64,000 bases of DNA from NCBI RefSeq assembly GCF_001194135.2, contig NC_068984.1, forward strand, positions 31,338,172 through 31,402,171. The letters run 5' to 3'. Positions within the stretch are counted from its first letter, which is position 1. Every line of letters begins with the position of its first letter. The notes below the pieces were generated by a model that worked only from the letters and a program-made list of their open reading frames with translations, ran no database searches and was not told where the DNA came from. Both the position numbers and the translations under genes were made by a program. This DNA is from Octopus bimaculoides (Eukaryota). Shown one piece after another: positions 1 through 64,000 of this stretch.

Positions 1-235
1 GGCACATAAAAGACACCATTTCGAGCGTGGCCGTTTTCGTGCGGGTGACACGTAAAAGCACCCACTACACTCTCTGAGTGGTTGGCGTTAGGAAGGGCAT
101 CCAGCTGTAGAAACTCTGCCAAATCAGACTGGAGCCTGGTGTTGCCATCCGGTTTCACCAGTCCTCAGTCAAATCGTCCAACCCATGCTAGCATAGAAAG
201 CGGACGTTAAACGATGATGATGATGATGATGATGA
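1..235 (+). mobile_element. RTE-LINE-type 3' end / retroposon with (GAT)n tail, cut by the window start
   Basis: Ends ...CCAACCCATGCTAGCATAGAAAGCGGACGTTAAAC(GAT)n. The same body recurs at 12421, 22048, 36073 and 62730. Its 'CACGTAAAAGCACCC...GCGTTAGGAAGGGCATCCAG' block also follows RTE coding sequence at 18450-19215. Confidence 0.85.
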
Positions 236-853
236 AGTATCTAAGTGGCTGCTTGACATGATGTAAATAGGAAATGCATTTCCCTCAAATCATATCCTAT
301 TATCTTAAAAAGGAAGGATACAATGTATAATCTAGTCATGGAGACATACCTTAAAGAAAAGATATAAGGATAGTTAAGGAAGGAATGCTCCTGTCTATTT
401 TTTTTTCTACTACATTACCACGTAATAATAGCAGCAAGTGGAAGAAAATCACTGTAATAATACAGACATGTAATATCAAAAACGAAAACTATATTATAAA
501 TACAATGAAAGTGTTTACATTAACAAGTTTACTATGAATAAATAATGTAATGTTGAAGTTGTTCACGGAAATAGTTACTTAAATCTTGAGAAACAGGAAA
601 AGTGAATAATTCTTAAAAACTGCTATAGACATTTGAAAGGTCAAAAGCTAAAAGGAGGAAAACAGTATTAGTAAATTTTATGAATTCTGCCTGTGGTGGT
701 TAAAATAAGAAAAAATTTTTTTTTTCATTACTGTAAATAGACCTAGGAAAGACCTTGGTTTACTTTCAAATTATAATAATTTGCTGTTCAGTGAACTGGT
801 TGAGTTGTTTGAGTGCTGTATAAATTGTTTTGCAGTATTTATTCTAGCTCAGT

Positions 854-1224
854 AGTGGAGGCACAATGACCCAGTGGTTAGGGCAGCAGACTCGCGGTCA
901 TAGGATCACAGTTTCGATTCCCAGACTGGGCATTGTGAGTGTTTATTGAGTGAAAACACCGAAAGCTCCACGAGGCTCCGGCAGGGGATTGTGGTGAACC
1001 CTGCTGTACTCTTTCACCACAACTTTTCCTCACTCTTACTTCCTGTTTCTCTTGTGCCTGTAATTCAAAGGGTCAGCCTTGTCACACTGTGTCACGGTAA
1101 ATATCCCCAAGAACTACGTTAAGGGTACACATGTCTGTGGAGTGCTCAGCCACTTACACGTTAATTTCACAAGCAGGCTGTTCCGTTGATCAGATCAACT
1201 GGAACCCTCGAGTGCCAACAACAA
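854..1224 (+). mobile_element. tRNA-derived SINE
   Basis: tRNA-like head with A-box-like CAGTGGTTAGG and B-box-like GTTTCGATTCC. The 3' half is shared with the 17121 copy. Imperfect 13-bp TSD: ATTCTAGCTCAGT (841-853) / ATTCTAGGTTAGT (1225-1237). Confidence 0.85.
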
Positions 1225-2357
1225 ATTCTAGGTTAGTGTTAAAGTTTTGCAGAGATTAATTTCACCTTTCTTCCTTCCAAAATTGGTAAAGTAACAATCT
1301 TGTACTGGTATCAATATTTCCCTCTCTCTTTCTTCAATTCTCTCTTACTTCTTTTCTGAAAGAAATTAGCTGTGATCATCCATAGAGAGGCATGAACACT
1401 GCCAGGACTGAACACAACAGTGCCCTTACAATTCATTAAAAAGTGAAGACCAAGTCAAAACAAGGTACTCTAGAATATAAGAAAAAGGGTATTCCAACAA
1501 ATAAGAAAATGACATCCCTGAAAATGAAATAATTTTCTTATATTCAGAAATACTACAATGTTAAAATTCTGAACAAGAAATGTTGAATCCTTTAGTAATG
1601 TATTTTTTAAGTTATGATCAGAAAAAATTTCCTCGTTTTTGAATACAAATTTACTACAGGTTACATTTCGTAGAGTACGAAGTTACACTGAGCAATATGA
1701 ATTTATAAGTAAATTTACTTCTATTCACTTCAACATGATTGAATGGTTAAGAAGTTTGCTTGCAATTAGGAGTTCCGAAATTTGATCCTGCTTTATGGCA
1801 TCAGAAGGATATTTTTTACAATAGCTGTAAGTCAACCAGAGTTATGAGGAAATCTGGGGTGGCAGAAACTGTGTTGCACCTGTAACATAAAGGTCTGACT
1901 GTGTCACACTGTGACTGCTGGTTCTGCTTGCAAGAATCAGTGTGTACATATACCTGTAGATAGTTCAGTCATGTATATGCTAATTCTATGTGCATGTAGT
2001 TCAATTCTTTTCCTGCATGTGTTTATGTGTGTGTAATATTGGTCTGTTACTGAGGCTTTTGAAATCAAATATTTATTGGAAACGGAGGTTATTGAATTAA
2101 CTCCAGTGTATTACTGATATTTATTTTACTAACTCAAGATAGATAACAGGCATAATCAATTATAATCTGATCATTTGTGGAAAAATGAGCATTAGTTTCC
2201 CCAAGATGCTTATTATTTTACCATTATCTTGAAATGCCATGATGACCTTGTTCCTTCAGTATTTTGTTAACACGCACACTATATACACATCATCATCATC
2301 ATCATTTGAAGATCATGATGTATGTATTCTTTTACTTATAGATATACTCTTTTATTT

Positions 2358-2413
<56 letters not shown>

Positions 2414-3300
2414 AACATTATTATAAATGAAAAGAAAATCCTGTGTACAAGCAGTCAGAACCAGACCAAGTGCACATGCTTGCACTCACAAAACACACAA
2501 GCAAGCACGCACATGTGCACACACACACACACAAGCAAATGAGAAAAAGCCTGTATTCAGTCTATTGATCTGGTAAAAGTAACAGTGAAATCTTTCTCAA
2601 ATCATATCATTTTCTCCTAAATAATGGACATATTGGATATTGTAGTGTTAGGTAAATGATGGTTAAGGAAAGGTATGATCTCATTTGAAATCAAGGACCT
2701 GCCCAACTAGGGCTGACCTTGTGTTAAACAATAACAATGAAATACACTTCATAGAAAAGCACATAATAGTAAGTATAATTCTTTTTATAATCTACTATCT
2801 TTATTTTGCTCACATTATTCTCTTTTCCATCACCATCCCACCATTAAAATCACCACCACCACCACCACCATCGTCGTTGATCTAAAGTATTTTATGAGAA
2901 CCAAACAAATAAATCAAATATATTTAAATGTCATGACTTTAAAGGAAGCAAAATTTAAACAAGCTAAACTTATTTCACAATTTTAAATAATAATTATATT
3001 ATTCCGTTTGCAACACTCTAAAGGAATTATTTAAATGTTTCTTCCTTGTTAGCAATTTAGTGAGAAGTTGATCTATTTATCATTGTTTTATTCAAATAAA
3101 GAAATATAAATTTTTTGCAGTGTTCTAAGTTATTTCAGAGATACATCAGAAATTTATAGTCAAGTTCTCTAAAATATCAGCTTTGAAAGCTATTAAAATT
3201 TAAATAATTAATCTTAAAATTGAAGGAAGGTTTGGGGTAATCCAAATTTTTAAATGACTATTGGGTAAGGCATAATCATTTCAATATCCCATACTGTCTA

Positions 3301-3514
3301 AGGCGGTGAGCTGGTAGAAATGTCAGTATGCCGGGTGAAATGCCTTGTGGTATTTTGTCTGTCTTTACGTTCTGAGTTCAAATTCCACCAAGGCTGACTT
3401 TGCCTTTCATCTTTTTGGGTCGATAAATTAAGTACCAGTTGCGTACTGGGGTCGATTTAATTGACTGTTCCTCTCTCCAAAAATTTCGGGCCTTGTGCCT
3501 AGAGTGGAAAAGAA
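3301..3514 (+). mobile_element. tRNA-derived SINE (GGCGG(T/C)GAGCTGG family)
   Basis: Head AGGCGGTGAGCTGGTAGAA...GAGTTCAAATTCC. Other copies at 35925, 38007, 42714 and 52570. 12-bp TSD CCATACTGT(C/A)TA at 3289-3300 / 3519-3530. Confidence 0.9.
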
Positions 3515-3649
3515 CATTCCATACTGTATAAATCTATGTAACGTGATGTTGTATGTAAGAAGTAATATTATGAAAACAGTTGTATTTTTCTTGATATATT
3601 TTCCATTACTTCCATTTTAAACTAGTATTGTAATACTATGGCTGAATAA

Positions 3650-3860
3650 AGTGGCAAGCTGGTAGAATCATTTCCACACTGGGCAAAATACTTAGAACAT
3701 AAAGATGGACAAAATGCTGCTAAGTTCAAATTCCACCGAGGTCACCTTTGCACTTCATCACTTTGGGCTCAATAGAGTAAATACCAGTTGGGTATTGAAG
3801 TCGATTAAATCAATCTATATCTCCCATGAAATTGCAGGCCTTGTGCCAAAACTTGAAAGC
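3650..3860 (+). mobile_element. Degenerate copy of the same tRNA-SINE family
   Basis: GTGGCAAGCTGGTAGAA...AAGTTCAAATTCCACCGAGGTCACCTTTGC...GCAGGCCTTGTGCC aligns by eye with 3301-3514. Confidence 0.7.
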
Positions 3861-4973
3861 AATATTATGAATGGATAATTCTTCAATTTTGATCAGATTC
3901 CAAATCTCTAAAGGATACTTGAAAATTTGTTTGTCTTTGTTTTCTTTATAAATTTTTTTTTTTCGGTCACAACCTGATGCTTCTTGTTGATTCACTTTAG
4001 AATCCATCTATGGTTGTTATATATTAATCATTGGTTAAGCTCTATGAGCTGCTCAAAGAATTCTAATATTGCCTTGAAATCTCCTACATACAATAAATCA
4101 GATTCATTCCTAGGAACCTGTCTATGTAGGCTGTTTACGCTGTATATCTTGAATCAGAAGAGATTTGTTTTAGTGGTGGGGAGTGCTGGTTTTTGTGAGT
4201 CAGGTGACTAATCTATAAATTCCAATATTATACTCATGTCACAGTCTAGAATCTATAAATCGTTGCCATAGCTTAGCTAACCAAATTTTAAACTTCAACT
4301 AGATCGAACATGAATGATATAAATATAGATCTTCATCTCTGTGGCAGGACATTGACTAAATATATGATGATCTATTTAGAATTTCTGTGCTAATCCTACT
4401 CAGATTGGTTTTGACTTTCAGTCGTATGTAATTGATAAAATAGCTTACCAGAAGTAAGCTCCATTAACTAGCGAAGTGATGAGGTGGAGTATTTCATACA
4501 AACATGTTTAAAAGTACATGAAAATAAACTAGACTGGTCACAAAGGAATAATAACAAAAGCAATGAAAGAAAGGAGAATTATTAACAAGGCCACACACTA
4601 TAAGAAATAACTATCAAATTTCCCACTGAAACCACAGCCTACTAATTTAAAAATAAAATCAAATTGAATAATGGAATTTAAAGGATTCAGTGCTGGGAAA
4701 AAGAGACAGAAGAGTCATAGCTTGAATGCTTTTGATCATAGGCTTACTTGATCAAAGCCCACTTGGAGATAACAGAAACCAACAACTGTTTTTTTTTTTT
4801 TTTAATATAGACACCTACAAAGCTTGTTTGTTTATATCTCCTTTAAATTTGATATAAAATCAAATGCGCCCTTTTAAAGCCTAGCCAGGCATATGGTCCC
4901 GGTTTCAATGGTGTACGTGTTAAAGACACTTTTGCCTTCATTTCTCATCGAGCATCAAACAAATAATAGTACT

Positions 4974-5335
4974 TTATTACCTCCGCTTTAGCGAAGGCAT
5001 TGTTTTTGTTTGTTTGTTTGTCCCTGGAGAAGATATTTCAAGAACTGCAGAATGGATTCGGATGAAACTTGCAGAGATATTTGGTCTCATTACTGGCACA
5101 AACTGATTAGATTTTGGGATTGATCTGATACTGGACAAGGATTCTGGGTTATTTTTCTGTTTTTTCTTTTTACTTTACTTTTGACAGTGGTTGGGTTCAG
5201 TTTTAGTATTCTCATTTGTGAGAGCAGTCAAGATTATTTCAGATATTCCCATTTTGAAAACTCACCTCTGGTTAATCATTGAGTGGACATTAGTGTTTCC
5301 TTGGCGGAGGTTTGCACTCTCTGTGTGCTCTTGTT
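4974..5335 (+). mobile_element. Non-autonomous Helentron-type element (HINE / DINE-1-like)
   Basis: 5' TTATTACCTCCGC and inverted 3' CCTTGGCGGAGGT subterminal repeats, an internal (GTTT)n microsatellite, a 3' hairpin GCACTCTCTGTGTGC and T-rich ends. Confidence 0.75.
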
Positions 5336-5654
5336 TTCAATTTCATTTCTGCCCTAAATTTTGAATGTTATGCACACACACACAAACATATATATCAATT
5401 TATTATCTCATTTCCTAACATGAAACAAAATACCTATCTACTATAGTGACATTGAGTAAAAAAATTATCCTAGTCTCACAAAGTGCATGATGTCTTCACT
5501 AGTGCTGGTGTCATGAAAGAAGTTTTCAGTACACTGTGAAATGGTTTATATTAGGAAGGACACTAGAGCATGATATTATTCTTAGATATATTGGACCCTG
5601 TCAAATTGTCCAACCTATACCAGAGTGTAACATGGACGTTAAAGGATGATGCAC

Positions 5655-5691
<37 letters not shown>

Positions 5692-5732
5692 TAAATACAT
5701 ACATATATACACTCATAAAGACATACATACAG

Positions 5733-5781
<49 letters not shown>

Positions 5782-6774
5782 CATACACACATACTTATAT
5801 ATTCTCTGCTCGATGATTTGAATGGAGCTAAAACAAGTTGCTAAAACAATGCACCCTTTATGAATACAATTCACAAATATCCATAGTAAACTTTAAATAG
5901 TGGTTTCTCTATCCTGATGATCATTTCTAACTCCTCTGTGAATTTAGTTCTTTTATTTTTTAAAATTTTCCAAACATTAACACGTATTTGTGTTGCAGTA
6001 ATATCTACTCAAAAGTTGTTAAAAATATTTTATATCTTTACATTCGTTTGATTGAATTGAAGTCATCTGAGGTCAACTTTACCATTCAGACTCCAAAGAT
6101 TGATAAAATAAAGTACCAGTCAATTTCTTGGTTTTGTAACTGATGACACTCCATTCACGAATTTGAAGACATGTGCATATGTTTGGTAGTTAAAGAACAT
6201 TATCTTGTTGTGACTGTTAATGCTAATGTAGTTATTGTTTGTTGTTGTTGCTGAGCCTCATGTCAGTCTATATTGAGAATAATTATAATAAAATGAATTG
6301 TAGCTCTGACATTTCAACTTTTTCTCATATCAAGGACTTTATTTGCAGAAGAAGGCACTGACAGGACTTGAGCCTAAATATGCAAAGAGGAAACTATAAA
6401 CTGTAAAACAACAAGGCCATCAGTTGCTGTATGATTTTTGCAATCTCCTTACACTTATACTGGCCTAAATATTATCAATCATCTTTAACCACCTAAATTA
6501 ACTACAACATATCCATCTATTCTGTCTTAAAGAATAAACATACACATACATGCACATATGCACACACTACCCAGATACATAAACACACACACACACACAC
6601 ATAAATATACAGTCACACATATGCATTAATGTGCATATCTATTTGATGCATGTGTATATCTAAAAAAACAAGACAAACTAAATATCTAAATGAATCTACC
6701 ACCCTGTGTCTCAACAAGGGCTTGTTTTCTGTCTAATTTGATTGCTTCAGCTCCAGAGTGATTAATACTAAATA

Positions 6775-6777
<3 letters not shown>

Positions 6778-6867
<90 letters not shown>

Positions 6868-7170
6868 ATGTATATATGTTATATGTGTATACATATGTGT
6901 GAATATATATGTGTGTATATATATATATGTATAAATATATATGCATGTATATATTTATATGTATATATATATGTCTGTATTTACATATATATATATATGT
7001 GTGCTTAAATATATGTGTACATGCAGGTATGTATATACATATCTATATGCATGCATTAATATATATATATACATATATATCTATACATAAAGATGTTTAT
7101 ATATTTGTATATATTTTATGTGTGCATCTGTGTGTTTATCTATATGCATGCATATGATTATATATAAGAA
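6778..7170. repeat. (TA)n microsatellite of about 85 bp followed by degenerate TA/TG low-complexity sequence
   Basis: Direct inspection. Confidence 0.95.
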
Positions 7171-8064
7171 AGAAAAAAAAAGAAAGTGATTCAGAGGGTA
7201 CTTGAAAATTTTTCCATAAATCCATTCAGCTGATGTTTGACTGATTAGTTGTCATTAGAAACACAAGGAGGGGAGGGCAAGAAGAAAAATATATTAAGAC
7301 CAAAACATGATAATTCCTAATTACTATAAGAAGCTGATCTTGGTGACTCTCATCTTAGCATTCTAATTCAGGCTTAATATTTTATTGAGCATTCCTCTTC
7401 CTGCATCTTCACCACCATCTCTACTTACCAGCAATTTTGTTTAAGGAAATTTAGACAAATATAATTGATTATGTATAACACAGGATAAAGATGAACATAA
7501 TAACAGTAAAAAAAAAAAACTCATGGCATCAACAACATGAACAGAAATAATTCTTTATCTCATTTAATCGAAATATAAACAAAAATATTCTCACTTCATT
7601 AAAAATTTGATTAACAATAATATCAAGATATAATACTTCTGATAACAGAAGTAGTGCATGGATCTGTCTGCCTGTATATGTATATTAAATCTACATGGAC
7701 AGCTTTATATATGGGTGATTTGTGCTGTTTGTTAGCTTGTGTGTGGATAAATAGCTTTGTGCAGATACCTTGTTGCTGTGCAGAAACTTCAGTGAAATAT
7801 TTAAATATTTTCAACATTATGAGCTAGACTGGGAATATGTCTACATTAAAATTGGAGAAATGAATGAATACCTCTGACTACTTCTAACAGGACATTAATT
7901 TGTTCTTAATTTGCTTGTTACATTGTTGCTAGTTATTTATCTTTTACACAGTTACAACCAAACTAGAGCCTATGAAATTACTTTTCTGCCACTGTTTGGT
8001 AAGAGATTTGATCAGAAATTGGGCTGTAAACATTTTCCTATTCAAAACACACAGTGATATGGTT

Positions 8065-8230
8065 ATATGTATAGGCATGTGGCCTAGTGGTGAGACTTTT
8101 GTCTTATAGTAATGAAGCCTAATGTTTTCTTCATGGAATAAACAGTATATTGTGCTCTTGAGCAAGGTACTTCATTTCATGTTACTTCACTCTACTCTAC
8201 TCAGCTGTAATGAGACTTACCAGGTACTAA
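8065..8230 (+). mobile_element. Degenerate tRNA-derived SINE
   Basis: GGCATGTGGCCTAGTGGT head plus the GCTCTTGAGCAAGGTACTT...ACTCAGCTG central block seen in the 17121 copy. Confidence 0.6.
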
Positions 8231-9789
8231 TGCAGCCCTCTCTTGTTCAAGATGTCATATACTGGATCTTGTGATGGGTCAAATGTGAGAGAGCTAAGAA
8301 GATGCTTATATCTTCTCATGACTACATAAGCATCTTAAATAATTAGCAAAAACATGGGTCATGTTACCAAACCATGCTTACGAGCAAATGACGAGATTGG
8401 CTCTACTTTATTATTAAACCCACAGTAACATCATTATATATATTTTGTCAATAACATTGTGATAATTATCAAGTTATTTTATTTTACATCTGTAACTTGG
8501 TCACTGATACTACAGGTTGAATACATCAATATATCACACAAAATTTTACTGATTTGTACACTAAATTAATGTAAAAGAATTTAATTTATGACACACTCTG
8601 CAATTGAATTTTAATAATAGATGTTCAACATTATAAACCCCATTTCCTTCATTAGGCCTGGAACAGTAGCTGTGAGTTTAAGTTGATTAACTCCAAAACA
8701 GATGCTCATTAGTTTAAAACTTGCTACATACATACGTCTGCTCTTTAAAAGAGACACATCACTCTTTCAGCTTACTTCTACTTGGCAGAGAAATGCTATG
8801 ACATCTATTTCACATTTGATGAAACGCTTCTGTTATAAAAGTGATGCATTTAATAATATGCAAATATATTAAAAATCTGTCAAAACTCTTTCACACATGT
8901 GAGCTTGGTAACATGGACATAAAACAAGATTGTAAAGAGTATATTGTCAGAGATCAATGAAGCAAATTAGGTGGCTAAAATTACTGTATTCTTTTCGAAT
9001 TAACTTCGCCCTATTAACAGTTCTCTGAATTTATCTATCCAATAATTTTGCCATTTAAATACATCTAATGCTAAAAGTCACAGGTGACTAAATCAATAAA
9101 ATTAGTTACGGAAATCGAAAAGGTCAGTACATTTATACCTGTATGGAGTCAACATTCTTCACTCTCAGTGAGAGTTGAAATGTACTATATTCATCAAAAT
9201 CCCTGTCTAATGAACAAAACTTCTGTAATATTTCAGGGTTGAATCCAAATCTTAATGTGTGTATTGCTTAGTAAGACAGACGGACTTTGGTATATTTTCT
9301 TTTGCTAGATACACCATTTAGATAGAATATCTTCAGTAATATCCAATCTAAAAATACTAATATTGTTATTTTAAATTGTCCCAAGCAATAATATACAGTT
9401 TACTCTTATAAACAGGTGGTGTGGTCATATTCTTTAAAATAACAATAAAATAAAACCAATTTGTGTCAGATAGTAGATATTAAGATATTCCCTTGTGAAT
9501 AAAACTCCATATCAGTCAGAAGGTGTAATATTAAAATGTTCTGGAAATGGCAATGGAAGTTGAACAACTAAACAAAAGTAGAATGTCTTATGTGTTTATT
9601 GGTAAGTTGAAATTATAAAGTAATGCTGCTTCACCAATTCTAAATTGTGCATAACTATCACCAATTTTAAAGTGTTTATGCATAAAAAGTACACTTTTCT
9701 GAAGACCATGTAAAAGGAAATACTGGTTTTGGTTAAGCAATACATTTTCTTGCATAGAAAATGTCCTTTTTGTTTCAACAATTAAATAT

Positions 9790-10130
9790 ACATGAAGATG
9801 CAGATGAGTCTATGAGGTAAGAATTTTGCTTTCTAATCACATACTTCTAGTTTAAGTCCCATTGCATAGTACCTTGGGCAAGTATCTTCTACAATAGTCC
9901 TGGGATGACCAAATCATTGTCAGTAGACTTTTTAAGCAGTAACTGGAAGAATATATGTCTATGTGTGTATGTATCTATGTGTATGTGCCTTTGTATTTAT
10001 GTTTATCCGCCATCACCACTCCCTAGTAACTAATGTTTGTTAACCTCCCCTACTGAATGGTTCAGTGGAAGACACATAGAATATGTACCAGGTTTATAAA
10101 TAAGTGATGGAGTTGATTCACTCCACTAAG
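9790..10130 (+). mobile_element. Degenerate CORE-like tRNA SINE
   Basis: GTACCTTGGGCAAGTATCTTCTAC block and overall layout match the copy at 63712. Confidence 0.6.
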
Positions 10131-11399
10131 CCTTACAAACAAAGATTAGAAGATACGCACCGATACACACAGGCACACAAAGTTTATATATACAGTTTTA
10201 TGCATAAAAATTTATATGCTTATAGTATATATAAATACAATCAGAAACACATACACATACATACAACTGTTTCCATTCAGTTTCATGTGAGGCTATATGT
10301 GTGTTTGAAACTGTTTGTGTGTGTGTGTGTGTGTGCGCGCGCACGTGCGTGCGTGTCTGTTTATTTTATGTGGATGCATAAGAGAGATATATGTAGGCCT
10401 CTAGTCAATTTAATGTAGTCTCAAAATGTTATGTATGGTACAGATGGAGAGGTTATATGGTGTAGGTATAGGCATGTAACACTGATAATGAGTTAAGGTA
10501 TTGCTTCTGTATATGTATATTGAACAAATATGTGTCTGTATATGTATGCATATATGACTGTATACATTAAACAGACACACACACATTTATACAGAAAATT
10601 AACCCAGATGCCTGTGTGAATTTTTATGTATATGTGTGTATGTATTTTGCAAATATACATGTAGCTGTGTTTGTATAGGTGTGTGTATTTCTACACACAT
10701 CTTATTTTATACTGTGCTGATCAACCTAAATTGATTAGTATTACACTTGCTAATTATGACGGTTTCTAACTTAGCCACAAACTCAGCAATCATAGTGGCT
10801 GGAAGCTTCTTTTATGATTACATCATTCCAAGTAAGTAACTGGTAAACTATTATAGTGAACAAGAAGAATTAAAGGTAAAGTTAACTGCAATGGGATTTG
10901 AAACTCAAGATGGTAAGAGCTGGAGATAATACCACTAGTAATTTTGCACAAGACTTTGATGATGCTAAACTACATTCAACAAATTTGAAATAATATATTT
11001 CCATATAATAAAATCCAATACAATTCTATGAAATTAAGATTTTAAACATATCTGTACCCAGAAAGGGTGTGTAAGTGCACATTTATAGATTTGTATGTAA
11101 AATGTATTTGTCTAAATGAACACATTTGTACAAGTATATATGTGCACATGTCTCAATACAGATATTATTCTCTAATCTAGATTCAAATTACAATGTATGT
11201 TTTCAGACACATTTCCAAATATAGCAGTTTCCAGAACAAAGTGGTTTACACCATCTCACTTCTTTATAAAAATTCGACATCCTAAAATACAGTTAACATC
11301 CCCTATCGCTATTTTAATCTTATAAATGCCACAGGTATACAATATGTATATGTTGGCAAATGCACACAAATACACACACATATACAAGCATACATAAAT

Positions 11400-11417
11400 A
11401 TGTATATATGTATAAGT

Positions 11418-11448
<31 letters not shown>

Positions 11449-12167
11449 CATAAGGGTGTATATATATATATATATATCTATACATACATACATATATATA
11501 TATTTATATATCTATATATACATACATATATATTTATATATCTATATATACATACATATATATATATCTATATATACATACATATATATATATATATCTA
11601 TATATCTATACATACATACCTATATATATATTTATATATCTATACATACATACCTATATATATATTTATATATCTATACATACATACCTATATATATATT
11701 TATATATCTATACATACATACCTATATATATATTTATATATCTATNNNNNNNNNNNNNNNNNNNNNNNNNNNNNNNNNNNNNNNNNNNNNNNNNNNNNNN
11801 NNNNNNNNNNNNNNNNNNNNNNNNNNNNNNNNNNNNNNNNNNNNNNNNNNNNNNNNNNNNNNNNNNNNNNNNNNNNNNNNNNNNNNNNNNNNNNNNNNNN
11901 NNNNNNNNNNNNNNNNNNNNNNNNNNNNNNNNNNNNNNNNNNNNNNNNNNNNNNNNNNNNNNNNNNNNNNNNNNNNNNNNNNNNNNNNNNNNNNNNNNNN
12001 NNNNNNNNNNNNNNNNNNNNNNNNNNNNNNNNNNNNNNNNNNNNNNNNNNNNNNNNNNNNNNNNNNNNNNNNNNNNNNNNNNNNNNNNNNNNNNNNNNNN
12101 NNNNNNNNNNNNNNNNNNNNNNNNNNNNNNNNNNNNNNNNNNNNNNNNNNNNNATATTTATATATCT

Positions 12168-12200
<33 letters not shown>

Positions 12201-12420
12201 TATTTATATATCTATACATACATACATACATATATATTTATATATCTATACATACATACATACATATATATATATTTATATATCTATACATACATACATA
12301 CATATATATATATTTATATATCTATACATACATACATACATATATATATATTTATATATCTATACATACATACATATATATATATTTATATATCTATACA
12401 TACATATATATATATATATC
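11400..12420. repeat. AT-rich minisatellite of 30-36-bp units (ATATATATTTATATATCTATACATACATAC) spanning an assembly gap (N 11746-12153)
   Basis: The tandem unit is visible on both sides of the N run. Confidence 0.9.
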
Positions 12421-12743
12421 AGTGTTGCCTTACTGGCACTTGTGCTGGTGGCACGTGAACAAGACATTCGAGTGCCGCTGGACTGACTCCTCTGCAGGTG
12501 ACATGTAAAAAAACACTATCTGAGCATGGTTGTTGCCAGTACCGCCAGACTGGCCCTCGTGCAGGTGGCACGTAGAAGCACCCACTACACTCTTGGAGTG
12601 GTTGGTGTTAGGAAGGGCATCCAGCTGTAGAAACTCTGCCAGATCAGATTGGAGCCTAGTGCAGCCATCTGGTTTGCCAGTCCTCAGTCAAATCATCCAA
12701 CCCATGCTAGCATGGAAAGCAGACGTTAAATGATGATGATGAT
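12421..12743 (+). mobile_element. RTE-type 3' end retroposon with (GAT)n tail
   Basis: Same body as 1-235; ends AGACGTTAAATGATGATGATG. Confidence 0.85.
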
Positions 12744-12749
12744 ATATAC

Positions 12750-13500
12750 ACATGCATACACGAGAACACGTGGCAACATCAACACTTGTTTCACCATAAA
12801 TTGAAGATGAACTACGTCAAGAACTCTTCTCTTTTTTGTACGCAAACACATTAATGCATTCAATATGAACAAAAATCACAAACAAGATAGATATTCCTTT
12901 GATTAGACCATTAGGAGTAGAAATAACAGATCATTTTCAAGATCTTAACAGAGATTACCTACAAGAGACTGAATAAAAAAACTGATCTAGATCTGGAAGT
13001 AAACCTACATCATTCCTCCAGGTCGTTCAAAACAATACTAACAAGAAATTGAAAAATAATATAAATAATACCAAAAATAAGATAGAAAACATAATGAAAC
13101 CAAATAAAATACCACAACCAAAATGCAAAGTCCATCAAGCAAACATCAACTGGAACATAAAACATAAACAGAGAAAAATCCTTTTTTCAATGCCAGGACA
13201 ACAATTACCAGAGTAAGAAAAAATCCAAGCGGAAACATACCCAAAACAACTGAACATATAGATCCTAAAATGATTAATTTATCCAAAAGAGATCTTGACA
13301 ATGATGACATCTAACTTCTTTCAAAAGGAGTGAAATTTACACCTTCACCAATAGTTAACCACCAAGAACTAAAGGAGGATATCTCAAATTTTCTTGTAGA
13401 ATTCTTCATTAATAAAAGTAATGAAATTGATGAAACCCTAGTAAACAATAAATCAAATTTCACCCAACCAACAGAACCTCAACTCCTATTTCAGGATAAC
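12750..13500 (+). pseudogene. Penelope-like element (PLE), N-terminal ORF remnant
   Basis: 13270 onward reads MINLSKRDLDNDDI*LLSKGVKFTPSP, matching the PLE N-terminal NLS-x(8-10)-LLSKGL-x-F-x-P motif. Contains an in-frame stop. Confidence 0.65.
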
Positions 13501-14051
13501 CTTATAGTATGGAATACACATAGAAAGTTATATCCAATAAAATAATATAAGTATTGAAAAAACTTATCAAATACAATAAAATTATTTGAAAAAAATTATA
13601 TAACTTACCTGTTATTAGTCTGTGGGGAAAGAAGATATTTTTAATCAACGCTACACGTGTTTCTGCGCTGATGGGCTGCTTATCAAGGCTATACCTAATA
13701 CATAAATCCACAATTGCATCCTCACGCTGTTTAACTTATTGTTGTTATTATTATTAACAGATCAAAGTTAAAAATAAATATAAGTCAGGTTAAATAGAAA
13801 AATCAGAATATGAATATTAAAATATATAATTTACAAATATATTTTTAAAAATTAAAACATTAAAAAAATTAAACACCTAAAATTGCAATTCTGATATATA
13901 TAGAAAACACTAAACCAAAGGAAATCCTCAAAGAGTATATTATAAACACATCAAATCCTACAACCTAACTATACCCCTATCTATACAAGTATAAATAACC
14001 ATTTTTTAATGTAAGTTAATATTATTTTAAAAGATTATTTAGTAAAAACTA

Positions 14052-14275
14052 CGGTAGAGATGGACTATATGTAATCTGAACCTTTGCCCCCACTTATTTA
14101 TTAATTAATTTTTTTTACGGAATCCCACGTTTTAGGCTATGGAGATTCCGATTCTGAAAATTTTTTTTTTTCAGAATCGGAATCTCCATAGCCTAAAACG
14201 TGGGATTCCGTAAAAAAAAACAAAATTTAAAAGGGGGGGGGGTATACCCAGATTACATATACTCCATCTCCACCA
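14052..14275. mobile_element. Palindromic (foldback) MITE-like element
   Basis: Perfect 52-bp arms at 14109-14160 / 14168-14219 around a T7 loop. Outer imperfect arms: TAGAGATGGACTATATGTAATCTG / CAGATTACATATACTCCATCTCCA. Confidence 0.8.
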
Positions 14276-14759
14276 AAACTACTATATAAGTTATAAATTT
14301 ATTGAATAAAGCTTGTAAAAATTCTAGTAACAAAGTAAGACTACCTTTCGACATAATATTTACTTCCTCCCGTTCCTGTGCAAATGGCAGTTCCCTCTGT
14401 CATGCGCTAAGTATTATGGGAATAACATAAATATAATAAAATACTCTGAACAATTCTCTAAGACTAATAATATTAGAGAGGTTGAATTTAAGGGGAGATA
14501 ATAACTAGATACTCTCAAAACCTGCTGTGACTGGAATTTTGATAGTGTTTACGATTTAGAGATTTATGTTAGATTAAATATGGCCTGTCTATTCCTTTTA
14601 AGGTAGTATTCTGTAATAAATTCTTGGTCTCTGGTATATCCGTATCTAATACTACTATAAAATTCTATTTTAACTACATTTAACTATCTTCCTAATAATT
14701 GTTTAAGAGGTTACATATTGGGTGGTGGGTTTATAATTTTATATATTTTTCCTTTTATT

Positions 14760-16040
14760 TTACGTTAAGTTATTCTTATGTCGATATTTTTTCCTCTCCG
14801 ATACTGTTCAGTAATACCTTTCTCGACTGGAGTATTTTCATAAACTCTATTGTGCATAATAAGCACATTACCTATTCTATATGACTTCGCTCTACAAATG
14901 ATTTTCCATTTAAAGGTGTATTCTATTTTATTGGATTTCAACTCCCATATGTATTTACTTCGACCTGTCGAATTTATTACTTTGAGATTTCTGAAGCACT
15001 GATAATGCTGGGAAATTCTTCTTTTAATTTCGTTCGCTGTCGATCCTATATATTCTTTCTTTTTATTATTATTAGCGGTTACTGTACATTTATAAATTAC
15101 GTTATTTAAGTTGCACTTATTAAGCCTACATTTGGATTTGTCTTTACATGAGCATTTATTTAAAATACTATTATGTTTTTTGTTTGTTATATTTCTTCCG
15201 TAGCTATTGTTTAATATTAGTTAAATTGTTATTATAAAATTTGTTTAATTTGACATTGGTTATTGAGAATATAATATTACTTACATTTCTTGTAGAATAG
15301 CCCACTTTTTAGTTTAGTTTTGTTTGAGAATATTTTCGAGTACGCTTTGTTTTTTAAAGAATGTTTTTATTATGTTCAGAATTTCTTTAATTAAGCTAGT
15401 TTTGATTTGGAACCCATAAGGGATAATTGACCATATAATTTCCTTATGTCTATTATCATTATTAATATTTATGTTATTATAATTCTTATTATTATTTTTG
15501 TTCATTGTCAGTGTATTATTCGTGGGTATATAATAATGATATTTATTTCCATTCGAATTATTTTGGGTATTATCCTTACTATGATCATTATTATTATTAT
15601 TTTTATTTATATGTACGTTATAATTATCTTTATTTATTTCTTTATATTGTTTATTATTATCTTTGCTATTACTTCTATAGTTGGTTTGAGCGTTAGGATG
15701 ATTACTAGTATTATTTGGTCCGTAATTATTAAAGAATTTAATTTTCGTATTATATCCTGCTTCTTTTAATGCACTATTATAGTAAGAGGCATGTTTATTG
15801 AAAGTATCTATATCCGAGGATAAGGTAGAAATTCTTTTACTTATATTTTCTATTAGTGCTTTTTTGACTGAGCTAGGATGGTTGTTATGGGCACTAATGT
15901 ACTTAAGGTTCTCATTTAATTTATGGAATGTTTTTTTTTTATTAGTTACTAAGTTTAGGTTTGCATCTAGGTAGCTTACCAAACAATTCCTATTTCTCTA
16001 TAACTATATCTGAGATTGTCTGCGGAAACCAAAATAATTG
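14760..16040 (-). pseudogene. Penelope-like retroelement: RT thumb, linker and GIY-YIG endonuclease remnant
   Basis: ORF 15314-15982 reads YLDANL...YISAHNNHPSSVKKALIENISKRISTLSS...YYNSALKEAGY. About 15052-14900 reads YIGSTANEIKRRISQHYQCF...SKYIWELK. Frameshifted. Confidence 0.85.
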
Positions 16041-16183
16041 CAGCGTTGAAGGCGTTTATACACCATTTAATTTGTGAAAATATTTTCGTCACCTTGAAAC
16101 TGCCAATTGTTCACTGACAAAATTCCTCGCTGCATCACGGAATTTTGTGAGTGAAGTGGATGCGGTTTCAAAGTGACGAAAAT

Positions 16184-16854
16184 ATTTCTTTACCGAATCG
16201 TTACTGGCGACGGAAAATGATGCCTGTACATCAATATGAAGCAGTGTAAGAAATGGCTTAGCCCTGGTAAACAAGTGACACCGCGCATGAAACAAGACCT
16301 ACATCCGCGTAAAATAATGTTGTGCGTATGGTGGGACTGGGAAGGGATTATCCATTACGAATTGCTTGAACAGAACCAAACAGTCACCGCGGAACTCTAT
16401 GTTCAACAAATGGAACGACTCAGCATGGCTATTCAAGAGAAAAGACCTAATCATCAGCACGGAGTTCTTCTGCTGCACCACAACGCCCGCCCTCATATCG
16501 CCAGTATGACCAAGGAAGCCATTCAAACGCATGCCTGGGAAGTGCTGCCACACCCACCTTATTCCCCTGATTTGGCACCAACGGATTTCCACCTCTTTCG
16601 ATCTCTTTCAAATGTTATGCGCGGTGTTTCGTTCAATACTGATGCAGAAATGAGAGCTTGGCTGGATCAATTTTTCTAGTCGAAATCGGGTGATATCTAC
16701 CAAACGAGGTATTGAAAATCTTGTTGAATGTTGGGAAGAAGTTGTAAACAACAAGGGTGAATACATTATTGATCAATTAGTTGTTATTTTCTTTATTAAA
16801 CCTTTTTAAAAAATTAACTTAAAAAATACGACAGGAACTTAGTTGCCAACCTAA
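16184..16854 (+). mobile_element. Mariner transposon, 3' half with right TIR
   Basis: Transposase text ...KIMLCVWWDWEGIIHYELL...HHNARPH...HPPYSPDLAPTDFHLFRSL. TIR GGAACTTAGTTGCCAACCTAA followed by TA (16855-16856). Same family as 38870. Confidence 0.92.
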
Positions 16855-17006
16855 TATAAATGCTCATAACACACTTTATACTTCTAACATTTTCATATTA
16901 GAAAATTACTTACTACAATAATTTATCAATGTAATATGAAGAATCTTTATTAGAAATCGACCTTTGGAACCCCACAAAGTAAAGGATGAAATAATACTCA
17001 AACTTT

Positions 17007-17090
<84 letters not shown>

Positions 17091-17120
17091 GTATATATGC
17101 ACGTACGCATGTATTTACAT

Positions 17121-17433
17121 GAAGGCGCGTGGCTTCGTGGTTTGGGCATTCGACTCACGATCGTAAGGTCGTGATTTCAATTCCCGGCGACGCGTTATGT
17201 CCTTGAGCAAGACACTATATTTCTCGTTGCTCCAGTCCACTCAGCTAGTAAAAATGAGTAGTACCTGTATTACAAAGGGCCGGCCTTGTCACACTGAATC
17301 TCCATGAGATCTACGTGAAGGGTACACGTGTTTGGTGAGTGCTCAGTCACTTGCACGTTAATTTCACGAGCAAGCAGTTCCGTTGATCGTATCAGCTGGG
17401 ACCCTTGTCGTCGTAACCCACAGAATGCTTCTT
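17121..17433 (+). mobile_element. tRNA-derived SINE
   Basis: Head GAAGGCGCGTGGCTTCGTGG...GATTTCAATTCCC, central GTCCTTGAGCAAGACACT block, perfect 12-bp TSD ATGTATTTACAT (17109-17120 / 17434-17445). Confidence 0.92.
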
Positions 17434-17671
17434 ATGTATTTACATATATGTAATGAAAGACCAAGAGGCTGTATGTGTCAATTTAATTTTATAATACTGA
17501 AAATGTACAAAAACTTTATAATAAATTTTTTTTAAAAATGCAATATGTTTATAGAGAAAGTTAATTTTTGTCAAATGTAAATGTCAACTTACCATTTGAA
17601 TTTACAATGTTGTGCTCGAAACCAGATATCTTTACATAATTTATGAAAGATTTTGATGAAGTAGAATTTAT

Positions 17672-17703
<32 letters not shown>

Positions 17704-18088
17704 CAAAACATTTAAAGAACAGTTGAATAGAAATTATTATAAAACCATCTATGTACTTAATATAACCAATTATTTGTATTCCTGCACGTCTGACAGTTTC
17801 AGTAGAATGGTCATGTTATCTGCGTAAATAGAGCATTTGCTCTTGAATGTGTTTTCTAAAGTTATTAATTGATAATGCTATTTTATACTTTGTAACTTAA
17901 AAGATATAGCATCTGCCAAGTTTACATTCTAACCAGATACTACATGAAAATAGTATCTGGTTAGAATGCATAATTTATATATGTACATGTTTGTGTGTGT
18001 ACATATTTTTGTATGTATTTGTGTATGCATACACAAATACCTATGTATCTATGTATATATTAGAAATGATATTCATACAAATATATAT

Positions 18089-18140
<52 letters not shown>

Positions 18141-18449
18141 TATAGTACATGTATGCTGGATTCCTACATATATCTATATAGTCCTTTATCCCATGCATAC
18201 ACTTAACAAGCAATGCACATTTCTGATAGTTTACACTCCATTTGAAGGTGTTAGTGTTTATTTCATATTCTTGATGTGGTTAGATATAACACGTGAGGTT
18301 CTTAGATGTAGAGACAGTAACAGCACATACACTCAGACATGCATGTGTATTATCCTCCCTTTCCTCCTCATTGTCATCAGTGGCATCATCGTCATTATTT
18401 TATATCTACTTTCTCTGTTGGTATGATTTGAGTATGTTTGCAATATCGT

Positions 18450-19215
18450 TGTTGGTAACTAAGGGCCTCTCCTTCAGAGTGAAAGGCAGATTATATGATG
18501 CCTGTGCATACACAACCATGTTACAAAGTGAAATATGGGCTTTGACTACAGAGGACTTGCAAAGGCTTGAAAGAAATGAAGCTAGCATGCTCTGCTGAAT
18601 GGGTAATGTCAGTGTGTATGCAGGACAGAGTGGAAACGATTTAAGAGGAAAACTGGGTATAAGAGACATCAGATGTTGGTTGCAAGAGAGAAGATTGCAC
18701 TGGTTTGGTTATATGATGGGGACAGCTCATCACATGGATGAGGACAGCTGTGTAAAGAAGTGCCAAGCTGTAATTGTGGAGGATACCCGTGAAAGGGTAG
18801 ACCCAAGAAGACATGGGATGAAGTGGTGAGAATGGATCTTCAAATGCTGGGCCTCACTGAGGAAATGACAAAGGACCAGAAGATGTGGCAATTTGCTGTA
18901 CTTAATAAAGACACGTCAAGCTAAGTAAAATTACTGTCTTCCACACATACAGGCTTGTCCTTTCAGGTACCAGAGCTATTTAAAAAGCGCCCATGCTGAT
19001 GCTGCAGTAATGCACCTGTGTTGGTGCAGTGTAAACACACCCGTGCCTGCGCAGTGTAAACACACCCATGCCTGTGCTGTGTGAATGAACCTATGCTGGT
19101 GGCATGTAAAAGCACACAGTACACTTAAGTGACTGGCGTTAGGAAGGAATCTAGCCATAGAGACCATGCCACAACAGACAGAGTCTGGATAGCTTCCTGC
19201 TAGACAGCTCCATGA
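18450..19215 (+). mobile_element. 5'-truncated RTE-clade LINE (ORF C-terminus plus repeat-containing 3' UTR)
   Basis: LLVTKGLSFRVKGRLYDAC...SEIWALTTEDLQRLERNEASML matches the RTE post-RT region. The UTR carries GCAGTGTAAACACACCC repeats and GGCGTTAGGAAGG. Confidence 0.8.
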
Positions 19216-19564
19216 ATGTATATAATATGCATGTATATATATAGATATATATATATATATATATGCATGTATATATATGTATGCATGCATGTATATATAC
19301 GTATATATATATATATACATAAGTATATATATAAGTATTATATAAATTTCCTTGATTTTCTTAGGTTGTTTGGTAAACATTAAGAAGTCTTTCATATTAA
19401 ATTCAACCTACTTCTAGGCTATCCTGTTACATATTGAAATAGAGTGGCCGTTTGTGCTGGATAATTTATGAGCCAAATATACAAGTTCATTAACTTGTTT
19501 GATTCATTTCCCATTACTTATTGTACCTCATGCAGTATTATTTTGGATATTTTCACTTTTTATT

Positions 19565-19700
19565 TTCAGGATTAAATCCGGTGTAACTTCAGCAGATATG
19601 ATGACAAATTATTGCAGTTTTCTAGCTGTTTAGCTGATGATTGCTATGCTGTCAGCAATGCTGATATCTGAAATCCTTTATTCCCCAATGGAATAACCTC
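19565..19700 (-). pseudogene. Highly degenerate non-LTR RT fragment (motif-C region)
   Basis: GE*RISDISIADSIAIIS*TARKLQ*FV resembles G-x-RI-x-DL-x-(Y/F)ADD-x-AI-x(7)-LQ. Confidence 0.35.
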
Positions 19701-20228
19701 TATCTATTACTTTCTTACTGCCATTTTCACATCTGTTAGCTTGGATATCAAGGCTGTGATGACAATACAGAACAGTAAGGGAATAAAAGTATATCTTTGC
19801 TTTACTCATATCTATATATCAAATGATCCTGAAATGCCAATATCACACTTCATTGAATCATTTGAACACTCATATGTTAGCATTAGAAAGATGGCTGCAA
19901 TATCTATTTCTGTGCCTTTTCAAGAACTTGTCATAAGGAAGATAATTTTTACACTGCCAAAGGCCTTAGTGAGGCTAATAACTACTATGTGCAAGCATCT
20001 ATTGACTTTTGTTGATTTTTTGATTGATTGTTTATGGCAATGATCTAGTCAATGATATTTCTTACTGGTTGATAAGCAACTTAGAAAACCAAAAACTATA
20101 AGTATGCATCATTTTTTTTTTAATCTTGTCTGTGATGTTGCATTTTGTAGACATGATTATAGAGCTATAGCTAGAACTCTCACTATAAGTTGCTTTCTTA
20201 TACAGAACCACAATTAGAGCCTCTTTAA

Positions 20229-20450
20229 CCCTTTTGTTACCATATTTATTTTGAGATGCTCTGTGTTTCTTTCAATTAATTTTAAATATAACAAAGAATT
20301 TAGTAAAATAACTTAGTTATCATTAAGCTGGTGTTAGGAACATAAATTGTGACTAAGATTTGGTGGAAGATTTTAATTCAAAACTTATGATAACAAGACA
20401 TTTGTACTACAGAGCCAGAGGCCATTTTAGCTGGGTTTGTATCGAAAGGG
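20229..20450. mobile_element. piggyBac-type MITE (222 bp)
   Basis: TTAA at 20225-20228 and 20451-20454 flanking the TIRs CCCTTTTGTTAC / GTATCGAAAGGG. Confidence 0.75.
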
Positions 20451-22047
20451 TTAAAAGTTTGGGATATACATTCCACTGAGAGAAACAAGTTGGATAATTC
20501 ATTAATTGCTTTGAGAGTTACTTCAAACCAATCTTTCAGAAATTTAGACTGGAATTCATCAGTTCATGAGATTTTGCTAAATTTTAGTTGGTTAAATTTC
20601 TGCTCGTTTTCTTCTGGAAGGAAGGTAATATATTTGGTAATAGACTATCATCTCACAGTGAAATATGTGCTTCAATGAGGAAAAAAAAAAAAAAAGAACT
20701 ATTACAATATTGAACCCAGCATTTATGATTGTCAATGTGGTCAGGGAGATTTTGACATGATTCCTTCTCTATGCTTAGCCAAACGTGTGTTTGTTAAGAG
20801 TGAGGATGGATAGAAAAAATTGTGGTTCACATAAACAAAGATGGTGAAAAAAACATTGCAGATTAGTCTAACTTCAACACATGAATTCCATTAAACCTTA
20901 CCAATAGGCACAGGGACAAATTGATAGTTGTGAGGACTGCAAATTTTCAGATAAACAAAATGTAATATTTGCATGTCTTTTTAAATATGTGGGGGAGCGT
21001 GCATGAGTGCATGCATGCACATGCATGTATGTATGTGTGCATGCCTTTGTTTGTATTTGTGTGGGTCTGTGTGTGTGTCTGTGTTTTCATTTGCAAGAGA
21101 AGAAAATGCAGGCAATAAGTAGAGTTTGTACTTTCTGTTAGAATCTCAGTTTTATGCTGATTGCTTGAACAGCTGATGAATGGAAGCAGTAACATATCTT
21201 CTTAATGAAATATGATTACTTGAATTTTGATTAATTACGGCTATTTAATTGTTATAAACAGAATACCTGAATATATTCTCCAATGCACATTATTTAATCT
21301 TCTATATTAGATGTTTAGAAAACAGAAAATTAACTTGTTTATGTAGAGTTGCAGTTCCTAAAAACAATGATATTTTTTATCTGTGGGGAACAATATTTCA
21401 GTACATGGTGAATTTATTTTGAGGAAAGTAAACTCTTTTACATAGATGGTATTTAGGAAATTCTTGATAAATGTCTTTTTTGCATATGCAAAGATTCCTC
21501 AATAAGCACATCTAGATTATCCTTCAAGGAAGAATTCTTTGGGTATTCTGCTCATTATGATAATGACAGCTTAAACACTGGCTTCAAAGGCAGAATATAT
21601 CATATACAGAAAAAAACCTTTATGCTAAAACGCACAAAAACCTGAAAACAAAACATTATAATCCTTCATCATGTTTAAATGCCCAATCAGGAATTTTTTT
21701 AACCCTTATAGATAAACATTTTGACACAGAAAATAGGACCTCCAATAAAAATAATAGCAATAAGGGGAGCTTTTAGCAGCAAAATCTTTGTTTCTTTCAT
21801 AACTACCATAAACAAATGAAAAGTGTTTAGTATAGACATGTAAAACTCTTCTTTGTATACTTGCAACAACCCAGATGTCTGGTCTTTCATAAGTGTATGT
21901 CGTTCTAAAGCATTAGTTTATTGATTAGAAACAAACTGTGACATAGGGCTTATTGAAAATCCATTATAAAAAGATTCCTCCAACATTTATACATATTCAG
22001 ACCTCTAGAACCCAAATATATATACAGAAAAAAAGTATATATACATG

Positions 22048-22383
22048 CGTCGCCTTCCTGGCACTTGTGCCAGTGGCATGTGTAAAGACATTCGAGCGAG
22101 ATCGTTGCCAGTGCCGCTGGACTGGCTCCTGTGCAGGTGGCACATAAAATACACCATTTTGAGCATGATCATTGCCAGTACCGCCTGACTGGCTTTTGTG
22201 CTGGTGGCACGTAAAAGTACCCGCTACACTCTCGGAGTGGTTGGCGTTAGGAAGGGCATCCAATTGTAGAAACTGTGCCAAATCAGATTGGAGCCTGGTG
22301 TAGCCATCTGGTTCACCAGTCCTCAGTCAAATTGTCCAACCCATGCTAGCATGGAAAGCAGACGTTAAACGATGATGATGATG
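22048..22383 (+). mobile_element. RTE-type 3' end retroposon with (GAT)n tail, within TA-rich sequence
   Basis: Same body as 1-235 and 12421-12743. Confidence 0.88.
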
Positions 22384-24825
22384 ATATATATATATATATA
22401 TATATGCATATATATTGACAATTATAAAATATTTTAGTCCATTTAAGAACACACCAACATTAATAGCTCTAGAATATATGATCTGTGTCTCTGAAAATCG
22501 TAAGCACTGTTTTCCAAACATTTGTAGTTTTAAACAGAAGATAACCGGTGATTACTTGTAGCATTTTGATCAGTATTTATTAAGGAGTTACTAATGATCA
22601 AATGATTCAAATAATGAATTTGGCAAACTCTTAAAGATTGTCACATACTGAGCACTATGACTACATAACTAATCGCCATCTCTCCAATTTCTTCCTAAAA
22701 ATTAGAACACAAAACACATTATTATATATTTGTGTGTATGGATATGTGTTTGGTATTAGATATTATCAGCATCTGTCTGACACAGAAACAAAAGAATACT
22801 TCGTTTCTGTGCTCTTCTAAGGAAACAGAAAACAAAACTGTGTCACTTTCCTTGTCAAGATACTTTTATCTGCAGGCAAAGTACAAAAAAATACTGCATT
22901 ACTTTCAAGATCATTTGATAATAGTTGTTAAATGTGAAAGTATTTATAGAACAGAGTTGTGATGCATAATGGTGCCTCAGGTGTAGGTATGTATGCATAT
23001 ATATATATATGTATATACATATAACCATATACATATATTCATATACATACATATATACACTCATGTATACCTTTTAACATTTTTACATACATACACACAT
23101 GGATACACTCACAAATACACGTGTGAGAAAATGTTTACTTAATTAGTGACATGCTGTCAAATACCACTACACGATGTGTCAACAGGCATCATCACTTACA
23201 AAAATAGTCAATGTCTACAAACAAAACAAAGATAGCTTTGCTGTAGATGAAGAGGAACCAATGTAGATGCGTTATGAATATATTCTGCAGCATTTGATAG
23301 TCACTTTCTTATATTTACCCATCAAGAATTTTGATGAGATGTGTGTGTGTGTGTGATATTTTAGTAGCTGTAGTATAAGCAAATCTATACAGTCCCTCAA
23401 GAGCATGCTGCATACTTCATCTGACAAGTGTAATGCTTATTTATTCACATTGCTTTGAATTAAACAAGCATTGTTTTGTAGTCTCAAGATTTCAATGATG
23501 TGATTGTCTATTTTTACAATGATGGTAGATATAAAATGCAAGATCTGGTGTGTCTTTAAGTGAGAAAAAAAGCGATCATTTTAAGGAATCAAAATATTCT
23601 TTATCATTTTTAGATATTTAGCATTATAAATGACAGCATCTGGTATTCTAGGTTATTTATCTAAATGGTACAGAGTGCCTAGTCAGAGATTGGGAGGCAC
23701 GATTTCGATACTTTGTAGGAGCTAACTGGCCATCCCCCACTTCCTGTTTTCTAGGGTGATTTAGCCAAAATGCTATGCTGTTTTTACAGCTATTTTGCAT
23801 TCGATATTTACTTCAGATGAAAGAGATCTATAAGAAGAATTTTAGGGTGAACAACTTGTCAAAATACATTAACTACAAAAAACCCTTGGATGACTTTAAG
23901 TGACAATAAAAGGTGATAATTTTAAGAAATCAAAATACTTTTGTCTTTTTAAGAGAAAACTAATATTGTATAAACTCAAATGAAAGAGTTCATCAAGATG
24001 AATGTTTTGGAGAAAACCCCATCTAAAAATTTTAAGCATAAAAATAATATTATGATTTTTTTGTGATTTCATATTAGATTTTATTATTCTGTTCATGTAT
24101 TAAAATATGTACATAATGCATATTAAAAACATGTCAAAATAAAATATTCCCCTCATTCAAAAACTAATTAGGAATTATTTGATGAGAATATGACATCATT
24201 TTCTAATAAAAAATTGTTTAAAAATCTATTTATTTGTAACAAATATGCTGTTATTAATCCTTTGTTACTTTTAGATGCAACCAAAACTTCTAAGTTTGAA
24301 CAAAATCTGCATTTAAAAGATATTTAGAATTGTGTCATTCTTTCTATTATACAGGTTAATTTAATTAATTATAATAATAAGAGCATTGCCTTGAAAAAAA
24401 AAGGGGTATTGGAATGAAATGTGTGGGTGCAGAATCCTAGAATATTCTTAAGTATTGAACAAGTTGTAATTAAGCCTGGAAAAGTACAAGACAAGAAGAA
24501 AAAAAATCTTTGTTGTTGAAGTTAGAATTTGCTAAATAAATTTCTGAAATTGTTCATCAAATAGTGTGTAAAATGGCTGATCGTTAGTAAGGAAAGACAC
24601 ACAAATTGGAAAGAAGAAAGCAAAGGACCACTGATTAGGTCACAGAAGTGTGACGAAAGAACTCTGACCGAAATACGATCAAGGTAATGTAAAATAAAGC
24701 TGAAGCAAATTAACACCAAATATATAGTGTATGTGTTTTTATTGGCCAAACTGGCAACATGACCATCCCCAAATACAACAATATCTGTTTTAACACACGA
24801 TTTCACACCAAGAATCTTACAAAAC

Positions 24826-24913
<88 letters not shown>

Positions 24914-25694
24914 TGCTCCTATCAAGTCCCCAAATTGCTCATAGCATCAGTATTGCTTTTCTCTTCTTCCCAGTACTGCATATCTACTGCCAATCTGTGA
25001 ATGACTTGTGGAATCCATTGGCCAAATCAGTCTATCTTCAATAGCTTCTACATTTAACACTAGGTAAAATATATGACCATATTTTATGTAAGGAATATTA
25101 AAATGCTAAATAAAATATACATTATAGTCAGGAATAAACATTAAGGCTAACACATCTATTATTTTGTCAAGTCTGGAAGACAAATCTAAATCGTTTTTTT
25201 ACTGTATTGAGTATCATCAGCAGAAATGTAGGTTAACCATACCTTTCCAAAATCAAAGAGAATGACTCACAAAATAAATGCGTAGAAATGTAGAATTATT
25301 TAGAAATGAAATAATTCTGAGATAACATCTAGATGATAATCACTAGATAAATAGGTGATAGAATATTTAATATTTCAAAAATATTAAAACATCTAAAATA
25401 GAAGAAAATGTGTGGAGAGCAAAAATATATATTCGTCCATGAATTATATAATTCCATCTAAATTAGATAAATATGACATTACTATATTATTACCTAGATT
25501 TTGTGCTTGCTTATTATATTGAATTAAAATTCTCTCGTGATTATAACCTGATGTGCATGTTGTTATCATGCCAGTTACATGACACCAGCATCAGCCATGA
25601 CTATGACTTCACCTGGCTTGATGGGTCCCATCAAGCTCAGCATATCACCAAATGTTTCAGTCACTAGTCATTGCTTTTGTGAGAATGAGAGTTC

Positions 25695-25745
<51 letters not shown>

Positions 25746-26077
25746 ATGTACATATGTAGTCTACCAGTGGTCTGGACTTTGGCAACTCCTCTGCATGTGA
25801 ACCTTCTCCAATATGCCTGGTATGATCTGGGAAGGCCTGTGCCCTCCCCTGCCACCATTATATAGGCTACTGGGATTTTGATTACCATGTCTAGACTTGT
25901 ATCCTGGAGTGGTTTCTCATTGTCTTCTGGAAGATTTAAAGCATAAAGCATTTCTGTCAATGGGCCAATGATTCTATCATGCTCCAACCTGCAGAACAAT
26001 GAGAAACGAATTGTTTTGCTCATGAACACAAGGAAGTGCCTGGCTTATGTGTATTGCGTGTGTGTGTGTGTGTGTGT

Positions 26078-26243
26078 GAGGGGTTGCCAAAAAGTTCACG
26101 GTTTTAAGGCTATCATGAAAGGCCTGGATGGATGCTCAAATATCCAAGTTCTTTTACAGAGCTTAGAAAAACTGAAGGACAACTGCAATAAATGTGTGAA
26201 TCTGAGAGGAGAATATGTTGAATAAAATCATAATTATAGATCC
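26078..26243 (+). mobile_element. Mariner-derived MITE remnant
   Basis: TIR-like start GAGGGGTTGCCAAAAAGTTC joined to a transposase C-terminus (LEKLKDNCNKCVNLRGEYVE*). The right TIR is missing. Confidence 0.6.
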
Positions 26244-26261
26244 TTAAAATTGGCCCTTCCT

Positions 26262-27210
26262 AATGCAAGGTCCAATATTAGCAGGTACATCTCCAATCTA
26301 TCAGCCAATAAAGACACTTTTGAAAAAGCTGCCCCATACTATAATGCTGCATTAAGAAGGAATAACTTTAGGAATAGTATAAAATACATGTAACCAAATG
26401 TAGATTGACCATGAAGACGCAGACAGGAAAATCTTATGGTTCAAATGAGCTTATAGCATAAATGTACCCACTAACGCAGCTAGGAAATTCTTAGAATTAA
26501 TAGACAATCACATCCCACATTCATACAAATACCATAAGATCTTCAATAGTAACACTGCTATAGTTAGCTATAATTGCCTCCCCAATGTAGAGTTGATAAC
26601 ACTCAACCACAATAACAATAAACTGACCAGCAATAGCCTTAAAAGACGCTGTAACTGTAGATTTCTGGACTGCTGTCCTCTAACTAATAGCTGTCTGGAA
26701 AAAAGAACTTATATGCAAGTCTAAAATCATAGATCTCAACAAAAAAAACAAAGATGCATACCAGAATGACGGGCAACTCATTCAAGGAAAGATACACACA
26801 ACACCTGACGTCATTCAGAGATAAAAATAAAAGACAAACGATGTCCCTATCCAATATGATATGGGCATTGAAAGAAGGAGAAGTAAACAATCCCAACATA
26901 GCATGAAGCATCATTGTTAAAGCCAGAAAATATAGAGGACATGGTACCAAATGTGAGCTCTGTATCACTGAAAGGCTAAATATCATAAAGTCCACAGATA
27001 GTATATTAAATATAAGGGATGAAACCTCTTGCTGCATACAGAAGCAATATTTAACACTCCAGTATTTCAAAGGGGAACCATCACCCACTCTGCCAAGATA
27101 GTTTCTCTCCTTGAACATGACCATTGAATATATACAACACACGAACTCTATACATGGAAGATATATGTCCCCTTGATGAACTCTCCCAACATACAGACAT
27201 ACGAAAATTA
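26262..27210 (+). pseudogene. Penelope-like retroelement 3' part: thumb, linker, near-complete GIY-YIG domain and 3' UTR
   Basis: NISRYISNLSANKDTFEKAAPYYNAAL; RKILWF...KFLELIDNHIP...HKIFNSNT; CNC...CPL...CL; FKERYTQHLTSF...LSNMIWALK...KCELCITERLNII...LNIRDE. Stops and frameshifts present. Confidence 0.85.
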
Positions 27211-28031
27211 CACATACTTAGAATATATATGATATAATGTAAACAAATTCATCATCCAGCACAGTTTTGCTTCCCGAAAATCAAACCCAAGTGATATAGT
27301 CACTCAAAAGAGGACACCCATCAGTAGCGCCCTTTGATTTCTTGTTTTCTTTATGAGACTTTATTGTGAATTCCCAAGAACTTTCGTGTTTTCATCCAAA
27401 ATGGAGGCAAACAACATTCCTCCATGTGATCACCTTGAAAAATTAAGATATTAAGATATCTTCTTAACATTAAACCAATGATAGCCTTAATACACAATTA
27501 TATATATGCATAGTTACATGTACAGGCATGGTTGTCTGATTAAAATTTGTTTCACAACTATATGGATTTTAAGTTCATGCCCACTTCAAGTATGTTACGA
27601 AACTGTCTTCTTGTATAATCTTGAGTTAGTTAAAACATTGTCAGTGAATTTGCTGGATGAAACCTCTATTAAAGCTTATTGTGCATAGGAGTGCATTTGT
27701 GTGAGTGAGTATGTGTGGGTCTGAGTTTATATCCTAGCATTTAACAACTAGAATTGGTTTATTTACATAACTATAACTTATGAGTTCTGCAGACACCAAT
27801 AACGTATAGACAGAAAATTTTAAATTTGTAAGTGTTGAGAGATTTGATAAAGTAAATCTTTCAATGTGCCATTTCAGCATGACCAAAACCCCAAACCTGA
27901 AACAAATGTCAATGAATCTGTAGGTGTGTGTATGTCTGTGTATGCAAGTTGATTCATAGGTGTATGAAAATCTATATCTGAATTTCTCTTGTAGCTACAT
28001 TTATGTGTGTATTTATGACTCCATAAAATAA

Positions 28032-28070
<39 letters not shown>

Positions 28071-28184
28071 NNNNNNNNNNNNNNNNNNNNNNNNNNNNNN
28101 NNNNNNNNNNNNNNNNNNNNNNNNNNNNNNNNNNNNNNNNNNNNNNNNNNNNNNNNNNNNNNNNNNNNNNNNNNNNNNNNNNNN
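28071..28184. other. Assembly gap within TA/CA/GA microsatellites
   Basis: N run. Confidence 0.99.
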
Positions 28185-28896
28185 ATATATATATATATAT
28201 ATATAGAAAGAGAGAGAGAGAGAGAGAGAGAAAGCGAGAGAGAGAGAAAGCGAGAGAGAGAGAATGAGATAAATAAATAGACAGATAGATAAAGAGGGAA
28301 GGAGAACAAGAGACACAGACAGACAGGTAAACAGATTGATAGTGAGATAGAAAGATTGATTGATATAAATATTTATATACATACATATAGTTATAGATAT
28401 ATGTATAGATTAGATATTGATAGTTATCTACAAATATATATATATATATGTGTAAGTATGTATAACTATTATCAGTACTATCATTGTCATTATTATCAAT
28501 ATTATATAAGATATGTGTTAGTATTATTTTGCTTAAATATCAATATGTCTGCTTATTGATAGCATTTAGCTTGCAATTTTATGGCTCTTTTGTGAGAGGT
28601 GTGATGCTTGGATACTGTTACATCCATAACATGGTTATTTACATGGTACTGTTCAAAGTAATAAAATCCTCGATTTTCTTCAGGCAATAAAATCTTCATG
28701 CAAATAAAGGCTGTTAACTGTCTAACTACAAATAGCCATATACAAGATGAAAGTATTATAATCAAAGTATCAGAAGTTCAGTGACAAACTGGCCTGGAAG
28801 AACGAGGGAATATATCTTTAGACAAACTCCTCATTTATGCATAGAAATTATTTACACACACACACACACACGTACGCATGCATGCACACACACACG

Positions 28897-28937
<41 letters not shown>

Positions 28938-28987
28938 CACACACACACATACATACATACAAATAAATACATATGCATACATATACA

Positions 28988-29031
<44 letters not shown>

Positions 29032-31083
29032 TTTATGTGTGTACATATATATATACGTATATATATGTGTGTATACATATATGTATATATACGTGTATAT
29101 ATATGTGTGTGTGTGTGTATGTATATACATAAGCATATATATATGGATACACTAAAATATACTTGGAAGTGCACCTATGTAAATTATAAATATATATATA
29201 TTTGGTATTTAATATGCAGGCACACACACACAAACATAAACATAAGCACAGACACCCACAGACACAGACACACACACACACCAACATAAGTGTGTGTGCA
29301 TGTATATACAACTATCTGTACGTCTTGTACATGTAAATTGTACATGTAAATTTATTCATAGGCCTGAAAATATGTGTTCATATATAAAATACTTAGCATA
29401 TCACTTATAATGGCCAATCCAGTCAACGAACAATATTATGGGTTAGTTGAACTAGACAAATTTGCTAGTTTTATATTGGAATGTCTCTAAATAATGACCA
29501 TACATCATGCGTGACCAGTATATGCACAATTCGATATACTGACTTTATAACATCTCATTAACAATGTTAAATACTTGTTGCAACAATAGTAGATGTGCTT
29601 TGCATTTATTCTGTATGTATGTAATATTAAAAGTTCTTTGAAGCTGATAGCCATTTTAGTGCAATCTCTGCATTAAGGGAACGTCTTTGTGTCATTTGAT
29701 TCGTTAGAAATAGCAGTCAAATCTCCTTCAATCAAATTCTGCTCCCTTAAATAAAGAAAGATGCAATGTAAGTGCACTGGACTTGATATCTTTAAAAAAA
29801 GGGATAACCAGAGTTGATTTCTGACAAAGCAATAACGATTTCTGTGCCATTCAACCTGATAACCCTCAGTTGTTTCTTTCACGTTTTAATTTCTCAAGAC
29901 TTAACATGAAGCCACTTCGTTGATACAATACTCCTACTTGTTTCGGGGGGTTTTGTGAGGCACACTGTAATCTCACTAGTGCTGGTACCATGATAAACAT
30001 AATGTGTAAAGTAGATGGGGGTCAGGAGAGATATGTGGCTATAGAATCTACACCAAAGCAAGAGACTAGGTCACACAACTGTCCCCTGATGCACTAGTTT
30101 CTGCTGAAACAACCAGCAGAATAGAAGAGAGATTTTAAAATATGAGGATGATGGCGATGACGATAATGATGTTAGGGAGGTGAAAGCCACCTTTTTACCA
30201 CTGTCACTGCCACTACAATTGACAGTAGTGATGGTGATATCAGCAAAAATGATAATGATATCAACAAGAATGGCCATGATATAGTACGTCAATGAATAAA
30301 GGAATTCCAGCTGTTACTTATTATTCTTTCCTAGTATTTCTAGGACTGCATTATCTATTATGCCTTTCCTTGTTTTTGTAAATTATTAGGTTGTGATTTG
30401 AAGGAAGCTGATGTCTATTTTTTAACTGGTCATGTGACCATGCCAAGGCTCCTTCATGTGTTATTTGAGTTTGCTATGAAATGAAAGTGCAATGCACACT
30501 GAAAACAGTTTTACATGTTAAAGTTATTTTTGAACAAATGTATTGGGAAATCTTTCTCATGTAACATTGTGTCATTTGGTGCAAACTCATGAGCTTATTT
30601 TATACAATAACTCATTAAATTTTAATTATTCTGAGATGTTGCCAGCAAAAGAAACAATAGTTAATTTAGTGCCAGCATATTTCATGTAATGAGATTCAAA
30701 AATCAAATTAGAAATAATTATGCTGTGGGGAAATATTAATATTAGCTCAATGGTTAATATTGTACTAATTTTGATATGAATGGGAGACAACTCAAAGCAG
30801 GTTTCCATACAAAGGAGCAGTAGTTTTCAATTATTTCATTAGCCTGCAGCTGTGTCTTACATTTCTTCTGTGATTCTGGAAAATAATTTTGGCATATCAA
30901 TCAATTCTTTTCTTCCATTGTATCAGTGCCTGAATAATAGTAATTTTTGGTGCATCGAAATCCATTAATGTTTTAAGATCCTCTAATCACACACACAAGT
31001 AGCTTTCAACTCTACAAGTTGATTTACTTCTAATTTTTGATCATGAAGTGAGATTTTCAGTGAGTGTGGCACAAAGTCAAGAG

Positions 31084-31373
31084 TGTAAATCCCTTTGTAA
31101 TCAGGTGCATTTAGTTTAGGTGTGTCAGATTAAGGTCATATGTTTATTAGTATAGAAATTTGGTCGCTTTTGTGTTTTAGGGTTTCCATAATGTATGTTA
31201 GTTGTAGAAAAGGTTAGTTGGTCAACAGATGTCTGTCTGAGGTAGATTGATTGCTGATCTTATTTGATTAGAAATGTATAAATATAACCTCTTCGTGTGT
31301 TTTTGTGTACAAATTTCTATGCTTAAAATCTCATGACCTAAACTAGATATACCTGATTACAAAGTAATTTACA
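31084..31373. mobile_element. Putative MITE (about 290 bp) with 38-bp imperfect TIRs
   Basis: 31084-31121 TGTAAATCCCTTTGTAATCAGGTGCATTTAGTTTAGGT versus the reverse complement of 31336-31373, TGTAAATTACTTTGTAATCAGGTATATCTAGTTTAGGT (33/38). Confidence 0.55.
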
Positions 31374-33823
31374 TGATCGACTCAACTTTGAATGATAACC
31401 CAAATTCCAATTTAAGCAATGAAATCTTCCAGTAATAACTTTCCACCAGTACTCACTTACAAACACACTCACTACAATCTACTATCCCTATATCTGTACA
31501 TCTACTTCCCAGATGTGATTATGCCTGGCCTAATTATCATTTCACATAGCTTCACTTACCTCAGAGAAACAACTTACCAGAAATTGTATAAGGTCTAGAA
31601 GAATCCAAGGGTATCATAGTATGAAGGTTAATAGGCTGAAACTTTGAAGTTAATGCCACCCCTTTCTTCTAAAAGTATGATAAATATGTACTTATAGGTA
31701 CTCTACAAAAAGTACTGTGTAATACTTCAGTTTAATGTTAATCTTTTTTTTTTTTAGAACATTTGTTCTTGTGCTTATGCACGCACATAATAAAATAATC
31801 TAGCAGATGGTACACGTTATGATTTTTACTACTTGATTTACAGAATAAGTGAATAAATGAGTAAATGAATAAATGCTTAGAGAAAAGACTGTACAATAAT
31901 ACATTCTGAACAAGTGAAGGCTAAACATCTGTGAATCAAATAAAATCATTGCAAAAAAAAAAATTCACATTAATTACAACCTGTATGTTAGTTAACATTT
32001 CCCTGTGAGTATTAATAGTCAATGGGTGCTCAAGTATTATGATGGACAAATATTTTGTACAAATGAAATTATATGTGATCACTGAATTTTTGACTTGTGG
32101 ATCTGAAAATATAATTCTGGTGTAGATTTCAAGAGGTTTGTAAATTTGCTAATTCAAGTATGCACTGCAGTTAACATAGCACTAAATTTTAAGATTTTAT
32201 TTGACATTTATTACCTTCACATTAAAAAACATTGCACAAAATAAAAGTATATTATACTTTTTGCATGCAGTTTCATTTCATTTATGTACTACCTTCAGAA
32301 CATATGTTTCCATATGCACACACCATATTCAGCTCGACAAGAGCATTGTTGGTTACATACAGATTATTTGGTATTACTGCTTTATCTGTAAAGCAGTTTC
32401 ATACTTCATGATGTAACGGTTTTCTATATTCATTTTAGTATTTAAACTATTGATTAGTGTACTGATGAGAACACATTGATACTATCATATGAACTGCTGA
32501 AATAACAGTCAAATCTTGTTTTAGTCACATTGTATTGTCCTAAAAATAGGATTTATTAAAGCCTTTGTTACATGATACCTGAAGAAAGATGAGATGGTAA
32601 TAGTCAAAATAAATTTTATTATAGGTTTGCTACATACAGGAAAGTTAAACTAGAACCTAAATAACTGTACTTTTGTTTGTAAGTAACTTATGCAATTGCA
32701 CAACACTTAAGAAATGACCAGCAAGCATCAGCCAAAGTGTCGCTAGCAATGAAACATCTTGATGCAGTGAGTGATGGAAAATACTGCAAGAATCATGATC
32801 TCAGGTTCAGAAATCTATGATGTTAAAGCAAGCAATAGGATACGAGGAAACTAGTAATGATCTCTTTTCCCTAATTAGTAAGTATAAATAGTTCAGAAAT
32901 GGAATAAACTGGAATACTGTGAGAAAGTGGAATCCTTTATGAAAGAAAAGTTTTTCAGAAATATTTGACATTTCCTCTTTCTTATGGTGAACTAGATTAT
33001 TTTTGATTACAGCTGTTTATAAATTAATATGTGAATTTTTAGTTAATAAATTATAACATGATGCTGCACCACTCTTTTGAATATTTATCAGTCATATTGA
33101 AAAATACATTAGCAAAAACTCTGAAATTAATGAGAAATATACTGAAGGGTCATTCGTTTAGTCAGAATAGTAACCAAATCTCTTTAAAAAATGGAAGTTA
33201 AATTGAATAATGTAGTCCTAGATACACTGTCTAAAAATTTAACAGCAATGTTGTTGCACTCATCATCTGCAAAACATATAACCATCACTGGCACAGGAAT
33301 CTTCTGACACAACTGTCTATTTATGTCTCTCATCCTTTTGAAGACAATAGGATGCAATTCTTAGGAGAACACACTGCTATTTCTAATAGAGTGAGTGAGT
33401 ACATAGCTACCTTAGGAGTCGATTGGAACCATCCATCTCTCACTAACCAATAAACATTTTTAAATTCTCGAAATATTGGGAAGAAAGCTGCCAATATCTT
33501 ATGTTCCATAAGACGTTGAGCAGTGTGGGTTTTAATGAAAATGAAATACCAAAAATGAAAAACAAATCAGACAAATCAAAACTAAAACTGAATAAATAAA
33601 TAATATATAACACTTAATCAATTAGTCAATTATTCAGTGATTACATCTGCTTATAGCAGAGTGGCATTGACACATGGTTTTCAATAACACTATTGTTAAT
33701 GCTATATCGAGCTCTCTCTGTCTCTGTTTCTTAATCTCTCCCTGTCTCTATCATTTTAAATATATTTTCTTGTAGCTATTTATACTACTTTTTCACACTC
33801 GTATGCATATGCATATATATATA

Positions 33824-33825
<2 letters not shown>

Positions 33826-33890
<65 letters not shown>
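33826..33890. repeat. (CA)n microsatellite
   Basis: Direct inspection. Confidence 0.95.
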
Positions 33891-33898
<8 letters not shown>

Positions 33899-34264
33899 TA
33901 AGTCATTGAAAAGCCAACCAGAATACAACAATGGAAGAAGAGTAGCACACAAATCAATTGGTTTTAAAATATTAGTTTCAAATTTTGGCACAAGGCCAGC
34001 AAGTAACATGGTAAGACAATTACATTGATCCCAGTGCTCAACTAATAATATTTCATTGGTCCCCGAAACGATGTAAAGCAAAGCCTATCCCTGTAGAATT
34101 TGAACTAAAACTGGTTTTAAAATGTTAATAATAAGCATATCTGTAAGTTCACCTAATTTAAAATATCCTTTTGTTTATAAACCACTTCTTGTTTAGAGTT
34201 TACTAGAACTTACAATTACATAAATGATACGGACATAGAAATCATTATACATGCAAGAAAAACT

Positions 34265-34980
34265 GTTCTCCAATGCAAATCTTAACTGGGTCAAAAGACG
34301 AGGTCCCAAAGTTCATTAGACATCAATATGGAGGAATTTAATTGATAGATGCAGATATATGTGGCATTGCTGTTATGTACATACTAGACATACAAAATAA
34401 GAAACTTACTACATCAAACAGAGTTGTGTACACATGTTAGACCTGTTATTTCTCAAATTGTATATAGGCATACACTAACTTCTTTAGGAAATAACCCACT
34501 AAGTACATTTACAAATTTCAATCTAGAACTAAATATAACCATTAATTTGAGGCTGATCGTCTTCCAAGATGTCACTCACTGCGGGCAAATAAAAACAGTG
34601 CAGGAAACGAAGCCAAATGGTAAATTTACATATGTTTTTTATTAAATCTTTTGTCCTACATACATAGTTTTAAATGACCTTACATGTGATATATGAAGAA
34701 CGACCGCCAGCTACTTTTCAAAGAAAGACACCATTGACAATAACAAGGCTATTTCCTATTATAATAGTGCTACAGCAAATAGCAGTTACAAAAATAAAAT
34801 TTGCTCACAACTCCAATTCCCTCCTATCCCATACTAAAAATAGAAACTGCAGCATCATACAATTAATACTTCCTGTTTTTAATGACGTTAAAACTAGTAT
34901 TGGTGAATATTTCATAATCCAGAACAATAGCATATGAAGCAGAAGTCAAGTCTGTGAAACTCAGTGGAAGTTTAGAGCAC
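34265..34980 (+). pseudogene. Very degenerate Penelope-like RT/thumb fragment
   Basis: Piecewise translation WVKR...DINM...DADICGIAVMYILD; NLRLIVFQDVT...KPNG; AISYYNSATANSSYKNKI; AYEAEV parallels the PLE consensus WVKK..FDV.MG...AEVCELVGLYIL / NLKIVNFLDVT..KPN / A.YYN.AL..SGY. Confidence 0.55.
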
Positions 34981-35924
34981 ACATACTATACAAGCTTAAA
35001 AGCTGCCTTATCGGGTGGCTTTTAAGCTAGCTCCTAGGGAGGATTCTTCGTTAGGCCCTGGGCCCAACAATGACACTTCATGCCTTGAGTACATATTAAA
35101 TTTTATTAAACTTGAACAACTTGGACAATAGTCTTCAAGCAATGAACAATTTTCATAAAAATAATGATATTTGTAGATTTGGAATTTATTTTAAAGCTGC
35201 ATGATAAAAAACAGTATCATCAGCATCACTCCCACATCTGCTATACACACATCATTCAGCCTTTTTATGATGGTGATGGGGTGATAGTAATAGTATGAGC
35301 TGTAGCTGTGTTAGAGGTGGTGGTGGTGGTGGTGGTGGTAGCCAAGGTGGTCAGGGATGATGGTGAGAGTAAGCAATGTGAAAGACAGTGGTGATGGTGG
35401 TGGAGAGGAAGGCGGCAAAGGTAACGATGTGGTGGGGATGGTGTTGGTACTAAGAAAATGAATTTAGTGTTCAGTCTCTATTTCTCTCTCTCTTATTATT
35501 ACTCCCACTGCCACCATCAACAGTAGAAGTATCGTTGAACAGTGAGAGAGGGAGCCAAAGTGTGACACTGACACACAGAAATTAGTTTTCACATTTATTA
35601 TATTAGATGGGAATGACAAAGGGAAAATTCACATAACGCAATTATAATCATATTTCATCCTTCATGCTTGCTATAAATAAAGCACAACAGCTTGTGAAGC
35701 TCTATCTAGCACTTAAAAGGATACAACACTGTTTTTTACATTAAATGGAAGATCCTAATATGAAGTAGTCTCAATGTAATGCAATTTATGCTCTGAGGGA
35801 AAGAGCTTCTTATTCAAAGTACCTAAAACTCAGGGAATCAGTGGTCAATTCTGGAGTGAATTCTGAAAATTAACTCTACCACTAGATCAAATCTAACAAT
35901 ATTTGTACCAGATTATTATCATTA

Positions 35925-36262
35925 TAATGGCACCGACTGGCAGAACCGTTTGCATGCCAGGTAACATGTTTAGTGGCATTTCATCTGTCTTTACACTCTA
36001 AGTTGGAATTCCACCAAAGTCAACTTTGCCTTTCATCCTTTCGGGGTCAATAAAATAAGTACCAGCTGAGCTCTGCCAAATTAGACTGGAGCCTGGTGTT
36101 GCCATCCGGTTTCACCAGTCCTCAGTCAAATCGTCCAACCCATGCTAGCATGGAAAGCGGACGTTAAACGACGATGATGATGATGATGATGAGCTCCAGG
36201 GTCGATGTAATCGACTGATTGCCTCCCCCAAATTGCTGGCTTCGTGCCAAAATTTGAAACCA
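35925..36262 (+). mobile_element. tRNA-SINE (3301 family) interrupted by a nested RTE-tail insertion
   Basis: The SINE halves join seamlessly at TGAGCT when 36073-36195 is removed. Confidence 0.85.
36073..36189 (+). mobile_element. Short 5'-truncated RTE-type retrocopy with (GAT)n tail
   Basis: TSD TGAGCT at 36067-36072 and 36190-36195. Near-identical to 116-235. Confidence 0.92.
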
Positions 36263-36893
36263 AAATTGATAGTGGACTTTTTTTATACTATTCTTTACAT
36301 GTATTTTATTTAATAATATCATTCTTGATCTAAAAATACATTTTGCTTACATTTAGCAATTTCCCTCCTAAGGAGCTGATATTTTACATCACTATCATAT
36401 TTTGTATTAGCACATACGTAAGACGAACATAGTACCACTGACAGGTTTGAGCATACAGCAGTAAGCCATTAAAATTGTCATTTTTTACCATAAAACAGTT
36501 GAAATATTTAAGAAATGATGACATGCCAACTTTTATAGGCTGTGATTATATCATTTAATGGTTCGCAAAGCTCAGCACTTTAGTATGTTTGCCAAAAAAT
36601 ATTACATTACAGTAAATTGAATATGTTAGACACAGTTTCATTATTACAAAAGACGACCATGCAAATGATTTTGACTCATTCCCTAATGTAACTATTTGTG
36701 TAAACACAAGCATCACACGGTGTAGGATTAAAACGTCACTTTCACAAGTACTTTAGGCTGTGTTTGATCCCAATGCGGCCACCTTGAATAAATGTGTTTT
36801 AGTATAGTTTCAGCTTAACCAATACATTGTGAGTGGTATTTAGTATCTCAAACTTGGTTTGGAATTTGTTGCTCCCCACAACATGCATATGTA

Positions 36894-36926
<33 letters not shown>

Positions 36927-38006
36927 TGTTAAAGTTGTAAAGTATATAAACTGTTTCATGTCGGGCAAAAATTATCTAATATAAGACAATACCCTGGACA
37001 GAACAAATAGATATATGTCAAAATTTGAACGTCTCCCCTGAGTTTTGTCTGGACATTCCCAACACTTGGTTAGAAAGTGAGATTTACCATATTTATAAAG
37101 TTATGTGGACATTAACTGTGCATTGGTGAGTAGATTGTTGAATGCCAATGTAGATTCTTATTTATGATATAGGGACTCTATCTGAATTCCTTGTATATGT
37201 TACGTGGTCTCAAAACTTAAAGAATGAACAAAATCTAAATTCAAACAACTCGATATATCTAGTGACTACACTTCTATAAATGCAATACTGCTAAATAAGA
37301 TGCTAATATTTGTTATATATTCTATTCCAAATGGAGTCTTTGTTTTCTAAATTAGAGGGAGGTCTATATAGGGATGACAGTCTATTCCCTTTAGACAATC
37401 TTTTTTTTTTTCAAATAGTAAGTTAAATGATGTAACGTGTGTTTAAATCGAGCAGATAGACTAATTATTACACACACTACGTAAATTCATTAAGATATCT
37501 TTAAAGAGCATCTCTGTGGACGATTAAAGACATATATAAAAATGCTCTTTAAGATAATTTTCTTGGTAAAACCGTAGTTCAAAAACAAATAAATAGTTAC
37601 ATGATAAGGCACAACATGTAGATACAGCTTTGAATCAACTGTATGTTTTCCTTAATTTAAGGAAAAGTTTCGGTATGCTTTACAGATATTCTGTATACTT
37701 CGGTGTACTTTACAGATATTCTTTCAATAAAGTAGCTTCTTATATCAACGAAGGATTAAAATGAAGTGGGTATAAATATAAAATTAAATTAATGATACCA
37801 ATCTTCAGACAATTACCAGTAGAAAGCACAAAATCAATTAGTAGATGTCTCAATTAATTTCAGCGAAGGTGCGCCATTGTTAAGCATTTACTAAATAAAT
37901 AGGCATTTTCTGAAGAATCATAAATATAAAATTTTAAAATGAAAGGTTAAATTTAGCTTCAAAAGTACACAGAGTGTTCTTACTGAGATAGTAAGCGTCA
38001 ATATGT

Positions 38007-38217
38007 TTTTCTACTCTAGGCACAAGGCCCAAAAGTTTTGGGGAGGGGGTCAGTCGATTAGATCGACCCCAGTACGCAACTAGTACTTAACTTATCGACC
38101 CCAAAAAGATGAAAGGCAAAGTCGACCTCAAGGGAATTTGAACTCATAACGTAAAGACAAACAAAATACTGCTAACCATTTTGCCCGGCGTGCTAACATT
38201 TCTACCAGCTCACCGCC
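38007..38217 (-). mobile_element. tRNA-SINE (3301 family)
   Basis: The reverse complement begins AGGCGGTGAGCTGGTAGAAATGTTAGCACGCCGGGC. Confidence 0.9.
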
Positions 38218-38869
38218 TAGCATCAATATTAAAATCTTTAAATTGCTTTCTTCTTCTAATAGCTCCCACTCATATAACTTTTAACTACATAAATTATCAA
38301 TGAAATAAATTGTCTCTTGAAACTAGTAGTTTATAGTACAAAAGTGCAGTCGATAATTTATTTTGCAGAGATTAGAGTGGGTTACTGGTAAATAAATTTA
38401 AAGCATCTCCATTTCAAAATTCCGGAATGCTCTCGGGAAACAACTTTATTAAAATGCATTATGATCTATGAATAAGAAAAGTAGCGAGGGCTATAAACTG
38501 TTTAGAGTATGACATAGCATTCTAAAATTTATAACAGGGTAAACGATCATTGTAAACTTTGCTTCTTAATGTAAATATATTATGAATCCTTTTGTAATCA
38601 CAAATCAAAATATTTGTTAAAATACTTAGAAATACCTCTTAACGAAAAACACATGGTCGTGTAACATTTTTCCACACTTTAAAACATGAAAATTTTCCTT
38701 CAGTTGATGTTGATCAAAGGTCACTAATTTTGCCATTATCTATCAATACGACAAATAGAAGAATTACCCAGCTATATCAAAACCTATTATAGTGTTAACG
38801 TACACAGTGCATTTTTGTAATCGTCATGCATATAAATACAAACACATTTTCTTTTGCGTTCATTTACTA

Positions 38870-39671
38870 TTGGGTTGGCAACTAAGTTCCGTGTTTTTTT
38901 TAATTTTGGAATTTATTGCGTTTTTAAATTTTGGAATCTATTTTTTTCGAGAATTCTATTTTTGAATCATTTTGGAATCTATTTTGTTTGTTTTCTAGTT
39001 AATATTAGTTAATTTTTGTTTATTTTCAGATCATTAAAATGGAATGTCAAGTTAAGAAAAACGTGCATTTTCGACACCTCCTCCTTTTTGCTTTAAATCA
39101 AGGTTCTCAGGCCGCAAAAGCTGCTCACAACATTTGTGCTGTGTATCGAGAGAGTGCCATAGCTGAAAGAACTGCTTGTGATTGGTGTGCCAAGTTCAAA
39201 AATGGAAATTTTGACCTCAAAGGCGCACCTCGTTCTGGCCGTCCAGATAAAGAGCGATTAAACCAACTTTTGCTCGTCAAACGACAAGAGAACTGGCAGA
39301 GAAAATTGAATGCTCCCACATTGCTATAGAGAAGCCTCTTTACTCAATGGGAAAGGTTCAGAAGTATGGAGAATGGGTTCTGCATGCTTTAAGTGACAAC
39401 AACAAAAATCAACGCGCCACAATCCCCGCTGGTTTGCTTGCTCGTCACCGCTCAACTAATGGACACAAGCAATGATTTCTTTACCGAATCGTCACTAGCG
39501 ACATCAATATGAAGCAGCGTAAGGAATGGCTTAGCCCCGGTAAACAAGCGACACCGCGCGTGAAACAAGATCTTCATCCGCGTAAAACGATGTTGTGTGT
39601 ATGGTGGGACTGGGAAGAGATTATCCATTACGAATTGTTTGAACGGAACCAAACGGTCAACGCAGAACTGA
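38870..39671 (+). mobile_element. Mariner transposon, left TIR and 5' half, truncated
   Basis: TA followed by TTGGGTTGGCAACTAAGTTCC. Transposase MECQVKKNVHFRHLLLF...FKNGNFDLKGAPRSGRP; EWVLHAL; KTMLCVWWDWE. Frameshifts and a small deletion at the first catalytic D. Confidence 0.92.
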
Positions 39672-40200
39672 TCCCAGGCCTCTACCACCTTCGTTTCTTT
39701 TTAATCTGAGCCTGTCAACATTACTGTTTCAAGTTGTTGTCAGGATTTTGCGGGTTTTGATAACTATAGAGTGGATTTTCTCTACAGACCAATCAAGTAT
39801 CCCAAATGTTGAGGATCAGCACTAGTATTGCAAATGCATTATGGTATATTGTTTTGTTGTAAGAGGAGAGTTCCGACTGCCATATTTTCCTAAGTCTGGT
39901 GTAATATTCTTGGGTCACTATGTTTATTCACAGTGTTTTCATATGATACATTTACATTTATGCCTAGGTACTTATAACATTCTTTGTGTAGAATGAGAGA
40001 AATAGAGAGACCGTTGATGCACAGGTTTGGGGGACTGACTTTCTTCATTCTATAACCAAATATGAACATTTCTTTCGGCCAAATTCCATGCTTGTATCAG
40101 CTGAAAAGGTTGCTATTAATATCAGTTGCTTTTTGGCATTGTTAACACTTTTAGTATAAATCTTTAGGTCGTCTACAACGAAATTATGAGTTACACTGAT
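39672..40200 (-). pseudogene. R4-clade non-LTR RT fragment
   Basis: ISVTHNFVVDDLKIY...TFSADTSMEFGRKKC...YKYLG...KRNEGGRGL. Confidence 0.8.
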
Positions 40201-40847
40201 ATGTATGTATGTACGTATGTACGTACGTATGTACATATGTATACACAAATGTATGTATGCAGGTATGTATAAAGATATTACTCCGTTTTCTATCTTCCCC
40301 CAAAAGTAATAATAAATGAAGATATTTTTATCTTCTTAAACGGTTCATCAGAAAATAATTATACTTTAATTATGTAGATAGGCAATTCTGAAAATTCGAA
40401 ACATATGTGAATGTAATATAGTTAGAAACAACATACGAGTCTTCAGTGGACAACAACATAAATCAAATAAGTGAAATAAAGACTGAAGAAAATAAAGGTA
40501 ATTGATACAGAAAGGAAGACAGTGCAATAAATTTATTGTACATTCAAATCGTGACAATCAAAACCACATAATTAAGATGCGACTGAGGTTAGAATAAATA
40601 AATAAAGAATGATATGCAAATAATTTTTATAAAATGTTATACCAGATACATAATTTCTGTAGTAGTACTCACGCAAGCACATTGTGTATGTAAACATTAT
40701 ACACATTTATTTATGTGTGTATTTGTATGTGTTTATATATGTGTGTGCGTATATATGTATATATATATATATGTATGTATATATACACATATATATATAC
40801 ATATATATGTACATATTTTCGTACATACATACTTACATACCAAATGT

Positions 40848-41870
40848 CAAAGTGCATCCCTTGACCAAGTTTGCATACAAGAGACTGATATCATCATAAA
40901 ATTTGGAAGGTAGCTCCTTGAGCAACATTCCTTGAAGTCGCCTGACTCTACCGCAAAATATCATCAGATGAAAGGATGAACCTATATGAGCAGTAGTCTA
41001 TGCATGCATACGTTAGTAGAAAGTTCCGAGATGAGAGTGACATTGATCATCAAAGCAGCCTATCATGGACCAACAGCCGATTACTACCACCCACTTTGAA
41101 CGGTATGCGTTTGCTATCCAAGAACAGGAAATATTTACCAAATGCTTGATACACAAAATGGACAGAGATGCAGGAAACGCAGTGAAATGTGACAACAGAT
41201 ACGGACTTTGTAGAGTTAACACTGAAGATATTGCTCACATCAGAAGCAGTAGTCTGAAAATGTCATCACGGTAGTATCTACCGATGAGACATGTTGTTTT
41301 AGCTAGGACACTCTACAATGAAATCCACCGGAAGGATAACCCACAGGGCAAAGAAATAAGAACTTACAATATGGTAGGAGCCATAGCCACTCATAATAAA
41401 AAGGGGTACTGGCGGAATGTCCCAGTGAAGACCTCAATGAAATGTAAGCACAACAGACCTGATATAATGATTTGGGATACAGAAGAGAAACTGTATATGG
41501 TTGTGGAAATCAGCTGCCCAACAACTGTTAACGTGAAGATGAAGATTAATGAAAAAGAGAATACCTATGCTGAACTATTGAGAAATATGCAGTTACTCTA
41601 TCCAGATTACAAGTTCAGGTTTATACCTGTAATTATTGGAGTACTGAGATATGTAGCACACTGCCTAAATACCAATATTGAGAAATTAAGATTCTCAAAA
41701 CCAGAAAAGAGAAAGCTAATTCGAAAACTACATTGCTGGAACTGTAAAAATGAAAAAAATCAGTAAAACTTTCCAGAAGTTTATCATTTAAGTATATGTG
41801 AGCATGTCTAGATATGCAAGTATATGCATGAGAATATATACATAAAACAAAACATACAAATCTGCACGTA
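40848..41870 (+). pseudogene. R4-clade non-LTR 3' part (post-RT, decayed CCHC, restriction-like endonuclease)
   Basis: FAIQEQEI...CRVNTEDIAHI...MRH.V...HNRPDIMIWD...VVEISCP...KENTYAEL...IPVIIG. Confidence 0.85.
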
Positions 41871-42713
41871 TACATACATACAAACAAAAATACCGTTGTT
41901 GATCTTGAAATTCCAATGAAGGAGCCTTGGATCTAGGTTAGAAATCAGCTCTTTCTCTGTTAGCAGGAAATCTTGAAATAAAACTGAACAATGATATACA
42001 TACATACATACATACATACATACAGACAGACAGAAACTTTTCAGTACCACTTGTAAGTATGTGTATACACATCTATACTGACACACATATATTTATTTGA
42101 TTTTAATGAAGTGCTTTAATTCAAGGAATCTTCAATAATAGGCAATACACAATAAGCATAAATGTAAGGATCAATGTTTGATTTCCAGTATCAAAATCTC
42201 ATGTCTTCAAAGTTATCACTTCAAACATGATAATGAGTTATTATCTTATATAAACTCATATAAATAACAGCGATCCACTTTTATTTATGGTTGAACTGGA
42301 GTTTAAATCCACATTTATCATCTGAAATCTTTAATAAAGCGTACTTCTTCACTGCTTCAGTAGCACACACATTACATGGTCATTTATTTCCATTATTTGT
42401 TTTGGCCTTCGCCAAAATTCCTATGGAAACTAAAACTGAATGTTTATTGAAGCTCCAAATACATGCTGATAAAAAAATCATATTCCATCAAGCCGATGTC
42501 TGAAATCAATAATTATGTATATAACACCATATCTTCAAATCTGATGTCTGCCAAATTCAAGAATTCTCACCTCACATTTGAATAGAATCTCTGAGTACAC
42601 TGTTCCCCTTTAAAGGAAAATCACTCTTATTAATGCAATTTCAGTTACAATCACATCAATAATCTTAATTTGTATTATTAGTGTTATTACTATTATTATT
42701 ATTACTATAGAAA

Positions 42714-42920
42714 AGTTAGCGAGCTAAAAGAACCGTTAGCACGCCGGGCCAAATGCTTAGCGGTATTTTATCTGCCGCTACGTTCTGAGTTCAACTTCCG
42801 CTGGGGTCGACTTTGCCTTTGATCTTTTCGGGGTCGATGAATTAAGTACTAGTCAAGTACTGTGATCGACTTACCCCCTCCCCCAAAATTTCAGGCCATG
42901 GCCTACAAAAGAAAGGATTA
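42714..42920 (+). mobile_element. tRNA-SINE (3301 family) inserted in an (ATT)n tail
   Basis: 15-bp TSD TTATTA(C/T)TATAGAAA at 42699-42713 / 42921-42935. Confidence 0.85.
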
Positions 42921-42935
42921 TTATTATTATAGAAA

Positions 42936-43187
42936 TGAACCCCAGGTTTGGTCTTATTCCCGATAGGATTTATGTGGATAGTTGGCTACTACTGGTAACC
43001 TTAGGTATCCACATGTTTTCGGCAGTCTTTCAAGTGCTTAGTACCCCACTGATAATCCTTGCTGTCCCTAAGAGGCAAACTTTCTGTTGGAGATCTACCG
43101 GGAATTCTGTTCAATCTCCTTCAGCCATGTCCCAGCTTACTGTTCCCAGCGCACCAATTATTATAGGCACTCGTTCCAAATTTTTCT
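42936..43187 (-). pseudogene. R4/Dong-like LINE extreme 3' end with (TAA)n tail
   Basis: VPIIIGALGTV...LQQKVCLLGTARIISGVL* followed by TAATAATAAT. Confidence 0.75.
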
Positions 43188-43189
43188 TC

Positions 43190-43198
43190 ATTATTATT

Positions 43199-43267
<69 letters not shown>
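43190..43267. repeat. (ATT)n/(TAA)n microsatellite
   Basis: Direct inspection. Confidence 0.95.
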
Positions 43268-43269
43268 TT

Positions 43270-44150
43270 CTCTTTATCACAGGTTTTATTGGCGCTTCTA
43301 CCGACAATGCTCTTCTCAATAGGTGTGATGTACCAGTTGAAATAATCTTTTGCACTTCTTGAAGAGATGGTAAGTCAGGTATCATTCCCAAATAATTTTT
43401 TGTGCCTTTTTCGACCATTCCTTGTATCCTTACACTCACTTGTATTGTAATCGCCCTGAGCTGCCATAATTTTTCAATTTCAAAAACGCAAGTCTTAATA
43501 TTTTCTGAGCTTGTCAAATTCTTTTGCCGGGATATTATGATGACAAGGAATATTCATGTCGATCAATAAACAAACTTTATTGTTTTGGCCTTTCACAACA
43601 ATATCCGGTTTATTAACTTTGATGATTTGGTCTGTGTATATAATAGTAAGTCCCAAAGGATCGTTATATTTTCTACCTCATTTACAGCTTCAGGGTGGTG
43701 TGTATACCACTTAGCAGTTTTGATTTAATAACGCCAACATATTAGCCAGTGTAGATATTGGCCCAACTCTGTCATATTTTGATTTAAACTCCACTGGTGC
43801 TGAGACTTTACATCCAGAGATTGGGTGATCCATTGTTTCAATCACATCATTGCAGAACCGGCATTTTGAATCACATTGGTTTGGTAGTTCCGGGTCAATA
43901 AGCTTTGATCTTGAGCATATAGATTTATAGATCTTATTTCTATTAACAATCTTATAATACCTATATTATATAGTGAAATGCTTTTTGCGTAAGAGAAAAT
44001 GATTTTAGCTACAGACGTGATCGCTTCCATATTAAATGTTGCATTATACGAACTAGTATTTTTTGGACTATTCTTCCTAAATCTATTTCAGTTCTTTGCC
44101 TCGTTATAATGTGCTGAGTAATACTTATCAATTTGTTAGATAGCAGATAA
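43270..44150 (-). pseudogene. R4/Dong-like LINE 3' part (RLE domain) ending in the (TAA)n array
   Basis: DQSLLTRNYQ...TILWD...NKPDIVV...CLLIDMNIP...KEFDKLRKY*DLRFEIEKLW...LQEVQKIISTGTSHLLRRALS. Confidence 0.8.
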
Positions 44151-44249
44151 ACAAGATATTATAAAGCAATTTTTTAATATTTGTGAAATGGTTGAAAAAT
44201 TTATCATAACTTACACTCTCGTTGGGTTTTTCTAAAGAAGTAAAATAAT

Positions 44250-44510
44250 TCATTGGGCAGATTCAAACTGACAGCCACGAATTTCAGTATAGATGGATTC
44301 GTGCCTAAGGTGTTTGATTGAAAAACACCTGGAAAAATAGGATCTGAATCTCCCAAATCCTCTCTACCGCAAATAGGCCGCATGTCAATAGATAATTCTC
44401 CTTTCAGTTGGAACAGTATACATAGCCTGATAAGTTCAGTGACCTCATCCGAATGGTTCAACCGTTACTCACATCAAACGGGATGCTCACCGAAAAATTT
44501 TCCAAATAGT
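44250..44510 (+). pseudogene. Degenerate RTE-like RT fragment
   Basis: MDSCLRCLIEKHLEK...Y-x-x-PDKFSDLIRM...NGMLTEKF resembles D.IF.LR.L.EK..E...YG.P.KF..LI...NG.LS..F. Confidence 0.45.
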
Positions 44511-46412
44511 CATCAGCTTTTAACAGTTTTTCGATCATGGTTAATTACGTCTCTCTGAAATCCTTAATATCCACAATAATTTTAGTAAAATTAATAACCC
44601 AATGTAGTACCAGTAATGTTAATTATTTATTTATGACTGGATAAATCTGGTGCGGCCTTTATTAGCTATACATTTGAAACAATCTGTCACTACAAACGAA
44701 TTACTTCACAAAGCTAAAGTGGCCACTGATCTAATCTTAGGTATTAATATTCTATAACAAAATCAAACTATATCCAACTTACTTGTGCTAATTAGCCTAA
44801 CAGAAATGTTATTAACAAAACCAGAAATATGATTCCTCTATGTAATGTAAGGAATTACAGATTTCAGTGATTCCTTATGATCCTGGATGAGGAATACTAA
44901 AGAAATATTAAAACTCGAAATGTCGATATCATTTATCACATTCAATCCATTCTTACGGTAATCGTCGCTGATGACATAAATAATAATTGTTTTTTAGATA
45001 TACGCACACACACGTACCTACACACAAGTATCCATGCGCATACGTCACAGCAGGCATACATACGGTTTCAGAGAGATATCCGGCCAGACAATAATTTGTC
45101 CATGAGGTGTATATTTGCATCGTATTCCTCAGACCACCTCTCTTCTATAAAGTTGAGTATACTTCGCTTTCCTACTTATCTCTAAGCTTCACAAACTTCG
45201 ATTCCTTGTTCATTTTATTCTTTCTTTCTTTCTTACAGTCTCCCCCTCTCTTTCGTTCTCTCGACTGCTCCACAATCAGCACCACCACCCCGCCAATTCT
45301 ATTTCTTTCTATTCTATCTTCTCTTCTTCCAACCATTCTCAATCCAATCCCATTCACATTCCTTTTCTGCCTGTCACTAGCATTCCAAAAGTCAGCTGCA
45401 AGATATATTCAGTGATTTTTCCAAGGAAATCAACACGATAAAACAAAGGAGAATACTGAGAAAAGAATACTAAGAAATAATAGAAGAATAAATTTAAAAA
45501 AAAACAAATAAAAAGGCAAACTGGATATCATTTCAATTTCTTCATAAAAAAATCATCATAACATACAAGCAAAAGAAAGCGAAGTTAATTTTTTCAGATT
45601 CTATCAAATAAAATATTTAAAAAAAATATATAAAATAGACTGATGTTGATGTGTACGAAAGGTGGAAGGGAGAAGAATAGCATTCAATAAATAAATAAAT
45701 AAACAAAGAAAGAAAGAAAAGAAAGCCGCCTTAATGATATTTTTAGTTGTTGTCATGATCTTAATTAACCTAGAATAAAATTAGAAACCCGATCTTTCCT
45801 CTATCTTACTCTCACTAAACCTATTTCCTTCTTTCTCAGTTGTAAATAGACACACGTAACAAACGTTTAATGTACAAATATACACACATTAACAGAAACT
45901 CTCTCTCTCTCTCTCTCACGCGCGCGCGCACGCACACATACATACACAAGCACTCACACAATCACATAGGTCCGCATTGAATTGTTCATTTAGTTTCTAG
46001 CTTCTACTTTAGTTTTTCGCAATTTCTTCGCGGTTTGATTCTATTATGTGTTATTTATTGCTTTATTTTTTTGATTTCCAATATTAAATTCCTTATTTCT
46101 ATTATTTTCAAGTAACACATGATTATCTAAATTCAAGAAAATCTTCTTAGGTAGGTGGATGTTGATCCAAAATGACAGAACACTTGTTTCACACTTTCTC
46201 CTCCAACCTCTCTCTCCCTTTCAGGCTCTCCCTGTCAAGATTATATTTATGTGTGTGTGTACATACATACATGCGTACGTATGTGTGATATAGGAACCCG
46301 AATCTTCATAAAAATCGTTACTTTAAGTTTCTTATTGCCAATATTTAGATAATAAAGACGAATAGAACGAAAGGTAGGTGTCAAAAGAGATGAGGTGAAA
46401 ATATTTAAATAA

Positions 46413-47775
46413 CTAGCAGAAATACCCGGCGTTGCCCGGGTTAAAGAGAATAATGAAATCTAAAAACGCCGTCTAGACTACGCATCATCTTTATATATAG
46501 AGATGTATATACACACACGCACCCAAACACACGTATATATATGTATCAATATAAATATATGAAAGTCAATGAAGTTTCGTAAAAGAAGGTGATCATGTAC
46601 ATACTTTCTTGCTGTTTTGATTATAACACCTCATTGTAAACTATGTTCCTTGTTTTCCCTTGTGGAGCATATACAAATAGGTTTTTTGTTGCTACCCACT
46701 CTTGAGCAGCCAACATACAGTTGTCCATGTGAGAAGNNNNNNNNNNNNNNNNNNNNNNNNNNNNNNNNNNNNNNNNNNNNNNNNNNNNNNNNNNNNNNNN
46801 NNNNNNNNNNNNNNNNNNNNNNNNNNNNNNNNNNNNNNNNNNNNNNNNNNNNNNNNNNNNNNNNNNNNNNNNNNNNNNNNNNNNNNNNNNNNNNNNNNNN
46901 NNNNNNNNNNNNNNNNNNNNNNNNNNNNNNNNNNNNNNNNNNNNNNNNNNNNNNNNNNNNNNNNNNNNNNNNNNNNNNNNNNNNNNNNNNNNNNNNNNNN
47001 NNNNNNNNNNNNNNNNNNNNNNNNNNNNNNNNNNNNNNNNNNNNNNNNNNNNNNNNNNNNNNNNNNNNNNNNNNNNNNNNNNNNNNNNNNNNNNNNNNNN
47101 NNNNNNNNNNNNNNNNNNNNNNNNNNNNNNNNNNNNNNNNNNNNNNNNNNNNNNNNNNNNNNNNNNNNNNNNNNNNNNNNNNNNNNNNNNNNNNNNNNNN
47201 NNNNNNNNNNNNNNNNNNNNNNNNNNNNNNNNNNNNNNNNNNNNNNNNNNNNNNNNNNNNNNNNNNNNNNNNNNNNNNNNNNNNNNNNNNNNNNNNNNNN
47301 NNNNNNNNNNNNNNNNNNNNNNNNNNNNNNNNNNNNNNNNNNNNNNNNNNNNNNNNNNNNNNNNNNNNNNNNNNNNNNNNNNNNNNNNNNNNNNNNNNNN
47401 NNNNNNNNNNNNNNNNNNNNNNNNNNNNNNNNNNNNNNNNNNNNNNNNNNNNNNNNNNNNNNNNNNNNNATCGAAATGTGATTGTTTCAGTTAGTGGAAT
47501 AGTTTCATTTTTAAAGTGAAAGTATTTGACATGAGTGTTTTTGTTTCACTTTTGACACGTAATACTTAAATAGTGGAGGAGATATTATGTTGCCGTGTGC
47601 TCGAACTCTGCAAGAAGTTAATAATTTTTTTGACTAAAACACAACTGGAACCCTAAGTAAGGCATGTGTAAAATTTGAATGAAATTGGTTGCGTAGTTCT
47701 CGAGTTTTAGGGATTCACACAGGCAGACAGACAGACAGACAGACAGACACACATTCTCATTTTTATATATATAGA
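46413..47775 (-). mobile_element. Helitron spanning an assembly gap (N 46737-47469), retaining the RepHel helicase C-terminus
   Basis: Minus strand: 5' A|TCTATATATATAAAAA...(GTCT)n at 47775; 3' hairpin CCCGG-GCAACG-CCGGG then CTAG|T at 46413. 46736-46621 reads FSHGQLYVGCSRVGS, then after a 1-nt frameshift KNLFVYAPQGKTRNIVYNEVL*. Confidence 0.88.
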
Positions 47776-47854
47776 TTAGACAAGCTTTTATTGGAGTAAA
47801 AGCATTTCTTTACTCCTTGTTCACACTGAAATGTTCATTTTAAGATATATGTAT

Positions 47855-47889
<35 letters not shown>

Positions 47890-49539
47890 ATTCGATTGTA
47901 ATGAGAATTACTGAATACATGGTGGTAGAACTTGATACAAAGAGTAAATAATATGATTTATATCTCTGAAACTGAAGTTCCACCTGCAATTTTAAATAAC
48001 TTATTTTAAACAATATTTTTGGGAAATTTTTTTCGAGGAAGATCGTCAGCTAACGATAATTTACTTTAAACGACCATGATGTAACTAAAATGCCAATGAT
48101 ATATAAAAGTATAAATTATCTCTTAACTGCTAAATTACTTTCCTCGCATCAGTAATTTTACCATAAAACAGAACTGTTCTAGTTGCCTTGAAAAATGGCT
48201 TTACTATGAGAAGCAATGAAGAAGAAATGGCGATCATAAAACGTAAGAGCCGGCTGCATTGGGATTTCACGCTATTAAGTTGGCTTGTCCAATTCTAAAT
48301 TTTTTATTAAAAAAACTTGCTGAAATGGTGACAACTGCTATAAAATACATATTTTGCATTTGAATATTTTGTTAAGCCCCTAATGCTTTTCTGTATGGTT
48401 ATTTTTTTCGACAATGTATAACTGACCACATCTCGTACCGTCTATATATGCTGTTCGTTCTTGCATTATCAGTTTTCATAGTCGACATTGTACTCTTTTA
48501 GCCATCATACGTAATTAGTCAATAGCTGTGTTGTTTTTTTTAATTACATTCCTGAAGGAAGACGCTTAGCTGGAGGATCACTGCCAGAACATGCCCTCTA
48601 CCTTCTTATGTAATTCTTGCTTTCTGCTTATCTGATACGATGCTGTTTCCTTCAACTCGAATAATACAGCTTCAATTCCTATAACATCATCATGAATATG
48701 TAAGATTTAGCACCTTTTCATGTCAGCCTATTAGACGTTGCCACTTTCATCAATTTCATTAGGCATAATAACACATTCCGGAATAAATGTAGAGTAGGTG
48801 TTAAAACATTTAACAGTACTTTTAACACAATGTTTTCTGATAAGAATGTAACTATGAAACTGATTACACTGAATATAAGCTGAATAACTGAATCAGTAAA
48901 GTACCTTACATTGGCATATGACACTACATAGAACGTAAACAGTGAGTGAAAAGATGTAACCAAGGAAATCAAATTAGGGAATGGAACAAAATGAAAGGCG
49001 TAACACAAAATTAGGGATATCACAGAAGATATTACCATTAATACCAGATATATAGTAATAAATCCAGCTAAAACAGAAAAACTATAATTAACAAATTTTA
49101 AGAAAGTAAAATCATTGAGAGTTTAACGGTACTGTATAAAGTATCTCATGGTTTTACTACAGAATTTTGCATATCATTCTACAATATATGTTGCGTGTTC
49201 ACTCGTGGAAATAATACAAGAAACGAACTTTAGAAATAACAGCGAGACCTTATTACTTCGTTAAATAATACAGTGGGCAAAGTAAGACATCAAGAATTCC
49301 GGTGATTATATGGTTCATCCATCATTTGGATAATTTAGCTCGTGGCATCGTGGGTTACATGTGCTCCGTTATTTTAATTTTGCTCTGGTGAATAACGGTA
49401 ACAAAATAACATGACTCTCCTTCATGAAAATCTCTCACCTCTCTTCTCATAGATGATTTGTTACACCACTTTGAAGAAAACGGGTAGGCTCCAGAGCACA
49501 TTCAAAGTAGTTGTTTGAGAATGTATTACTCACAACGTG

Positions 49540-49670
49540 ATTGGATCTTCGATCCAAATCCCGTGCAAAACTCAATCAATCAAAGCATAGGACTCAACCA
49601 ATGTTAAAAACTCACATGATAGGTAAGACGACCAATCGTTATAGATTAACGTACTGACCCTATAAAAGGC
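49540..49670 (+). promoter_or_regulatory. Pol II promoter-like cluster (inverted CCAAT, two CCAAT, TATA)
   Basis: ATTGG 49540-49544, CCAAT 49598-49602 and 49632-49636, TATAAAAG 49661-49668. Motif matches only. Confidence 0.4.
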
Positions 49671-49690
49671 TGTTCACCTTCCATATGCAA

Positions 49691-51726
49691 TAATAGAAAT
49701 TGGTCTCATCGCCCCCCCCCCCTTCTTTTTTTGCTTTGTGGAGGAGCGGGAGTCGAATTTTTTTGTGTGAAGCCGCCATTGTTGGGTGGGGGTGAATAAC
49801 CGAGAAAAATGAGAAGCTATGCAGAAGCTACTGGAAAACGAGTTCCCCTAGACCCACGTGTACTGAAAAGGAGATGTTACAGTGGAATGGAGAGCTGATA
49901 CAGAAATATAGTAGAATGGTGAAGAAGGAAGGGTCAAATATAAAAATGACCTTACCAGAGGAGGAAAAAGTGAAAATGGAAAGGAAGACAGTCAGATTCA
50001 GAACACTTTCGAATAAAAATAGAAGAAATGAACAAGCGCCGCAGGAAGAAATAGAAAATTTGGAAGAACAGATAGGAGACAACATAACGTTCTTTATGAG
50101 AGGAAAGAGATATGCGTCGATAGTGGTAACCTTTGTATCAGAAGAGGAGGCGGAAAAAACCTTCATCAAGCTGATACAGGGAGAAAAATGGACTTTGATC
50201 CTAAACTGTGTGGACACAAGAATTTTCAGAATTAGGGTGGGAAGAATCCCACCGTCGATAGATCCAGAGTGTATAATAGTCGCAATTTTTTATTCGGAGA
50301 TGAGGAAGGAAAGCGAAGATGTGAGGATGGGCATGACAAGTCGAACCCAACAAGTGAAGTGTGGGGCTACGGATTAGAGATAATTTGTGCAGTGAAACCT
50401 GAAACTTTAAAGCTACCGAATGAAGGAAAACAAGAGGGGAGACCCCCCCCCCCACAAGTGTTACGAATGTGGTGAAAGAGAGCACTTGAGAAAGAAATAC
50501 CCTAGAGCAGCAGTGGAAATGGTAGAGGAGAGTATTCAGGAGAATATAGTGGTAGAGAAACAGCAGAAAGAGAAAACAGAACATGACGGGAACCTTGCGG
50601 GAACCTATTGTTGAACGTCATTGTTAAATTTTTGAATTATTAACTGCTGCTTTTGTGAAATATATTCTGTTTGCTTCCCCATTTATAGGTGAAGTAGAGC
50701 AAAAAGGAACTATGGAGAGTGAACCAGTTCCAGCCGGTAGCTATGCTTCAGCCACTGGAAGAAGTTTGACGGCTGAGCAATCCAAGTCAGTTTGCCATAT
50801 CTACATAATATAGCAGAAGAGGTGAAACTGTCAGAAGACGTGAATTTTAGAGTAGTGGTGGAGGGATTACTTCCAACCTGCTATCATTGTAGAGTACGGG
50901 GACACATGAAAGCAAAGTGTCTCCAGAAACACGACAAAGTTGTAGCGAAACAAGAGGAGCAGGAGCATAACGCCGAAGCGACAAACCCAGGATTTGAGAA
51001 ATGTCCTGTGAATGTGGAGGAGCAGTACACGATGGTGAATAGATAGAAGAGAGAAAATGTGGACTCACCACCAAAGAGTCCACTAAAGAAAAGAAAGGAA
51101 AGTAAAGAAGCACAATATGAGACCAACAACATCGAAGGGGGCCCAACGCAGAAAAACAGGAGGGACTACAGTAACAAACATATAAAAAAAAAACGAAACA
51201 CAAATGGCATATGGTAACGTATGCGAAAAGTGTAGAGATAGAGAAGAACATCACAAAAAGAAAAACAGTAATAAGAGTGAAATTAACGTCGGAATACTAC
51301 CCAGAAAGCTCTAAAGCAATTCTAATTGATAGTGAGATGTGAAAAATTACGAGAACTGTTCGGGGATAAGATAGAGACAACGGGAGTACGCGATCGTTTC
51401 GACGATTTGCCACCAGTGGTAGAGTTCGAAGATCTGTTGCCGTATATAGAATGATAAAAAGGAAAAAGTAAGCAAAATTTTTTTTTAATTGTTAATGATA
51501 GTAAAAACAGAAGCAAAAGGAAAAGAACCGATTCATAAACGTTTAACGAAAAACATTTAAATGATACTGTCTGCGAGTGGGGAGCAGGAAGGCCATTTCA
51601 TTCTCATTGTTATAATCAATCCTTCATTCGTTCGTTCTGTGTTTTATGTTCCCAATGTGGTGTGCTGACCCCTCTATGTATGAGCCTGAGTGCTTAATAA
51701 AAGAAATCCTAATAGAAATTGGTCTC
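49691..51726 (+). mobile_element. ORF1-only L1/Tx1-like element (HAL1-like), decayed, bounded by a 17-bp direct repeat
   Basis: TAATAGAAATTGGTCTC at 49691-49707 and 51710-51726. ORF from 49809 (MRSYAEATGK..., frameshifts) with an RRM-like segment. Zinc knuckles EGRPP..KCYECGEREHLRKKY and VVVEGLLPTCYHCRVRGHMKAKC. AATAAA at 51696. No EN or RT recognised. Confidence 0.6.
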
Positions 51727-52569
51727 GCTACAAGAGCATTAGAAGTACATCTATTTAACAATAATGAAAGAATAGCAACATAGTAATTAATTAGTTTAAG
51801 AACATAAGCAACAAACAAGCCTTTAGATGTACACGATTCGTGACTGGAGATTTCTATACAGTAGTAATACATTCTCTTAGTGTCACAATATGCTTACCTA
51901 AAAGGCATAATTAAATAGATGACATGCACTTAGAAATCCTCGTGCTTGTTAGGAAGACTTTAACCTTTGATGCCTGTGAATTAGGCCTAGGTAAAAACAA
52001 ATCTAAGAAGTACATTCAACCTTAGTATGTGGTTGTAAGCCACCCCACCTCCAAAAAGAAAAGCAAACTACAAATATATGCAATTCCATCGGCCACGAAA
52101 TGAAGTGCGTTTTATTTAATTGATTCACCAGCTTCAATATCTAATTACAATGAGATGATAGATTAGTCGTTGCACCAAACGATATTGGACACCCATTAGA
52201 TTTAGGAAATACCTCTTAAACAACCTTTAACATTGTTAACCAAAGATTACTTAAAAAATAATCCCAAAGGTCATAAACATCTTAGATAAAACTTAATATT
52301 TTTTAAACAAGAACACTTATAAGCTCTATGTAAAAACAAAACAATAACTGACATTAACAATACATTTTATGGCCTGTTCTGAGTTGTCCATTATGATCAA
52401 TTATATTAACACAATCTCTAATATCCCTTAGCTTAGAGATTTCCGATACTTATTGACTTTCATTCAAAAATGCTTTGTACAAAAATGCTTTGCTCAAAAA
52501 ATGCTTTCGTGACATTTTCAAAATATTTCATGTTAGTGATGTTTCTGATATTGTTATATGTAAATATCA

Positions 52570-52760
52570 GGTGACGAACTGGCAGAACTGTTACCATGCT
52601 GGGCAAAATATTCAGCGGCATTTCTTCTGGCTTTACGTTCAAATAACGCAGACACCGACTTTGCCTTTCGTCATTTCCGTGTCGATTACATAAGTAGCTG
52701 TTGAGCACGGGGACAATCTACCTCTCCCAAATTTGAGGTCTTCTGCCTATGGGAGAAAGG
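52570..52760 (+). mobile_element. Degenerate tRNA-SINE (3301 family)
   Basis: GGTGACGAACTGGCAGAA...GACTTTGCCTTTC...GAGAAAGG. Confidence 0.65.
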
Positions 52761-52844
52761 ATTATTATATGTAAATACACACGCACTTATAATACACATG
52801 TGTGCATGTACACATCTATCTATATATCTATATGGATTCGGTTT

Positions 52845-52882
<38 letters not shown>

Positions 52883-52889
52883 TATATAG

Positions 52890-53334
52890 ATAGGGTGATA
52901 AATTGAATATTAATTCAATTTAAAACCAAATGGCCGAGCATATAAAAAAAATCTGAAAATTCAGAAAAAATCTTACTACACGTGTATAAGGGATGACCAC
53001 GAGGTGGTCACAATGTAATCGGTTGAAATATATGCAAGTCTTATTTCGAGAAGACAATTCGTGTATAGTTCTGCAAATTATATTGATTCTAGAACGTCTA
53101 TGCTGATGAGAACACGGATGTTGTTACGTACGGATGTTGTTGTGTAAGTAAAACGTTAATGTTCAAAACTGCAGTCCATAGATAATTCTTTATTCTGTAT
53201 ATTTCTCATTTTGTCCTGTTCTGATGTCTTTGCGAAATTTTCTGGAGAACATTATTTTTCTTTGTGGTTGGGTCGTTGATGACCTTTCTAGCATATTGGG
53301 TATCCACCTCGTGGTCATCCCTTATACACGTGTA

Positions 53335-53336
<2 letters not shown>
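52890..53336. mobile_element. Unclassified element (possibly PLE-derived) between two (TA)n arrays, with a 32-bp inverted repeat
   Basis: CTACACGTGTATAAGGGATGACCACGAGGTGG (about 52976-53007) and its perfect reverse complement at about 53304-53335. Internal CTGATGAG...AAAACGTTAATG motif. Confidence 0.45.
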
Positions 53337-53370
<34 letters not shown>

Positions 53371-53599
53371 GTGTTAAACCGAATTATTACCCCAAAGAAA
53401 AATGCTAGTTTGTGGATGAAAGAGGAACCATGTGGATGGTTCCTCACTTTAGTGCACTGCACGATGAAATGCTGTTTTGTTTATCATCATAACTCACTCT
53501 CTGAACACTTTCTCGTAACATGTATTTTGAAGCAGGTTTAGGTTCTTGCCCGTGTACTCTTTTCTTTATACTTACCTACGATATTTTTTTAACTTCCCC

Positions 53600-54150
53600 A
53601 ATGTGTCAAGATCAGATATCTGTTTGATGGCGGACTCTTTAACATAACCAGATTTTTAGCTCATCGACTCATCATCATACGATATATCTGTTTTCAATAC
53701 GCTGATGACACGTTGCTCCCTATCACATACATCAGGAACTCCAGCAATCAGTCAACACCTGGATATAATTGACTTGGTTTCGTATGAATACAAAGAATAA
53801 TTTACTCCTTCAAACCTGCTCCCAAAGACATTATACCGAATTTCAACATCCACTTTTCTAATAAGGTATATCTTACGAGCTGATCACCCTATCTTATCAG
53901 TCTTTCTAACACACGTACGTCTAAAAAGAATGTGGAACACAGAATTGTATCAGTCATTGAGTATTTTAAAGCCTGTTGTCGTCTGAACATGGTTTTCAAA
54001 ATGAGCAATTTCTCCTCGGGCATCAAGACGGTAGACCGCTTCCATAAACAAAAGCTACATGCCATGTTAATCATCAAATGTGAAGACTACGTAACTAACA
54101 ATGTTGTCTTATTGAAATCAGCTATTAAAGTTTAGTATCCTCAATCACGA
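53600..54150 (+). pseudogene. Degenerate non-LTR RT fragment
   Basis: TTT CAA TAC GCT GAT GAC ACG TTG = FQYADDTL at about 53692-53715, followed by WFRMN. Confidence 0.45.
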
Positions 54151-56682
54151 AACTTGCTACGACGGTCAGTAAATATAGTTCTAATGAGAAAAAGGAAATT
54201 TCTTTGTGAAAAACTCTTCAGAGAATTAAGCACCGTGAAAAGCTAGCACAAACATCCTCTCCCCCGTTACAAAAAAAAAAAAAAGTGAAGTTCAACTTAA
54301 AAGTTGTCTGAAATTGAAGTGAAAAAACATGAAAGCCAAATACTTTTTCAAATGGAATTACACTATCATCACCAGAGCTGTGCTTTGGGTAGTTAAAAAT
54401 CGGGAGAAGTTGAAAGCATGAAGAACACAAGATGCAACCCCCCCCCCACGGATGCTTGCTTACCATCTTTATTCTTGTCTGTTTTTCTCAAGTATTGGCC
54501 TTCTTATTCCTCAACAATATCAACATGGAGGAATCTCTCATTCAAATGGAAATAGAAATTCGCGAATGTATTAAATAAGTTGTACCGTGAATATTTAGCA
54601 ATTATTTACAATATAATTAACATATTGATCAATATTATTTTTGTCTGCTATAAAGATATATATGTGCGTCAGATATTTAAATTTAAAATTTGTGCCATTT
54701 ATTGTTTTAGTCATCCTAAGCTATGTCAACAAAATTTATTGAAAACAATTATGGAATTGAATTTAAAGTTTCTATTTGTGCTCTATCTACTTTTCCCTTT
54801 TATTGTTTCTAATTCCTAATTTTTCAATTACACTTTTCGGTTACTATAAAGAAGGTATAGAGGATAACGGCTGGAGGAAGTAAGGGAAGTTTTAGTTGCT
54901 GCTATGGCGCTGGAGGAAGGGGATGTATGTTATAGGTTTGCTCTAGATTGATGAATGCCCAAGCACCAACCCTGCATTGGTTATTTCTGGAATACCTTGG
55001 ATTTAATGTCCACTAAGTTACAACTCACCTAACACTAAATAACAGTGTATAATACCAAATAGTAAAAAGGCCTTTTACGATACAATAAAATGGAAGATAT
55101 TCAGTAGCAATAATCACCAAATAAATTAGTAAAAATTCGAAAGTGTCCTACATTAATGTATAAATGACAATCAGTGAGGAATACACGACATTGATTTCGG
55201 CCAACCTAAAAATTGACTGTTTCTGAGGCTTTGGGGACGACCAAAATACGAGTATTTCAAAATATTTAATATATTTAGAATTATTTATTATAAATTTAGA
55301 AATATATACCCAATAACATATTTCTGTTTCAAGCCATAATAAATGAACTGTTATCTGTACAAATACGTTGACTGTGATGTAAAGAAAACTCTTGACTTTT
55401 TCATGTAAATTTAAAAAAGAAATTGCTTTTCATATGACAAATACGCTCTTCAATATCCAAACACTCTTATTATATGCACCCTGTGATTAATGGTAAGTAA
55501 AATTGTTCAAGTTATCACCGACATAGATTACACTGAAACAAAATTTATATTTTTTTGTTTTTGTTTTTTATCTTCAGTCAGTAAGTGTTATTTCCTATTT
55601 GCTTCTATCTAGAAATCAAAGGAAATGACTATTACTCCCATCAAACTTTGCTTTTGTGACTTGGTCATCAATGTTTTCAAATTGACCTATTTTCCATTAC
55701 ATTTCAAGCAGATTCAGCACTGAGTTGCTAATGCAGAAATATCATTATAGCAAATATTCTGGTCAACACCAGAAATTTGCTTGTTAGCTGCTTGAACTTA
55801 CCTCCTTGAGCATGTACATTAGTGACTGACAATATGTGCCTCACTGATCGTGAGCAGGAGTCGTGGGGGAGCATCATAGCCATATGTTGAGAGGGATTCT
55901 TTGGGTTTGAATAAATGTAACAAAAGTAAAGTTTGAAGGAAATATTAACTATTTTTCATACTTTCAAGGAATAAGCAAATAGAAAATAACACTTGCTACC
56001 CAAGACACGAAATCATATTTCTTTCAAAACCACTGTTATGATATTAGTAGTCTTCATAAGACACGAAATCACATTTCTTTCAAGATCACTGTTATGATAT
56101 TAGTAACAAGTCTACACAGTGCTTGCTTCAAGTAGTCTTCATCAGAAATACTTCTGAATAACAATATCAAAACGATGTAGAAATTCATTTAAAAAAAAAA
56201 CGCTACCTTTAATCATTCATAAATGTAAATTTAACACAAACAAATGACTTGAAATTGAGTCGATAGAGTATCTATAGTAAACTATGATATTTGTCCATGT
56301 TGGCCGGAGTACGTAGCTTGCAGACGCCGGGGGCCATTTCACAAGCATTCCCGAAAGGAATATTTTGATAAGGTCACATGTGTGTCTAGGAGCTCTCAAC
56401 AAATAGTCTTTCGAAAACTGTAAGGTTTCTTCTTTTAGTGATTGGTGACGACCGGTAAATATTGCTGGTAGTCTCCAATTTTACTGATTACTGGTGACCG
56501 GTAAATATTGCTGGTAGTCTCCAATTTTCAGAAGCCTTTTCATCTGCGTGGCATTGATAATTGATTCCATGTCATGCAGTCTTTCACTAATATAGGTGAT
56601 ATCGCACCTTAGTCTATATACATTGTATATGCTGTTATAAAAAGAGTTCTGCATTTGTACACATATTATCGCTATCTCACTC

Positions 56683-56733
<51 letters not shown>

Positions 56734-57819
56734 CCCCACTGTGAACATCATGAGTAAATGATATTTAACTGGTAAATCGTACAACGGATGACTACTTAGT
56801 ACCATTTAGTCTCTTCCGTTCTGTACATACACCATCTTCCCTCGTGATGAATGCCATATTTTAGACAGCTTAACTGATCCATTAATTTGTGAATATGCAT
56901 GTGTGTGCCTGTAAGAGTCTGTCATGGAGTGTAACTGCTTATTTAGAATTAAGATTAATATTTTGAGAAAATGCTGTATTTTGTATCTAACAGATTCATG
57001 ATATAAATTATATCGCATTAGGTATTTTCAAAAGTAACTAAGTTTATTTGAAAGTAATTATACAAGTTCATTTGCATTTTGTTAACAAAAGTATCGTTGC
57101 TTATAGACTTCCTATGGGCAAATCACTGGTTCACTGCATTTTCAGTGGTGAGAATTTTGTACACCTTGGGCAGAACCAAATGGGATATTTGTTTGAAAGC
57201 AAACGTTTCTGATTGTTGTTGTTGCTACAGTTATCTCTCCTCAGATCAGTTTTAATTAAGCAATTCTCTCATAAAGATACTCTAACCATAATTATCCCAT
57301 CTGTTATTCAGATACTGTCTGTGTATGAAGAACTACATTATTTATAGTGGCTAACAAATACAATACACATATAAATTGTAGTTCCTGAAGGGTGAATAAC
57401 TGTGTTTGAATACATGTGTTTGTCTGAATTAATTACAGAGCAATCACAAATGTCACAAGAATATTTTACTTTCTGTTCAGTGTCCAATGAACTATAACGA
57501 AAGGCAAGTCCATTAAAAAGTTACATAAAATGAACAGTAAAACGAGAGACGACACTTAACTTACAGAAATTGCTGAACAATGAAAGATTTCTAGATATTC
57601 ACACATACACAGGCTACCAGCACGCACACACATGCATACATGTGCATACAGAGAAAGAGGGAGATGGATATACTTATATCACCACTTTGGGGGAAATAAG
57701 GATGCATACATATTTTGATGCGTGTTTAAATTCTTATTTTCTCCAAACAGGTTTTGTAATATTTAAGTTTATTTCATTTATGATTTACACTTTATTGAGT
57801 ATCATGTATGTATGTGTGT

Positions 57820-57857
<38 letters not shown>

Positions 57858-57861
<4 letters not shown>

Positions 57862-58235
57862 TAATGCGCAATTTTACAACGTTAAAGCAGAAATATATAC
57901 GCCACTAAGGTGAACAAGGGGACTAATTAGTACCAGTATTGCTAGACATAAGAGTCAAAACAACTCAATAGCCCCCAAAAGCACTATTTTAAGGAGCTGG
58001 CTAAGGAGACAAGCTCCCTACGGTAGCAGATAGAGCTAGATCACCGATGAGTTTACATTAAGATGTGACCTTAGGGGGGCTTGTCTCCCTTGCCAGTTCA
58101 TTAAGGTAGTGCTTTTTGTGTCTACTGAGTTGTTTTGACTCTTATTTCTAGCAGTACTGGCGCTGATTAGTGCCCTTGTTCACTTTAGTCGTGTATATAT
58201 TTCTGTCTTTACGTTGTAATATTGTGAATTAGCCA
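57858..58235. mobile_element. Foldback MITE-like element (about 378 bp, nearly all inverted repeat)
   Basis: Arms about 57858-58024 and 58065-58235 pair over about 165 bp, e.g. CAGAAATATATAC..ACTAA(G/A)GTGAACAAGGG..TAAGAGTCAAAACAACTCA. Confidence 0.8.
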
Positions 58236-58274
58236 CTCATATTGTATGTGTGTGTACATACATGCATACATACA

Positions 58275-58570
58275 TTTATCTTTTGTCTTATATATTTTAC
58301 TTGTTTTGGTCAATAGACTGCAGTCATGCTGGTGTGTCACCCTAAAGAATTTTACTGGAATGAATCGACCCCTGTCCATTTTTTTAATGCCTGGTACTTA
58401 TTTTATCGGCTTCTTTGTGCAACTGCTAAGTTACGGGGTAAACACACCAACACCAGTTGTCAGGCAGGAGAGGCGACAAACACCGGCACAAAGCGCACGC
58501 ACACGCACATATGCGACGAGCTTCTTTCATTTGTCTACGTCTACCAAATCCACTCACAAGGCTTTGTAGT
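58275..58570 (-). mobile_element. CORE-like tRNA SINE, head missing
   Basis: The reverse complement matches the body and tail of the 63712 copy (CCTTGTGAGTGGATTTGGTAGACG...ATAAAATAAGTACCAGG). Confidence 0.75.
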
Positions 58571-59485
58571 ATACACATAATATAGTAGTTGAGCGCCATT
58601 TAAATACTTATAACTATTATTCAAAGCTATTATTTAAAATTTCATCTGAATCTTTATGGACGTAAAGAAAATACTTCACACAAACCTGCATGTTATAGTC
58701 CAAGTTTTCTTCTATTTTCTATAATTACAATGATCTCGGCAAAAAGGGAAATTAAAACGAAGGTAGATTGTTAATTCTGAAATTATTTGTCATCTTACAG
58801 TTTATTGCTGTATTATGTAATCCTAGTCATATGTAACTTTCAAGGTCTTCACATCAGCAGAGATTCATACAGAATATTTTATATGCTGTATGAATATCTG
58901 ATGAATAGAAGATCTAGAAAATAACACTTGAAAATAACACCCGAAAGCTTTAACTAAATAAACTAAAATGTAAATTTGCATTGGTCCACTTAAAGATTTG
59001 AGAAATTGTCTCATCTCATAACAGCAATAATTATTGCGGTCACCAGTTATATGATAGACACATGGTTCAATACACGTGTGTTTCTGTAGTATTTTTATCC
59101 GTCGTAGAAATGCTAGTTTATCCGAAATGTATGGAACTATTCTGTTTTACTATATTCCCATTACAATTGCAACATTATTTTCAAAATAATCTGTTTTGTT
59201 ATTTTTTAAATTTTCAAGTGAACAAAAATATATCTATTAAATTGACCTGTCAAAGCTTTTAATTTCAGTGATTTAAGGTTGTCATGTAGCTTTGGTATAA
59301 TGGCTTTCATGGTTATCATGTATACACCAAAGACATGTTTCAATACTTGTAGTCAATTCTGTTCAATTTGTTTTATTAAGTAAGGAAACAGTATTCATAA
59401 CTCAACCTGCTTTACAGCAGCGCCTTAAAAACATAAATGTTCAAAATTCTCAATACTTCAAGTGAATATATATATATATATAGTT

Positions 59486-60425
59486 TTAGTCCAAGGACTG
59501 CAGTAATGCTGGGGCACTGTCGTTTACATTGCTACACTCTCACTATACCTCCTCTGATGTATGACATTTGGTGGATGAGAGAGTTTGACATTACTGTCCC
59601 CATGTGCGTTTGTTGCTTTGACGCAGGTTCATCCGGGATTCTTGACAGGAGGAGGTCCAGTTTTTCTTCGTAAAAGTCTATATCCACGACATGCAGATCT
59701 CTCAGACTCTGTGGGAAGATATTGAAGAATTGTGGGCCTTTCAAGCCCAAGCTGTTGCGGTTCTGTATCCTGACGGTAAGGTTGGGACTTTTGGTACTCT
59801 GCAGTGGCTGTTTATGTAACTGACAATGCCAGTTTGGCACAAGTTTTTCTAGGATTTTCCAAATTTGTATTACTGCATATCTTTCCTGCCTTCGCTCCAC
59901 AGAGTAGAGTCTTAACTCTTTCAGTCTCTCCCAGTCGCTAATATGTCGCATTGTGTCGATCTTTGTGTAGCTTCGCTGGATCACCTCGAGTTCCGTCGTT
60001 AATTTTACACTGTTTGGTGACCACAATTGGGAGCAGTAAACCAGGCGGCTGAAAACGAAAGTACTCCAGAGGACCATCATGGTTTCCTTTCCTCGTGTTT
60101 TGAAAGATCGAAGGATCCATCTGAGGAAGTGTCTGCATTTTATTGCCATCTTGGTAATGTTCACCTAGAAAGCTGCATCATTACTCGTGTCGATGCCCAT
60201 GTCATTCACTGATTTTGATTCAGGGATTGCAATCCCTCCTGGGCCACTGTATCCTATCTGCTTTTCATTAAACTTATTTTGTTTGTAGCGCAGGGCTTGG
60301 AATTTTCCAACATTAAACTGCATGTTATTTTCCTTAGCTCACCTGCATATTGCGTCCAACTCACGTTGTAGATGCACAAGGTCTCCAAGGTTCTGTATCT
60401 TCTGAGAGACTTTTGTATCATCTTC
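59486..60425 (-). pseudogene. 5'-truncated CR1-group (CR1/L2/Crack-like) LINE: RT C-terminus to 3' end
   Basis: TKVSQKIQ...LQRELDAICR*AKENNMQFNVGKF; WILRSFKTR...SRLVYCSQLWSP...WERLKELRLYSVERRQERY...WKILEKLVPN. Confidence 0.85.
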
Positions 60426-60458
60426 ATAATTAGCAAGGGTGGCTACTTAAGCAACTGA

Positions 60459-61449
60459 AGGCATGTCAGAAGCATGTGAGAAACGGTTTTAAAAATTCTG
60501 TTCAGGAGATCTTTCATTCAATGCTGATCAACGTGCTGGTCGACCTATTGAAGTTGATGGTGACCGAATCAAAGCTATGATTGAATCTGACTCCAACTAT
60601 GCGAGAGATTGCAGAGAGGTGAAATGTATTACACTCAATAATTAAAAATTACTTAAAATGTCTTGGACTCGTTAAGAAGCTCGATGTTTGGGTTCCACAT
60701 AAATTGAAAGAGATTCAAGTAACACAACGAATCAATATTTGTGATATGCATCTCAAACGCAATGAAATCGACCATATTTTTTTAAACGAATTATCAGTAG
60801 CAAAAACAAAAAATGGATTACCTACAATAATATCAATCGTAAACGATCATGGTCCAAGCGAAATGAATCATCACAAACCATATCGAAAGATGAATTGCAT
60901 CAAAAAAGGTCATTCTATCAATTTGGTGGAATCACAAAGGTGTTGTGTATTTTGAGTTGCTTCCAAGGAACCAAATGATCGATTCAGGTGTTTACTGGCA
61001 AGAACTAATGAAACTAGAGGAAGCAATCAAAGATAAACGTCCAGAAATGGCAAATCGTAAAGGAATTGTGTTCCACCATGGCAACGCTAGACCACACACG
61101 TCTTTGCAATCACACGAAAAATTTTTGGAGCTTGTTTAGGAAGTGATGTCACAGCCACCATATATCCCTGAACTTGCACCATCAGATTACCATTTATTTC
61201 GAAGTTTTCAAAATTCTTTGAATAGCAAAACTTTTAATAATGATGATGACCTGAAATCGCACTTGCTTCAGATTTGGGCTGATATGAACCAGAAGTTCTA
61301 TGAGCGCAGAATCATGAAATTGCCAGAAATATGGCAAGAGTTCACCAAACAAAATGGAAAATATATATAACTGATTAAAGTTAATTTTCGTTGTGTGAAT
61401 AAAAAACTTTTACTTCACACTAAAAAACTGAAATTACTTTCTTGCCCAC
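60459..61449 (+). mobile_element. Mariner (mellifera-subfamily-like) relic lacking the 5' end
   Basis: LDVWVPHKLKEIQVTQRINICDMHLKRNEID; YFELLPRNQMI...KRPEMANRKGIVFHHGNARPH; QPPYIPELAPSDYHLFRSFQNSLN. A partial right TIR runs into a CA repeat. Confidence 0.92.
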
Positions 61450-62729
61450 ACACACGCACACGCACACGCACACGCACACGCGCGTGTGTGAGTGTTTGTG
61501 TATGTATGTGTCCCCGAGAGAATAAAACAGGAGATTCCGTTAAAATATTTTACAATGACATAAATTCTATTACCTTTACACATATTTCTCTAACATATAC
61601 TAATATGCCATGCAGTAATCATCTCAGGCGGTTGTGTAATCAGTTTAGAGCGCCAGATCATCAGAAGAATTAATTTATTCCATTGTTGGTTACCAACGTC
61701 GGTTAGGAGACAGAAACATACTGAGAACTGCATGCATATTTAGTAGATTATTCTGTATATATACATTCAAAGAAAAAAAGGTATTTCATTAATTTTACAG
61801 AGTACGCCTTTCACAAACAATTGAAATTATGAAAGTTGTTTTTTTTTTGGGAAGCGGGGACCAACATAATATTCCGTGCTTAAAAGTCAGAAATTAAAAG
61901 AAAGCAAAATAAAATATTAAAAAAATCGAGAATTGGGTAAGGTCTGGGGAAAACTCGAGTTTGGAAAATAAAATAAGAAATGGCAGATTCATAATCTCTA
62001 ATGATTAAAACATGTCAATCCGAAGAAATTTTCTCAAAGAATCTTTAAAAGTTACGCTATGCTAATGCTAGCCACCACGTCATACATTTTCGTTATTTTT
62101 TTTCTGCTAACAACTTCATGACAGACCGTCTTCCTTTTTTCCCTTTGTGACAACTTCATTCCACAGCAACGGAATTCACATACATGAAATATTATTTCCC
62201 TCTCTTTGTATGTACGTAACTTTACTTCACTATCTCTCTTTCTCTATCATCTACATGACTACTTTCCTTTTCAGAGAGAAAAAGAGGGAGAGAGAGATTA
62301 AAAAAGTGTCTGAAGAAGGAAGAAAAATCGAGAGTTGAAAATTATACAAAATTTTATGCACATTATCATTATGTATTTAAGAAAATTTCTTTATCTCATA
62401 CAGCTTTTCAATCCTTTTGATTCTTTTTGTTACCTACTATTATTCCCTTTTCTGTCTCCTATGTCATTACGAAGTCTATTGGCTTATATTATTTAATGCA
62501 CTTTTTCATTTTTAATGTGGTAGGGTCTGATCTGAGAGATTTAGCTTCATCAGATTTCATTTTCAGTGTTTGATTCATGTGTGATGAAAATATTGGGGAG
62601 GATTTGGAAAAACGGAATAAAGTTAGATTGCAGGTTTATGTATTTCACAGCTATAATGATAGGAAATGAAGGTAAATGGCACAAACGTTTTAGTATTATA
62701 GCAAAAACCACCATGTTGTTTTAAAGAAC

Positions 62730-63015
62730 ATCATCATCATCGTCGTTTAACGTCCGCTTTCCATGCTAGCATGGGTTGGACGATTTGACTGAGGCGTGGT
62801 GGACCAGGAGACGACACCAGGCTCCAATCTGATTTGGCAGAGTTTCTACAGCTGGATGCCCTTCTTAACGCCAACCACTCCGAGAGTGTAGTGGGTGCTT
62901 TTACGTGCCACCGGCACGATGGCCAGTCGGGCGGTACTGGCGACGGCCACGCTCGAAATGGTGTATTTTACGTGCCACCTGCACAGGATCCAGTCCATCG
63001 GCACTGGCAATGATC
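62730..63015 (-). mobile_element. RTE-type 3' end with (GAT)n tail, forming the 3' half of a U6 chimera
   Basis: The reverse complement matches the 22048 copy from GATC(A/G)TTGCCAGTGCCG through GGACGTTAAACGACGATGATG. Confidence 0.9.
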
Positions 63016-63112
63016 AAAAATATGGAACGCTTTACGAATATGCGTGTCAATCCTTGCGCAGGGACCATGCTAATTTTCTCTGTATTGTTCCAATTTTAGT
63101 ATATGTATTGCC
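63016..63112 (-). pseudogene. RNU6: U6 snRNA retropseudogene fused to an RTE tail
   Basis: Minus strand GGCAATACATATACTAAAATTGGAACAATACAGAGAAAATTAGCATGGTCCCTGCGCAAGGATTGACACGCATATTCGTAAAGCGTTCCATATTTTT. This is metazoan U6 from about nt 12 to the 3' end, with about 8 differences from the human sequence as I recall it. The ACAGAGA box and AGC triad are intact. Confidence 0.95.
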
Positions 63113-63711
63113 TATCTTAAGATAATAAAGAACTTTGAACCTGTGGTTTCATTTCAAAGATAGACATGTGTATTGCTCCCAGTCTCTGTATGTTTCACCA
63201 TCATCATAATGACCTCTATTTCCTAGAGTCTCAATTTCTCTCCACTAATGCACTTCTGGCTCACATTCAACTTACTTGTCTATTCTCATCAACAATGTTG
63301 TTCCTATAACCCTCCTAAACCTCCCATTAACTACCATGGTCAATCCTTCCTCCACAGAATGTTAGACAACAGGAATATCCTTCCTACAAATGTTACATTG
63401 CAACTGTCTAAGCAGAACGTAAATGGCATCAGTTTCTCTTAGAGGGTTTTATGTGAACTACCTTTCCCTTCAGATCCAGAAAGAAAAAAAAATGTAGGGA
63501 ATTTATTGCAGTGAGATTTGGCCAGAACACTTCAACAACTCAACCAACTTTATTTCAATTTTCTTGTTACCATGGATATAAAATTGATTTGAAACACAAT
63601 CTGAAAGAATATAGATTTGCTTTGTTTGAATATTCACATCAAAGTAGGATACATTCACTGAAAAATTAGGATACTGTGAGATTCATGCCTTTCTTTAAAG
63701 AAATATTTACA

Positions 63712-63871
63712 GATGCAGGAGTTGTTGTGGTAAGTAGCTTGCTTACCAACCACACGATTCCAGGCTCAGTCCTACTACGTGGCACCTTAGGCAAGTATCT
63801 TTTACTATAGCCTTGGGTCAACTAAAGTCTTGTGGGTAGATTTGGTAGACAGAAACTAAAAGAAGCCCATC

Positions 63872-63905
<34 letters not shown>

Positions 63906-64000
63906 CTGTGTTTACGTCCCCATAAGTTAGCAGTTTAGCAAAAGAGACTCGTAGAATAAGTACTAGGTTTACAAAGAATAAGTCCTGGGGTTGATTTGCT
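63712..64000 (+). mobile_element. CORE-like tRNA-derived SINE, cut by the window end
   Basis: tRNA-like head, GGCACCTTAGGCAAGTATCT block, internal TA/TG microsatellite, AGAATAAGTACTAGG...CCTGGGGTTGATTTGCT. Confidence 0.85.

Follow-up and report, generated by a model that had tools for sequence, protein, structure and literature searches.

Retrocopies in which U6 snRNA is fused to part of a retroposon are known from vertebrates. The mammalian U6/L1 chimeras (Buzdin 2002; Garcia-Perez 2007; Moldovan 2019, PMC6789731) consist of U6, an oligo-T stretch, a 5'-truncated retroelement and a tail, with the target-site duplication (TSD) lying outside the whole unit; their junctions lack microhomology, and the U6 3' end carries 4-5 U. 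For human U6/L1, RtcB has been found to ligate the 2',3'-cyclic-phosphate end of U6 to L1 and other RNAs, human L1 being the sole case in which a role of RtcB is documented (PMC6789731). In other vertebrates, U6 chimeras have been reported with the LINEs RTEX-2, L2 and L1 and with AnolisSINE2 in Anolis, and, for platypus, with L2 and Mon-1, the TSDs of 40 such chimeras measuring 1-9 bp; U6 associations with RTE_Mdo and RTESINE1 in opossum show no obvious TSD and were judged inconclusive by the authors, who view U6 chimera formation as a general property of non-LTR retrotransposons and who, for L2, RTE and SINE partners, propose that the LINE RT switched templates onto the 3' end of U6 (Doucet 2015, PMC4476161). 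A related arrangement is found in the crocodilian SINEU families, which combine an snRNA 5' module, U1 or U2, with a retroposon 3' module, are thought to have originated by template switching and have been amplified with shared diagnostic lesions (Kojima 2015, PMC4494074). Outside the mammals, chimeric retrogenes of the fungus Magnaporthe are evidence of bi- and tripartite retrocopies made by template jumps of a LINE RT (Gogvadze 2007, PMC2104539).

The 64,000-nucleotide stretch of Octopus bimaculoides DNA analysed here (the window) carries, on its minus strand, a decayed U6 snRNA copy fused head-to-tail with 3' sequence of a SINE-like element that is abundant in octopus. Read along that strand, the locus runs from ...caaa through GTTCTTTA (the upstream copy of the TSD), 13 nt of sequence TTATCTTAAGATA, the U6 module (GGCAATACATATACTAAAATTGG...CGTTCCATATTTTT) and the SINE part with its tail (GATCATTGCCAGTGCC...GGACGTTAAACGAC(GAT)4) to a second GTTCTTTA followed by aaac.... 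The U6 module passes into the SINE part with no spacer at all, and both modules have the same orientation. At the junction the chimera reads TTTTT/GATC where the reference full-length copy of the element reads GCGA/GATC (22096-22103), and microhomology is absent. An earlier note on this DNA had proposed a near-full U6 ending in exactly five T, a junction without microhomology and a perfect 8-bp direct repeat around the whole unit, and each of these is borne out: the first by the Rfam RF00026 match and by blastn to canonical U6, the second by the two junction readings just given, and the third by exact occurrences of TAAAGAAC on the plus strand at 62722-62729 and 63126-63133. The note's proposal that the unit was inserted as a whole is likewise supported by the direct junction, the common orientation, the natural oligo-T end and the TSD around the composite. 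The evidence for the chimera comes from this one locus.

Set beside the vertebrate chimeras of Doucet 2015, the octopus locus shows the same sense U6 directly abutting 3' sequence of a 'stringent' LINE-dependent retroposon, a simple-repeat tail instead of poly(A) and a short TSD, and in both a SINE can be the partner. It differs from them in its cephalopod host and octopus-specific SINE family, in being one locus where those vertebrates have 3-40 per genome, and in a U6 that is near full-length, whereas almost all platypus copies are 5'-truncated. The order of the parts, the outer TSD and the junction without microhomology are shared with mammalian U6/L1, but the octopus machinery is non-L1, the tail is (GAT)n with no poly(A), and the TSD measures 8 bp versus the usual ~15 bp. 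The likeness to SINEU lies in the pairing of an snRNA 5' module with a retroposon 3' module, although the head here is U6 rather than U1 or U2 and a single copy was seen. The Magnaporthe retrogenes are likewise LINE-made chimeras from outside the mammals; their host is a fungus and their partner RNAs are different, the component named being a non-coding RNA, strongly expressed and without known function, rather than U6 (PMC2104539).

The U6-derived module lies at 63016-63112 on the minus strand and covers U6 positions ~12-107. An Rfam scan of the 64 kb window returned U6 as the sole family matched: the RF00026 match (63123-63016, minus strand) covers the full model from position 1 to 105, scores 89.2 bits against a gathering threshold of 44 with an E-value of 1.7e-21, and terminates in UUUUU at 63020-63016. 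By blastn, canonical U6 positions 12-107 align with 63112-63016 at 91.8% identity over 97 nt. The module retains the ACAGAGA box and the AGC triad, and it carries a 1-nt T insertion (GGAuUGACAC, within GGATTGACAC) and several substitutions at conserved positions; reading of the sequence revealed no TATA-like element ~30 nt upstream of it. The U6 module is a pseudogene, not a gene, and the chimeric copy as a whole, decayed by ~8-9%, is a functionless processed pseudogene. The window holds no annotated gene, and an exact look-up of ten window ORFs in a protein collection found none of them present.

Between the upstream TSD copy and the recognisable U6 stand the 13 nt of TTATCTTAAGATA (63113-63125, minus strand). 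Rfam forces them onto model positions 1-12 of U6, where the stem pairs are non-canonical, and the blastn match to canonical U6 begins only at U6 position 12, past the 13 nt. This stretch fits the canonical U6 5' stem-loop poorly; it could be that stem-loop in a badly decayed state, filler added as the 5' junction formed, or a U6 5' end peculiar to the species, and because of it the TSD does not adjoin clean U6 sequence. It also holds a perfect 12-nt palindrome, TATCTTAAGATA, which is unique in the window and statistically not significant. A snap-back copy of U6 and a copy of the target site were considered as sources of the 13 nt, and neither was convincing.

The question of whether the composite arose in one event was addressed by examining its flanks, its decay and the state of the assembly. 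The upstream copy of the repeat (63126-63133; TAAAGAAC on the plus strand, GTTCTTTA on the strand of the element) matches the downstream copy (62722-62729) exactly, and since the downstream copy shares its last base with the G that closes the tail, the length of the TSD is 7-8 bp. With 200,000 random position pairs drawn in this window, the chance of an exact 8-mer match at these positions is 1.4e-4, and it rises to 7.6e-3 (again 200,000 random pairs) when slack of ±2 and ±20 nt is allowed. No repeat flanks either module taken singly; ATATTTTT stands upstream of the SINE part and TTCTTTAA downstream of the tail. The U6 module differs by ~8% from canonical U6 and the SINE part by ~9% (~91% identity) from a rough consensus built on its family's remaining copies in the window, so that the two modules, each ~8-9% diverged, agree with a common age. 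The closest gap in the assembly, an N-run at 46737-47469, lies 15 kb from the locus. Because the TSD brackets the unit, the SINE part has no TSD of its own, the divergences are equal and the gap is distant, a single retrotransposition of a U6-SINE composite template is the best reading and, in our judgement, a probable one. Its competitor would be two independent insertions, of a U6 pseudogene and of a 5'-truncated SINE at the T-run, or else an assembly artefact, with the 8-bp repeat arising by chance. The density of SINE copies (five in the 64 kb window, about one per 4-13 kb), a gapped assembly of short-read style with three N-runs in the window, and the occurrence of such a repeat, given positional slack, in 0.8% of random trials all lend it something, but exact abutment in the same orientation through independent insertion has a prior of ~4e-5 as estimated from the observed copy density, the SINE part by itself lacks a TSD, the repeat encloses the whole unit, the module divergences are equal and no gap falls within 15 kb, which leaves two events or an artefact very improbable. 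A 5'-truncated solo copy of the family at 36071-36185 bears a comparable repeat of ~7 bp. Against the single event stand the shortness of the TSD and an AT-rich window in which simple repeats are numerous.

The partner was characterised by comparing the SINE part with other copies of the same element. It consists of a SINE-like body (62745-63015, minus strand), which by blastn and MAFFT against window and O. vulgaris copies lacks the first ~52 nt of the full-length element, and of the retroposon tail GAC(GAT)4 (62730-62744, minus strand), presumed to be the site at which target-primed reverse transcription (TPRT) is primed. The reference full-length copy (22047-22385, plus strand) is 339 bp long with three internal units and a (GAT)5 tail; a second full-length copy (12420-12743, plus strand) of 324 bp starts within a few nt of the same 5' position and shows a 15-17-nt internal deletion beside the junction position. 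The 286 nt from 63015 to 62730 align with 22100-22385 end to end without gaps at 89.2% identity, and also with copies at 12471-12743, 1-228 and 36071-36185. The element thus compared is ~325-340 bp long and is built of three tandem units of ~52-67 nt, each with GGTGGCACGTAAAA, followed by a unique 3' region that ends in ...CATGCTAGCATGGAAAGCGGACGTTAAACGA(TGA)n. An ORF adjoins none of the five copies in the window, ARAGORN found no tRNA head in the window, and Rfam at relaxed thresholds found no tRNA, 5S or 7SL on 22000-22420. Since it is short, has no ORF and has no tRNA, 5S or 7SL head, the partner is SINE-like and non-autonomous, with an unclassified head. It fits the 'Unclassified SINE' class that dominates O. 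vulgaris, where SINEs make up 11.7% of the genome and nearly all are assigned to that class (2026 annotation, PMC13282606); a search of the literature for strings of the SINE sequence found none. The earlier note had described U6 as joined directly to 286 nt of an RTE-type retroposon, and of this description the junction, the 286 nt and the (GAT)n tail stand, whereas the identification as an RTE LINE fails against a non-coding element of ~325-340 bp with no ORF and with two copies sharing a 5' end. The novelty that the note saw in a non-L1, RTE partner is also withdrawn, vertebrate cases having already been published (Doucet 2015, PMC4476161).

A link between the SINE and a LINE of the same genome is suggested by a 5'-truncated LINE fragment at 18430-19215 (plus strand), which comprises a C-terminal ORF and a 3' UTR of ~390 nt. 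The C-terminal end of the ORF occupies 18430-18826 (...RRLHWFGYMMG...GMKW*), and this C-terminus retrieved one homologue in a protein search, P0121, at 62% identity; Pfam found no clade-informative domain on the LINE fragments. The 3' UTR carries units of the GGCA(C/T)GTAAA type, like the SINE, and a segment of it matches ~90-100 nt of the SINE body at 75-79% identity, the alignments to single SINE copies spanning ~57-100 nt. This similarity relates the SINE body to a LINE 3' UTR in the same genome, and the fragment, which is without the SINE's terminus and without a (GAT)n tail, is likely to be a relative of the SINE's probable autonomous partner. RTE is the commonest LINE superfamily in O. 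vulgaris (PMC13282606) and microsatellite tails are typical of RTEs (PMC9115989), and simple-repeat ends occur also in L2 and CR1 elements (PMC4476161); on these indirect grounds an RTE partner for the SINE family is plausible. A 651-nt ENA contig, returned by the search with the LINE C-terminus and taken up as a lead to the SINE's LINE parent, was set aside, as its 3' side passes into unrelated GC-rich sequence.

The position of the junction within the SINE provides a further clue to how the composite may have formed. The SINE part starts exactly where the second internal unit of ~67 nt does (GATC...), and the unit phase at the junction is that at which full-length copies start (GCGTCGCC and CAGTGTTGCC align with GATCGTTGCC), an alignment for which two full-length copies form the basis. 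The RT may therefore have reached a real RNA 5' end, whether of a two-unit variant or of a unit-phased cleavage product, rather than having stalled at random. Under such a scheme, the LINE RT that mobilises the octopus SINE, probably RTE-like, would use a nick in the target TAAAGAAC to prime on the (GAU)n tail and copy 286 nt of SINE RNA up to the RNA 5' end at an internal unit boundary. It would then proceed onto U6 from the natural oligo-U 3' end, either by a template switch or because the two RNAs had been ligated beforehand by the RtcB route, and would copy U6 to, or nearly to, its 5' end. Second-strand processing would leave the ~13 odd nt at the 5' junction and the 8-bp TSD. The five terminal T and the absent microhomology are compatible, at one locus, with both template switching and RNA ligation, and we infer TPRT by a LINE partner.

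The phase of the junction bears also on another explanation, in which the locus would belong to an amplified U6-headed SINE family: the first chimera would have become a master whose descendants all carry the same junction. A junction at an internal unit boundary, in the phase of the normal 5' end, could mark such a defined element; snRNA-headed SINEs are known (SINEU; PMC4494074); and the O. vulgaris annotation lists, with no comment, a 'SINE/U' family (369,490 bp, 19 recent insertions) and a 'SINE/U-L1' family (PMC13282606). Those 'SINE/U' insertions, however, average ~730 bp versus a unit of 400 bp here and may be snRNA gene repeats, and no second U6 was found in the 64-kb window or in 60 kb of O. 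vulgaris, a weak negative with ~124 kb set against a 2.7-Gb genome. Moreover, animal U6 promoters lie upstream, so that a U6 head would come without its own promoter (established knowledge; PMC4494074). By the criteria of Kojima, an snRNA-headed family is told from independent chimeras by shared lesions, shared junctions and master copies, for which many copies are required (PMC4494074). In protein space, which gives a weak negative, no single match joined the SINE and U6 halves. The junction-spanning ORF of the window yielded no candidate among 5.8 billion proteins, and phmmer with the 77-aa junction ORF against 1.84 billion representatives returned matches that were SINE-only or U6-only. A designed ORF combining the reverse-frame SINE consensus with canonical U6 gave 702 matches, 0 of them spanning both halves: matches to the SINE half were proteins of Octopus bimaculoides and O. 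vulgaris, and those to the U6 half were U6 ORFs from a wide range of eukaryotes. Scans of viral contigs for the SINE tail and for the junction returned nothing. A set of 38 metagenome loci matching the pattern 'U6 3' end ... SINE start' was rejected as chance; blastn found neither U6 nor the SINE in them, and many were human-gut contigs. Neither a further copy nor a chimera of separate origin with its junction elsewhere came to light in any of these searches, whose power against a 2.7-Gb genome is very low. We regard membership in an amplified family as unlikely, and the specific view of the locus as a member or fossil founder of an octopus SINE lineage with U6 heads as quite unlikely. If true, no SINE headed by U6 would have been known before it, and it would show snRNA capture by a stringent RTE-like LINE/SINE system as a source of new heads, in a genome of which ~12% consists of SINEs with heads of unknown origin; the lineage might correspond to the 'SINE/U' family of O. 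vulgaris.

Taken as a single insertion of a U6-SINE composite, the locus places a known kind of chimera in a new phylum, given the vertebrate precedents and the outcome of a full-text literature search, of limited journal coverage, in which U6 chimeras from molluscs or any other invertebrates did not turn up. Within the coverage of that search, it is the first example from a mollusc of a chimera type known in vertebrates. Functionally, one decayed locus of this kind is of no importance; it serves mainly as a clean worked example and as a starting point for a scan of the genome. If confirmed genome-wide, U6-retroposon chimera formation would extend from vertebrates to lophotrochozoans, and the joining of U6 to retroposons, whether by switching or ligation, would appear general to non-LTR retrotransposition and not an L1 or vertebrate feature. 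A chimera census in octopuses, with SINEs at ~12% of the genome and heads mostly of unknown origin, could show SINE head capture.

The partner family itself is highly abundant, both in the window, with its five copies, and in a second octopus species. Across three 20-kb loci of O. vulgaris (60 kb), 16 tail-bearing matches were recovered, eight of them within SINE-derived arrays in locus L042, and the copies in the window and in O. vulgaris all end alike, in ...GGACGTTAAACGA(TGA)n. The two longest copies sit inside an AT microsatellite. Reverse-strand translations of the element match annotated proteins in both species, namely P0007 (98%) and P0002 of Octopus bimaculoides and P0006, P0008 and P0028 of O. 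vulgaris.

The comparison of repeat elements in the window reveals that the internal repeat-unit architecture of the SINE-like retroposon partnered with U6 in the chimera is also present in the 3' UTR of a LINE fragment at 18430-19215 (plus strand), a 5'-truncated LINE 3' end carrying an in-frame TGA. This shared architecture suggests that the SINE body was derived from a LINE 3' UTR. A second LINE ORF, preserved as its C-terminal part at 59535-60338 on the minus strand (including FVFSRLVYCSQLWSP), bears no relation to the SINE tail, and a Pfam search with this remnant returned no match.

The boundary between internal units 1 and 2, where the U6-derived module meets the SINE in the chimera, is also altered in another copy of the family. 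The SINE copy at 12420-12743 lacks 15-17 nt (about CGAGATCGTTGCCAG) at this boundary, and the deletion coincides with the position of the chimera junction, which may mark either a subfamily or a fragile point. At the opposite end of the U6-derived module, the expected U6 5' stem-loop is replaced by a perfect 12-nt palindrome, TATCTTAAGATA, which lies at 63113-63124, exactly between the 5' target-site duplication and the recognisable U6; the palindrome was not significant in a shuffling test.

Parts of the SINE have also been amplified in tandem in O. vulgaris. At L002:16163-16933 (a locus on OX597839.1), an internal unit of ~62 nt is repeated in 12.4 copies with 94% matches and adjoins a SINE 3' end, and this array is a SINE-derived minisatellite. 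At L042:3682-4496 (a locus on OX597840.1), the 3' 137 nt including the tail are present in 5.9 copies at 97% identity, the SINE tail and terminus having become a satellite. Translated SINE sequence was moreover found inside the annotated Octopus proteins P0002, P0006, P0007, P0008, and P0028, through exonisation or as an artefact of annotation. Three of these, listed as "hypothetical predicted proteins" of O. vulgaris, consist essentially of SINE ORFs, and SINE-derived termini occur on one O. bimaculoides WD40 protein and one C2H2 protein.

Other mobile-element remnants in the window include two mariner-type transposase remnants on the plus strand, at 16221-16676 (Pfam Transposase_1, E 2e-25) and 60894-61367 (Transposase_1, E 7e-17), the latter ~1.4 kb away from the chimera. 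A series of plus-strand open frames at 49796-51043 contains CCHC zinc-knuckle-like motifs (CYECGEREH and CYHCRVRGH) and looks like a gag-like retroelement remnant; the one frame of this series searched against Pfam (49796-50374) gave no match. Finally, a high-copy repeat distinct from the chimera's partner SINE occupies 63715-64000; the three loci from O. vulgaris contain more than 10 copies of it, which are 69-84% identical.
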